From the IMG/VR virus record IMGVR_UViG_3300027740_000046, positions 1-43,258 of that record: a stretch of 43,258 nucleotides of DNA. One strand, written 5' to 3'. The stretch is from a virus (taxonomy: Duplodnaviria > Caudoviricetes). The notes beneath the pieces were generated by a model. The model saw only the letters and a program-made list of their open reading frames with translations. It had not been told where the DNA came from and ran no database searches. Of the stretch, positions 1 to 43,258 are shown piece after piece (position 1 is the first letter of the stretch; each line of letters starts with the position of its first letter). Made by a program: the position numbers and the translations under genes.

Positions 1-162
1 CCGGTCGCGACTCATAAGCCGTCGCGCTGGCATTGATTGCCGCTGACCGGTAGCGGCCGCTACTGCTTCGCTAGCACGGTTATATTCGATAAGCCTCTTT
101 GATTTCATCGAATAGCGCCGAGGCGCGTTGCGTTAACTCATCGAGTTTGTCTCTGTGCTCCC
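1..162. repeat. Terminal direct repeat / circular assembly overlap, left copy
   Basis: Identical to 43097-43258 except position 36 (A) versus 43132 (G). Confidence 0.95.
4..39 (-). repeat. Solo CRISPR repeat copy A (same locus as 43100-43135)
   Basis: Reverse complement reads CAATCAATGCCAGCGCGACGGCTTATGAGTCGCGAC, 35/36 to the array repeat. Confidence 0.95.
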
Positions 163-286
163 TTTCGAATAGCGAGCATTTTGCGCGATCGACATCGAGC
201 GCAACCGCGACCCGGCTCTGCATATCGGCTATACGCACTCCGGTCGGTCGTCTTATTTTTCTTACTTTTTCTTCTGATTTCGCCAT
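80..286 (-). CDS. Hypothetical protein, 68 aa
   Basis: AAAGGA SD upstream; co-oriented with the leftward operon. Confidence 0.6.
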   Translation of the reverse strand: MAKSEEKVRKIRRPTGVRIADMQSRVAVALDVDRAKCSLFEREHRDKLDELTQRASALFDEIKEAYRI

Positions 287-307
287 TATCTATCCTTTCG
301 TTGGTAT

Positions 308-529
308 TTATTCTTTTTCTGCGTAACCCAATCTCGAAATCCGTTCGCGCTCCTCGTCCGTTAGTTTGCAATTAACCATTGCAAGTTGCAATTCCGCTTT
401 GTAACGCGTTTCGCAGACGGCGTATAATTCTTTTAAAAACACGCGAAAAAAGGCCACTTGATCTTCATCATTGCTATTCGCTAACATAGCGGCGACCGTT
501 ACGTAATCTACAATTAATCCGTTTCGCAC
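308..529 (-). CDS. Hypothetical protein, about 73 aa, probable GTG start
   Basis: CAGGAG SD just upstream of the GTG at 529; fills the gap after recT. Confidence 0.55.
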   Translation of the reverse strand: MRNGLIVDYVTVAAMLANSNDEDQVAFFRVFLKELYAVCETRYKAELQLAMVNCKLTDEERERISRLGYAEKE

Positions 530-554
530 CTTATTCTCCTGGTCTGTATTCGTG

Positions 555-1475
555 TTATTCTCCTGAGAATAATCCTGGTTCGCTTTCTTCAATCGCGCGG
601 TCTTTGGCCGAGACGACTTGCGTTTCAGACACGACCTCGCCCGTGTTAGGATCGGTTTTGATTTCGGTTTCGGTTTGCTCTCGGAGCTTGCTTTTAAGCG
701 CCGCGACACCTTTGTCGATCGGCGAGGAGACAACGTCAGCCTCGATATCAAAATCTGCATAATCGTCGCTATTGGCATGCTCCTCGATGTCCATCGCGCG
801 CGATAGCTCGATACTTATCGGCCAGTATTTTGACCCGCGACGTACTACGGTCTTACGGCACATCTCCTCATAATCGGTAACCCACGGGCCGGACTCGGCG
901 GCCTTCGACCGCGAGCGTATCTTATTTATCTCGGCTATCGTCATAAACTCGACATGACGACCGTCACCCTTGAATACGGCCACGGAATACGCGCCTATAG
1001 GCTTACCGGGATCCTCGATTATGCACGGGGTATGCTGTATCTCGGGAGATGTACCAAATCGAATAGAAAAAACATCGTGCTCGTGTACCACGTGAGATTC
1101 AACGGATACAATTTCACCCGATCTGCGCGCTAGACTGATATATCCACGGTAGCCAATGATGAGTTGCGCCTCCATAACTAACTTGCCGGTTTCTCTGTCC
1201 TTACGCTTAAAAGGTACTAGGTAGGCATGGCCGAGCGCTCCTCCTCCGACCTCGAGCCCCAGCTCGGCGGCGGACATAACGCAACGCATGAAGCTAGGCA
1301 CAGTACATACCAATAGGCCAGGGTTGCGCCCCATGGCTAGTAGCGCAATCTTAACCATGCGTTCCGGCGTAAGGTGCTTTGCGATCGTCGCTGGGAGTAC
1401 AGCGCGTATGCTTGGTAGGGCTTTTTCAAGCGACGCCTTGTACGGAGCGATTGCGATTGAGGTTACTTTTTCCAT
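555..1475 (-). CDS. recT: RecT-family single-strand annealing protein
   Basis: Motifs SAAELGLE, GHAYLVPF, AQLIIGYRGYISLARRSG, PWVTDYEEMCRKTV; next to YqaJ. Confidence 0.93.
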   Translation of the reverse strand: MEKVTSIAIAPYKASLEKALPSIRAVLPATIAKHLTPERMVKIALLAMGRNPGLLVCTVPSFMRCVMSAAELGLEVGGGALGHAYLVPFKRKDRETGKLVMEAQLIIGYRGYISLARRSGEIVSVESHVVHEHDVFSIRFGTSPEIQHTPCIIEDPGKPIGAYSVAVFKGDGRHVEFMTIAEINKIRSRSKAAESGPWVTDYEEMCRKTVVRRGSKYWPISIELSRAMDIEEHANSDDYADFDIEADVVSSPIDKGVAALKSKLREQTETEIKTDPNTGEVVSETQVVSAKDRAIEESEPGLFSGE

Positions 1476-1478
1476 TTT

Positions 1479-2417
1479 CTATTTACTCTCTTTCTTCCAG
1501 AAAACCTTGAAGGGCCTAGCGCCAGGTTTTAAAATAGTGTGTTTTGCAATCAGAGCTTGCGATGCATTTAACTCGCGAGCTATAAGCTGCCACTCGATGA
1601 CACTCGACGGCATGTTGTTCTTGTAATCGATACGGCCGAACGATCCTTTTATACCGGATTTATCGCCGATGGTTTGAATTAATACGGCTTTTATTTTATC
1701 CAGATCTTGCTCAGAATGTTTGAGCGTCTCGATTTGCCTGTGATAATCATCTATCGTGTTTGACAGAATCTCGTCCGCTTCAACGTAATCCTTAATGCGG
1801 GCCGTTGGATGGAGTTGCTTGATCGTATTCACATCAGCCGGACCAGCCGGCGGCGGAATTTTGGTCTCGACGTAATCGCGCCAAAACTTTTCGCTTGCCT
1901 CACGAAATATTTGAAATAATTCCTCGTCGTACATTACCGGGTATATGCGCAGAGCCGTGCCGATATCCGCCGGAATATCGGTCCGAGCTGTCTCTGTCAC
2001 TGCCGCTACGAAAATCGCCTGTGGTATGTAGTGCTGTGGGATATCGTCGCTACCGTCTTTGCCCCACTGCCGCTGAGTCCAGGGTGTGGGCGCCTTGGCC
2101 TCCACGGCGCGGTATTCCGATAGGCCGAATACCGCGACCGCGTCGGGCGTCGCCGCGATCAATGGGTATTTGCGATGGATAATTGTTCCCGGCTTACGCA
2201 ATTTAGCGCCTGTTCTTGCGACGTACCAATCGAGAATACCGCTCTCAAGATACGTTCCGCGTTCCATCGCTTCATTCGGTTCGGTCGCTGGCAGCAAACC
2301 GAGCTTCTCGCCCCATACCGTAAGTGGCCCGCCAAACGGCGATATATTGAGTATACGCGCGATATCGGTCCCGGTTATATGGTGTTTCCGACGTTCGATC
2401 TGTTCAGATGTTAGCAT
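1479..2417 (-). CDS. YqaJ-like viral recombinase exonuclease
   Basis: Motifs ITGTD, AMERGTYLE, ATPDA, VEAK, IPQHYIPQ. Confidence 0.9.
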   Translation of the reverse strand: MLTSEQIERRKHHITGTDIARILNISPFGGPLTVWGEKLGLLPATEPNEAMERGTYLESGILDWYVARTGAKLRKPGTIIHRKYPLIAATPDAVAVFGLSEYRAVEAKAPTPWTQRQWGKDGSDDIPQHYIPQAIFVAAVTETARTDIPADIGTALRIYPVMYDEELFQIFREASEKFWRDYVETKIPPPAGPADVNTIKQLHPTARIKDYVEADEILSNTIDDYHRQIETLKHSEQDLDKIKAVLIQTIGDKSGIKGSFGRIDYKNNMPSSVIEWQLIARELNASQALIAKHTILKPGARPFKVFWKKESK

Positions 2418-2434
2418 ATTTTCTTCTCCTTATC

Positions 2435-2713
2435 TTATCTAATCTCGTATTCCTTCTTTAAGAATTTTAGCTCGTGTATTATATCACGCTGTAATTCGGT
2501 GCTACACGGTAGAGGATTCGTGCCTTCGATCGTATCGAGTTTATCACGGCCCTCTAAGTGACCGACAAGTTGGCTTAGTAAACCAATGATCCGGAGTATA
2601 TCTTTTCTATCCATTTTGTTCACTCCATATCGCGGTCGCGACTCATAAGCCGTCGCGCTGGCATTGGTTGCTGGCAAGGAGGGTATCGTCTCATCGGATA
2701 ACACTTCGGTCAT
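2435..2713 (-). CDS. Hypothetical protein; starts at 2713 (reads through repeat B) or at internal ATG 2614
   Basis: Both starts have an SD (GAGGAG; GGAG); the repeat translates as TNASATAYESR. Confidence 0.55.
   Translation of the reverse strand: MTEVLSDETIPSLPATNASATAYESRPRYGVNKMDRKDILRIIGLLSQLVGHLEGRDKLDTIEGTNPLPCSTELQRDIIHELKFLKKEYEIR
2635..2670 (-). repeat. Solo CRISPR repeat copy B
   Basis: Perfect 36/36 reverse-complement match to the array repeat. Confidence 0.97.
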
Positions 2714-3376
2714 TTATTTTTTCTCCTCGATTAGTTCGAGTAAATAATTCAATTGCGTTTGGCACTCGTCGATAATTGCGGCGACAGCGACCGCGACGTC
2801 GTCAGCGGCGCTGGCGGAGACAGCGGCGTGGGCGGCGAAAGCAGCGCAGTTATCGCAGTTATCGCAGTCATCGCAGTCATCGCAGTCATCGCAGTCGAGG
2901 TGGGCGGCGCGGGCGGCGATAGCGGCGCGGACGTCGCGGGCGTCGCAGGCGCCGCTGGCGGAATCGCGGGCATCGCGCTCGGCGCGGGCGGCGTCGAGGT
3001 CGAGGGCATCGTCGCGGACGGCGATAGCGGCGCGGGCGGCGATAGCGGCGTGGGCGGCGATAGCGGCGCGGGTGGCGGCGGCGATGGCGTCGCGGGCGGC
3101 GATAGCGGCGCGGGCGGCGGCGCGGGCGAGGGCGTCATCGGCGTGATAACACGCACGCAGCGTGCTCCACCGGGCGTATTCGGTCGCTGCATCTGCTCCG
3201 CGTAGATGGATCAGGACCCTGGTCAGCGTCCACAGCCGGTCCTGGATCGGTACATCGCCGGCCGCGATTTCTCGCAGTGTCTTGCCGGCGCCGTATAGCT
3301 CCATGAGTCTAGTGCGAGTATAAGGTTCGCACGGCTCCCACGAGCCGACTAGCTCAGCGGTTATGAGATTAGCCAT
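2714..3376 (-). CDS. Ala-rich low-complexity hypothetical protein with a (CDD/CDN)n tract
   Basis: GAGGAGG SD; coupled to neighbours; AAIAAR repeats. Confidence 0.7.
   Translation of the reverse strand: MANLITAELVGSWEPCEPYTRTRLMELYGAGKTLREIAAGDVPIQDRLWTLTRVLIHLRGADAATEYARWSTLRACYHADDALARAAARAAIAARDAIAAATRAAIAAHAAIAARAAIAVRDDALDLDAARAERDARDSASGACDARDVRAAIAARAAHLDCDDCDDCDDCDNCDNCAAFAAHAAVSASAADDVAVAVAAIIDECQTQLNYLLELIEEKK
2845..2896. repeat. 9-bp tandem repeat CGCAGTYAT, about 5.8 copies
   Basis: Directly visible; encodes a CxxCxxC run on the minus strand. Confidence 0.9.
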
Positions 3377-3641
3377 GATCGTCCTCCTCGAAGCGAACGA
3401 TATGGAATAGATGCTGTATGGTCGTTATCGCGTGCGTCCGCAGGCGAAAGTCCGGTATGCCTCCGTGCACATCCGGTATGGGTGTGAGCATTTGTTGTAA
3501 TTCCCCGAGCGTGGTCTCGGGATCGTCGAGCGCGGCGGTCAGGTTTTTCGCTCGTTCGGTCGCCGCGCACTCGTCAATCCCGTAGTGCGTTAGCTCATTT
3601 TTTATCCGTTCGATCACCTCTTTTTGCGTAGAGATCTTCAT
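3369..3641 (-). CDS. Hypothetical protein, first gene of the leftward operon
   Basis: AAGGAG SD; overlaps the start of the next gene. Confidence 0.7.
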   Translation of the reverse strand: MKISTQKEVIERIKNELTHYGIDECAATERAKNLTAALDDPETTLGELQQMLTPIPDVHGGIPDFRLRTHAITTIQHLFHIVRFEEDDHG

Positions 3642-3812
3642 TCTTTCTCCTTTGTTTTTCTTTTTCTTTTTTCTCGCTGTCCAACACTACCGGCACTACC
3701 GGACTTTACTGGTCGCTTTTTTCGATTCAGCGGGGCCGCGTTAGCCCGTCCGCGTCCACGGCTCTCACGTGGCGCCTGCTGCAATCCAGGTCGCGGTTCC
3801 GTCCATGCGTCT

Positions 3813-3841
3813 ATCATGCACTATCCCAATCGACAATGCAA
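3813..3841 (-). promoter_or_regulatory. Putative leftward sigma70-type promoter
   Basis: TTGCAT-17 bp-CATGAT on the minus strand in the divergent intergenic region. Confidence 0.45.
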
Positions 3842-3847
3842 ATTAAA

Positions 3848-3887
3848 TCGTGAAATAAATTGCATCACGAAAATATAGTGGTAGAGT
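3848..3887 (+). promoter_or_regulatory. Putative rightward promoter with overlapping operator-like inverted repeat
   Basis: TTGCAT(3860)-16 bp-TAGAGT with TG extension; TCGTGA-N11-TCACGA at 3848-3870. Confidence 0.45.
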
Positions 3888-3893
3888 AAGAAC

Positions 3894-4184
3894 ATGACAT
3901 ACAAAGAGTACTGCGATAAAGCCAGGTCAGAAGGCAAAGCACGCGGCATCTCGGCCGCCGTCGTGCGTGAAAGCGGATTGTCCGCGCGCACGGTGGGAAA
4001 ATCGGCGGCCGGGCACTGGGTGGCATATCCTACCGCGTGGGACATCCTGCGTGCATTGCGGCGTCTCGATCCGCGATTTGTTTTTTCCATGGCCGATGCA
4101 GATCGGATGAGCGCGGGCGAGGTAATCCGGCGTAAGTCTCGACGGGTCCGGGCGTTCGGGCGCACGGAATCCAGCGATGAATAG
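3894..4184 (+). CDS. Putative HTH (Cro/repressor-like) regulator
   Basis: Small basic protein with an HTH-like segment (AAVVRESGLSARTVGK); first gene at the divergence point. Confidence 0.5.
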   Translation: MTYKEYCDKARSEGKARGISAAVVRESGLSARTVGKSAAGHWVAYPTAWDILRALRRLDPRFVFSMADADRMSAGEVIRRKSRRVRAFGRTESSDE

Positions 4185-4488
4185 CCCGCCGCGTATCTAT
4201 ATCGCCCATGCCTACGCGGGCGATCCTTTCGGCAACCGTGCTCGCATACGCAAGATATGCCATCTACTTTTGCGGCAGGGCTTATTACCGATTGCGCCGC
4301 AATTGTGGCTTTATCAGATTTTTAATGAGGATACACAACGTGAAGAAATTATGCGGATGTGCCTCGGCTACCTTGAGACGAGCGATATGGTCTATCAATA
4401 TACGTCGACCGTAGGAGGAGTAAAGGACGAGGTAGAGCGTGCCCAGGAGCTGAGAATACCAGTAATGTACATGGGTCTGTATGTATGA
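4177..4488 (+). CDS. DUF4406 / nucleoside deoxyribosyltransferase-like phage protein
   Basis: Pattern IYIAHAYAGD, PIAPQL, GVKDEVERAQELRIPV. Confidence 0.7.
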   Translation: MNSPPRIYIAHAYAGDPFGNRARIRKICHLLLRQGLLPIAPQLWLYQIFNEDTQREEIMRMCLGYLETSDMVYQYTSTVGGVKDEVERAQELRIPVMYMGLYV

Positions 4489-4901
4489 AGAACGACTACC
4501 CTATACGTGATATCAATTGGTTACGCGAAGGTAAATACGTGACCTATCTACAGGTCGCGACATCGATAGGTACAACTGCGAGTTATCTGGCATACGGCGA
4601 CTCCTACGTGCACGATCTTATTCGTGAAATGAAACGAGCGCGTGCTATCAACCTCGAATATCAGATAGCTAATAGCGCTAAAAGGCAGCAGGTACGTACG
4701 GTATATATTTCTCCTGAATTTGCTCAGAAAATACGCGATTACCGGGAGGGTAAACGACGAAAAAGAGGCCTAAAACAAGAATCAACTGGCGTTGCATCGC
4801 TCAGGCAAACGGAGAGTAGAGAGGCTACAGACTACTTCGATAATCTGTTCAAACCGGCAAAGGGCAAGCGTGAATTTTTCGTGGCCGTGAAGCCCGAATA
4901 A
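4485..4901 (+). CDS. Hypothetical protein
   Basis: ATGA overlap with the upstream gene. Confidence 0.6.
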   Translation: MKNDYPIRDINWLREGKYVTYLQVATSIGTTASYLAYGDSYVHDLIREMKRARAINLEYQIANSAKRQQVRTVYISPEFAQKIRDYREGKRRKRGLKQESTGVASLRQTESREATDYFDNLFKPAKGKREFFVAVKPE

Positions 4902-4911
4902 AGCGGTAAAC

Positions 4912-5454
4912 ATGTACGGCAGAAAAAAAGATATGATCGAGCATACCAACAAAGCCATGCGCTCTTTTTTTGGTGCACGGACAGATGGACAGGATCGACC
5001 ACAAGGTGTGAATACTCCTCGGCTGATCATCGATGCTATACTTAAAATATGGCCCGAGGGAATCGAGCTTGACCCTTGCGCGAATGCTACCTCGATCGTA
5101 CCGGCCCGAAAGAAACTGTATATCCCAGATATACCGGGAATCAACGGACTAACTGAATCATGGCCGGATTTTACTTACGCTAATCCGCCCTATAAAACTA
5201 TCAAAGAATGGCTCAGAATGTGCGAAACAGGACGAGAGCATATAATGCTAGCACCAGTTAGGACCAACAGAGAGTGGTGGTGTAAATCCGCGTCGCGCGC
5301 GCGGATCATATGCTGGCTGAGACCCTTTGCATTTCTCGGTCACGATCAGCCTTTTCCGGCGTCGCTAGCGATGCTTTACTACGGGTTGCGGATAGATAAA
5401 TTCAAGGGTGCTTTTCGACATCTGGGAACGATTGGAATTTTTGAAATAAAATGA
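4912..5454 (+). CDS. Phage DNA N6-adenine methyltransferase (Dam-like)
   Basis: Motifs TP, LDPCA, GL..SW, NPPY, P.RT..WW, FPA. Confidence 0.85.
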   Translation: MYGRKKDMIEHTNKAMRSFFGARTDGQDRPQGVNTPRLIIDAILKIWPEGIELDPCANATSIVPARKKLYIPDIPGINGLTESWPDFTYANPPYKTIKEWLRMCETGREHIMLAPVRTNREWWCKSASRARIICWLRPFAFLGHDQPFPASLAMLYYGLRIDKFKGAFRHLGTIGIFEIK

Positions 5455-5511
5455 TTCGCCCCTCGAATACTCGGTCTAAGCCCCGCGCTGCTTACTCCTT
5501 GGCCCTGCGGT

Positions 5512-5913
5512 ATGCTTAGGCCGAGCATTGGAAGGGTGAATAGAAAGGATAAACCGGTAATGAGCCCAATGAGATGGTTAGTAAATTTTTTGTTAGGTGC
5601 TAAAAAGCCCTTGCGCAAGACGCTCGTACTGCATAGAGACGGAACGGTCTCGATGCTATGGGACGGTGTTTGGCGCCGCGTTACCAGACCCGATAGTCTC
5701 GATTGCGTATACATCGGATATTTAACCTTGGCCGACCGCGAGCGTATCAAGCGGTCGAAGGCGCACCGGCACTTGCTGGCGCCCAACGACCTACCAGCGG
5801 CCGCGCGGCTCAAAATGCAGCATAACGAAAAGCAGTTGACACGCCCGGCGAAGCGAGGCATAAGTAGGGTATGCGACAAAACACAAAAAATTCCAGGTAT
5901 TATAGCGTTCTAA
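5512..5913 (+). CDS. Hypothetical protein, start uncertain
   Basis: Co-oriented ORF filling the gap. Confidence 0.45.
   Translation: MLRPSIGRVNRKDKPVMSPMRWLVNFLLGAKKPLRKTLVLHRDGTVSMLWDGVWRRVTRPDSLDCVYIGYLTLADRERIKRSKAHRHLLAPNDLPAAARLKMQHNEKQLTRPAKRGISRVCDKTQKIPGIIAF
5836..5864 (+). promoter_or_regulatory. Putative promoter for the replication genes
   Basis: TTGACA-17 bp-CATAAG. Confidence 0.35.
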
Positions 5914-5969
5914 TCGGTGAGTCGGATGGGTTTGTTTGTGGCCCGTCGCAGTCCGGCTCACCGGTTAGA
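5909..5969 (+). other. Long RNA hairpin upstream of the putative initiator gene
   Basis: TCTAATCGGTGAGTCGGA pairs with TCCGGCTCACCGGTTAGA (18 bp, 2 G-U pairs); inner stem GATGGGT/GCCCGTC. Confidence 0.65.
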
Positions 5970-5988
5970 GCGCTAGAAAACTGGAATT

Positions 5989-6396
5989 ATGAAAGATAAA
6001 GAGCGTTTTGCGTCGTTGCGCGGTAGTTACCACGCAGACCCTTCGATGTTGGGCCGCTCGTTAGAAGCTCGTGGTCTTTACGCGTGCGGGTTGTCTTATT
6101 GCGCGGCATGGATGACAGACGGAAAAATTCCGAAAGCAATCGTCGGTTCGTGGTTCAGAGCGACACCAGATTGTCACGCGTTATGTCACGCGGAACATAA
6201 CGCGTCTGTCACACGAGAATTGCTTGTACGGCTGCCCCACGAGCGGCGACCAATGTGGTCCGAAGATGACGAATTTTATTGGGTCATAGCATATACAGAG
6301 CATAATTGGACGCGGAAAAGAATCGAAGACGAAAGGCTTAAAGCCGCGAAAAGACAAGCAAAACACAGGAGGAAGTCAGGCGATGATAATGAGTGA
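5989..6396 (+). CDS. Putative replication initiator, N-terminal-like protein
   Basis: ARGLY, TDGKIP, Y.EHN and basic AAKRQAKHR tail resemble phage initiator N-termini; precedes iterons and primase. Confidence 0.55.
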   Translation: MKDKERFASLRGSYHADPSMLGRSLEARGLYACGLSYCAAWMTDGKIPKAIVGSWFRATPDCHALCHAEHNASVTRELLVRLPHERRPMWSEDDEFYWVIAYTEHNWTRKRIEDERLKAAKRQAKHRRKSGDDNE

Positions 6397-6538
6397 CGTA
6401 ACGCGTGACGTAACGCGTGACGTAACGCGTGACGTAACGCGTGACGTAACGCGTGACATAACGCGTGACTCTCTCTTTCTCTTTCTACGTCTCTTTCTCT
6501 GTCTATCCGGATCCGGATACACCACGAGGAAATTGTGA
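6383..6538 (+). CDS. Short 51-aa ORF with (DVTR)n repeats
   Basis: AGGAGG SD; overlaps the upstream stop; its TGA overlaps the primase GTG. Confidence 0.4.
   Translation: MIMSDVTRDVTRDVTRDVTRDVTRDITRDSLFLFLRLFLCLSGSGYTTRKL
6393..6469. repeat. 12-bp tandem repeat GTGACGTAACGC, about 6.4 copies; candidate origin iterons
   Basis: Directly visible; exact 20-bp inverted copy at 6173-6192. Confidence 0.9.
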
Positions 6539-7500
6539 GCAGTAGAGACTACGCACGCGGGAGCAACAGCAATCTCTCTTTGGGGGGGAGCGCGCCGGCG
6601 TACCCCGTGACCGACCTGGTAGCCGACCTGGTAGCCCACGGCGCCGCGTTCGCCCGGCCGCTCGAGGTCGACGGCAAGGTCCACCGGTGCGCGACGGTGA
6701 CTCGCCCCCGGAAGAAGAATTTTTCCTACCTGCTCTATCCGGATGGTTGCGGTGGCTGGTACGAAAATCACGAGACCGGTGAGGGGCCCCAGCGCCTCTA
6801 CCTTGCCCCCGGCCGGAAAGCCGAGGCAACCACGGACCAGCGAGCGCAGTGGGCAACTCAGAGGTCGGAGCGCGCGGCGATGGCACGGAAAGCTCGAGTC
6901 GAGGCCCGAGCGCGGGCGAGGGCGATTTGCTCGCAAGCTCACCCGGCGCTACCGGATCACCCGTACCTCGAGAAAAAACAGATCAAGCCATACGAGCTGC
7001 TGCAACGCGGAGTCGAACTGGTCGCGCCGATTGTGTCGGTCGAGGGTGACGTCCAGACGATCGAGCGAATTTCTCCGCGTGGTGAAAAAAAGTTTTTGCC
7101 GGGCGGCGCGGTGGCAGGAAATTTTTACGCGCTAGGCGAAGTGTGGACTGGACGCCGGTTGTTGATTTGCGAGGGAGTAGCTACCGCTCACACGCTTTTC
7201 GAGTCCACCGGGTTGCCGACCGTTGCCGCGATGTTTGCCGGTAACCTTGAGCCCGTGACGCGCGTCATAAGCAAGATGGATAGACAATGTAAAATTCTAA
7301 TATGCGCTGACGACGACTGGAAAACCAAGGGCAACCCCGGACTAACCGCCGCGACCAAGGCCGCATCGGTGGTTGACGGCCGGGTTGTTATTCCCGACTT
7401 CATCGACTTGAAGCGCGGCGATAAAGACACCGATTTCAACGACCTGCAACTCTTAACCGGGCTACACGAGGTGAGGCGACAAATCATATGGGCTCTGTAG
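6535..7500 (+). CDS. Toprim-domain DNA primase (P4-alpha/TraC-like)
   Basis: Motifs HPYLEKK, GEKKFLPG, ICEGVATA, CADDD, GNPG, TDFNDL. Confidence 0.9.
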   Translation: MSSRDYARGSNSNLSLGGSAPAYPVTDLVADLVAHGAAFARPLEVDGKVHRCATVTRPRKKNFSYLLYPDGCGGWYENHETGEGPQRLYLAPGRKAEATTDQRAQWATQRSERAAMARKARVEARARARAICSQAHPALPDHPYLEKKQIKPYELLQRGVELVAPIVSVEGDVQTIERISPRGEKKFLPGGAVAGNFYALGEVWTGRRLLICEGVATAHTLFESTGLPTVAAMFAGNLEPVTRVISKMDRQCKILICADDDWKTKGNPGLTAATKAASVVDGRVVIPDFIDLKRGDKDTDFNDLQLLTGLHEVRRQIIWAL

Positions 7501-10022
7501 AACAAACCACGCTCGATTTCGGAGTGAAGCCCGAACGTCGCAACAAGCGCATCTTGCGAGCCTACCAAACCGCAGCGGTCGAGGCTATCGAGCGCGAGCT
7601 TACCACGAGTAAATCAACGCTAGTAGTCATGGCTACTGGGTTAGGTAAATCGGTAGTGCTCGGCGAGCTTGCCGCGAGGACCGCCGGAAACGTGCTCGTC
7701 CTGTCCCATCGAAACGAACTCGTGCGGCAGGTACGAGAACATCTGTGGGATGCATCTGGCGAGTGGACGGCTATCGAGCAGGGGCTACTACAGGCCGGAG
7801 AAGCTCGCTTAGTATCTGCCAGCGTGCAAACCATGGTACGGCGTTTAAAGAATTTTGACCAAGACTGGTTTGAGTTGATTGTGATTGACGAGTGTTTCCC
7901 GGCATGGACGATGATTGGCGATAAAAAGATCGAGGAGATTCGTGTTGGTGATTTGGTAGAAAGTTTTAATCACGCAACGGGGGAAGTAGAAAAAAAGAAG
8001 GTTGTTCGCCTATTCACGAAAAAAGCCACGGCTTTCGTCGGAATAAATTTCGGGGACGGTAACGATTTGGTATGCACTGTAAATCATCCGGTTTATATGA
8101 GAAGAGACGGAAAGGATAAATATGTCAAGGCGGAAAATATTGCAGCGGGCGACCTGTGTTGTATGCGGACTAGCGTTCGAGCGCGAGACGGACACGTCTC
8201 AGAGACCGCCGAGGGTATGCTCTCGGGAATGCCAGCGAAAGTTATCATCGACGACCATGGCGCGCACAAATCGAGCGTATGCATCGGAACGAATGCGGTT
8301 AAGAAATCCGATGAAGATAGAAAACGTTCGCGCATCTGTGAGCAAAACACTGAAACGAATCGGGCATCGTCCGCCGTGGCGGGGAGGGAATGGAACTGGT
8401 CCGACAATTCCGGAAGCGATGCTACTGGAAGAACTGGGAAACGGTTGGATTTGGAATCATTCGGTTGCGACGAAGATACCAAAAGGAAACGGATATCCGC
8501 GTTGTTACAAGATCGATGTGGCAAATCCGAAAAATCAAATAGCCGTAGAGGTAGACGGATCGAGCCATGCGGCACTAATCAGACGGGAGCAGGACAGGAA
8601 GAAAGACGGCTTTTTACGTGGTGCAGGGTGGAGAGTGTTGAGAGTATCGAATATCTGTGTGACGGGGGACTTGCCGTCTATAATCTCGAAGTTGAAGAAA
8701 ATAGCAACTACTTCGCCAACGGCTACTTAGTTCATAATTGTCATCATGCCGTAGCCAGTACCTACCGAAAAATCATAGAGCATTTCGGTGCGAGAATAGT
8801 GGGAGTAACCGCGACTCCGGATCGTGGCGACGGCACGGGACTACGCGGTATTTTTCAGACCGTAGCCTACGAAATGGGAATTGTACAAGGTGTCGAGGAC
8901 GGGTGGCTGGTGCCGCTCAAGGGTCAGCGTCGATTTATCGAGGGTATCCACCTAGAGAAGATAAAGAAAGTGGCCGGCGACCTCGCCCTCGGTGCGCTTG
9001 ACAACGAAATCGTGAACTCGAAAGTGGCGATAGCTCGCGATCTGGTAGCGCGACTGCAGGACAAGCACGCAATAGTTTTTACCCCTGGCGTTGAATCAGC
9101 GAAGTTGGTGTCCGCCGCGTTGAATGAGATTATACCGGGTTGCTCGCGTGAGGTAGACGGAAACACGAACGAAGACGAGCGGCGCGAATCGTTCGATCTA
9201 TTCAAATCGGGGCGTATAGGCTACCTAGTGAACTGCGCGATAGCCACGGAAGGAGTCGACCTTCCTGTCGCCGATGTGATCGCAATGTGCCGTCCGACGC
9301 TGTCACGCGCGTGTTATACGCAAATGGTCGGACGAGGTCTTCGATCACGATCCGCGGAGCTGGAAACGCTGAGCTTGCCCGAAGAGAGGAGGCTTGCGAT
9401 AGCTAGGAGCTGTAAACCGGACTGCCTGATTTTGGATTATGTCGGGAACTCGGGTAAGCACGACCTGATAGGTCCGGAGGATATTCTAGGCGCTGACGAA
9501 TCGGACGCGGTACGTAAGACCGCAAAGAAAATTATAAAAGAAAAATCGAATGCTGGCGAACAAATCGATATTCAAGAAGCTATTCGACTGGCCAAAAAAG
9601 CGCTGGCCGAGCTTGCCGATCGGCGCGTTGAAGCGAGGGTGCGCTCGCACGGGTTCGACCCGCTCGCGGCGTTTCTCCTAAAGGGGCGCCTACGGCCGGA
9701 CATGGATCAACGGATCGAGCCTCCCACGGCCGCGCAACTAGGAGCGCTGCTGAGATTCAAGTTGAAAGAGAGCGAACTGAAAGGGCTAACCAAGCGATCG
9801 GCCGGCGCGCTAATGGATAAACTAATCGAACGGAGTCGCCTTGGGCTGTGTTCTGCGGGACAGATGAGAGTGTTGATAAAATTCACGGACATATCACAAT
9901 CCGATCTCGCTAACGTTAGCTTCCCGCTAGCCAGCGCGATGATAGACAGGATAGCGAAATCAAACTGGAAACGCGGTTGGACGAGAGATGAATTATACCC
10001 GAAAGATAATTTTATTTATTAG
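7488..10022 (+). CDS. Superfamily 2 DExH helicase containing an intein
   Basis: LRAYQ, ATGLGKS, DE|CH (split), TATP, EGVD, QMVGRGLR. Confidence 0.93.
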   Translation: MGSVEQTTLDFGVKPERRNKRILRAYQTAAVEAIERELTTSKSTLVVMATGLGKSVVLGELAARTAGNVLVLSHRNELVRQVREHLWDASGEWTAIEQGLLQAGEARLVSASVQTMVRRLKNFDQDWFELIVIDECFPAWTMIGDKKIEEIRVGDLVESFNHATGEVEKKKVVRLFTKKATAFVGINFGDGNDLVCTVNHPVYMRRDGKDKYVKAENIAAGDLCCMRTSVRARDGHVSETAEGMLSGMPAKVIIDDHGAHKSSVCIGTNAVKKSDEDRKRSRICEQNTETNRASSAVAGREWNWSDNSGSDATGRTGKRLDLESFGCDEDTKRKRISALLQDRCGKSEKSNSRRGRRIEPCGTNQTGAGQEERRLFTWCRVESVESIEYLCDGGLAVYNLEVEENSNYFANGYLVHNCHHAVASTYRKIIEHFGARIVGVTATPDRGDGTGLRGIFQTVAYEMGIVQGVEDGWLVPLKGQRRFIEGIHLEKIKKVAGDLALGALDNEIVNSKVAIARDLVARLQDKHAIVFTPGVESAKLVSAALNEIIPGCSREVDGNTNEDERRESFDLFKSGRIGYLVNCAIATEGVDLPVADVIAMCRPTLSRACYTQMVGRGLRSRSAELETLSLPEERRLAIARSCKPDCLILDYVGNSGKHDLIGPEDILGADESDAVRKTAKKIIKEKSNAGEQIDIQEAIRLAKKALAELADRRVEARVRSHGFDPLAAFLLKGRLRPDMDQRIEPPTAAQLGALLRFKLKESELKGLTKRSAGALMDKLIERSRLGLCSAGQMRVLIKFTDISQSDLANVSFPLASAMIDRIAKSNWKRGWTRDELYPKDNFIY
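7893..8738 (+). mobile_element. Intein (282 aa) inserted in the helicase DECH motif
   Basis: Starts CFPAWT; block B CTVNHP; ends VYNLEVEENSNYFANGYLVHN followed by Cys. Confidence 0.93.
8122..8730 (+). CDS. Vsr/DUF559-like endonuclease nested in the +1 frame of the intein
   Basis: GGAAAGGA SD; CxxC...CSREC zinc motif; YKIDVA, IAVEVDGSSH, QDRKKDGFLRGAGWRVLRV. Confidence 0.85.
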   Translation: MSRRKILQRATCVVCGLAFERETDTSQRPPRVCSRECQRKLSSTTMARTNRAYASERMRLRNPMKIENVRASVSKTLKRIGHRPPWRGGNGTGPTIPEAMLLEELGNGWIWNHSVATKIPKGNGYPRCYKIDVANPKNQIAVEVDGSSHAALIRREQDRKKDGFLRGAGWRVLRVSNICVTGDLPSIISKLKKIATTSPTAT

Positions 10023-10236
10023 GAAATTGCGTAATGAACACCGATGGTAAAACCCACAAAGCCATACGTGAGCTAATCCTTGCCGGCCATCAGATCAACG
10101 CCGACGAGGTAACGATTAAACGCGCATGGCTACCCGATATAATCTCAATACTCAAAAAGTTCGGCGATGAAAAAGATAGCGAGCTAGTGGAAAAATTGGA
10201 GGCGCTAATAGGAAATTGCGTAATGAACACCGATGG
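10020..10236. repeat. 28-bp direct repeat pair (10020-10047 and 10209-10236)
   Basis: TAGGAAATTGCGTAATGAACACCGATGG occurs twice. Confidence 0.9.
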
Positions 10237-10285
10237 CAAATACCAACCAATGCCAGCGCGACGGCTTACGAATCGCGACAAATGA
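10034..10285 (+). CDS. Hypothetical protein; C-terminus reads through repeat C
   Basis: AGGA SD; ATGA overlap with the next gene. Confidence 0.55.
   Translation: MNTDGKTHKAIRELILAGHQINADEVTIKRAWLPDIISILKKFGDEKDSELVEKLEALIGNCVMNTDGKYQPMPARRLTNRDK
10244..10279 (+). repeat. Solo CRISPR repeat copy C
   Basis: CAACCAATGCCAGCGCGACGGCTTACGAATCGCGAC, 34/36. Confidence 0.95.
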
Positions 10286-10764
10286 GTATTTTATCTAAAA
10301 AAGTCCCGCTAGATTATCGGTATCCAGTCGATCCGCCATCGGCGCGCAAACGCCGTATGAAAAAAATAGACCTTACAAACCCGCCCGAATCGCACGAAAT
10401 GAAATGCCTGGCTCTGTATCTCAACGCGAGGTTCGGCGTGTACGGCTGGGCGAAGTACGTGGCCGAGCGCGTGCTGCGTAAGAGTGATTATGCATACTAC
10501 GACTCGCTGTTGGCGCAAGGTTTGAAGGTTGGTCATCCAGATGTAGTTATCTACATTAGCCCAACTACAAAAGTCTGCCGTGCTCCGATAGAGGTGATAT
10601 TTAAAGGCGCCGCGATAGAGGTCAAACGCCGGCGTGATTCCGAGGCGACCGAAGGACAACTCGCATGGGGCAAGGCTTTTGAGGACATGGACTACCTATT
10701 TTACGTGGCACATGGATATGACGACGCCAGGAGGTGGATAGAGAAATATTATGGCAAACCATAA
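10282..10764 (+). CDS. VRR-NUC domain nuclease
   Basis: GLKVGHPDVVI, IEVK, TEGQLAW motifs; start uncertain. Confidence 0.8.
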   Translation: MSILSKKVPLDYRYPVDPPSARKRRMKKIDLTNPPESHEMKCLALYLNARFGVYGWAKYVAERVLRKSDYAYYDSLLAQGLKVGHPDVVIYISPTTKVCRAPIEVIFKGAAIEVKRRRDSEATEGQLAWGKAFEDMDYLFYVAHGYDDARRWIEKYYGKP

Positions 10765-10777
10765 ACCGATTGAAGCC

Positions 10778-11172
10778 CCATCAATGCCAGCGCGATGGCT
10801 TACGAATCGCGACGGTACCGCTCCGAAAGACGGTAGAATAAAACAAGGAAAGGATAGATAAATGAAACATACAGCAATCCTATGGATGCGGTTGTTTGTT
10901 TCTAATGCCAGCGCGATGGCTTATGAATCGCGACGATATTTCTCAAAACGTCAAGCATTAAGACGTCATGCCGCGGAATGGGGCGTGCGGCCGCGATGGT
11001 ACGAGACAAACGCGAGGCTGAGAAAACGCATCCAGGCGGTTTTACGCAATCCGCCTGTGACTGACGATATACAGACTTTAAACCACAATGCCAGCGCGAT
11101 GGCTTATGAATCGCGACGCTCGGCCCGCGGGCGGCTCAATCAATGCCAGCGCGACGGCTTACGAATCGCGAC
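10778..11172 (+). CRISPR. Irregular cluster of four variant repeats: D 10778-10813, E 10899-10934, F 11082-11117, G 11137-11172
   Basis: All share the core AATGCCAGCGCGAYGGCTTAYGAATCGCGAC; gaps of 85, 147 and 19 nt. Confidence 0.85.
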
Positions 11173-11224
11173 CGTCGCAATTCATAAGCCGTGTAAAGGC
11201 ATAAAAAGGGAGCCCAAGAAATGA
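10862..11224 (+). CDS. Hypothetical protein reading through three CRISPR repeats
   Basis: AAGGAAAGGA SD; ATGA overlap with the next gene; NASAMAYESR occurs twice. Confidence 0.5.
   Translation: MKHTAILWMRLFVSNASAMAYESRRYFSKRQALRRHAAEWGVRPRWYETNARLRKRIQAVLRNPPVTDDIQTLNHNASAMAYESRRSARGRLNQCQRDGLRIATVAIHKPCKGIKREPKK
11174..11192 (+). other. Anti-repeat, an inverted partial copy of the CRISPR repeat
   Basis: GTCGCAATTCATAAGCCGT matches the reverse complement of the repeat 3' half at 17/19. Confidence 0.85.
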
Positions 11225-11748
11225 CCTGCCGCGATAGAGCGTGTATAATCTACGGTGTTTTTCTGATCGGCGTAGTCTGCTTTGAGCTGAGTACATGCCG
11301 TGGACCGGCGCGCGCGGACGACCGCCGATTATGGCTGGCGCGCTGCATGGTCGCCGAAGCGGGCTTTCGCGCCGGTCCGGACGATGGCGCCATAGCCGGC
11401 GTACTCATGAGCAAGGCCGCACGCTCCGGCAAGACCTTGGTCTGGATGGTCAGACACTACTGTCGCGGGCTTTACCGCGCGAATGCCTCTTGGCTGCGCT
11501 ACCTACGCGAGAGCCCGGTCCAGCCCCGCTACTGGCCCGTGCGGTGGGCTTGGTCCGAGTCGCGCGATGACTGGCTGGAAAAACTCGAACGCGCGCAGGC
11601 CGCGCTAGACGGGATACTCTACGACCCGTGTGACGGGGTCGCCTCGCATTGGCGCGGACCGCACGATAAAACCCCGGCGTGGTTCGAATCTGTCGATTGT
11701 GGGCGGACTAAAAATATATTCGGAAGAACGAAAGGAACTCGGAAATGA
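11221..11748 (+). CDS. Putative SleB/Hydrolase_2-like cell wall hydrolase
   Basis: Hydrophobic N-terminus; WLARCMVAEAG, DPCDGVASHW, P.W pattern. Confidence 0.55.
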   Translation: MTCRDRACIIYGVFLIGVVCFELSTCRGPARADDRRLWLARCMVAEAGFRAGPDDGAIAGVLMSKAARSGKTLVWMVRHYCRGLYRANASWLRYLRESPVQPRYWPVRWAWSESRDDWLEKLERAQAALDGILYDPCDGVASHWRGPHDKTPAWFESVDCGRTKNIFGRTKGTRK

Positions 11749-13241
11749 CAACGAAAGTTTTTAAATACGGAGCCTTACCAGTTACTCTCGATAGCGAGAT
11801 TCGCAAGAAAATGAAGTTAGCAAGGGAATATTACAATCAACTGGTAGAGGCAGAGAACGGTCGACGTAAAACGGTATGGGGCGGCGAGCGTCCCAAACAA
11901 CCTCCGCATGAGCACAAGGACGAGCCGGTTTGCGAAGAATGCAAAAAGCACTGGAAGGATATTAGAGACAAATATTTTGCTACACCACCCTTAGATATAA
12001 AACCATTGCGAGCGAAGGCATCGGAAGCGGGTTTGTATTGGGGGACGTATTTGATAATCGAAGAAAGTTTTTCCGCTGCTTGGAAGAAAACAGATGGGTT
12101 ATCAACCGTACGCTATAAATCCTGGCGAGATGGCGGAATAATGGGAGTACAATTACAGCAAGCGCATTCAGCAAATGGTTTCTATCGTATAGAGCAAGCG
12201 CCAGATCCGCGAAAAGGTCGTAAGGCTGGACAACGCCACGCGGTAAAGATAAGAATCGGAACCCGAGAAAACAAACCGGTATGGTCGGAACCTATCGCGT
12301 TCGAAATGCATCGTCCGTTACAAGGTCGGCCGACCTGGGTAAAGATTTGCTATTTCTATCGGGGCGAGCGTGAAATCTGGTCGGTGAATATTACCTGTAC
12401 AGACGTACCCGAACGGGCCTTGCCTGATACGGCTAAGGTTTTGGCGATCGATATCGGCTGGCGCGTTATGTCGGACGACAGCATTCGCGCGGCATATGCT
12501 AGAGACGAGAACGGTAACGAAAGCGAATTACTGTTTGATTCTCGTTGGAGGGAATGCGGAGATAGGGCGGATCGTATAAGATCGGCGCGAGACGATCGAC
12601 TAAACGAACTCAAGAAAAAAGATACTCGATTTAGTCTAATAAAAAAGCCGTCAGGCATACGTGGATATGTTGCGAAAAATTCGATAGAAGATACCGAGGT
12701 TACCGAGTGGATAAAACAGGATCGACACCTGGAACAATACGAATTAGGATGTCGCCGTCGAAGCGTAGCGGTCCGAAAAGAAAAATTACGGGTCTGGCTG
12801 TCGTCATTGAGAAAGCAATACGCTACGGCGATTATCAAGGATAGCAGTCACAAGGAAATGAAAGCCGCTAAACGGGCTAAGGCAGATGGTATGCCACCCC
12901 CGGCGCGGCGCAACGCTCACCATGGGGCGCCTGGCGAAATCGTCGAGGAAATCTGTCGTGCGTTCGGACGGCAGACGAATATTGCGATCGTTGAAGCTCC
13001 GGGGACGACTGCCACGTGCGCGAGTTGTGGCCAAGAGATGGAAATCGGCGCTGAATTGATGATTACGTGCGAGCGGTGCAATGCTCGTGAGGATAGAGAT
13101 TGCATAAGTACGCGGAATATGCTACGTTTGTACGCAAGTGGGAATTGCAAAAAACCCACCGCTCGAAAAACAATCGCAAGGTTCGCGAAAAGACACAAGA
13201 ATTATGTGGAGCCCAACCAATGCCAGCGCGACGGCTTATGA
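11745..13241 (+). CDS. cas12m: Compact type V CRISPR effector, Cas12m (V-U1)-like / TnpB superfamily; RuvC-II apparently degenerate
   Basis: N-terminal KVFKYG..YYNQLVE, GLYWGTY, MHRPL; RuvC-I LAIDIGWR; RuvC-II region AIIKD lacks the canonical E; CxxC-CxxC zinc ribbon; RuvC-III DRDCISTRNM; abuts a CRISPR array. Subtype is less certain than the type V call. Confidence 0.8.
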   Translation: MTTKVFKYGALPVTLDSEIRKKMKLAREYYNQLVEAENGRRKTVWGGERPKQPPHEHKDEPVCEECKKHWKDIRDKYFATPPLDIKPLRAKASEAGLYWGTYLIIEESFSAAWKKTDGLSTVRYKSWRDGGIMGVQLQQAHSANGFYRIEQAPDPRKGRKAGQRHAVKIRIGTRENKPVWSEPIAFEMHRPLQGRPTWVKICYFYRGEREIWSVNITCTDVPERALPDTAKVLAIDIGWRVMSDDSIRAAYARDENGNESELLFDSRWRECGDRADRIRSARDDRLNELKKKDTRFSLIKKPSGIRGYVAKNSIEDTEVTEWIKQDRHLEQYELGCRRRSVAVRKEKLRVWLSSLRKQYATAIIKDSSHKEMKAAKRAKADGMPPPARRNAHHGAPGEIVEEICRAFGRQTNIAIVEAPGTTATCASCGQEMEIGAELMITCERCNAREDRDCISTRNMLRLYASGNCKKPTARKTIARFAKRHKNYVEPNQCQRDGL

Positions 13242-13466
13242 GTCGCGACGCTCTCGGTGATACGTCGCCGGATTAAAGCGAGTACCAACCAATGCCAGCG
13301 CGACGGCTTATGAGTCGCGACGTCTGCGTGACGGCCGCCTGCGTGACGGCCGCGCGCCAACCAATGCCAGCGCGACGGCTTATGAGTCGCGACTCGTCCG
13401 CTAAAATAGCCGTTTTCTCGGCGGCGCCGACAACCAATGCCAGCGCGACGGCTTATGAGTCGCGAC
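13214..13466 (+). CRISPR. CRISPR mini-array: 4 identical 36-bp repeats, 3 spacers (36, 36, 37 bp)
   Basis: CAACCAATGCCAGCGCGACGGCTTATGAGTCGCGAC at 13214, 13286, 13358, 13431; stem CGCGAC/GTCGCG. Confidence 0.98.
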
Positions 13467-13488
13467 AATGGAATAGCCCGGACGGTAC

Positions 13489-13517
13489 TTGACACGTGTA
13501 GAAAATGCTACTATTTA
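13489..13517 (+). promoter_or_regulatory. Possible promoter for the packaging genes
   Basis: Perfect TTGACA with an AT-rich but imperfect -10 region. Confidence 0.35.
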
Positions 13518-13530
13518 TGTAGTAATCATT

Positions 13531-13896
13531 ATGCCAACCCCATTTTTCCAGCCAGGCGATCCGCGTTGCCACCGCGCCGGCAGACCCAAGGGGACAGCGC
13601 TCGAGAAAATGCGCAAGATGGCTGCCGAGGTGCTAGGCGAGGAGCTGGAAACGCCGACTGGGCGTATGACCCGCGCAAAAAAAATCTACCTAGCGGTATC
13701 GCAATTGGCCGAGGAGGGCAACGTCAAGGCCGCGACGTTTCTTTTCGTTTGGGCGTACGGTAAGCCGCCGCAGGCGATAGAAATTAAGAACAGCGAATCC
13801 GAACCGGGTAATCCTACGCGGTTCCAGCTGGTTATAAAAACACCGGAAGCACTAGATCGAGTAAACGCAGGGGGCGCGATAGAAGACGATGCCTGA
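13531..13896 (+). CDS. terS: Terminase small subunit-like (DUF5681-type)
   Basis: FQPGD...GRPKG, GNVKAA, GKPPQ; directly upstream of TerL. Confidence 0.75.
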   Translation: MPTPFFQPGDPRCHRAGRPKGTALEKMRKMAAEVLGEELETPTGRMTRAKKIYLAVSQLAEEGNVKAATFLFVWAYGKPPQAIEIKNSESEPGNPTRFQLVIKTPEALDRVNAGGAIEDDA

Positions 13897-15454
13897 TATT
13901 ACCTGGCAGCCCACGCAACTACGCGCAGCAAGGTCTACCGCGAATATACTAGTGTTTGGCGGGGAAGCCGGGGGCGGTAAGACTCGCTTCATTATTCAGT
14001 ACTTCGCGAACGCGATGCTACAATTTCCCGGATTTCAAGGCGTTATCTTCCGACGCACAACTCCTGAGATTCACGGCGCTGGCTCGCTGTGGGAAGAATC
14101 GCAAGAGGTGTTCCGCCCGATACCCGGCGCTACGGCGCGCGAGTCACCGACGTTTGAGTGGCGCCTCGGTCGGTCACTCGTAGAGTTCCGGCCTATGCAA
14201 TACGAGAGCGATATCTACGCACACCAGGGTAAGCAATACGGCGGCATAGCGTTTGATGAAGGCACCCGTTTTACAGCTAATCAAATCTGGTATCTCATGG
14301 GATCTCGTAATCGTAACGCTACCGCACCGGATGATTTCGTGCCGTTCACGATACTAACTGTAAATCCCGATCCAGATAGTCCGATAAAAAAGCTAATCGA
14401 ATGGTGGCTCGATGCGCCTGGTCAATACCCCCGTGCCGATCGCGATGGGGTATTGCGTTGGTTTGTGAGGTCGCGAAACGGTGAGATTTTTTGGGCCGAT
14501 ACTCCCGATCAACTTCCGGCTGAATCGGAACCGCGCTCGATGACATTTATTCGGTCTAGACTTAGCGATAATCAAGCGCTGCTTAAAAAAGATCCTGGTT
14601 ATAGGTCGCGCCTAGAAACACTGCTGCCCCACGAGCGCGCTCGGCTGTTGAAGGGCGACTGGCTAGCGCGACCAACGCAAGGAGATTTCTTTCAACGCGG
14701 TTGGTTTCGCGAGTTGGGCGATACCGACCTCAATCGGCGACTCAAGAAACACCCGAGCCTCGAGCGCGACATGGTCAAGGTCGTGCGCTGCTGGGACCTC
14801 GCGGCTACGCCCGTAAAAGGCTGCCTAGTGCCCGGAGTGCCGCGCCCTCCTGGTTTTATCGCGACCGAAAAAGAAGCCGACTGGACGCGCGGAGTAAAGC
14901 TCGGCCTGTTCCGTGGGCGTGATGTCGTAGTGCTCGATATGGTATCATGTCGGGATACGCCCGGCGCGGTCGATGAACTTATCCGCGAGACCGCACGGCG
15001 CGACGGACCTACCACGGTAATCGGCCTGCCGCAAGATCCGGGTCAGGCTGGCGTTGACCAGTTAGAACGCAAGAAAAAAGACCTACGCGGACTAGGGCGA
15101 GTAATAGGTTTGGTTCGCTCGCGCAACAAGGAGTTTTACGCACGTCCGGTTGCAACCTACGCCTATCAGCGACGCGTTTGGTTTAAGCTTGGAGCCTGGA
15201 ATGCTGACTTTTTTAATGAAATCGAGACCTTTCCGCCTCAAGAAAGATATCAGCATGATGATGTGGTAGACGCGTTTGCAGATGCGTTTCGGCTCGTAGA
15301 CACGCTGCCGCGGGCATATGGTTACGATCCCGTGCGCGATGTGAATCAGGATAATGAGAGTAAACGGCTAGAGGATTACTACCGCGACGACGATCCGGTT
15401 ATCGAGGATCGTATACGCGCGACGGTTGGGTTTGGTAGGAGAGACCTGCTATGA
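13889..15454 (+). CDS. terL: Terminase large subunit
   Basis: Walker A GGEAGGGKT, Walker B FDEG, TVNP, nuclease motifs WDLA and HDDVVDA. Confidence 0.95.
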   Translation: MPDITWQPTQLRAARSTANILVFGGEAGGGKTRFIIQYFANAMLQFPGFQGVIFRRTTPEIHGAGSLWEESQEVFRPIPGATARESPTFEWRLGRSLVEFRPMQYESDIYAHQGKQYGGIAFDEGTRFTANQIWYLMGSRNRNATAPDDFVPFTILTVNPDPDSPIKKLIEWWLDAPGQYPRADRDGVLRWFVRSRNGEIFWADTPDQLPAESEPRSMTFIRSRLSDNQALLKKDPGYRSRLETLLPHERARLLKGDWLARPTQGDFFQRGWFRELGDTDLNRRLKKHPSLERDMVKVVRCWDLAATPVKGCLVPGVPRPPGFIATEKEADWTRGVKLGLFRGRDVVVLDMVSCRDTPGAVDELIRETARRDGPTTVIGLPQDPGQAGVDQLERKKKDLRGLGRVIGLVRSRNKEFYARPVATYAYQRRVWFKLGAWNADFFNEIETFPPQERYQHDDVVDAFADAFRLVDTLPRAYGYDPVRDVNQDNESKRLEDYYRDDDPVIEDRIRATVGFGRRDLL

Positions 15455-15491
15455 TAATCCGAATATTACCGGAAGACAGAGGACTTTTGTA

Positions 15492-17054
15492 ATGGCTATA
15501 TTCGATCAATTTGGGCGAGCCATTGAAAAGCGGTGGCTAACCAAGGAAATCGCAAGAGCAGAAACGTCAGGCGTTCGGCCGGCTATTTACGACGCTGTAA
15601 GTAACGGCCTAACTCCCGCACGGCTTGCGAATATTTTACGTACCGCCGTGGAGGGCGATGCTGTATCATATCTATCACTGGCCGAGGAGATGGAAGAGCG
15701 CTATCTTCACTACCGGGGTGTGCTCTATACAAGAAAGTCGTCAGTCAGCGGCGCAACGTTGTCGGTCGAGCCGTTAGACGAGAGTCCTAGAGCGCAAGAG
15801 ATTGCTGATGCGTGCTCTAAACACGTGGTAAAAAGGTCGATATTTCGTAGCATGTTATTCGATTTACTCGATGCACTTGGGAAATCCTATTCAGTGGTCG
15901 AACCTATCTGGTATACAGCCTCTACGCCCTGGACCTACAAGGCGTTCGAATGGCGCGATCAGCGATGGTTCCATTATGACCGCGTTACACAACGTGAGTT
16001 ACGGCTGCGCAATCAAAACAATCCAGACGGCGATCCGTTGCCAGGCGGCGCATTTGTAGTGCATACGCCAAAGATAAAAAGTGGGCTGCCGATACGTGGT
16101 GGTCTCGCACGCGTAGCGGCTATCGCGTACATGATTTCGATGTACACGCTAAAAGACTGGCTCGCGTACATGGAAGTTTTTGGTATGCCTCTCCGGCTCG
16201 GGAAGTACGATCCAGATCGCATCAAAGAACCGGAACGGCTTACCCTTCGTACCGCGCTAGCCAATCTAGGACACGATGCGGCGGCGATGATACCTGAGGG
16301 CATGGACATAGAAATAGTAGATGTAAACCGCGGCACGGCTGGGCCCCTATTTTCGAGCCTAGCGGATTACGTGGATAAGCAGGTCAGCAAGGGTGTACTC
16401 GGCCAGACGATGACCACGGATGACGGTGCGAGCCTATCACAAGCTCGTGTGCACGGCGAAGTGAAGCAAGATATCCGCGTTGCGGACGCTACCGATCTTA
16501 CGGCTACCGTCCAAGAAGGGATTATACGGCCGTGGTGTCAATTAAATTACGGCGAGGACGCGCCGATATGCAGGTTCCTGATCGATGTCGAACCTCCCGA
16601 GGACCTTAAAACGTTTACCGAAACCGTATTGCCGTGGGTCGAACGTGGAGGATTACGCGTGGGAGCGGGTTTTATACGGGATAAATTCGGTATACCCGAT
16701 CCCGTCGAAGATCAAGAAACCGAAATACTGGAAGCCGTACCTAAAGCACCCGTGTCGTTTGGTAGGCCTTTGCCAGCTGATGGTGAGCCCGCGTTATCAT
16801 CTCAATCGATTGGTAACACGTCTGTGCTCGAAAACGAGACCGAGACGCTCGTAGATAATGCCACCTCCGAGTGGCGGCGCATAATGTCGCCGCAACAGAA
16901 AGCGGTTAGCGAGTTAGCTAACGCGTGTAACTCGTATGAGGAATTTAAATCGCGATTAGGAACGCTAATCGAACAATTCAACTCGGATCCGTTCCTCGAT
17001 ATGTTAGTCTCGCAAATGTTTAAGGCGCGTGGACTAGGGGATACGCAACCATGA
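15492..17054 (+). CDS. Portal protein, Mu gp29 / DUF935 family
   Basis: GLTPARLANIL, LAEEMEER, W..YMEVFGMPLRLGKY, SKGVLGQTMTT, VHGEV. Confidence 0.93.
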   Translation: MAIFDQFGRAIEKRWLTKEIARAETSGVRPAIYDAVSNGLTPARLANILRTAVEGDAVSYLSLAEEMEERYLHYRGVLYTRKSSVSGATLSVEPLDESPRAQEIADACSKHVVKRSIFRSMLFDLLDALGKSYSVVEPIWYTASTPWTYKAFEWRDQRWFHYDRVTQRELRLRNQNNPDGDPLPGGAFVVHTPKIKSGLPIRGGLARVAAIAYMISMYTLKDWLAYMEVFGMPLRLGKYDPDRIKEPERLTLRTALANLGHDAAAMIPEGMDIEIVDVNRGTAGPLFSSLADYVDKQVSKGVLGQTMTTDDGASLSQARVHGEVKQDIRVADATDLTATVQEGIIRPWCQLNYGEDAPICRFLIDVEPPEDLKTFTETVLPWVERGGLRVGAGFIRDKFGIPDPVEDQETEILEAVPKAPVSFGRPLPADGEPALSSQSIGNTSVLENETETLVDNATSEWRRIMSPQQKAVSELANACNSYEEFKSRLGTLIEQFNSDPFLDMLVSQMFKARGLGDTQP

Positions 17055-17788
17055 TAGGTCTAGCGTGGGTAAGCCCGCAGTCTGGTCCGCTACCGCCGAA
17101 AGAGGTGCTGGACTATTTCAAGTCTAAGGGCATGAAACCGGCGTTTTCTTATGCAGATGTGTGGCGAGAAGAGCATACGGTTGCCTTCACCGTTGCGGGT
17201 GTGATGGAAAAAGATTTACTCGTTGACCTGCATAAGGCCGTGGACGAGGCGTTGCGTGAAGGGTTGCCATTCGCCGAGTTCCGCAAAAAGACTACCGCGG
17301 TACTCGCGGATAACGGTTGGCTCGGGCGCAAGACCGTAATCGATCCGATTACGAAAGAGGAAAAAGAAGTCGATCTCGGCCAGCCACGTCGGCTAAAGAC
17401 TATCTTCGATACAAATGTTCGTACAGCGCGTGCGGCCGGGCAATGGGCGCGAATAACGCGCGCGGCTAAGTACATGCCGTACCTCGAGTACAGTCTCGGA
17501 CCTAGCCGCATACATCGCCCGGAGCACGAAATGTTTGATGGACTTATCCTCCAAGTCGATGACAAATTCTGGCGTACCCATATGCCGCCGAACGGTTACG
17601 GCTGCCGATGCCGAACGCGTCAACTCTCCGAGACCGAGGCTCACCGACGAGGGATCGGCAAGTCTCCTGAGCTGCCTATGCGCACATGGGAGAATCCGAG
17701 GACCGGCAGACAGATGCAGGTGCCCTATGGTTGCGACCCCGGCTTTGATTTCAATCCCGGGCTCGAAAGATTTGGAGGTCTGAAATGA
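17051..17788 (+). CDS. Head morphogenesis protein, Mu gp30/F-like
   Basis: RRLKTIFDTN, HRPEH, PPNGYGCRC, DPGFDFNPG. Confidence 0.92.
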   Translation: MIGLAWVSPQSGPLPPKEVLDYFKSKGMKPAFSYADVWREEHTVAFTVAGVMEKDLLVDLHKAVDEALREGLPFAEFRKKTTAVLADNGWLGRKTVIDPITKEEKEVDLGQPRRLKTIFDTNVRTARAAGQWARITRAAKYMPYLEYSLGPSRIHRPEHEMFDGLILQVDDKFWRTHMPPNGYGCRCRTRQLSETEAHRRGIGKSPELPMRTWENPRTGRQMQVPYGCDPGFDFNPGLERFGGLK

Positions 17789-17943
17789 AGCTAACCAAGT
17801 CAGACGAAATCGTTGCTATTTTTTGCTGGCTCGCCGGCGCGCTCGTGGTCTGGAAATGCGAGGGCATCACCTTGTGTTTTTGGCTAGTGATAATTCTGAT
17901 GCTTCCCGCGGCGAATCGCGTGAGCGACAAAATCCTGAGGTAA
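17785..17943 (+). CDS. Small membrane protein, 52 aa
   Basis: GGAGG SD, ATGA overlap, two hydrophobic segments. Confidence 0.5.
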   Translation: MKLTKSDEIVAIFCWLAGALVVWKCEGITLCFWLVIILMLPAANRVSDKILR

Positions 17944-17946
17944 ACC

Positions 17947-18255
17947 GTGACCCGACGACCTGTTCACGCGCCGGGAGTTGAACGCGTCGATGGCGCCCTT
18001 TTTCAGACCTCGTTGTGCGATGGGCAGCGCGCGATTTATCGCGATATCCTCACAGCGACCCGTCGTACTACGACGCCTGGGACACTTTTTTACTCGGTGG
18101 ATTCGGGTCGCGTTACCTGTCGATTGTGCGTTGAGAAAATGGGGGCTCGGCTGGATTCGAAACGCGAATTAAAACGAGCGGTAGAAAAAATACGGGATCG
18201 AATTTATCATGCGCGGCGCGAATTGGCAGCATTAAAATCAAGCGCAAATAGTTGA
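17947..18255 (+). CDS. Hypothetical protein with possible Zn ligands
   Basis: GAGG SD, GTG start; H..C..VTCRLC. Confidence 0.55.
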   Translation: MTRRPVHAPGVERVDGALFQTSLCDGQRAIYRDILTATRRTTTPGTLFYSVDSGRVTCRLCVEKMGARLDSKRELKRAVEKIRDRIYHARRELAALKSSANS

Positions 18256-18326
18256 TATCATTAGCCTATCCAATTATTTTAAAAAAAGGCTTGACGGAAA
18301 ATACGACCATACACCACGTTTAGGGT

Positions 18327-19400
18327 ATGGCTTTCACCTGCCCTTCCTTACCGTCCCACCAATGCCAGCGCGACGGCTTACGAATCGCGACATGCTCGGA
18401 ATTCCCGGTACTAATCGACGGCGCGCTGCCGGAGTGGCTTGAGATAATTCCCCCCCCCGTGGATGGCGCGGTACGAGGTCGCGATGGGCGCGCGTATACC
18501 ATGCGTGATCCGGTTGCGGTCCTCGATGAATTCGTGCGACTCGGGCTGGATCTGCCGATCGATATCAACCACTCGTCGGAGCTGGCAGCACCACGGGGCG
18601 AAGAGAGTCCTGCCATGGGTTTCGTGACAGAGCTCGTGATCAAGCCGGGCGGCGGGATATGGGGCCGCGCGGAATGGACCGAGTACGGCCGTCGATGGCT
18701 TGCCGGAAATCCGTATAAATACGTATCTCCCGCGTTTCGGGTCGACGGCAAACAGATTTCGGAAAAGCTCGGCACGTTGGGTGAGGTGATCGCGCTGACG
18801 AGTATAGGCCTAACAAATAGGCCGAATTTTGATTTGATGGCGCTAAACGCTAAAAACGATAATAGCGAAATAAAATCGGAGGATAACCAGATGGATACGA
18901 AGAATTTTTTGACTACTCTAGGTTTGAAAGAAAACGCAACGCCGGAGCAAATCAAGGCGCGCATCGACGAACTGGTCGAAGCAGCGACCGTGCCCGTGCC
19001 CGCGCTAAATTCGCAGGAAGCAATCAACGCGCAGATTGATATCGCGGTACAAGCCGCGGTTAAGCCTCTGCAAGAACAAGCGCAAAAAGCACGTGCGATA
19101 GCGATCAACACCACGATCGATCGGTACGTGGCGCTCGGCAAGATCCAGCCGACCGCGGAGTCAAAGAAATTCTGGGCCGATAGCTGCGGCGATTCCGAGG
19201 ACGGGTTACTTCGCGTATCCAAGCATCTCGAATTGATGCCTAGTCTGGTCTCGACGAACGCTACACTACCGGGTCTTCCGCCGGAGCAAGGAGCGGGATC
19301 ACTAACCGATAGTCAGATTAAGATCTGTGACATGTTACAGATTTCACAGGACGATTATAAGAAAACCCTGGCCGCGCGTCAGGGGAAGGAAGGTAATTAA
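18327..19400 (+). CDS. Mu gp32 (I)-like prohead protease/scaffold
   Basis: PEWLEIIP, GRDGR, PIDINH, EWTEYG, YKYVSPAF, GLTNRP. Confidence 0.92.
   Translation: MAFTCPSLPSHQCQRDGLRIATCSEFPVLIDGALPEWLEIIPPPVDGAVRGRDGRAYTMRDPVAVLDEFVRLGLDLPIDINHSSELAAPRGEESPAMGFVTELVIKPGGGIWGRAEWTEYGRRWLAGNPYKYVSPAFRVDGKQISEKLGTLGEVIALTSIGLTNRPNFDLMALNAKNDNSEIKSEDNQMDTKNFLTTLGLKENATPEQIKARIDELVEAATVPVPALNSQEAINAQIDIAVQAAVKPLQEQAQKARAIAINTTIDRYVALGKIQPTAESKKFWADSCGDSEDGLLRVSKHLELMPSLVSTNATLPGLPPEQGAGSLTDSQIKICDMLQISQDDYKKTLAARQGKEGN
18356..18391 (+). repeat. Solo CRISPR repeat copy H inside the 5' end of the protease gene
   Basis: CCACCAATGCCAGCGCGACGGCTTACGAATCGCGAC, 33/36. Confidence 0.93.
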
Positions 19401-19402
19401 AA

Positions 19403-20242
19403 ATGACTGCATTAGCAAAAGATAGGTACATCCAAGAAGCGATCGGCGCCGAATATTCGGCGTCGGTAAAAGCCGCCGCGAAGATCTTCGCGGGCGCGTT
19501 GATCGCACAGGATACCGATGGGGACGCGGCTCCGGGCTTCGTCAGCACCGCGATCCGTACACTAGGTATCGCGATGGAATACAAGGACAATACCCTGGGC
19601 GGAGATGGCGCGCTGACCGTGCGTTATCGCAAGGGTGTTTTCATGATGGAGAACAGCGCCTCCGCGGACGAGATTACGGATGCCGACGTGGATAACGTTT
19701 GCTATATCGTAGACGATCAAACCGTCGCGCGTACATCGGGCACTAATACCCGATCAATCGCTGGCAAGATACGCGGTATAGATACCGTAAGTCTAAAGGT
19801 CTACGTCGAGGTCGGCTACGTGACAAACGTGGACGGCGATCTTGTTGCCGCAAACAACCTCTCGGAATGCACGCCCGCTACGGCGCGCTCAAACATCGGC
19901 GCGAACCTGGTCGAGAAATACCTCGGGCGCTATCTCATGAACGCGAGCGCTACCTACTATGTTCCTTGCGAGATAGCAGGAGTTATCACGAGTATACGCT
20001 CGGCTATGGAAGGTGCGCTGACCGGCGGAGATCCTACGATCACCTGCTTGATCGATGCCACGCCGATCACCACCGGTGTACTAACTCTAGCCGCGGCCGG
20101 TTCTGGCGCAAACGTCAAAGACAGTTGCGCGCCATCGGCCGCGCGAACCGTAGCCGCCGGTAACTCAATTGGGCTGACAGTAGCGGCTAACAGTCAGAGC
20201 AACGCGGTTTACGCATCGATAACCGCACGGATCGAGACCTGA
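19403..20242 (+). CDS. Capsid decoration/cement-like protein with C-terminal extension
   Basis: MTALAKDR, KIFAGAL, CYIVDDQTVA, RSIAGKI; lies between protease and capsid. Confidence 0.75.
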   Translation: MTALAKDRYIQEAIGAEYSASVKAAAKIFAGALIAQDTDGDAAPGFVSTAIRTLGIAMEYKDNTLGGDGALTVRYRKGVFMMENSASADEITDADVDNVCYIVDDQTVARTSGTNTRSIAGKIRGIDTVSLKVYVEVGYVTNVDGDLVAANNLSECTPATARSNIGANLVEKYLGRYLMNASATYYVPCEIAGVITSIRSAMEGALTGGDPTITCLIDATPITTGVLTLAAAGSGANVKDSCAPSAARTVAAGNSIGLTVAANSQSNAVYASITARIET

Positions 20243-20276
20243 CAGGTAACGACCTAAAAGGATAAAGGAAATAAAA

Positions 20277-21182
20277 ATGATAGTCAACAGCGAAAATCTC
20301 AGTAACCTATTCACTGGATACAAAACCTCATTTCAGCGCGGACTCGACAGCAAGCAGCCTTCACAGGCTGATGTTATCGCAACGCGCGTTACTTCGGCAA
20401 CCAAGACCGAGAATTATAGCTGGCTCGGCCAGTTACCGGCTCTCCGAGAATGGATCGGACCACGGCAAATCCAGCGATTCGCCGCGCATGCCTATGCGCT
20501 TACCAACAAACGGTATGAACTGACCTGGGCAGTACCAATTGACGATATCGAAGACGATGCGGTTGGAGCTTACGCGACCTATTCGGAGGGCGCAGGCGCG
20601 TCTCTGGCTATGTGGCCCCATCAGATTCTATTCGCGCTATTCCAAACCGGAGATGCTGTCCTATGCTACGATGGTCAGTACTTTTTCGACATCGATCACC
20701 CGGTAGGCCGTGATACGCCGGTATCTACGTCTAATCTACTAAACGATGGCGGGGCGATGGCTGCGCATCCGTGGTATTTGATAGATACCACAAAGATCAT
20801 CAAGCCGATGATTTGGCAACTACGAAAAGCGCCGGTTATGACCTCGCAAACCGACCTCGCGGCGTCGAATGTATTTGAATTAGACGAGTTCCGGTTCGGC
20901 GTCAAGGCGCGTGGCAACGCGGGCTTTGGACTGTGGCAAACCGCGCTCCGCAACGAAGCGGCGCTTACGACCGCAAACCTAGAGGCAGCCATTCTCGCGA
21001 TGAATGCGTTTGAAAACGATGAGGGATATAAGCTGGGTATCAATCCCAATATCCTGCTAATCGGAGCATATCATCAGTTCAATGCGATCGATCTGTTGAC
21101 CAGGCAATTGCTAGACGCCGCCGGAGCGATCAACCCGCTGGTAAACAGATTGCAAATCGTGATAGTTCCCGAGCTTCCCTAA
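20277..21182 (+). CDS. Major capsid protein, Mu gpT family
   Basis: YSWLGQLPALREWIGPR, CYDGQYFFDIDHPV, KPMIWQLR, GFGLWQ. Confidence 0.95.
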   Translation: MIVNSENLSNLFTGYKTSFQRGLDSKQPSQADVIATRVTSATKTENYSWLGQLPALREWIGPRQIQRFAAHAYALTNKRYELTWAVPIDDIEDDAVGAYATYSEGAGASLAMWPHQILFALFQTGDAVLCYDGQYFFDIDHPVGRDTPVSTSNLLNDGGAMAAHPWYLIDTTKIIKPMIWQLRKAPVMTSQTDLAASNVFELDEFRFGVKARGNAGFGLWQTALRNEAALTTANLEAAILAMNAFENDEGYKLGINPNILLIGAYHQFNAIDLLTRQLLDAAGAINPLVNRLQIVIVPELP

Positions 21183-21193
21183 AGGAGGATATC

Positions 21194-21586
21194 GTGGATA
21201 AACCAGTAACGCGCGATGAATTCAAGACGCAATTCGGATCGGATACGATGGACGAACTGCGCCACATGGCCAGGGCAGATCTGAAAATAGAGATTCCGTT
21301 CGGAATCAAAAAGTCCGAGTTGCTGGATCTCATGTTTGACGCCTACGCAAAGGTCGGAATTAAACCGGCCGAACAGATAACTCCCATGATAACCGATGCG
21401 GTAAACACACCGCCGACTACGCCGGTTATAACGATTAGCTGTAAGGCTCCCAAAGGGATACGTCGAGGTGATCGGTTCTGGCCGAGTGGAAAACAAACCT
21501 TTGCAGAAAACGAGTTATCCGCCGAACTTCTAAGTATCCTAGCGAGCGATCGGATGTTCTTGATCGAGACTACGAAAGTTGAATAG
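21194..21586 (+). CDS. Mu gp35/HI1506-like protein
   Basis: GIRRG..W and ILASDRM C-terminal pattern; synteny. Confidence 0.6.
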   Translation: MDKPVTRDEFKTQFGSDTMDELRHMARADLKIEIPFGIKKSELLDLMFDAYAKVGIKPAEQITPMITDAVNTPPTTPVITISCKAPKGIRRGDRFWPSGKQTFAENELSAELLSILASDRMFLIETTKVE

Positions 21587-21589
21587 CGA

Positions 21590-22018
21590 GTGGCATACGC
21601 AACGCAGCAAAACTGTATCGACCGCTATGGGACGGATATCGTTACGGTAGCGACCGATCACGACGGAAACGGAGTTATAGATAATAGCGTTTTACAGCGT
21701 GCATTAGATGATGCGACGGCAACGATCAATAGTTACGTGGCCGGTCTGCCGGGTTTTCCGTTCGAAGTGACGCCAGACAGTTTTGAAAAACTTTGCTGCG
21801 AAATGGCGCTTTATAACGCGTCGTTCACTGCCAATACCGTTACCGAGGAGCAACGCACGCGATACGACGATGCGCTGAAATATCTGACATTGGTAGCTCA
21901 GCAGAAGATCCGGCTTAGCACGGGAGCCGGTCAGAACATTGTCGAATCAAATGCCACAGCCAACATTATCAGTTCGGAGCGTATATTTACTCGTACTAGT
22001 CTGGGTAGGCTTTTTTAA
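21590..22018 (+). CDS. Head-tail adaptor, Mu gp36 / DUF1320
   Basis: MAYAT, ALDDATATINSY, RYDDALKYL. Confidence 0.88.
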   Translation: MAYATQQNCIDRYGTDIVTVATDHDGNGVIDNSVLQRALDDATATINSYVAGLPGFPFEVTPDSFEKLCCEMALYNASFTANTVTEEQRTRYDDALKYLTLVAQQKIRLSTGAGQNIVESNATANIISSERIFTRTSLGRLF

Positions 22019-22461
22019 TGGCTGGCGCGGTATTAGAGATCAAAAGCAAAGAGCTGGCGACGTTAAATAAACGGCTTGTCAAATGGTTCGCTAAAATCGA
22101 TAAGCCATCAGAGGCCATGGAATTAATTGCGACGCATCTAGAGAGCCAGACCCGGCGGCGCATCGAAGAAGAGCGTGCCGATTCAGAGAGTAGAGCATGG
22201 CCAGAGTGGAGCGAGAAATACGCCAAAACGCGACATGAAAATCAGAACCTCTTGCAAAACGAGGGGGATCTGGTCGATGATATAGCGCCCGATTCGGGCG
22301 CTGATTTCGCAAAGGCTTATGTTACCATGATTTATGCGCGTACGCATCAGCTAGGAGATAAGAAACGCAATATTCCCGCGCGTCCGTATCTCGGATTAAG
22401 TAAAGTAAACGCAAAGGATATCGAGAACGAGATAGCGAAATTCATCGAGGCGGCGCTATGA
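22018..22461 (+). CDS. Virion morphogenesis protein (Mu gpG-like)
   Basis: YARTHQLG, IPARPYLGLS. Confidence 0.9.
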   Translation: MAGAVLEIKSKELATLNKRLVKWFAKIDKPSEAMELIATHLESQTRRRIEEERADSESRAWPEWSEKYAKTRHENQNLLQNEGDLVDDIAPDSGADFAKAYVTMIYARTHQLGDKKRNIPARPYLGLSKVNAKDIENEIAKFIEAAL

Positions 22462-23102
22462 ATCTCCTGGAACTACGCGCGGGCGCGGCTTCTGCGATTC
22501 GCACGGGACTTGTCGGACAGGAAGGCCGGACGGTCACCGTCGGAACGCATGGCGGAGAGTATAGTTTGAAAGAAATTCAGCGATACGCGCAGAAAGCTCC
22601 GGCCGTCATTATATCTGTGCTATCCTGCGATACCGATAAATCTCCGTTGGTAACCATAGGCGCCACGGCTCACATGGCCGCGTTTGTAATGGATCGTAGC
22701 CACGCGGGCGATCCGCGCGACGAAAACGCGCTCGATTTGGTAACCAGACTATTGCGGATATTAGCCGCCCCGGGGCAATTCTGGGGGCTTACTGGCTGCT
22801 TATCTGCTCCCCAGAACATCCGGTCGCGGAATCTCTATGCGCCCGATCTGGACGGTATAGGGATAGCTCTATGGGCCGTGACCTGGGCGCAATTAGTGGA
22901 TCTTACCGATGACCTCGGCCTGGAACTGGAAGATTTTAATATCCTGCATGTCCATTACGATTTGGGGCCGGAACCCGATGGTGTGCTCGAGGCCGAGGAC
23001 GAAATCGAACTCAATCCGCTAGCCGAGGAAGTGATTGCGGGCAACGATGCGGACGGCGTACTTAAGGATACTGATGATGTAGGAGGGGCGGTAAATGGCT
23101 AA
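22458..23102 (+). CDS. Tail completion protein, Mu gp37-like
   Basis: THGG, APAV, NLY, GIALWAVTW; synteny. Confidence 0.75.
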   Translation: MNLLELRAGAASAIRTGLVGQEGRTVTVGTHGGEYSLKEIQRYAQKAPAVIISVLSCDTDKSPLVTIGATAHMAAFVMDRSHAGDPRDENALDLVTRLLRILAAPGQFWGLTGCLSAPQNIRSRNLYAPDLDGIGIALWAVTWAQLVDLTDDLGLELEDFNILHVHYDLGPEPDGVLEAEDEIELNPLAEEVIAGNDADGVLKDTDDVGGAVNG

Positions 23103-23418
23103 GAAACAGCATGGCGCCCTTACCCCAGCTAGTCGTAGGCCGTTTGATGCAGCTGGTCGAGGCAACCATGTTCTTCAGGGATTTAGCGCCGTGCTCGACG
23201 AGGCCGCGCGCCTCGCGATAGTGCAAACCACCACCGACCGAGGGCGCGTAATCGAACAGACCGGCGGCGTGACGCCTGGGTTATACGTTGCCGATGGCGC
23301 AGGCGGTTGGATGTTTTTGAAACCATATATTGCGCCCGTATTCGCTACAGGCGTAGGGCATACGGTTGATCAATTAATTACTGTTTTACAAGGATTATCC
23401 ATAGTTAAACAATCCTAA
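23095..23418 (+). CDS. Hypothetical protein sharing a domain with the N-terminus of the collagen-like protein
   Basis: AGGAGG SD; ARLAI.QT.TDRGRV.EQ.GG..PG.YVADGAGGW shared with 37131-38315. Confidence 0.75.
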   Translation: MAKKQHGALTPASRRPFDAAGRGNHVLQGFSAVLDEAARLAIVQTTTDRGRVIEQTGGVTPGLYVADGAGGWMFLKPYIAPVFATGVGHTVDQLITVLQGLSIVKQS

Positions 23419-23431
23419 AAAGAGGCAAAAC

Positions 23432-24904
23432 ATGACAATAGCATTTAACACCATACCATTAATTATCAATACGCCCGGCTCCTATATCGAATACGATACG
23501 AGCCGCGCGGTACATGGTTTACAGATTCAGCCGCACGACGTGCTGTTAGTCGGCAACAAAACCGCGACGGGGACTGCCACGTCCGGCGCGGTTTTGCCGG
23601 TGCCTAGTGCTGATGACGCGCTCGTATTGTTTGGTACGGATTCGCAACTCTACCAGATGGTTAAACAATATAAAGCGGTCGATCGATTGACCCCCGTGTG
23701 GGCGATACCACTAACCGACTTGATGGGCGGCGTTGCCGCGATCCATCGATGGACCGTAACTGGCACGGCAACCGCGGCTGGTGAAATCGCTTTTTATCTA
23801 TCTGGCAGACGTTTCACGGCGCCTATAATTGTAAACGAGACGGCTGCGCAGGTGGTAACCGCTGCGGTCGCCGCGGCGGCCCTGCTGACCGATACCCCGG
23901 CGACTGTGACCGATGGGGGCACGGGATTTTTGACGGCCACGGCGATACATAAGGGTGTGTTCAGCAACCAGATCAAACTCGGGGTGAACCTGAATGCGGG
24001 CGAGGCGATGCCCGCGGGACTCGCGATAGCCATTTCCGCGCCTACGGCCGGCTCGGGCGATACCGATCACGCGGCGGCCGTGACGGCGATGGGTGAGGAC
24101 CAATATAACACCATGGCTGTCGGAGTTTATTCGCTTACTGAAATAGCGAAAATCGTAACCGAATTGGAATCGCGCGAGTCGGCTATGCGTTGTATAGAGG
24201 GTGTAGTGTTCGGCGCAGTTTGCGATAGCGCGGCGAATTTGGCAACCTATGCAGCGAGTCTGAATACATCAATCCTTTGCGTGACTGGCTACGAGGCTAG
24301 CGCATCATGTCTCACTCCATGGGAGGTTGCGGCTCAAGTCGCAGCGGTCAACGCGGCGAGCGTACAGGTGGATCCGGCTAGGCATCAAAGCGGCACATCG
24401 CTCTCGGGCGCATACGCGGCCGCGCGCGGTACGCGATTCACACGCGCGCAACGCGATACCCTACTGGGGCTCGGGATTAGCACGATAAGGGCTAGCTCGG
24501 ACGGACGTATGCTGGTAGACCGTTTGGTAACTACAAAAATTACGAACAGCTCGGGTCTCTCGGATTTGGCGCTTTTCGATTTGTCGCCGCACGTGCGCAC
24601 TATACACGCGATCCGGTATACGATTCGGGCGCGTATCGCGAGTAAATTTGCATATTTCAAACTGGCCGATGATGATGGTATTGCTCGGCCTAAGGTTGCT
24701 ACTCCTAGCGTTATTCGCGGCGAACTCGTGGCGTTATTTTGGGAGTGGTTCTACGCGGGCTGGGTTGAGAATCCCGATCAATACATGGCCGACCTTTTGG
24801 TTGAGCGCGATGGTAGCGATGTGAATCGCGTTAATGCGATTATACCGCCCGATATCATCAACAGTTTCTTAGTGTTCGCCGGTCAGATTTCATTCATACG
24901 CTAA
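23432..24904 (+). CDS. Tail sheath protein (Mu gpL-like)
   Basis: IAFNTIP..PGSYIEYD, DPAR, LLGLGIST, KLADD, VERD...NRVN. Confidence 0.95.
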   Translation: MTIAFNTIPLIINTPGSYIEYDTSRAVHGLQIQPHDVLLVGNKTATGTATSGAVLPVPSADDALVLFGTDSQLYQMVKQYKAVDRLTPVWAIPLTDLMGGVAAIHRWTVTGTATAAGEIAFYLSGRRFTAPIIVNETAAQVVTAAVAAAALLTDTPATVTDGGTGFLTATAIHKGVFSNQIKLGVNLNAGEAMPAGLAIAISAPTAGSGDTDHAAAVTAMGEDQYNTMAVGVYSLTEIAKIVTELESRESAMRCIEGVVFGAVCDSAANLATYAASLNTSILCVTGYEASASCLTPWEVAAQVAAVNAASVQVDPARHQSGTSLSGAYAAARGTRFTRAQRDTLLGLGISTIRASSDGRMLVDRLVTTKITNSSGLSDLALFDLSPHVRTIHAIRYTIRARIASKFAYFKLADDDGIARPKVATPSVIRGELVALFWEWFYAGWVENPDQYMADLLVERDGSDVNRVNAIIPPDIINSFLVFAGQISFIR

Positions 24905-24922
24905 GGCGATAGGGAGAATAAC

Positions 24923-25279
24923 ATGAAGGTAACAAGTCAGATAACCGTAAAAGTCGATGGTGACACGATACTTGCAAAATCTGGACAGGTAACGTTTAAC
25001 CCTGGCGGTTACGAACGTGATGCGGTATACGCTGATGGACGGATGATAGGCTATACCAACAAACCGATTAGTTCGGTCATATCAGGATCGATCCAGCATA
25101 CCAGTGATATCGAGATGCGCGCGTTAGCCGATCAAGAAAACGTATCGATTGTCCTTGAAATGGATAGCGGACTAAAGTACCTGATAGACGGCGCGTTCGC
25201 GACAAAACCCCCCGAACTGTCGGGCGATTCGGGCGATGTAGCAATCGAATACAAGGGTCAACCGGCAAAGCAACTATAA
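24923..25279 (+). CDS. Tail tube protein (Mu gpM-like)
   Basis: VKVDG, FNPGGYER; follows the sheath gene. Confidence 0.88.
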   Translation: MKVTSQITVKVDGDTILAKSGQVTFNPGGYERDAVYADGRMIGYTNKPISSVISGSIQHTSDIEMRALADQENVSIVLEMDSGLKYLIDGAFATKPPELSGDSGDVAIEYKGQPAKQL

Positions 25280-25288
25280 AAGAAAACC

Positions 25289-25561
25289 ATGGAATACAAA
25301 CTGCAATATCCTATCGAACGAGATGAAGGCGGAGAGCGCGATACGCTGGCGATCAAGGATCGGGTCAAGGGCGCGGATATGTTGGTGTTAGACGAGCACG
25401 GTGGAGAGGTGGATACCGCGTTAAGGATAATCGCTAAGATGTGTAAAATCTCGCGGGCAGAGGCGGAGCGATTGGACGCGGCGGACATCGGAGTGCTGAG
25501 CGAGATGATAGCAAAAAAACTCGGTCGCTCGCTGGATGGCGAGACAAAGCCGCGCTCTTAG
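25289..25561 (+). CDS. Tail assembly chaperone (Mu gp41-like)
   Basis: LQYPI, LDAADI; lies between tube and tape measure. Confidence 0.85.
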   Translation: MEYKLQYPIERDEGGERDTLAIKDRVKGADMLVLDEHGGEVDTALRIIAKMCKISRAEAERLDAADIGVLSEMIAKKLGRSLDGETKPRS

Positions 25562-25665
25562 CTTATGTTTTTCACTGGCAGCCTAGCGAGCTATACGGTT
25601 TAGAAATGGACGACCTGGAACGGTGGTACGAAACGGCGAAAGAGATTTTGAATAGCATGCGATAA
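25511..25665 (+). other. Probable -1 programmed frameshift site and GpE'-like extension
   Basis: GCA AAA AAA C slippery run; the -1 frame reads LAYVFHWQPSELYGLEMDDLERWY to TAA at 25665. Confidence 0.8.
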
Positions 25666-25669
25666 TCCA

Positions 25670-27604
25670 ATGACCGGCAATGTCAAAGCAAGTCTGACTA
25701 TACGGCTCAAGGATTTGGTTTCGGGGCCAGCAGAGGCGATCAAGCGTGCGATCAACGGTATAGGCTCCGCGTCCGCTAAGATCCCGGCCACGGGCGGTGG
25801 TTTAGCCAGATTAGCCGAGACGGTTAAGGGTTTCAATCTGGCGGGTAATCTGGCGCTAGCTGGGCAGGGAATGACCACGCTCGGCAATCAAGCGCGCGGC
25901 GCACTCACCATGGTACTACGCCCCGCGATGGATTTCGACGCGGCAATGGCGCGCGTAGGCGCGATCACGCAGGGTATCGATGCACGAGGTATACAGGATT
26001 TAAACGCGGCGGCGAAAGATCTGGGGGAAAGTACCGGCATGGGACCGGTAATGGTAGCGCGCGGCCTAGAAGCACTCGCGCAAGAGGGTTATAACGCGAA
26101 ACAGCAACTCTCTACACTGCCTATTATTTTGCAGTTGTCAAAGGTGTCTGGCTTGGAACTGGGTGCGTCGATTGATGTGGTAACAGATTCGCTAGATACG
26201 TTTAATTTAGGCACTGAAGAGGCAGCGCGTGTAGCAGGTATGCTCGGTGGAGTATCACTTACGAGCGGCACGGGCGTACAGCAATTATTTACCGCTCTGC
26301 AATCCGGTGCGCCAGCCGCACTGGCCGCTGGCGTATCCTTAAAAGAAGTCGTGACCATAGTGGGATTGCTCGGTAGCGTGGGCGTAAAAGGAAATAAGGG
26401 CGCCATGGCCATGAACGCGATGCTCATGGCTTTGGGTAGTCCTGGTAAAGTGGCAACGCAAGCGCTTGATAAAATAGGCATCAGCGGTAAAGATATGGCG
26501 CTTGGCTTGCAGAAACCGGCACAATTACTCAAGCTAATCAATGAACGAATGAACGCAAAGGGGCTAGACGCCACTTCGCGCTTTCGTATTCTCGAATCGA
26601 TATTCGGACCGCGCTTAATGAAGTCCATGCCCACACTGATAAACGCTTTAAATAAGGTGGGGGAAGACGGAAAGACAGAGTTCGATAAAATCGCGGACGC
26701 GGCCGAGAACGGCGAGGCTAAACTAAATAAAGTAACCGCGGCGATGGGCGAGACTTCAACCTTAAAGATCAAAAAACTAAACGCTAGCCTAGAGCGGCTT
26801 TACATCGATCTCGCGGAACAGTTGGCGCCTATACTCGGACCGTTGCTTAAAGATTTGAAGGAAATGATTGCGGAATTCTCTAAATGGTCGAAACAAAATC
26901 CAGAACTGATACGAGCCATAGGTCAGTTCTTGATCGGCGTGGCAGCGGTAGCCGCTATACTAGGTCCAATAACACTAGCCGTATCGAGTTTAGTTACGGC
27001 ATTTTCGTTGTTAAAGATGGTTGCCAAGGGCACTGCTATACCGTTTAAAATTATAGGAAATATGAGCGCAGAATTGGGTAGACAGGCGTCGATCGCAACT
27101 GGCCCGGCGAAAGTACTGGGTGGCGCTTTGCGAGGTGTAACGGCCGCGGTCGGTCTTGTGGGCGCCGCGTTTGCCGGTTGGGAGGTCGGGAAATTGTTGG
27201 ATAGCGTGATAGGTAAAGTATTCAAATTAAAGAATGGGCTGCTCAGTACAGAGATCGGCCTTAAGATGGGTAAGTCAGCGTGGTTCAATACGGCTATTGG
27301 ATGGATACCTGGAATGGAAGACGTTGCTAAAGGCAATGAGAGGTTGAACGCCGCGGAGAAAACCGACGAGAAAGCGCTTTTGTCCGAGGCGGAAGCCGCG
27401 GTCGGCGCCGTACCGACCTGGATAACTCCAGAATCCGAGAAGCCTTGGACAAACATGCTTCCGAGGCGGCCGGAACCTGTAAAAGTTGGCGGTAAAATCG
27501 ATATCAATATAGACGTCAGCGACAAACGCGCGAAGGTTACTAAGGTTATCGCGGTTGGCAAAGGCGCGGAATTAGAGGTCGGTTATAATACGGTGCTGCA
27601 ATGA
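25670..27604 (+). CDS. Tape measure protein
   Basis: 644 aa, Ala/Gly-rich, FDAAMARVGAI; position after the chaperone. Confidence 0.93.
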   Translation: MTGNVKASLTIRLKDLVSGPAEAIKRAINGIGSASAKIPATGGGLARLAETVKGFNLAGNLALAGQGMTTLGNQARGALTMVLRPAMDFDAAMARVGAITQGIDARGIQDLNAAAKDLGESTGMGPVMVARGLEALAQEGYNAKQQLSTLPIILQLSKVSGLELGASIDVVTDSLDTFNLGTEEAARVAGMLGGVSLTSGTGVQQLFTALQSGAPAALAAGVSLKEVVTIVGLLGSVGVKGNKGAMAMNAMLMALGSPGKVATQALDKIGISGKDMALGLQKPAQLLKLINERMNAKGLDATSRFRILESIFGPRLMKSMPTLINALNKVGEDGKTEFDKIADAAENGEAKLNKVTAAMGETSTLKIKKLNASLERLYIDLAEQLAPILGPLLKDLKEMIAEFSKWSKQNPELIRAIGQFLIGVAAVAAILGPITLAVSSLVTAFSLLKMVAKGTAIPFKIIGNMSAELGRQASIATGPAKVLGGALRGVTAAVGLVGAAFAGWEVGKLLDSVIGKVFKLKNGLLSTEIGLKMGKSAWFNTAIGWIPGMEDVAKGNERLNAAEKTDEKALLSEAEAAVGAVPTWITPESEKPWTNMLPRRPEPVKVGGKIDINIDVSDKRAKVTKVIAVGKGAELEVGYNTVLQ

Positions 27605-28896
27605 GCTGGCAAGACAGAAAGCAAAAAGCCTCTTTTCGCGGCGTAGCCTTTAACGTCGATATATCCGACCTTGAAATAGGGCGGCGTGTAGCTTTCTACG
27701 ATTTACCACTAGACGAATCAGGCGGCTCGATGGCGCGCGATATGGGAGCGCTATCCAGAAAGCATGCGCTAACCGCTGTATACTGTGGGCCGAATTACGA
27801 CCTCTTGCGAAATAACCTAATAGCCGCGCTGGAAAAGGCTGGGCCGGGCGAGCTGGTCCATCCCTATTACGGCCGGGTACAAGTCGTGATAGATGGTCCT
27901 GCGCATGTGCGCGAGTCAACGGCGGACGGAGGTACGGCGCGCATAGAGTTCACGTTCCGCAAGCATCGTGACCAGGGTACTCCGTTGATGGGCTTGGACA
28001 CTTTTTCGGATGTGATCAACGCCGCGGATTTGGCGCTTGCAGCGCTCAACGAGGACTACGTGGGATCGTTCTCGGTCGCTGGTGTAGAGGGTTGGGTACA
28101 TGAGTTAAATCTTGATGCACTCGAAAATCTAACCGATGATATACAGAAGATAAATAACGATATCGATCGCCTGCTAGCGATACCCAGCAAACTCGCAAGC
28201 GACTTGGACGAATTCAGTAAAGAATTAGCCGAGCTTATCAATACGCCGCAAAAGCTTATTAATAGCGTACAAGCGTTAATCGCAAGCGTTCTCAACTCGA
28301 TTGATCGCGTGGCAGATGCCATAGGAGCATTACTTCCGACCTCGAAAAAGGCCGCGGTTATCGGCTTGGGTATCGAGCCGATAATCTCGATTCTAACGCC
28401 ATCACGCACCCGCCAGCGTGTTAATCAATACGCATCGGTGCGCGCTTTTCGCGGCTGCATGATAGCCAATACGGCGAAGGTCGCGGCGGGGCTTACTTAT
28501 AGTAGCACTCAAGAAGCGATTTCTGTTCGCAACACACTAATCGAACAATTCAATGCGTTCGCCGAATCGGATGAAATGGATAGTCAAGAGGCAATCGACG
28601 ATAGTGTAGACCCGGCCAATCTTGTCTCGGCTGACGGTCCGCAGATTGATAAAGTACAAGAGCAAATGCGCGCGCTACGCGTTGCGCTCAATCGCCATTT
28701 ACTACAGATAGTCGGAGATCTGCCGAGTATGGTTTTCTATATCCCGGCTGAGACTATCCCGGCTATCGTGATCGCGTATCAGCTTTATCGGGATGCTTCG
28801 CGAGATCTAGAAATCGTAGACAGAAATCTTGAGATAATTCGTTATCCGCTTTTTGTTCCTGGTTCTCAACGGTTAGAGGTCATCGCCAATGTCTGA
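27601..28896 (+). CDS. Mu gpN-like DNA circularisation/tail protein
   Basis: MSWQDR..ASFRGVAF, GPGELVHPYYG, PAIVIAYQLYRDASR. Confidence 0.93.
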   Translation: MSWQDRKQKASFRGVAFNVDISDLEIGRRVAFYDLPLDESGGSMARDMGALSRKHALTAVYCGPNYDLLRNNLIAALEKAGPGELVHPYYGRVQVVIDGPAHVRESTADGGTARIEFTFRKHRDQGTPLMGLDTFSDVINAADLALAALNEDYVGSFSVAGVEGWVHELNLDALENLTDDIQKINNDIDRLLAIPSKLASDLDEFSKELAELINTPQKLINSVQALIASVLNSIDRVADAIGALLPTSKKAAVIGLGIEPIISILTPSRTRQRVNQYASVRAFRGCMIANTAKVAAGLTYSSTQEAISVRNTLIEQFNAFAESDEMDSQEAIDDSVDPANLVSADGPQIDKVQEQMRALRVALNRHLLQIVGDLPSMVFYIPAETIPAIVIAYQLYRDASRDLEIVDRNLEIIRYPLFVPGSQRLEVIANV

Positions 28897-30043
28897 CCCG
28901 TTTTTAATCGATAGCGGGCCAACATTTTCGCTGACCGTAGGTAGCAATATCTTCACGGGCTGGCTCGAGGTTACTGTTGATAAAAGTCTAGAAGAATTCG
29001 CGCATTCATTTACTCTGAAATACTGTGACCAGTGGACCATCGACGGCGAGCCATGGGAGATATTTCCTGGCCATAAATGTACTTTGAAATGGGGCGACCA
29101 GGTTTTAATCACGGGCTACGTGACTCAAACCGATCACGATATAACCAGCGACCAATATAATCTAAACGCGTCTGGCAGATCGCAGACCGCCGATCTCGTT
29201 GATTGCTCGGCGATTCATAAAACCGGTCAATGGAAAAACGCGAGTCTAGCTCAAATCGCTACTGACCTGTGCAGACCGTTCGGTATTGAGGTTGACGATC
29301 GATCGAATATCTCGCGTAAGTTCCAGCGGTTCGAACTCGACGATGGCGAGACGGTACATGAGGCCATTAACCGCGCTTGCCGTATTCGGGCTTGCTTGCC
29401 GATTACTACGCCAGAGGGAATGCTGGCGATCGTTCGCGCCGATACTGCTAGTACCGCTATGGGGCTCGGCAGTATGACCGGTATGATAGAGGGACTGGCG
29501 GCGGGTTCATTCGATCCGAATACCATAATCAGCAGGCGGTTGACTCATGGTGAACAGGATAGATATAGTAAGTATATATTCAAAAGTCAGCTGTCATCTA
29601 CTGATGAATTTAACGGATCGAATGCTGTTGCCGTGAAAGGCGAAGCGGTGGATGCTTCGATCCTACGTTATCGGCCGATCGTTATGCAGGCCGAACTATC
29701 GGGATCTAAAAAAGACATGGAGGAACGCGCTCTATGGGAGCGCAATGTCCGCGCGGCGCGTAGCGACCGATTGGCCTACACGGTAGACGGGTTGACCGGC
29801 CCAGACGGCGTGCTCTGGGAACCCGGACAACAAGTTAAAATACAAGACGATTTACTCAAGGTAGACGACACCCTAATCGTCATCTCCGCGCGATTTTTAC
29901 TGAACGCGGACGGCCTTCGTACCGACCTGGAATTCACGAGCCCAGAGGCTTACTCGATGGATGAGCTACCAGAGCGCGACGAGGCGTGGAATTCCAAGAG
30001 CGGAAAATCATGGACACCCAAGCAGGTCAAGGTGCGAAAATGA
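28889..30043 (+). CDS. Baseplate hub protein (Mu gpP/gp44-like)
   Basis: FTGW, ITGYV, GRSQTADLVDCSA, GETV, RYRP, RALWE. Confidence 0.92.
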   Translation: MSDPFLIDSGPTFSLTVGSNIFTGWLEVTVDKSLEEFAHSFTLKYCDQWTIDGEPWEIFPGHKCTLKWGDQVLITGYVTQTDHDITSDQYNLNASGRSQTADLVDCSAIHKTGQWKNASLAQIATDLCRPFGIEVDDRSNISRKFQRFELDDGETVHEAINRACRIRACLPITTPEGMLAIVRADTASTAMGLGSMTGMIEGLAAGSFDPNTIISRRLTHGEQDRYSKYIFKSQLSSTDEFNGSNAVAVKGEAVDASILRYRPIVMQAELSGSKKDMEERALWERNVRAARSDRLAYTVDGLTGPDGVLWEPGQQVKIQDDLLKVDDTLIVISARFLLNADGLRTDLEFTSPEAYSMDELPERDEAWNSKSGKSWTPKQVKVRK

Positions 30044-30639
30044 CTCCCGATCGTGCGTGGATGCGTAAGATATGGGCGCGAGTTAACTCCGCGATAGTGC
30101 GGGGAATCGTGAGACGCACGACCGAGGATACCTCGCTACCGCTGCTACAGGTCGAGTGGGCCGCCGACAGGGCGTCCGATTCGGTAGAGTATTTGCAACC
30201 CCAGGGGATTTACTTTAGGCCGCGTGCGGGCGCCGAGGGCCTGTTCCTTGCGGCGGCGGGAGACCGGGCGGCCGCGGTGCTGGTGGACGCGCAGAAGCGC
30301 GGCGATACGCCCGGAGGTGAGGACATCGCAGAGGGTGAGGGTGGGCTTTACTACGCTGGAGAATTTGGGGTATTCCTCGACGCGGCGGGCCTAGTGCATC
30401 TCGGCGCGAAAAGCGGCGAGGATTTTGTCGCACTCGCCGCAAAGGTGAAAAGCGATCTGGACGGAATCAAATCTGATTTAGACGCGCTAAAAGAAGCGTT
30501 CGACACGCATACGCATGTCCTGGCTATCGCGGCACTAGCGGGCGCGGGCGGTACTGGTACGGCCGCTCCGCCCGCTCCGCCGGTTATTTTGACCTATTCA
30601 CCGACCTCACCGGCCGCGGCAAAGGTGAAAGCGACATGA
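30040..30639 (+). CDS. Baseplate spike/assembly protein (Mu gp45-like)
   Basis: VEYLQPQG, GEGGLY, HTH iron-binding-like motif. Confidence 0.8.
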   Translation: MTPDRAWMRKIWARVNSAIVRGIVRRTTEDTSLPLLQVEWAADRASDSVEYLQPQGIYFRPRAGAEGLFLAAAGDRAAAVLVDAQKRGDTPGGEDIAEGEGGLYYAGEFGVFLDAAGLVHLGAKSGEDFVALAAKVKSDLDGIKSDLDALKEAFDTHTHVLAIAALAGAGGTGTAAPPAPPVILTYSPTSPAAAKVKAT

Positions 30640-31079
30640 TAGCCCTATCTTTCGATAACGCGACTGGTCAGGGTGACCTCGCATTTGATGGGGGTATCGT
30701 ACAGGGCTATGGACTTGAAACCTCCATAGCGATATCGCTTTTAACCTGGCGGCGCGCGACCAAAGACGATAGCCCGCCTGATGGCATGAATTTGCTGGGC
30801 TTCTGGGGCGATACTTATCCAGATGTTCCTGGTGACTTAATCGGCTCGCGGCTTTGGCTGATGGCGGGAAAGAAAATCAATCAGGAATCGCTGACACTCG
30901 CTGTAGACCTCACGCGTGAGGCATTGCAATGGTTGATCGACGATGGCGTGGCCGAATCTATCGAGCCGGTAGCGACACGCGGTACGGACGACAAACTCCA
31001 AATCGGTGCATGGATTAAGAAGCCAACCGAACTTGCGTCTAAATGGTATAGCATATGGGAGGGTACAATTGGCTCTTGA
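30636..31079 (+). CDS. Baseplate protein, Mu gp46-like
   Basis: LETSIAISLLT, GFWGD, GSRLWL, EALQWLIDDGVA. Confidence 0.92.
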   Translation: MIALSFDNATGQGDLAFDGGIVQGYGLETSIAISLLTWRRATKDDSPPDGMNLLGFWGDTYPDVPGDLIGSRLWLMAGKKINQESLTLAVDLTREALQWLIDDGVAESIEPVATRGTDDKLQIGAWIKKPTELASKWYSIWEGTIGS

Positions 31080-32124
31080 TCGACCAACACTTAAGGCGCT
31101 AATCGAACGCGTCAAAAACGATTTTGAGGCGGAGCTAGCCGGAAGCGATGCGCATCTACGCCGTTCTATCGAGTACGTGCTAGCGCGTGTGCTCGGTGGA
31201 TTGGCGCATGGGATGTACGGCTACCTTTATGGTTATATTTTACGGCAGATCTTTCCAGATACGGCGGACGAAGACCATTTCTGGCGCTGGGCCGCGATAT
31301 GGGGAGTAATGCGCAAGGCCGCTGTTTATTGGAAAGGCACATACCGATTTACGGGTGTTGATACGACCGAGATAGACGCGGGCACGGAACTTCAACGATC
31401 GGATGGTCTAACCTATACCACGGATGCGATAGCATATATAAGCGGCGCCTATGTCGATGTGGCTATAACAGCGACCTCGCCCGGCGCTGACTGGAATTGC
31501 GACGATGGTCAGACGCTAGCTCTGGTAAGTCCGATTCCGGGAATAGATGGCGATGGTATCGTACAGGAAACAACGCAAACCGGAACAGACCTGGAAACCA
31601 AAAACGATGGGTTGGTAAGGCTGCTCCTGCAAATCAGCGAGCCGCCAAGTGGGGGCGGGCCAGGCGATTACGAACGGTGGGCGCTAGAAGTCGCGGGCGT
31701 TACGCGCGCATGGGAGTTTCCAAGACAATCCGGGCCGGGCACGGTATCGATCGCGTTTGTTCGAGACGGCGAAACGCCGATCGTTCCTGACCTCGCGGAA
31801 CGAAACGCGGTACTGGATTATATTGAGTTGTATCGACCGGTTACCGCCGAGGTTAATATTATTGAACTAACGGAGGTGGCCCAACCAATAACCCTGACTA
31901 CGCTAACGCCGAACACGGCCGCGGTGCGGGCCGCCGTCACCGCGGTGCTAGAGGATCTGTTTAGTCGCGAATCGACGCCTTTGGGTACGATAACGCTGAG
32001 CCGAATAAACGAAACCATATCGCTAGCGGCAGGAGAGGAAGACCACGTGATGTCCGTACCGGCCGCGAACGTAACGGCAACCATCAGCCAAATCGTAATA
32101 CTAGGTGCAATAACATTTCCATGA
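31069..32124 (+). CDS. Baseplate J / Mu gp47-like
   Basis: RPTL, QIFPDTAD, PPSGG..DYERWALEVAGVTRAW; probable TTG start. Confidence 0.93.
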   Translation: MALDRPTLKALIERVKNDFEAELAGSDAHLRRSIEYVLARVLGGLAHGMYGYLYGYILRQIFPDTADEDHFWRWAAIWGVMRKAAVYWKGTYRFTGVDTTEIDAGTELQRSDGLTYTTDAIAYISGAYVDVAITATSPGADWNCDDGQTLALVSPIPGIDGDGIVQETTQTGTDLETKNDGLVRLLLQISEPPSGGGPGDYERWALEVAGVTRAWEFPRQSGPGTVSIAFVRDGETPIVPDLAERNAVLDYIELYRPVTAEVNIIELTEVAQPITLTTLTPNTAAVRAAVTAVLEDLFSRESTPLGTITLSRINETISLAAGEEDHVMSVPAANVTATISQIVILGAITFP

Positions 32125-33542
32125 TAGCCGCGGATTACCAGAAGATTTTCTATATCTTATTGCCGACAGGGCCGCTATGGCCCGAGCAAGATGGCGACTC
32201 ACCCAATTGGGATATGCTTGCCTCAGCGTTATCGCTTGAACTGGCGCGTATAGACGAGCAAGCGTTGGAGCTTGTTGACGAGGCAATACCGGATGCTACT
32301 AGCTATACCTATCCCGTGGAACTGCTGGAAGCGTGGGAACGAGTAGCTGGATTGCCTGATCAATACACACCAACCGGACAGACAATAACACAGCGTATAC
32401 AAGCGTTAATCGCAAAGTTGCGCGGGCCAGGTGCGCCGACGTTAGCGAAGATCGAAAACATCGTTGAGCCGTATAGTATCGATTATGCCGTGTTTGATGG
32501 GTATCGTTTAGTGGATTCGTTCGCACAATCAGTCGGGGGTGCGCAATGGTGGTATGGAGGTGGCGCGACGGTAGTGGAAAACGCGGCCCCGGATCGTCAC
32601 GGTAATATGACCGCGGAGGTTATCACGTTCCCGACAACATCGGGTTTTGTCTATTCCAATATATTGCGGATAGCTGCTTACGAATCTATATTTATTGATT
32701 TCTGGATTCGTCTTTCTAGTGGAGGATCTCATCTGCTCGAAATAAAGGTAACCGGTCGCGATGGCACAACGGCGGTTTACACGGATAATGTTGCATTAAA
32801 TACAACCTGGGCACATCATACTATTCGTATTGCCGATGTTGGTACGGGTGCTTATGACCCGAGATTGCGATTAAGAATAACTAGCGGTTCTAATGTTGTA
32901 TTACATATAGCCGAAGTAAAAGGCGGTTGGCGCGAACGGTATTATCCGGTATTCATGGCGGGTTCGGTAGCGGGCGAATCGGTGGGTTCGATTTGGGAGC
33001 ATGTGTACGGCGTAGAATACGGCGAGGATTTGATCTCACGTGATGGCGGAACGGGTAAAATAATCTGGGGCACCCAGATGACATTGACAGAAGACGCGGT
33101 AACGGAACCTATTAGCAGACAGCAAATAGCCTACAAATTCGATCCGCCTTATTCGAGTTTTTGTATCGCCATTTTTTATTTAACCACTTATACCAGATAT
33201 GTGCGATATAGTTTTTGGGTGCGGACAGATACGACCGGCTACCTCACGATACGGGCGTATGGTTGTGAGAACGGCGCTTTGGTCTATACTCGGCTTTTGA
33301 TACCGATGCGAGAAAGTTGGGAGTTCATCGAATTTGATGTTGACAACGGCATCGGTATTACCTATCCTACCTATCCAGAGGTTAGGATAACCGTGGTAGA
33401 TGGTATCGTAAATCTATACCTCGCGCATGCGCGCGCAAGCGAAACGAGTGTCGAGATTGAAGGGCGTGTATCGGAAGCGTCTCCGCTACATACTTTACCC
33501 ATGTTTCATTCCTACGGAGAGTTAACACAATGCACCGAATAG
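32121..33542 (+). CDS. Mu gp48/YmfQ-like baseplate protein with large inserted domains
   Basis: LLPTGPLW, ELARID, LLEAWERVAGLPD, C-terminal PLHT..F.YG. Confidence 0.82.
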   Translation: MIAADYQKIFYILLPTGPLWPEQDGDSPNWDMLASALSLELARIDEQALELVDEAIPDATSYTYPVELLEAWERVAGLPDQYTPTGQTITQRIQALIAKLRGPGAPTLAKIENIVEPYSIDYAVFDGYRLVDSFAQSVGGAQWWYGGGATVVENAAPDRHGNMTAEVITFPTTSGFVYSNILRIAAYESIFIDFWIRLSSGGSHLLEIKVTGRDGTTAVYTDNVALNTTWAHHTIRIADVGTGAYDPRLRLRITSGSNVVLHIAEVKGGWRERYYPVFMAGSVAGESVGSIWEHVYGVEYGEDLISRDGGTGKIIWGTQMTLTEDAVTEPISRQQIAYKFDPPYSSFCIAIFYLTTYTRYVRYSFWVRTDTTGYLTIRAYGCENGALVYTRLLIPMRESWEFIEFDVDNGIGITYPTYPEVRITVVDGIVNLYLAHARASETSVEIEGRVSEASPLHTLPMFHSYGELTQCTE

Positions 33543-34636
33543 ATAATTCAACAAGATTGATAGACGGCAATGGTGCTGGTAAGGACGGCTTTACCGAAGG
33601 CAATCCTGGTACGGTCGCGGCTACACGTGTTACCGATGATTGGCTCAACGATAGTCAAGAAGAGGTGTGTAATGTTATCGAGAGAACTGGTCTAACTCTA
33701 GTAAAGGGAGATCAAGACCAATTGTCGGAATCGCTTAGCCGATTATTTCGGGATATAACGCTTAGCAACTGGACAAAGCAAACACCTGCGAATGCCGCGC
33801 ATGATTTTACCGGTAGCGCTACCAATGGTAATATAACATGTTTGGTGACGTTTAACGGTGATATTGAATATACTTATGACGGCCTAAACTGGACCAGTGT
33901 TACATTGGGTAGCAATCTGTTTTCAATAGCTTACGGAAACGGTTATTGGGTAGCAGTAGGAAACGCGGGCGCCCTTTATTATACTACCGATCCCACGGGC
34001 GCTTGGACTTCCAACACTCAAGGCTCTGGTCAGCTCCTCACGGTAGCTTACGGTAACGGCTACTGGGTCGCAGCGGGAAGTTTGGGCATATTATATTACA
34101 GAGCTACGAATCCTGTTGGGACGTGGACGTCTAATACGCAGGCAGGAGGTAATGCTATTTTCGCGATAGCTTACGGTAACGGCTATTGGGTCGCCGCATG
34201 CTATTACGCCACGACAAATCTATTTTACAAAGCTACCGATCCCACGGGCGCTTGGACCTCAAACACTCAAGGGACGCAATCTTTGTACGCGGTAGCCTAC
34301 GGTGACATCAAAGGTGTAGGCACATGGATTGTGGGAGGTACGCTAGGAACTATATATACCAAACTATCGATACCTAGTGGGGCATGGACGTTTCGCGTTG
34401 GCGCAAGTTCCGCAACCATACACGGTTTGATAATGGCTAACGATTTTGCTGTAGTGGTTTTTAATATATCAGTGTCGCTAAAAGGAATAGAAACAACTTA
34501 CGACGGAATTACATTTACCAATCGACCGAATACGACCGCGGAGGACTTGACCGCAATAATCTATGCTCACAACCTGTTTATCGCCGCCGGAACCAACGGC
34601 GAGATACACACCTCGTTACGACTTGGTATTTATTGA
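33530..34636 (+). CDS. Tail fibre/receptor-binding protein with beta-propeller repeats
   Basis: MHRID..FTEGNP..ATRVTDDWLNDSQEE fibre N-terminus; AYGNGYWVA repeats. Confidence 0.85.
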   Translation: MHRIDNSTRLIDGNGAGKDGFTEGNPGTVAATRVTDDWLNDSQEEVCNVIERTGLTLVKGDQDQLSESLSRLFRDITLSNWTKQTPANAAHDFTGSATNGNITCLVTFNGDIEYTYDGLNWTSVTLGSNLFSIAYGNGYWVAVGNAGALYYTTDPTGAWTSNTQGSGQLLTVAYGNGYWVAAGSLGILYYRATNPVGTWTSNTQAGGNAIFAIAYGNGYWVAACYYATTNLFYKATDPTGAWTSNTQGTQSLYAVAYGDIKGVGTWIVGGTLGTIYTKLSIPSGAWTFRVGASSATIHGLIMANDFAVVVFNISVSLKGIETTYDGITFTNRPNTTAEDLTAIIYAHNLFIAAGTNGEIHTSLRLGIY

Positions 34637-34649
34637 TAGGAGAAACAAA

Positions 34650-35060
34650 ATGTCGGAGCTAACGAAATCGAATGGATACGAAATAGCAAACAACGTGCGA
34701 GTGGGCACTGGTCAGTCATGGTTCTCACCGCATATGGAATTGCAGCGTAACATGCCTGGCGTGAGTTACGAGGTCAAACTTAAGGGTAATGGTACAGGCT
34801 CGTTTGTTCCGCGTGGCGGTAACCGTGCGAGACATCAACGCGGCGGTGAAGTTGTGACCACTCCGACCACCGATCTGGATGGCGAGCGTTTACCGCAAAT
34901 ATCTGGCATATTGTCAACGGACTTACCGGATATTACAACCGCTCCGTTTGAAAAGACTATCAATATAGGGAATATTAATTGTAACTATGCCGAGTTAGAA
35001 TTCAAATGCCTGACCGGTACGTTTTTCTTGACGGTTATCGCCGCCGGTAAAGCCGCGTGA
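34650..35060 (+). CDS. Hypothetical protein
   Basis: AGGAG SD; within the tail operon. Confidence 0.65.
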   Translation: MSELTKSNGYEIANNVRVGTGQSWFSPHMELQRNMPGVSYEVKLKGNGTGSFVPRGGNRARHQRGGEVVTTPTTDLDGERLPQISGILSTDLPDITTAPFEKTINIGNINCNYAELEFKCLTGTFFLTVIAAGKAA

Positions 35061-35067
35061 GGATGTT

Positions 35068-36519
35068 ATGCGTGCTGGATTACAAATACAATTAATAATC
35101 TCCAAGCGTTTACCGATAACGGCGGGAGAGGTTTTGCGTTTGTCTTTCGATCTCATCTCCTTTGCGAACGCGTCGAACGCGCGCTATGCGATTAATCCGG
35201 TAACGGGTGAGATTGTTGGACCATACGGAGCGGCCGTACTTGCGGAAATACCAGTAGCCGGTAGGCGGTGTTTGGTATTACGTGGGGCTGCTAATGCGTT
35301 TACAGACCTCGGTCAGCAATATAGCGAGGGTTATGTACTCGCTCTAGCCAGTCTTGGCGACGGAATAGCACTAGCCGGCACGGGTCCGAATGGTAAGATC
35401 CTACGCTCGACGAATCACGGGGCTACATGGACAGACCTCGGTCAGCAGTATAGTGAGGCTTATATACTCGCTCTAGCCAGTCTTGGCGACGGAATAGCAC
35501 TAGCCGGTACACGTCTGAATGGTAAGATCCTACGCTCGACGAATCACGGGGCTACATGGACAGACCTCGGTCAGCAATATAGCCAGAATTATATATTCGC
35601 TCTAGCCAGTCTTGGCGACGGAATAGCACTAGCCGGCACATGTCCGAATGGTAAGATCCTACGCTCGACGAATCACGGGGCTACATGGACAGACCTCGGT
35701 CAGCAATATAGCCAGACCGATGTACGCGCTCTAGCCAGTCTTGGCGACGGAATAGCACTAGCCGGCACGAGTCCGAATGGTAAGATCCTACGCTCGACGA
35801 ATCACGGGGCTACATGGACAGACCTCGGTCAGCAGTATAGCCAGACCGATATACTCGCTCTAGCCAGTCTTGGCGGCGGAATAGCACTAGCCGGCACGGG
35901 TACAAGCGGTAAGATACTACGCTCGACGAATCACGGGGCTACATGGACAGACCTCGGTCAGCAGTATAGTGAGGCTTATATATTCGCTCTAGGCAGTCTT
36001 GGCGGCGGAATAGCACTAGCCGGTACACATTCGGGCGGCAAGATACTACGTTCGAAGAATAATTCCTATTCTCAGTTTAAAGATCAAGCTTTTTACACGA
36101 CCGCTGTAGTCCCCGTTGCGTTTCGCAATCGTGTTTTATCTTTGCGCATACCCGAATATTCCAGCGCGGAATTAGCGCTGTGTACACCTGGAAGCAAACG
36201 CTATCTTTTTCGATATGCCGATAGCGGAGCGAATGCGTTCGGAGTTTATCTACTGAGCACCGATCAAAAACTCTACGCGGAAGTCAATGGTGTTAACGTA
36301 GCGGCGACTGCTACGGCCTGTACATGGTCGGCATATCAGCAAATCTGCGCTCGCGTGGATCGTGCAGCGGGTACTGTTGCGTTAACTGGTATGACCACGG
36401 GTGACGATGCGTTATCGTTTACGCCCCCGGCCGTGAGCAATGGTAATTTGTATCTGGGCATGGACGACAACGAAGCCAATCAGTTCGAAGGATTCTGCGC
36501 TGAACCGGAGTTATGGTAA
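35068..36519 (+). CDS. BNR/Asp-box beta-propeller protein, probably a virion appendage
   Basis: Six 43-aa repeats containing RSTNHGATW. Confidence 0.8.
   Translation: MRAGLQIQLIISKRLPITAGEVLRLSFDLISFANASNARYAINPVTGEIVGPYGAAVLAEIPVAGRRCLVLRGAANAFTDLGQQYSEGYVLALASLGDGIALAGTGPNGKILRSTNHGATWTDLGQQYSEAYILALASLGDGIALAGTRLNGKILRSTNHGATWTDLGQQYSQNYIFALASLGDGIALAGTCPNGKILRSTNHGATWTDLGQQYSQTDVRALASLGDGIALAGTSPNGKILRSTNHGATWTDLGQQYSQTDILALASLGGGIALAGTGTSGKILRSTNHGATWTDLGQQYSEAYIFALGSLGGGIALAGTHSGGKILRSKNNSYSQFKDQAFYTTAVVPVAFRNRVLSLRIPEYSSAELALCTPGSKRYLFRYADSGANAFGVYLLSTDQKLYAEVNGVNVAATATACTWSAYQQICARVDRAAGTVALTGMTTGDDALSFTPPAVSNGNLYLGMDDNEANQFEGFCAEPELW
35302..36055. repeat. 129-bp tandem repeat, about 5.8 copies
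   Basis: Units start at 35302, 35431, 35560, 35689, 35818, 35947. Confidence 0.95.
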
Positions 36520-36520
36520 C

Positions 36521-37123
36521 ATGATTTGTCGAGTATGCACGCTTATCGAGGACGGCAAAGGAACACCTTTGCTGAATCAGTTTCCCGGAGCCGGTCAGGT
36601 CAGTTACCAGGACGGCACAGTATATGTGGTGTATATGCCATACGCAAACAGGCGCGCGCCACACAGCCTTATATTGTGGAAGCATTCGCCAGGATTATAT
36701 GCGATATTCGGCTCGAAAAGTCTTTGCAAGGCCTTCTCGACTCGTAGTATTATAGCCTATGCAAATCAGACTACGCACGGCTGGCGATGCTTTTTGGCTA
36801 GCGGTATAGATACCGCAATTAATCCGATTACAGGCTTGCCGATCGGCGCGGTGATCGATCGATATCGTCGCTTTTTCATGCAACCACCTAGCCTGGTGAA
36901 CGCCGGAAATCCATGGACAGATCCCGGGAATACAACGTTCACGATTACCAGATTAGATCCGATCCTGAACACCACTTGCGGACCAATAAATATGGTAGCA
37001 TGTGCAACGGCTGTTTCCGATCCGAACGATCAACCCGGCGAACTCACCGCGATGGCGAGTGAGGTCTTGGCCGAAGGCGACTTGGTAACGGCAAACGGCG
37101 AAGATGTGATAGTATACGGATGA
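36521..37123 (+). CDS. Hypothetical protein
   Basis: Starts 1 nt after the upstream stop. Confidence 0.65.
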   Translation: MICRVCTLIEDGKGTPLLNQFPGAGQVSYQDGTVYVVYMPYANRRAPHSLILWKHSPGLYAIFGSKSLCKAFSTRSIIAYANQTTHGWRCFLASGIDTAINPITGLPIGAVIDRYRRFFMQPPSLVNAGNPWTDPGNTTFTITRLDPILNTTCGPINMVACATAVSDPNDQPGELTAMASEVLAEGDLVTANGEDVIVYG

Positions 37124-37130
37124 CAAAACC

Positions 37131-38315
37131 ATGGCGCGCGAACACAGAGATATTAACCCGACGTACGGTAATCATCCAATACAGGATGGTCTACCAATAG
37201 TCGACGACGGCGCCCGACTCGCGATAGCGCAGACCGCGACCGATCGCGGGCGCGTGGTTGAGCAAGCGGGCGGAGCGATGCCCGGATTTTACGTCGCCGA
37301 CGGCGCGGGCGGCTGGCTTTATCTCGGTGGTTTTCTCTCGACGCCGGGAGCCTTGGCTCTCGACCGATTACCCGGCGGTGGGACCGGCGAGCAAGGACCG
37401 GCGGGCATTCAGGGGCCTCCCGGCCCGCAGGGACCGCCGGGAGATCAAGGAATACCTGGAGCAACCGGTGACGGAGGACTAGCCGGTGACAAGGGCGCTA
37501 CGGGCGATAAAGGCGCTACAGGAGACGCCGGGTCGAACGGCGTCCCAGGCCTACCGGGGGATAAGGGTGCAACGGGAGACCAAGGACCAGGAGGCTTGCC
37601 CGGCTCCCAAGGAATACCAGGAATACAAGGGTTGCCTGGTGTCGCTGGCGACCAGGGGCCGCCGGGAGACCAAGGACCTGTCGGCGATCAGGGCTCGCAG
37701 GGCTTACCCGGCGGTCAGGGACTACCAGGTGCTACCGGGGATAAGGGTGCAACGGGAGACGCCGGCGCTACCGGGATCGGCGTTGACTATCGTCATGTTG
37801 GCATAATCAATTACGAGTCGTGGTATACGAGTCCGACTACGGGTACCGCGCTAACCACTGGCGCGATAACGGCAGGGCGTATGTATGCCCTACCATTCGT
37901 GGCGCCCAAAGCGATTACGCTCGATCGTATTGCGATTAACGTGACTACGCTAGGGACAGGTAATGCACGACTAGGGATTTACGACGATGCCGGTAACTAT
38001 CCCGGAGCGCTTATTCTCGATGCCGGTGAAATCTCGGTAGTGACGACCGGCGTAAAGAGTGTCACGATAAACCAAGCGCTGACGCCCGGGCTTAAATGGC
38101 TTGTATTGATTAGCGCGGGTACGCCCACGGTTCGCGCGTTTGCAGTGGCTAGTCTAATACCCGTGCTCGGGTATGGGAATACTCTACCGGCCGCGCCTAA
38201 TTTTGGCGTTTACAGAACGTTCGCTTACTCTTCGTTACCTACGCCGTTCGGCGCATTGACTGCTATGATTACCGCCGTACCGATCCCGGCGATATTTGTG
38301 AGATTATCAGCATAG
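37131..38315 (+). CDS. Collagen-like (Gly-X-Y) fibre protein
   Basis: Long uninterrupted GXY tract followed by a globular C-terminal domain. Confidence 0.9.
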   Translation: MAREHRDINPTYGNHPIQDGLPIVDDGARLAIAQTATDRGRVVEQAGGAMPGFYVADGAGGWLYLGGFLSTPGALALDRLPGGGTGEQGPAGIQGPPGPQGPPGDQGIPGATGDGGLAGDKGATGDKGATGDAGSNGVPGLPGDKGATGDQGPGGLPGSQGIPGIQGLPGVAGDQGPPGDQGPVGDQGSQGLPGGQGLPGATGDKGATGDAGATGIGVDYRHVGIINYESWYTSPTTGTALTTGAITAGRMYALPFVAPKAITLDRIAINVTTLGTGNARLGIYDDAGNYPGALILDAGEISVVTTGVKSVTINQALTPGLKWLVLISAGTPTVRAFAVASLIPVLGYGNTLPAAPNFGVYRTFAYSSLPTPFGALTAMITAVPIPAIFVRLSA

Positions 38316-38328
38316 GAGAAATAAGATT

Positions 38329-38628
38329 ATGACCGACAGTAATCCGAAAATACCAACAGCAAGTATACCGCCTACCGAACATAAAATATCGGTAGCGTCG
38401 ATCATAGCGCATACCGTGATCGATGCGCTGGCTATTTGCGCGATTACCCTGCTCACGGTAAGCGGCAAAGTGTCCGTCGACCTTGGCGTTAGTTTAATCG
38501 CGCTCATCGCGGGTATCTGGGCTAAAATGCAAAGCGGCTCGGGCAAACTACCGCCCAACGGCGGGTTGGTCGTTGGTCTTGTGACCGGTGGATTTGATTT
38601 GATTAAATCCATAGTAGGTAGGAGTTGA
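38329..38628 (+). CDS. Small membrane protein, holin candidate
   Basis: AGGAG SD; 2-3 hydrophobic helices; upstream of the lysis region. Confidence 0.55.
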   Translation: MTDSNPKIPTASIPPTEHKISVASIIAHTVIDALAICAITLLTVSGKVSVDLGVSLIALIAGIWAKMQSGSGKLPPNGGLVVGLVTGGFDLIKSIVGRS

Positions 38629-38653
38629 CAAAGCGCCGGAAACGAGTTAGGCT
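38625..38653 (+). promoter_or_regulatory. Putative sigma70 promoter
   Basis: TTGACA-17 bp-TAGGCT. Confidence 0.55.
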
Positions 38654-38693
38654 TTAATCGGCCCCTTAAAAGGCAAGCGAAAATATGCGAAAC

Positions 38694-38830
38694 AAATACC
38701 GGTCGGGCGCCGTGCAAAGCGCGGTTCAAAGATTCTCACGGCCGGTATTTCCTATTTATGGGACGCACGTCGAGGAGTCCGTTCTAACCAAAGTACACGG
38801 TCGGGAGAAGGTGAGTCTTCTCGGCGTGCG
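38694..38830 (+). ncRNA. Candidate structured RNA or leader with two long stems
   Basis: 38694-38705 pairs with 38739-38750; 38764-38777 pairs with 38817-38830; both include G-U pairs. Confidence 0.45.
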
Positions 38831-38855
38831 ACTCGCCAGTCATGGAGAATAGATA

Positions 38856-39128
38856 ATGTATAAACGATTTATAGCGGGTTTTACAGGTGTTTTAGTGGGT
38901 ATCGCGATAGTATGGTATCTCGCAAGTTGCGCGGCGATGCTGCCCGTTATTCGCGGTATCGTGGATATCGCTACCTTACTTTGCGAAAATTCGATGAGCG
39001 AGCAACCGAAAGCCGTTCTTGGCGGCAAGACCGTAAAGCAATTTTGTAGGATCGAGAAAAACCTAAAACCGTTCATAGATGAAACGCTAAAAGCAAAACA
39101 AAACGCTTGTCAGACACTACAGGAATAG
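38856..39128 (+). CDS. Small membrane protein or lipoprotein
   Basis: GGAG SD; hydrophobic N-terminus ending LASC. Confidence 0.65.
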   Translation: MYKRFIAGFTGVLVGIAIVWYLASCAAMLPVIRGIVDIATLLCENSMSEQPKAVLGGKTVKQFCRIEKNLKPFIDETLKAKQNACQTLQE

Positions 39129-39132
39129 TACG

Positions 39133-39921
39133 ATGAATCGCGGCTTAGGCTACCTGCATCCCGATCCAAAGCTACTGGCTAAGCGCTGGCCGATCACTCA
39201 CGAGAGGCTCGCGCTCGCTGCGACCTCGCCCGCGGGATATGCGAATAATGCCTGGCAAACGGTCGGAGTGCTCGACCAATGGTCGCTCGGTACGTGTGTC
39301 GAAAACGGGTATATGGAGTTGATTCGGGCGAATAGCAAAAAGCTATTTCCTGACACGATACCCGCGTTAGGCTCGCGGCTCATGGCCTATTTAATCGCTC
39401 AGATAGCATCGGGGCAAACGGACCCGATAATCGATAACGGACTGGATCCGTTAATCGGGATTGATGCGTTAAAGAGGCACGGTGTTTGCGCCGAGAAAGA
39501 TTGGCCATACACGGACGGCGCGGGCTGGAACAAATGGCCTAAGGACTTAGCGCGCAGGTTTAGGGACGCTTACGATATGCACGATCTCGAAGCTTTTTTC
39601 GTGCAGACGACGGGCGCGCGCAGAGTAGACGATGTAAAGATTCTGCTCGATCGGGGCTATCAGGTTGGCATCGGCGGCAACATAGGGCAAGAGTATCGCA
39701 CGTGGAAAAAAGGCGATAAACCACTGGATCCTCCGACCATTTCAATCGGTGGACATTTTCGCGTCATAGAGGGCTATGACGGAGATATTTTTAGCGAACT
39801 AGGAAGCTGGGGAGCCGATAGCGCTGATAACGGGCGCTGGCTTATTAGCGCTGATTATGTTGCATCGCCGCGCACGTCAACACTCATGGTGATTAAAAAG
39901 GCTCTGGTGATAACGCTATGA
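39133..39921 (+). CDS. Papain-like (C1) cysteine peptidase
   Basis: DQWSLGTC, GVCAEKDWPY, GGH, EGYD, SWG. Confidence 0.85.
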   Translation: MNRGLGYLHPDPKLLAKRWPITHERLALAATSPAGYANNAWQTVGVLDQWSLGTCVENGYMELIRANSKKLFPDTIPALGSRLMAYLIAQIASGQTDPIIDNGLDPLIGIDALKRHGVCAEKDWPYTDGAGWNKWPKDLARRFRDAYDMHDLEAFFVQTTGARRVDDVKILLDRGYQVGIGGNIGQEYRTWKKGDKPLDPPTISIGGHFRVIEGYDGDIFSELGSWGADSADNGRWLISADYVASPRTSTLMVIKKALVITL

Positions 39922-40199
39922 AATCTATTGTAATGGTAGTCCTATTATTCGCCATAATCACGGTATTTCAAGAGGCGTGTGGCGGCATAACTCCTACGCC
40001 CGATCCGATACCGCCGCCGACCTGTACCGAGGTTTGCGCGTGGTGGTCGCTACATGGATGCATCGAGGGAGAGTCGACGCCCAACCGCGCGCCCTGCACC
40101 GAGTGGTGCGCGAAAGCGGTTGAGATTTCGGCGTTCGCCGCGCGCTTCGAATGTATCCTTAGTAGCGCGAATTGCGAGAGTTCGAGGCAATGCGAATAG
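39918..40199 (+). CDS. Cys-rich secreted protein or lipoprotein
   Basis: Signal peptide with EACGG, Pro-rich linker, multiple Cys. Confidence 0.65.
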   Translation: MKSIVMVVLLFAIITVFQEACGGITPTPDPIPPPTCTEVCAWWSLHGCIEGESTPNRAPCTEWCAKAVEISAFAARFECILSSANCESSRQCE

Positions 40200-40561
40200 C
40201 TCCTTTCGCGATTCTGTTGATCGGAGTCGCGTTTTTGGCCGATGCGCAACCGGCGAAAAGGCCGAGTGCGAAAGACGTTTTCGAGCACGCGACCGACCTG
40301 TACCGAGCAGGCAGATACCGAGAAGCGGCTGGAGGATATCGGCAAGCGTACGAAATCGAGCCAAATACGAGCACTTTGCTTGCGGCCGCGCGCGCGTATT
40401 ACCGCGAAAAAGGAATCATATGCGTACCCTGGACAGATGTCGCGGCTTTACGATTACAGGCTATAGAGAGCAAAAAGATCTATGATGAGTGGATGGGTGA
40501 GACGTCAATAGCGCCGCGTGACGAGTTACCACCTAACCCGTTCGAGGACGACAATGACTGA
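40190..40561 (+). CDS. Secreted TPR-like protein
   Basis: Signal peptide; A..LYRAGRYREAA..YRQAYEIEP. Confidence 0.7.
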   Translation: MRIAPFAILLIGVAFLADAQPAKRPSAKDVFEHATDLYRAGRYREAAGGYRQAYEIEPNTSTLLAAARAYYREKGIICVPWTDVAALRLQAIESKKIYDEWMGETSIAPRDELPPNPFEDDND

Positions 40562-40997
40562 CTACACGATTCATCCGTGGATTGATATCGCGGTGCGCGA
40601 GCTGGGCGTATCAGAAATCGCAGGAACTAGGACGAATAAACGAATTGCGGAATACCTCAAAGGCGTGGGCGCGAACGAAAGCGACGAAACCCCGTGGTGC
40701 TCGGCATTTATGAATTGGACGCTGCGAAAAGCCGGATATGCCGTGACCGGGAAAGCTAACGCGAGAAGCTGGGTCGAGTACGGCGAGTACATGACCGACC
40801 CGATTTACGGCGCAATCGTGGTATTTTGGCGCGACCAACCTATTGGATGGATGGGTCACGTAGCGTTTTTTTTGTGCGACGCGGGCGAATTTGTTAAGGT
40901 GCTCGGCGGAAATCAGAGCGACTCTGTTCGCGCGGCGCTATACCCCCGAGCGCGGCTAATTGGGTATCGCTGGCCGGTGCGTCCGGCCGCGATCTAG
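40554..40997 (+). CDS. TIGR02594-family NlpC/P60-like peptidoglycan hydrolase, endolysin candidate
   Basis: PWIDIA..ELGVSEI, DETPWCSAF, ARSW, GHVAF, VLGGNQSD, GYRWP. Confidence 0.92.
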   Translation: MTDYTIHPWIDIAVRELGVSEIAGTRTNKRIAEYLKGVGANESDETPWCSAFMNWTLRKAGYAVTGKANARSWVEYGEYMTDPIYGAIVVFWRDQPIGWMGHVAFFLCDAGEFVKVLGGNQSDSVRAALYPRARLIGYRWPVRPAAI

Positions 40998-41197
40998 CGG
41001 GGGGATCTCTGCTTGTCCTGCAGCCAATCCTCGAGCGCCGCGCGGGGATAGCGCACGGGAGAGCGTAGCGAACCAAGACGGATATAGGGTGGTCCGTTGT
41101 CCCCCTGGCGCCAGCGAGACACGGTAGACAGCGAGACGCGTAAGTGGTCGGCCAACTCCTGGGGAGTGAGATAGCTGTCAGTCGAGACAGTTGTCAT
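40994..41197 (-). CDS. Excisionase/AlpA-like HTH DNA-binding protein
   Basis: YLTPQELADHLRVSLSTVSRWR, GPPYIRLG, VRY. Confidence 0.9.
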   Translation of the reverse strand: MTTVSTDSYLTPQELADHLRVSLSTVSRWRQGDNGPPYIRLGSLRSPVRYPRAALEDWLQDKQRSPR

Positions 41198-41209
41198 ACT
41201 TCTCCTTCA

Positions 41210-41288
41210 CGGCGCCGACGTGGCGCCGATCGAGCTCTAGCGCTCGCCACGCCCCCCCGGCTGTCCGGGGGGACGGGACCAGAGCTAG
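41210..41288. repeat. 79-bp intergenic direct repeat, copy 1
   Basis: About 90% identical to 41537-41615; contains hairpin CCCCCGG-CTGT-CCGGGGG. Confidence 0.92.
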
Positions 41289-41518
41289 ATAGTCGACCAG
41301 TCGTCCCCGTCGTCTCCGTACTCGGATACCATGGTATCCGACTGACCGACCCAAATTAAACACCGACCTGTCCCCAGCGAGTAGACGGTCCCCCCGTCCT
41401 CCTCGCGTATGCGATCCATTTCAATGGTGCGCGCGGCATCCGCGTCGACACCGATGCGGTAATAGCATTGCTCGCGCTTTGTCTCTTCGATTCCTTCGAT
41501 ATAATCATACAGTGTCAT
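41285..41518 (-). CDS. Acidic hypothetical protein, 77 aa
   Basis: AAGGAG SD; bounded by the two 79-bp repeats. Confidence 0.65.
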   Translation of the reverse strand: MTLYDYIEGIEETKREQCYYRIGVDADAARTIEMDRIREEDGGTVYSLGTGRCLIWVGQSDTMVSEYGDDGDDWSTI

Positions 41519-41536
41519 AATTCTCTCCTTTTTTTC

Positions 41537-41615
41537 CGGCGCCGACACGGCACCGATCGAGCTCTAGCGCTCGCCACGCCCCCCCGGCTGTCCGGGGGAG
41601 CGGGACCAGTGCTAG
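41537..41615. repeat. 79-bp intergenic direct repeat, copy 2
   Basis: About 90% identical to 41210-41288. Confidence 0.92.
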
Positions 41616-42304
41616 TCGCGCATATTCCGCGTCGCGAGCGATACCGAGGTCGTACCGATATAATATTTTCCGACCGGGATTAGCACGTCGGGATGCCGAA
41701 TCCCGTCCACCGCGGTGTGCCGCAGCGTAACCGGTTCGGTAACGCGGTACTGTCGTCCTCTCGCGCCGTCGTGGTACAGCACGGGAGCGAGGAAACCGTG
41801 GTGTCCAGCACCCATCGACTCGTGCTTAAAAGCCTCGTCCGCGTATCCCTGTCCATTCGCGGGCCGCAGAAGGAAATCACCCTGCTGGATCACACCGGTG
41901 TCGCTCCGGCCGAGTCCCAGCTTCCGCAGTCGATGCAGTAGCTTCTCGGGGTCGCATGTGACCCAGCCGGCTGTCGCGCGTGCGCGATGTGTGTAGATGT
42001 GGCCTGAATCGCCGCGGAAGACAAAAAAGCAAAACGACTGTCGACCACCAACGCGGTGCTGGTCGTTCCTGAGCCCACACAATCCGGTGATACGGACTAC
42101 CTGTCCGTCGGTCGAGACGCTGGTGGTATGCGAGTGAGTGCGACCATACATGCCGCGTTGGTGGTCGTTGATCTCCCAGTACGAGATCGTCAGCTGGGAG
42201 GACTGCTGATGGATCTCGAGCGTCGGGAACAAATCTCTGGGCCCAGCCCAATTGCCCAATCGGGTGTACTTGCACTCTTTTTCCAGTATCGCTATTTTTT
42301 GCAT
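41612..42304 (-). CDS. Hypothetical protein, 230 aa
   Basis: AAGGAGAAGGA SD; QQGDFLLRP...H..V.IPVGKY tail resembling conserved phage hypotheticals. Confidence 0.7.
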   Translation of the reverse strand: MQKIAILEKECKYTRLGNWAGPRDLFPTLEIHQQSSQLTISYWEINDHQRGMYGRTHSHTTSVSTDGQVVRITGLCGLRNDQHRVGGRQSFCFFVFRGDSGHIYTHRARATAGWVTCDPEKLLHRLRKLGLGRSDTGVIQQGDFLLRPANGQGYADEAFKHESMGAGHHGFLAPVLYHDGARGRQYRVTEPVTLRHTAVDGIRHPDVLIPVGKYYIGTTSVSLATRNMRD

Positions 42305-42420
42305 TTTCCTTCTCCTTTTTTGGCCACCGACGTGGCGACCATATTAATAGTGATGCACGAGTCATGCCAGCGAAAAAAAGAGCAAAAAAACCCCTATTTT
42401 TAAGATTTGACGTCGCGTCG

Positions 42421-42494
42421 TCTACGCAAAATGTATCAATTCACCCCAACTCTGCGCAACTTGTATCATTTCGCATCAACGCTACGCATAAATG
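42421..42494. repeat. Degenerate 30-bp tandem repeat in a non-coding region
   Basis: TCTACGCAAAATGTATCAATTCACCCCAAC / TCTGCGCAACTTGTATCATTTCGCATCAAC / GCTACGCATAAATG. Confidence 0.65.
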
Positions 42495-42584
42495 ACATAT
42501 AATTACAGTATAATGTTCAGTGGTTTTGAGCCTTTTGACCATACGTTGCACTACGACATTAATGTCGCGATGCAACTCCCATGC

Positions 42585-42695
42585 GTCGCGACTCATAAGC
42601 CGTCGCGCTGGCATTGGTTGGCGCTACGCCGTGTAACGTGGCAGCAATTCTGCGCGCGCGTCGCGACTCATAAGCCGTCGCGCTGGCATTAATAG
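42585..42695 (-). CRISPR. Second mini-array: repeats J (42660-42695) and I (42585-42620) with one 39-bp spacer
   Basis: I is a perfect 36/36 copy; J matches over the 31-bp core. Confidence 0.92.
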
Positions 42696-42716
42696 GATAC
42701 GCCGAGTATCGCGGCG

Positions 42717-43079
42717 TCAATTCAGCGGTCGAAACGTGATTACCACTACCTCGGGATCTGTAATACAGAGATTAGGGTGTAGTTGCCTCCATACGGAGAA
42801 ATAACCCGCCCGGGTAGGTGGCTCGACACATTCGGCGATGGCGTCTTCGTCCGTTAGATCGTACAAGGGCTCTATCTTTACACTCTCTATCCAAACATAA
42901 GCCTCCACGGCGGATAATCTTTTGCGTTTTAGGCCCACGCGCGTTTCGCTGCGCCAGCATAGGCCGCCGTCGGCTAGCCAGGATGAATCTTTCAGTAAGC
43001 GCCTGGTCTGCGTTTTCTTGCCAGACAGGCATAACTCAATCGCGTCAGCCCGGAATGACATTAATAGTGGGCGGCTCAT
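42717..43079 (-). CDS. ASCH/PUA-like domain protein
   Basis: LSGKKTQTRR, IESVKIEPLYDLTDEDAIAE, P.VVVITF. Confidence 0.82.
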   Translation of the reverse strand: MSRPLLMSFRADAIELCLSGKKTQTRRLLKDSSWLADGGLCWRSETRVGLKRKRLSAVEAYVWIESVKIEPLYDLTDEDAIAECVEPPTRAGYFSVWRQLHPNLCITDPEVVVITFRPLN

Positions 43080-43096
43080 TTCGGTATCTCCCTTAT

Positions 43097-43258
43097 CCGG
43101 TCGCGACTCATAAGCCGTCGCGCTGGCATTGGTTGCCGCTGACCGGTAGCGGCCGCTACTGCTTCGCTAGCACGGTTATATTCGATAAGCCTCTTTGATT
43201 TCATCGAATAGCGCCGAGGCGCGTTGCGTTAACTCATCGAGTTTGTCTCTGTGCTCCC
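43097..43258. repeat. Terminal direct repeat / circular assembly overlap, right copy
   Basis: Matches 1-162 with one mismatch. Confidence 0.95.
43100..43135 (-). repeat. Solo CRISPR repeat copy A
   Basis: Perfect 36/36 reverse-complement match. Confidence 0.97.

Follow-up and report, generated by a model that had tools for sequence, protein, structure and literature searches.

A lone Cas12m-type CRISPR repeat before a ribosome-binding site in a phage early operon, probably the empty form of a satellite array

What is an intact CRISPR repeat doing alone in an early phage operon, directly before the ribosome-binding site (RBS) of a small gene? The question is raised by locus B on the minus strand of the window, by which we mean the whole analyzed stretch of 43,258 nucleotides. 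The ends of this record are duplicated over 162 nt (the unit is 43,096 nt), and it carries head and tail genes of Mu-like type, a helicase with an intein, and YqaJ/RecT. Locus B lies inside a leftward early operon, flanked by a 220-aa ORF (2714-3376) and yqaJ, and comprises the following features.

2635 to 2670, minus strand: copy B, a lone 36-nt Cas12m-type CRISPR repeat, identical to all four main-array repeats
2615 to 2634, minus strand: the B trailer, 20 nt with GGAG at 2626-2623, sequence CGCGATATGGAGTGAACAAA
2435 to 2614, minus strand: 59-aa ORF (MDRKD...) from ATG 2614, the start as in the ENA gene call
2435 to 2713, minus strand: 92-aa long form reading through the repeat from ATG 2713, the JGI/IMG call
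1479 to 2417, minus strand: YqaJ exonuclease, directly downstream of B in the same early operon
555 to 1475, minus strand: RecT, in the same early operon as B

The lone repeat at B and its cognate effector

The preliminary description of this locus, a repeat followed by exactly 20 nt with a Shine-Dalgarno (SD) motif and then an ATG, is exact: the repeat runs from 2670 to 2635, and GGAG lies 8 nt 5' of ATG 2614. The SD:anti-SD energy at this start is −5.9 kcal/mol, equal to the median of 55 called genes and to the 10th percentile of 400 sampled random ATGs, and an extra ATG at +6 within the 20 nt reads M-E-stop. An upstream in-frame start, also pointed out earlier, is present at 2713, where it overlaps the upstream stop (TAAATG) and has a stronger SD (−8.9) than ATG 2614. 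Databases carry both forms, the 92-aa one in JGI/IMG (2 contigs) and the 59-aa one in ENA. The 59-aa protein had no match in Pfam, PHROGs, the 5.8-billion search or the Atlas, Rfam gave 0 matches, and a protein search with the 92-aa ORF recovered no relatives beyond the 59-aa form and one further protein, P0172, discussed below. A hairpin sequestering the SD was not seen at B, where shuffled sequences fold as well as the region itself (z 0.07), and a consensus scan placed no promoter-like site directly upstream, the nearest leftward one being at 3900-3872.

The same record encodes the cognate system.

11745 to 13241, plus strand: Cas12m-like effector, 498 aa, by sequence and fold matches
13214 to 13466, plus strand: main CRISPR array, 4 repeats with spacers of 36, 36 and 37 nt

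Judged from sequence and a modelled fold, the system is type V-M (Cas12m). The only PDB sequence match of the effector is Cas12m (23vw, E 7.5e-22), PADLOC returned Cas12u1 and a Cas12f model (E 8e-41 each), and the AlphaFold model (pLDDT 88.9) has Cas12m as its top four Foldseek matches (TM 0.64-0.68). Among its relatives, 59 of 77 matches make one clade with 38-100% identity, and arrays of the same repeat family lie behind the gene in cas12m relatives. The RuvC residues D236, D450 and D452 are invariant in 55 aligned relatives, and the RuvC-II glutamate position is a lysine (Lys365) in 55 of 55. This replacement makes DNA cutting unlikely and suggests that the RuvC domain is inactive on DNA. 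No cas1 gene was found in the window record or in any of 25 virus records, as against 7 of 14 control genomes. The last codons and stop of the effector gene lie inside the first array repeat (13214-13241), and many relatives end in the same repeat-encoded residues. In four other loci (L015, L047, L051 and L052) the arrays are irregular, with very short or absent spacers, or spacers that contain repeat fragments.

The 36-nt repeat forms a stem plus pseudoknot that ends 2 nt before its 3' end. Across 45 repeats, the 6-bp stem and the 3-bp pseudoknot stem covary, with 92% of cells paired and double changes at 9 of 9 pairs; none of 500 shuffles scored as high, and slid controls reached 30-44%. In Cas12m2 the scaffold precedes a 20-nt guide segment and the effector cleaves upstream of the scaffold (PMC10442227), and self-processing of pre-crRNA inside the repeat without tracrRNA is described for Cas12m (PMC11013384, PMC10442227) and may be presumed for the phage effector. 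Since a cognate handle stands in the transcribed sense at B with the RBS at the guide position, effector loading would overlap the RBS. The part of the earlier claim that placed the RBS where a guide would lie, on the sense strand, therefore stands, and the part that took the 20 nt for a tuned guide-length spacing falls, as set out below. A regulatory crRNA-like RNA of the CreR/CreA or scaRNA type, which pairs in part with a promoter of cas or cargo genes, does not fit: within the phage, the B trailer has no promoter target and no second match, the best other site being 14/20.

Several other features were noted in the window: the helicase gene with its intein (7488-10022), within the intein region of which lies a separate-frame 202-aa ORF (8122-8730) with a DUF559-type nuclease domain; a direct repeat of 79 nt (41210-41288 and 41537-41615) that follows two leftward genes and has a G+C hairpin; 129-nt tandem units in a tail-fibre-like gene (35173-36117); and a 12-nt tandem repeat in the replication region (6387-6470).

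Dispersed copies and their distance to start codons

Outside the main array, the window contains ten repeat copies at eight sites, which besides B are as follows.

43100 to 43135 (= 4-39, terminal duplication), minus strand: copy A, a lone repeat 40 nt 3' of a stop
42585 to 42695, minus strand: two-repeat mini-array with a 39-nt spacer, at the end of copy A's leftward operon
10244 to 10279, plus strand: lone variant repeat at the end of ORF 10034-10285
10778 to 10813, plus strand: lone, intergenic variant repeat whose stem has a compensated pair (C-G replaced by T-A); ATG 10862 follows after 48 nt
10899 to 10934, plus strand: lone variant repeat, in frame in ORF 10862-11224, an ORF without family support
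11082 to 11192, plus strand: repeat pair (19-nt spacer), then an antisense repeat copy; the pair ends 48 nt before ATG 11221
18356 to 18391, plus strand: lone variant repeat, part of the reading frame at the N-terminus of GpI, a Mu-like protease

All eight sites are sense to their local genes (3 on the minus strand, 5 on the plus strand), and no further degenerate copy was detected in the window, the next CM hit having an E of 1.3. The copies retain a 31-nt handle; they differ at the five leading bases, at a single loop base and at a single stem pair, the last being compensated in 3 window copies and mismatched in 3. Read in the TGA frame of the array repeat, the copies at 11137 and 18356 carry a variant without TGA. 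Three to four copies other than B lie within reading frames, downstream of the RBS; ORF 10862-11224 contains three repeats, and the N-terminus of GpI is 15 residues longer than that of its closest relative, the extension containing the repeat.

At individual sites we further observed that the repeat in GpI falls in frame within the first 22 codons of this capsid protease (18327-18391), whose ATG at 18327 has no detected SD and is followed by no in-frame ATG before the conserved core. Just upstream of the 10244 repeat, a 28-nt SD-ATG segment is exactly duplicated (10209-10236 = 10020-10047); this duplication is spacer-sized and has no repeat on its 5' side. The antisense copy at 11173-11192 matches at 18 of 20 positions, can fold back on the pair at 11082-11172 (z −3.15) and stands 28 nt upstream of a gene coupled to cas12m; it might prevent loading or direct the effector towards repeats. 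Apart from this fragment, no self-targeting by trailers or spacers was found in the window. At many lone sites (2671-2713, 43136-43175 and several in a second phage, G006) the previous stop lies about 36-47 nt, one spacer length, from the repeat.

Other records also carry dispersed repeats. Of the 15 whose match lists are complete, G003, G004/G005, G006/G007, G012, G021 and G029 have copies away from the cas12m array and 7 (G001, G002, G008-G011 and G014) have none; G002 lacks the region of G003's lone repeat and thus offers no empty-site comparison there. One of these, G006, is a 175.9-kb phage (L141-L149) with two arrays and 19 dispersed repeat sites, 17 of them intergenic though the record is 91% coding, and 17 clearly sense. 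Its non-array sites are nearly all single, and some have 5-6 changes from the array repeat with stem II kept: stem II is changed at 6 of 240 positions and the remaining core at 39 of 360 (p=1e-4), as are 33 of 120 positions in the six bases at the 5' end. Two of its sites form an inverted pair (62492-62591) similar to window 11082-11192. Several of its repeats lie beside UvsX-like, RuvC-like and Cas4-like exonuclease genes and one directly after the portal gene; the neighbours of the G006 repeats share no common gene class and most are without a PHROG.

It had also been claimed that the 20-nt spacing recurs at copy A, and an ATG does stand at +20 there, with an SD of −8.4, opening an ASCH-like gene (42717-43079) whose family model aligns from residue 1. 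A start at +20 is found, however, in only 2 of the 14 distinct window copies, A and B; in the other 12 the first ATG is at +0, +1, +2, +2, +25, +33, +42, +42, +43, +45, +48 and +48. Random positions had an SD and start at exactly +20 in 0 of 600 cases and at +10 to +26 in 18 of 600, and therefore the arrangement at A and B is not an effect of random sequence. In G006, called starts lie 10, 11, 12, 14, 14, 21, 22 and 26 nt behind 8 of 17 intergenic sites, a proximity whose p value is 0.004 if every gap base counts equally and 0.70 if every gap does; repeat-to-start distances in other loci are 18, 21, 27 and 41 nt. Counting an SD plus start at 10-26 nt gives 2 of 9 sites in the window and 8 of 22 in G006, compared with 3-7.5% of random positions, and 0 of 5, 0 of 4 and 0 of 1 sites in G021, G029 and G014. 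The gene calls behind the position nulls came from a simple codon model that missed or miscalled some genes (2714-3376, 10862-11224), which affects these nulls. A fixed 20-nt spacing is rejected: it holds for 2 of 14 copies in the window, the G006 distances are 10-26 nt, and the gap-weighted null is not exceeded. Because intergenic insertions survive only upstream of an SD, and gaps are short, the order repeat, SD, start can arise without design. The recurring arrangement thus has no fixed length and cannot be told from the survival of insertions.

One explanation of these placements is that the lone repeats form a selected post-transcriptional regulon, in which Cas12m would bind and cut handles in the phage's own mRNAs, with the RBS either masked (A and B) or severed from the coding region (10899, 18356, and B when read from ATG 2713), and would thereby turn genes off as the effector accumulates. 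This extends the earlier proposal of translational control to all sites and drops the fixed 20 nt. It would agree with the sense orientation of all sites, with a 31-nt handle kept while the 5' bases vary, and with the compensatory pair in 3 window copies. The share of G006 sites with SD and start (8 of 22) exceeds that among random positions (30 of 400) and internal spacers (0 of 9), and 7 of 8 window sites lie at most 50 nt from a possible start, as assessed by hand, vs about 22% of positions. Terminal repeats of Cas12a arrays are mostly mutated against loading (PMC6610086), and the window copies are not; in L123 and L079, lone repeats also precede cas12m by 18 and 97 nt. The gap-weighted null, however, removes the start proximity, and neither the empty counts in G021, G029 and G014 nor the 7 of 15 records lacking a copy away from the array would be expected of a regulon. 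Among 81 loci examined, an array was detected in 49, of which only 2 have a repeat just before cas12m, and a general autoregulatory repeat before this gene is rejected on that count. The repeat number at B moreover differs between assemblies, and the G006 neighbours have no gene class in common. We therefore regard a selected regulon as a tentative possibility, and a rather unlikely one.

The array allele at B and the copying of repeats

The search with the 92-aa ORF yielded 2 proteins from 2 candidates, the 59-aa form (P0171) and P0172. The latter, of 102 aa, comes from an ENA contig of 37,514 nt that likely represents the same phage in another assembly; the same longest-contig figure is attached to P0171 and to P0001, an identical effector. 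P0172 consists of the 5' flank of B, a repeat, three units of spacer plus repeat, and a terminal RDME-stop, which is B's 20-nt trailer read in that frame. By codon count, at the protein level and in one assembly, this allele has 4 repeats with spacers of 35, 36 and 36 nt. Its spacer peptides, compared as peptides rather than DNA, have no match of at least 7 residues in the window and none in the loci compared. Since P0172 has B's flanks around 4 repeats and 3 spacers, B varies between one and four repeats, and the 20 nt are the constant trailer of the site. The 35-nt spacer breaks the frame from ATG 2713, so the long isoform is allele-dependent, and the earlier suggestion of long and short isoforms as a designed feature does not hold.

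Read data bear on the single-repeat state. In run X1, which may be the source of the window, repeat unitigs have depths of 120 and 100 vs 10-16 for their flanks, which fits 8 and 7 exact copies and not 11 and 10; as these are the window's exact copy numbers, the single-repeat state is no collapsed assembly. Run X3, from another study, contains main-array spacer 2 and also two variant-type repeats that flank a spacer not present in the window. The contigs of X1-X3 show no second allele or empty site at B and no joints that skip a repeat. Loose ends at 2665 and 10904 in X1/X2, where other contigs carry the repeat behind a different A/T-rich flank, suggest a second element with the same handle in the sample. 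Among viral contigs, a search for an empty site found no closely related phage by YqaJ, P0172 or the B trailer (0 matches for the trailer), and a search by repeat returned only a near-identical record that covers 5888 onward, without B.

Relatives suggest how a repeat may reach a new site. In L046, the cas12m gene (protein P0019) carries a 33-nt in-frame repeat insertion in its zinc finger (L046 1418-1453), giving 11 extra residues relative to P0020, which is 74% identical, and 29 residues between cysteines vs 18 in 44 of 55 relatives. For this 33-nt gain, 39 nt are common to the first array repeat plus flank, and a 4-5-nt microhomology is found at both ends; repeats thus do get copied to new sites. 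G029 has three separate, distant arrays with spacers in common. In the same record a spacer has a 30/30 match within its own genome (G029:C1, 56699 and 80551-80580). As sequence comparisons, L046, the G029 arrays and the GpI extension point to short-homology copying of repeats.

Taken together, the lone repeat at B probably represents a satellite array in its empty (zero-spacer) state. We consider it moderately probable that B is an empty satellite-array slot in the early recombination operon, and that masking of the RBS by the effector is a side effect. In such a scheme, repeats would be copied to new sites by short-homology events, as shown in a relative and presumed here, and would persist where reading frames and RBSs are spared, which by itself produces the order stop, repeat, SD, ATG. 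Site B might gain spacers through host Cas1-Cas2 acting in trans or by exchange with other arrays, and might lose them by repeat-to-repeat recombination, RecT and YqaJ being encoded next door. Late-made Cas12m may then cut the early mRNA within the 5' end of the repeat and stay on the 31-nt handle plus RBS, with the trailer loaded as an extraneous guide, and the 59-aa protein would be lowered as a by-product, selected or not. Such mRNA cutting and RBS masking at B are plausible.

Against the reading of B as an empty slot stand the following points: the array allele is seen as a single predicted protein whose count of repeats and spacers (4/3) is that of the main array; X1-X3 contigs offer neither a second allele nor an empty site; G006 and G007 carry the same 9 copies over their shared part, i.e., no expansion; and start proximity is significant under the base-weighted null. 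In addition, old, diverged single sites in G006 that have kept stem II are hard to explain as freshly collapsed arrays, and this stem conservation is the best argument pointing to a use of the lone state.

The first of these points would also suit an explanation in which B is a neutral insertion scar, the array allele an assembly mis-join of one contig, and nothing at B is used. The identity of B to the array repeat would then mean a recent insertion, and its position would be accounted for by insertion survival. It leaves unaccounted for, however, the strict sense orientation, the stem conservation of the older G006 copies, the foreign spacers of P0172 (main-array spacer 2 being stable in another study's run) and phages with several arrays such as G029, and there is little chance that it is right. 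We also judge very unlikely that the lone repeats make real guides from the sequence behind them and silence repeat-free alleles of kin, in a homing-like, Cas1-free manner. The geometry would fit, the repeat standing 5' of the guide on the sense strand; silencing by Cas12m works through DNA binding (PMC11013384, PMC10442227), and viral mini-arrays target kin (PMC11656645). No repeat-free allele was found, however, by trailer matches in viral contigs, by repeat-skipping joints in X1-X3 or by a search for relatives of the 59-aa gene, and an RBS is a poorly conserved target.

A bolder extension can be formulated, which we hold to be fairly improbable. The 31-36-nt handle might be a tiny mobile element, copied always in sense into phage operons, each copy being at once an array seed and an effector-gated site for cutting and clamping mRNA. 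The nuclease-dead Cas12 would then time the translation of phage genes across the genome in the manner of RNase III, loading the RBS as its guide.

Comparison with known systems

The locus touches on two open questions, the origin of new CRISPR arrays and the nature of solitary viral repeats. It offers one site in both states (one repeat, and four repeats with three spacers) together with a relative that has a freshly copied repeat, and makes the proposition that a lone repeat is the seed or remnant of an array testable in a two-part system, a 498-aa protein and a 36-nt repeat. If it is true that the effector clamps RBSs, this would be a natural Cas12 control of the mRNAs of its own genome without target DNA. 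No paper on Cas12m repeats dispersed through phage operons was found in the literature covered, which included few subscription papers and no supplements.

Like type V-M Cas12m (PMC10442227, PMC11013384), the system has a 36-nt repeat with stem and pseudoknot, an array directly behind the gene and an altered RuvC. By contrast, the effector here has about 500 aa and a D-K-D triad, is phage-borne without cas1 and has its stop codon inside repeat 1, and the operons of this phage hold ten additional repeats. One report describes a Cas12m on a phage next to a single array, and the text seen mentions no dispersed repeats (10.64898/2026.09.14.751636).

As a single intact repeat in a viral genome, B resembles viral solitary repeat units (SRUs) and RNA anti-CRISPRs, which are often intergenic (PMC10651486). 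With no other repeat within 100 bp, B counts as an SRU in the window allele and does not in the P0172 allele. Unlike SRUs or Racrs, it shares its genome with a cognate cas12m-like gene and array, and has no promoter of its own by consensus scan. Nevertheless, the lone repeats could be Racr-like decoys that titrate the phage's own or a host's Cas12m, since solitary viral repeats inhibit cognate systems (PMC10651486) and extraneous crRNAs can be abundant (PMC6610086). That the cognate effector is encoded by the phage itself, that B also occurs with spacers and that a promoter-like site directly upstream is lacking in the scan leave this only a very slim chance.

Viral mini-arrays include stand-alone repeats (SRUs) upstream of cas12a, and spacer gain in trans is known for adaptation-less systems (10.1101/2023.03.03.530964, PMC11656645). 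The window likewise holds small arrays and lone repeats apart from the main array, but its copies are spread over phage operons, beyond the cas locus, and nearly identical to the array repeat, and no target was found for trailers or spacers. The hallmarks of a satellite mini-array, identical repeats with unique 35-40-nt spacers, are present at B in P0172 at the protein level. The last comparison is with terminal repeats of Cas12a arrays, which yield extraneous crRNAs and which in natural V-A systems are mostly mutated against extraneous loading (11 of 14; PMC6610086). As there, a last or only repeat with its downstream sequence would be processed and loaded; unlike there, the window copies are intact and the trailer is an RBS.

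Follow-up and report, generated by a model that had tools for sequence, protein, structure and literature searches.

Why should a CRISPR repeat that stands ahead of a hydrolase gene and a cas gene be followed, after a single nucleotide, by an inverted copy of its own 3′ half? The question is raised by the window, the whole stretch of 43,258 nt analysed here, in which the repeat that we call G is the final repeat ahead of the hydrolase-cas12m genes. The original prediction held that the downstream anti-repeat could refold G into a long hairpin excluding the normal crRNA stem, and offered as possible roles an RNA switch or attenuator of cas expression, a tracr-like or decoy RNA, and, with less conviction, a guide aimed at the repeats themselves. 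The elements concerned are the following:

10862..11224, plus strand, a 120-codon open frame with an RBS-like sequence, which passes through the anti-repeat as well as repeats E, F and G and ends in an overlap (ATGA) with the hydrolase start
11137..11172, plus strand, repeat G, a V-M-type crRNA handle (38.6 bits), last of the D-E-F-G cluster, with a C19.A29 mismatch at the top of its stem
11174..11192, plus strand, the anti-repeat core, a complement of repeat positions 18-36 (the 3′ strand of the pseudoknot, the loop and the 3′ arm of the stem) across a 1-nt centre (C) at 11173
11193..11202, plus strand, the trailing segment, 5 non-complementary nt followed by GGCAT, which faces the pseudoknot 5′ strand
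11208..11212, plus strand, the GGGAG ribosome-binding site of the hydrolase gene, assigned from sequence and lying beyond the hairpin
11221..11748, plus strand, a putative cell-wall hydrolase gene (Hydrolase_2-like) with a hydrophobic N-terminus (ESM Atlas score 0.94)
11745..13241, plus strand, the gene of a Cas12m-like effector of 498 aa (RuvC D236-K365-D452), with its stop codon within the first array repeat
13214..13466, plus strand, the CRISPR array, four repeats and three spacers of 36-37 nt, with an unmasked terminal repeat

The window is a 43-kb phage genome, circular because of a 162-nt terminal overlap (1-162 and 43097-43258), and it encodes Mu-like head genes, a terminase, RecT/YqaJ and a helicase. 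The two copies of the overlap differ once, inside the first 5 nt of a repeat. Further features observed along the genome are an intein in the helicase ORF (7488-10022; Pfam Intein_splicing), a 12-nt self-complementary tandem repeat upstream of a primase-like gene (6387-6470; possibly origin iterons), a late gene with six 129-nt repeats (35173-36117), and, towards the end of the late region, a pair of 79-nt direct repeats (41210-41288 and 41537-41615). One Logan unitig covers 11143-13243 with every letter identical, and is not independent because its run, X1, may be the source sample; the contigs of run X2, with 84% of the run covered, leave a gap at 11206-13215 that carries no evidential weight. 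In other contigs of the sample, a different T-rich flank precedes the repeat (window 10904 and 13219), which suggests a related strain.

Judged by sequence and profile comparison, the effector is a type V-M Cas12m-like protein, with full-length homology, an adjoining array of 36-nt pseudoknotted repeats and a non-canonical RuvC triad. Its best match of solved structure is Cas12m (PDB 23vw; E 7.5e-22, phmmer), and a 45-sequence alignment of its clade (A1), compared with MsCas12m by hhalign, reached a probability of 99.9 and an E-value of 3e-36 over 459 columns. Residues D236, K365 and D452 align with D274, E429 and D518 of MsCas12m, and the RuvC triads given for Cas12m do not include D-K-D in the part of the published text consulted (PMC10442227; here and below, published sources are cited from part of their text). 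Because of the D-K-D at its RuvC positions, the effector is likely to be nuclease-dead. In line with the assignment, the repeats of the MsCas12m locus score 17.5-28.6 bits on the phage repeat-family model. The cas12m stop codon lies in the first repeat (13214-13241) and many homologues have QCQRDGL-like ends, which together point to an overlap of gene and array across the clade. Distant homologues in GTDB, present in 3/401 genomes of one class, are uninformative, and phage-borne Cas12m has been reported only recently (bioRxiv 10.64898/2026.09.14.751636).

Spacer 1 (13250-13285) has a perfect match in both runs, on a 2.9-kb contig of the same sample, and the 5′ flank there ends in GTC (a single case). 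Spacer 2 (13322-13357), which has a tandem duplication inside it, matches a contig of 134 nt at all but 3 positions. No further usable protospacer came from 411 spacers searched among the stored loci. Upstream of the effector, the hydrolase gene product matches neither Pfam nor PHROG and has no protein-database homologue within the lengths searched; the Atlas match is the sole basis of its putative SleB-like reading. The open frame at 10862-11224 likewise has no protein-database homologue within the lengths searched, and 2% of shuffles leave it open. At 11221-11249 lies a promoter-like site that matches at 10/12 positions, with 6 such sites found against 3.4 +/- 2.2 by chance, which is not above chance.

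The window holds 14 distinct 36-nt repeats, 4 in the array and 10 dispersed. Besides G, the dispersed copies are:

2635..2670, minus strand, repeat m4, upstream of the YqaJ-RecT genes, with an RBS and ATG directly after it
10244..10279, plus strand, repeat C, in the last codons of the ORF 10034-10285 and 2 nt before the ATG at 10282
10778..10813, plus strand, repeat D, 13 nt past the stop of an endonuclease-like gene, followed by a small hairpin and an 85-nt gap to E
10899..10934, plus strand, repeat E, with a 147-nt gap to F
11082..11117, plus strand, repeat F, an alternative partner of the anti-repeat, separated from G by a 19-nt spacer (11118-11136)
18356..18391, plus strand, repeat P, in frame within the first codons of the head maturation protease ORF
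42585..42695, minus strand, the mini-array m2 - 39 nt - m3, with promoter-like sequence before it and a strong hairpin after the last repeat
43100..43135, minus strand, repeat m1, directly before an RBS and the ATG at 43079, with its copy in the terminal overlap at 4-39

All 14 are in the sense orientation to their neighbouring ORFs, which points to relevance at the RNA level, and C, m1 and m4 lie within 20 nt of an RBS or ATG, while P sits inside the protease ORF. We regard these sense-oriented repeats at gene starts as a more surprising feature than the anti-repeat. As a side observation, G (11137-11172) and P (18356-18391) are both read in the frame in which a TGA stop interrupts the array repeat, a stop that T26C abolishes in both of them; C and D also carry T26C, without a stop to be removed.

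The anti-repeat itself was confirmed as originally described: it begins 1 nt after G, occupies 11174-11192 and ends 28 nt before the ATG at 11221. Of its 19 positions, 17 are complementary to G, the exceptions being repeat positions 26 and 31, and 17 likewise to the array repeat, where the exceptions are 29, which forms a G-U pair in RNA, and 31; together with G it makes the top 19-bp inverted repeat with a centre of <=7 nt in the whole window. Beyond the core, GGCAT at 11198-11202 pairs with ATGCC at 11143-11147; the chance of such a 5-mer at five offsets is about 0.5%, and the pairing implies an inverted copy of about 30 nt whose middle has been replaced. The anti-repeat thus pairs with both strands of the pseudoknot and, in the stem, with the 3′ arm but not the 5′ arm. 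Because the segment facing the 5′ stem arm is replaced, the anti-repeat does not form a minus-strand handle (no match to the model), and its own fold is weaker than that of a perfect copy (-4.5 against -7.2).

What a handle should look like in this family is clear from 39 repeats, in which a 6-bp stem and a 3-bp pseudoknot covary: 93.7% of the cells are paired, all 9 pairs have two-sided changes, and covariation is 0.765 against <=0.151 for slid controls (paired <=38.7%). This structure matches the pseudoknotted scaffold solved for Cas12m2 (PMC10442227). Folding, computed with neither pseudoknot nor protein binding, predicts that at G it gives way to the hairpin, as the original prediction supposed. 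The 56-nt RNA of G and anti-repeat folds at -20.2 kcal/mol (z -3.1; 2/200 shuffles as good) and the segment 11137-11225 at -29.1 kcal/mol (z -3.85; 0/200 shuffles as good), and in the predicted fold the probability of the handle stem at G is 0.000. Two C.A mismatches and an internal loop interrupt the plus-strand helix, and the minus-strand hairpin is more stable, at -35.5 kcal/mol. When 11082-11225 is folded, the anti-repeat pairs with F rather than G, the choice of partner varying with the extent of the RNA; the duplex energies are -33.1 kcal/mol with array-type repeats, -31.3 with F and E, and -28.7 with G.

The cost of forcing the handle singles out G. With the repeat and 36 nt downstream it is 14.9 kcal/mol, against 0-2.4 at the 13 other copies of the phage; with 30 nt downstream it is 14.3, against means of 1.3 for 428 internal and 2.1 for 56 terminal units in 48 related loci. 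The terminal units of those loci misfold slightly more than the internal ones (2.1 vs 1.3 kcal/mol, one-sided p 0.03). The array terminal repeat, C, P, m1 and m4 are all largely unmasked, so masking is not a general need. As the RNA lengthens, the handle, in a model that omits pseudoknot and protein, is stable to 4 nt past G and loses at equilibrium from 6 nt onwards; the barrier is predicted at 8-13 kcal/mol. The accessibility of the hydrolase RBS is 0.44-0.52 in one state and 0.61 in the other (free vs blocked).

The comparison loci encode proteins with 39-53% identity to the effector, supplemented by more distant V-M-like loci. Downstream matches were surveyed at 484 repeat units in the 48 loci that remained once 21 others (the window's own copies, two false arrays and near-duplicates) had been excluded in advance. 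A match score of at least 12 was found in 2 of the 484 units, against 0.02 expected, and both are internal spacers; G scores 13-14. No terminal or solo unit in the 48 loci has an anti-repeat scoring at least 12 against its own repeat (0/56), none of 84 further units in 16 loci reaches a score of 9, and the close-clade loci, three of which have no array on the contig and several of which include little upstream DNA, have no antisense copy beside a repeat. The original prediction had linked an incidental origin to absence from relatives combined with no effect of mutation. The absence holds at 39-53% protein identity, and is not decisive for want of a true sister phage: pattern and protein scans of IMG/VR gave none beyond the L085 contig (or L086), and that contig, 99.994% identical over 17,351 nt, is not independent.

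The most instructive relative is L103, where a normal 36-nt internal spacer (12139-12174) ends in a 21/21 reverse complement of the repeat, which means that V-M arrays do take up repeat DNA in reverse. The 15 nt flanking it match no spacer of that array, and a second spacer of L103 (11875-11910) ends in an 8/8 reverse-complement match to the repeat 3′ end. Both look as if captured from the repeat-spacer junction of another array, for which no source was found in IMG/VR. A 12-nt anti-repeat match in L099 was discounted, since its reverse complement reads like GC-rich coding sequence and may be a coding chance. An origin by hairpin opening, of the P-nucleotide type, was rejected: across 46 loci, the starts of 375 spacers show no excess of short palindromes. 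The related loci often contain degenerate or partial repeats. Cas12m handles also recur in cas leaders: an unmasked solo repeat stands 18 nt ahead of the cas12m start in L083, 59 nt ahead in L013 and 97 nt ahead in L039. With these three included, solo V-M repeats stand a short distance ahead of start codons at L013 639, L083 365, L039 184, L063 345, L042 7527 and L077 6542. Other observations from these loci are a full repeat inside the cas12m reading frame of L006 (1418-1453; an insertion or assembly artefact) and, in L028, L040 and L102, V-M-like arrays whose repeats diverge strongly and many of whose spacers measure 10-14 nt.

Our preferred reading, tentative and with a probability of roughly 45%, is that an inverted copy arose by accident and may have been kept as a trailer-side mask against extraneous crRNA or self-processing, in the manner of leader-repeat hairpins. 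Left unmasked, G would present Cas12m with a handle and a cut site 48 nt before the hydrolase start codon; folded back on G in the RNA, the anti-repeat would hide that handle, and so would likely shield the leader of the hydrolase-cas12m message from being loaded and cut by Cas12m and likely prevent the production of an extraneous guide at G. The copy would have arisen from repeat DNA captured as a spacer, as in L103, or from a template switch in replication, and would have been retained because the mask is useful. The biochemistry of Cas12m, which binds a handle of this kind, uses a single crRNA and no tracrRNA, cuts pre-crRNA within the repeat, upstream of the handle, and binds DNA but leaves it uncut (PMC11013384, PMC10442227), is compatible with such a role. 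So is the fate of outermost repeats elsewhere: the 3′-terminal repeat of Cas12a arrays gives an extraneous crRNA (PMC6610086), and in types II-A and VI a flanking hairpin blocks the extra repeat (PMC13187072).

Several points weigh against masking. The published fix in repeat-guide systems is a simple mutation of the last repeat (PMC13187072), which looks cheaper than an inverted copy. The reading is weakened because the anti-repeat is not conserved among terminal, solo and further units, and because anti-repeats turn up inside arrays too, as internal spacers with the look of accidents (L103). The promoter-like site at 11221-11249 may drive cas12m separately, uncoupled from G, and ribosomes on the 10862-11224 frame could unwind the hairpin.

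The main rival, which we consider somewhat doubtful, keeps the accident and drops the use: whether duplicated in inverted orientation or captured as a spacer from repeat DNA, the segment would fold in the RNA yet be tolerated, unselected and decaying. Its absence from all relatives examined, the 21/21 spacer of L103 and the frequency of partial and degenerate repeats in these loci all suit such a history, as does the nature of the two substitutions relative to G, both of them CG-to-TG transitions on the minus strand that give C.A mismatches in the plus-strand RNA. Chance alone fits less well with a position at the one terminal repeat before the cas12m unit, with a match score so rarely reached by other units, and with changes concentrated in the 6 nt opposite the 5′ stem arm, the pairing of both pseudoknot strands being preserved (a single case). 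A regulatory role could take two forms. The broader one, which we hold to be unlikely, treats Cas12m repeats as mRNA operators: the ten sense repeats at gene starts and in ORFs would let nuclease-dead Cas12m cut or cap chosen messages, with G and its anti-repeat as a co-transcriptional switch, responsive to the Cas12m level, that gates the hydrolase-cas12m operon. The narrower one, quite unlikely, is a kinetic switch sensing Cas12m, in which G folds first during transcription, is captured by Cas12m when the protein is abundant, so that the message is cut or capped, and is refolded by the anti-repeat when it is scarce, giving negative feedback on hydrolase-cas12m. The folding course along the growing RNA and its predicted barrier are consistent with this switch, and so are the solo repeats before cas12m in 3 related loci and the other phage copies placed directly before an RBS or ATG; yet the capture window would span only a few nucleotides of transcription, RBS accessibility is nearly the same in the two states, and the arrangement is not conserved.

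That the segment is an acquired spacer, guiding Cas12m to the repeats of a competing phage or of this phage itself, is very unlikely, in agreement with the low standing given to self-guidance originally. The L103 spacer, which spans a repeat-spacer junction of another array, gives it a precedent, and the anti-repeat has a set of alleles found in no copy of the phage's own; a weak repeat-like sequence also begins about 42 nt after G, at the hydrolase start, though it has many gaps and is borderline, 1.4% of background windows matching as well. Against these stand the missing protospacer in IMG/VR beyond the same phage, the flanks of the phage's own repeats, none of which (0/14) has a TTN PAM or one ending in TC (assumed PAMs, from which the true PAM of the effector may differ), and the fact that such a guide would pair with its own handle. 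Among the 14 downstream sequences searched against the phage (<=2 mismatches in 14, <=5 in 20), nothing convincing emerged except the anti-repeat. A tracr-like RNA, or an antisense RNA acting in trans on the repeats of array crRNAs, is highly improbable: its duplex with the array repeat (-33.1 kcal/mol) is stronger than that with G (-28.7), but Cas12m works with a single crRNA (PMC11013384), relatives of the same repeat family do without an anti-repeat, G or F would sequester it in cis, and in 10000-14000 there is no Rfam match and no promoter-like or terminator-like site bounding it. The tracr-like role of the original prediction is therefore disfavoured. Least probable of all is that the segment, independently of any recognition by Cas12m, serves as an intrinsic terminator, an attenuator or a site for RNase III. 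A long hairpin, stable on both strands and lying between genes, would invite this reading, but no U-tract follows it on either strand and the plus-strand helix is broken by its two C.A mismatches and internal loop. The classical attenuator proposed at the outset fares no better, as the hairpin is followed by an A-tract rather than a U-tract, no terminator-like site occurs on either strand and RBS accessibility changes little.

If the masking reading is true, a trailer-side hairpin would be a second solution to the last-repeat problem of repeat-guide type V systems, a counterpart of the leader-repeat hairpins in types II-A and VI; should the anti-repeat be accidental, V-M phage arrays would still be shown to acquire inverted copies of their repeats repeatedly. 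Either way, one genome offers a natural pair of masked and unmasked Cas12m handles, and the action of Cas12m on repeats embedded in mRNA becomes directly testable. In the open-access full-text literature searched, we found no report of a trailer-side anti-repeat for Cas12m.

Some stand-alone repeats have been described in similar settings: regulatory mini-arrays resembling crRNAs and solitary repeat units also occur upstream of cas genes and in phage genomes (bioRxiv 10.1101/2023.03.03.530964; 10.1101/2024.10.29.618823). In contrast to regulatory mini-arrays of the scaRNA/CreR type, the guide that G would yield has no PAM-flanked promoter target, its only targets being repeats, and in contrast to solitary repeat units that act as RNA anti-CRISPRs, mimicking a host repeat to sequester host Cas, the repeats of this phage match its own array. 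Like characterised type V-M systems (MmCas12m, GoCas12m and MsCas12m; PMC11013384, PMC10442227), this one combines an effector homologous to MsCas12m over its full length with 36-nt repeats that form a pseudoknot and an array that immediately follows the gene; it differs from them in its effector length of 498 aa, its RuvC D-K-D, its phage-borne location and its 10 repeats dispersed at gene starts and inside ORFs.

Anti-repeats are also part of the tracrRNAs of types II and V-B/E/F. The common feature is a complementarity of about 19 nt to the repeat 3′ half. Unlike a tracrRNA, the anti-repeat of G lies in cis and downstream, would destroy the scaffold instead of building it, belongs to an effector family that needs none, and is missing from the relatives examined.

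Closer in kind are the ways in which outermost repeats are silenced. The terminal-repeat crRNA of Cas12a (PMC6610086) and the ecrRNA of type II-C (PMC12080349) present the same problem, a last repeat and its trailing sequence forming an unintended guide; the published solution in type V-A is mutation of the terminal repeat, and in II-C terminators, repeat mutation or a hairpin in the guide (PMC12080349), whereas in the phage the handle itself is predicted to be paired. The leader-repeat hairpins of VI-B and other Cas13 subtypes, and of II-A as cited there (PMC13187072), likewise have a flank that pairs with an extra repeat and disrupts the structure bound by the effector, as predicted here. 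They lie on the leader side, at the first repeat of guide-repeat systems, whereas the hairpin of G lies on the trailer (3′) side of a repeat-guide V-M system; its anti-repeat, moreover, inverts nearly the whole repeat around a 1-nt centre, lies in the leader of protein-coding genes, is phage-borne, and is neither conserved nor enriched across its family. On these grounds, the hairpin of G would work like a leader-repeat hairpin and yet is not a member of that class.
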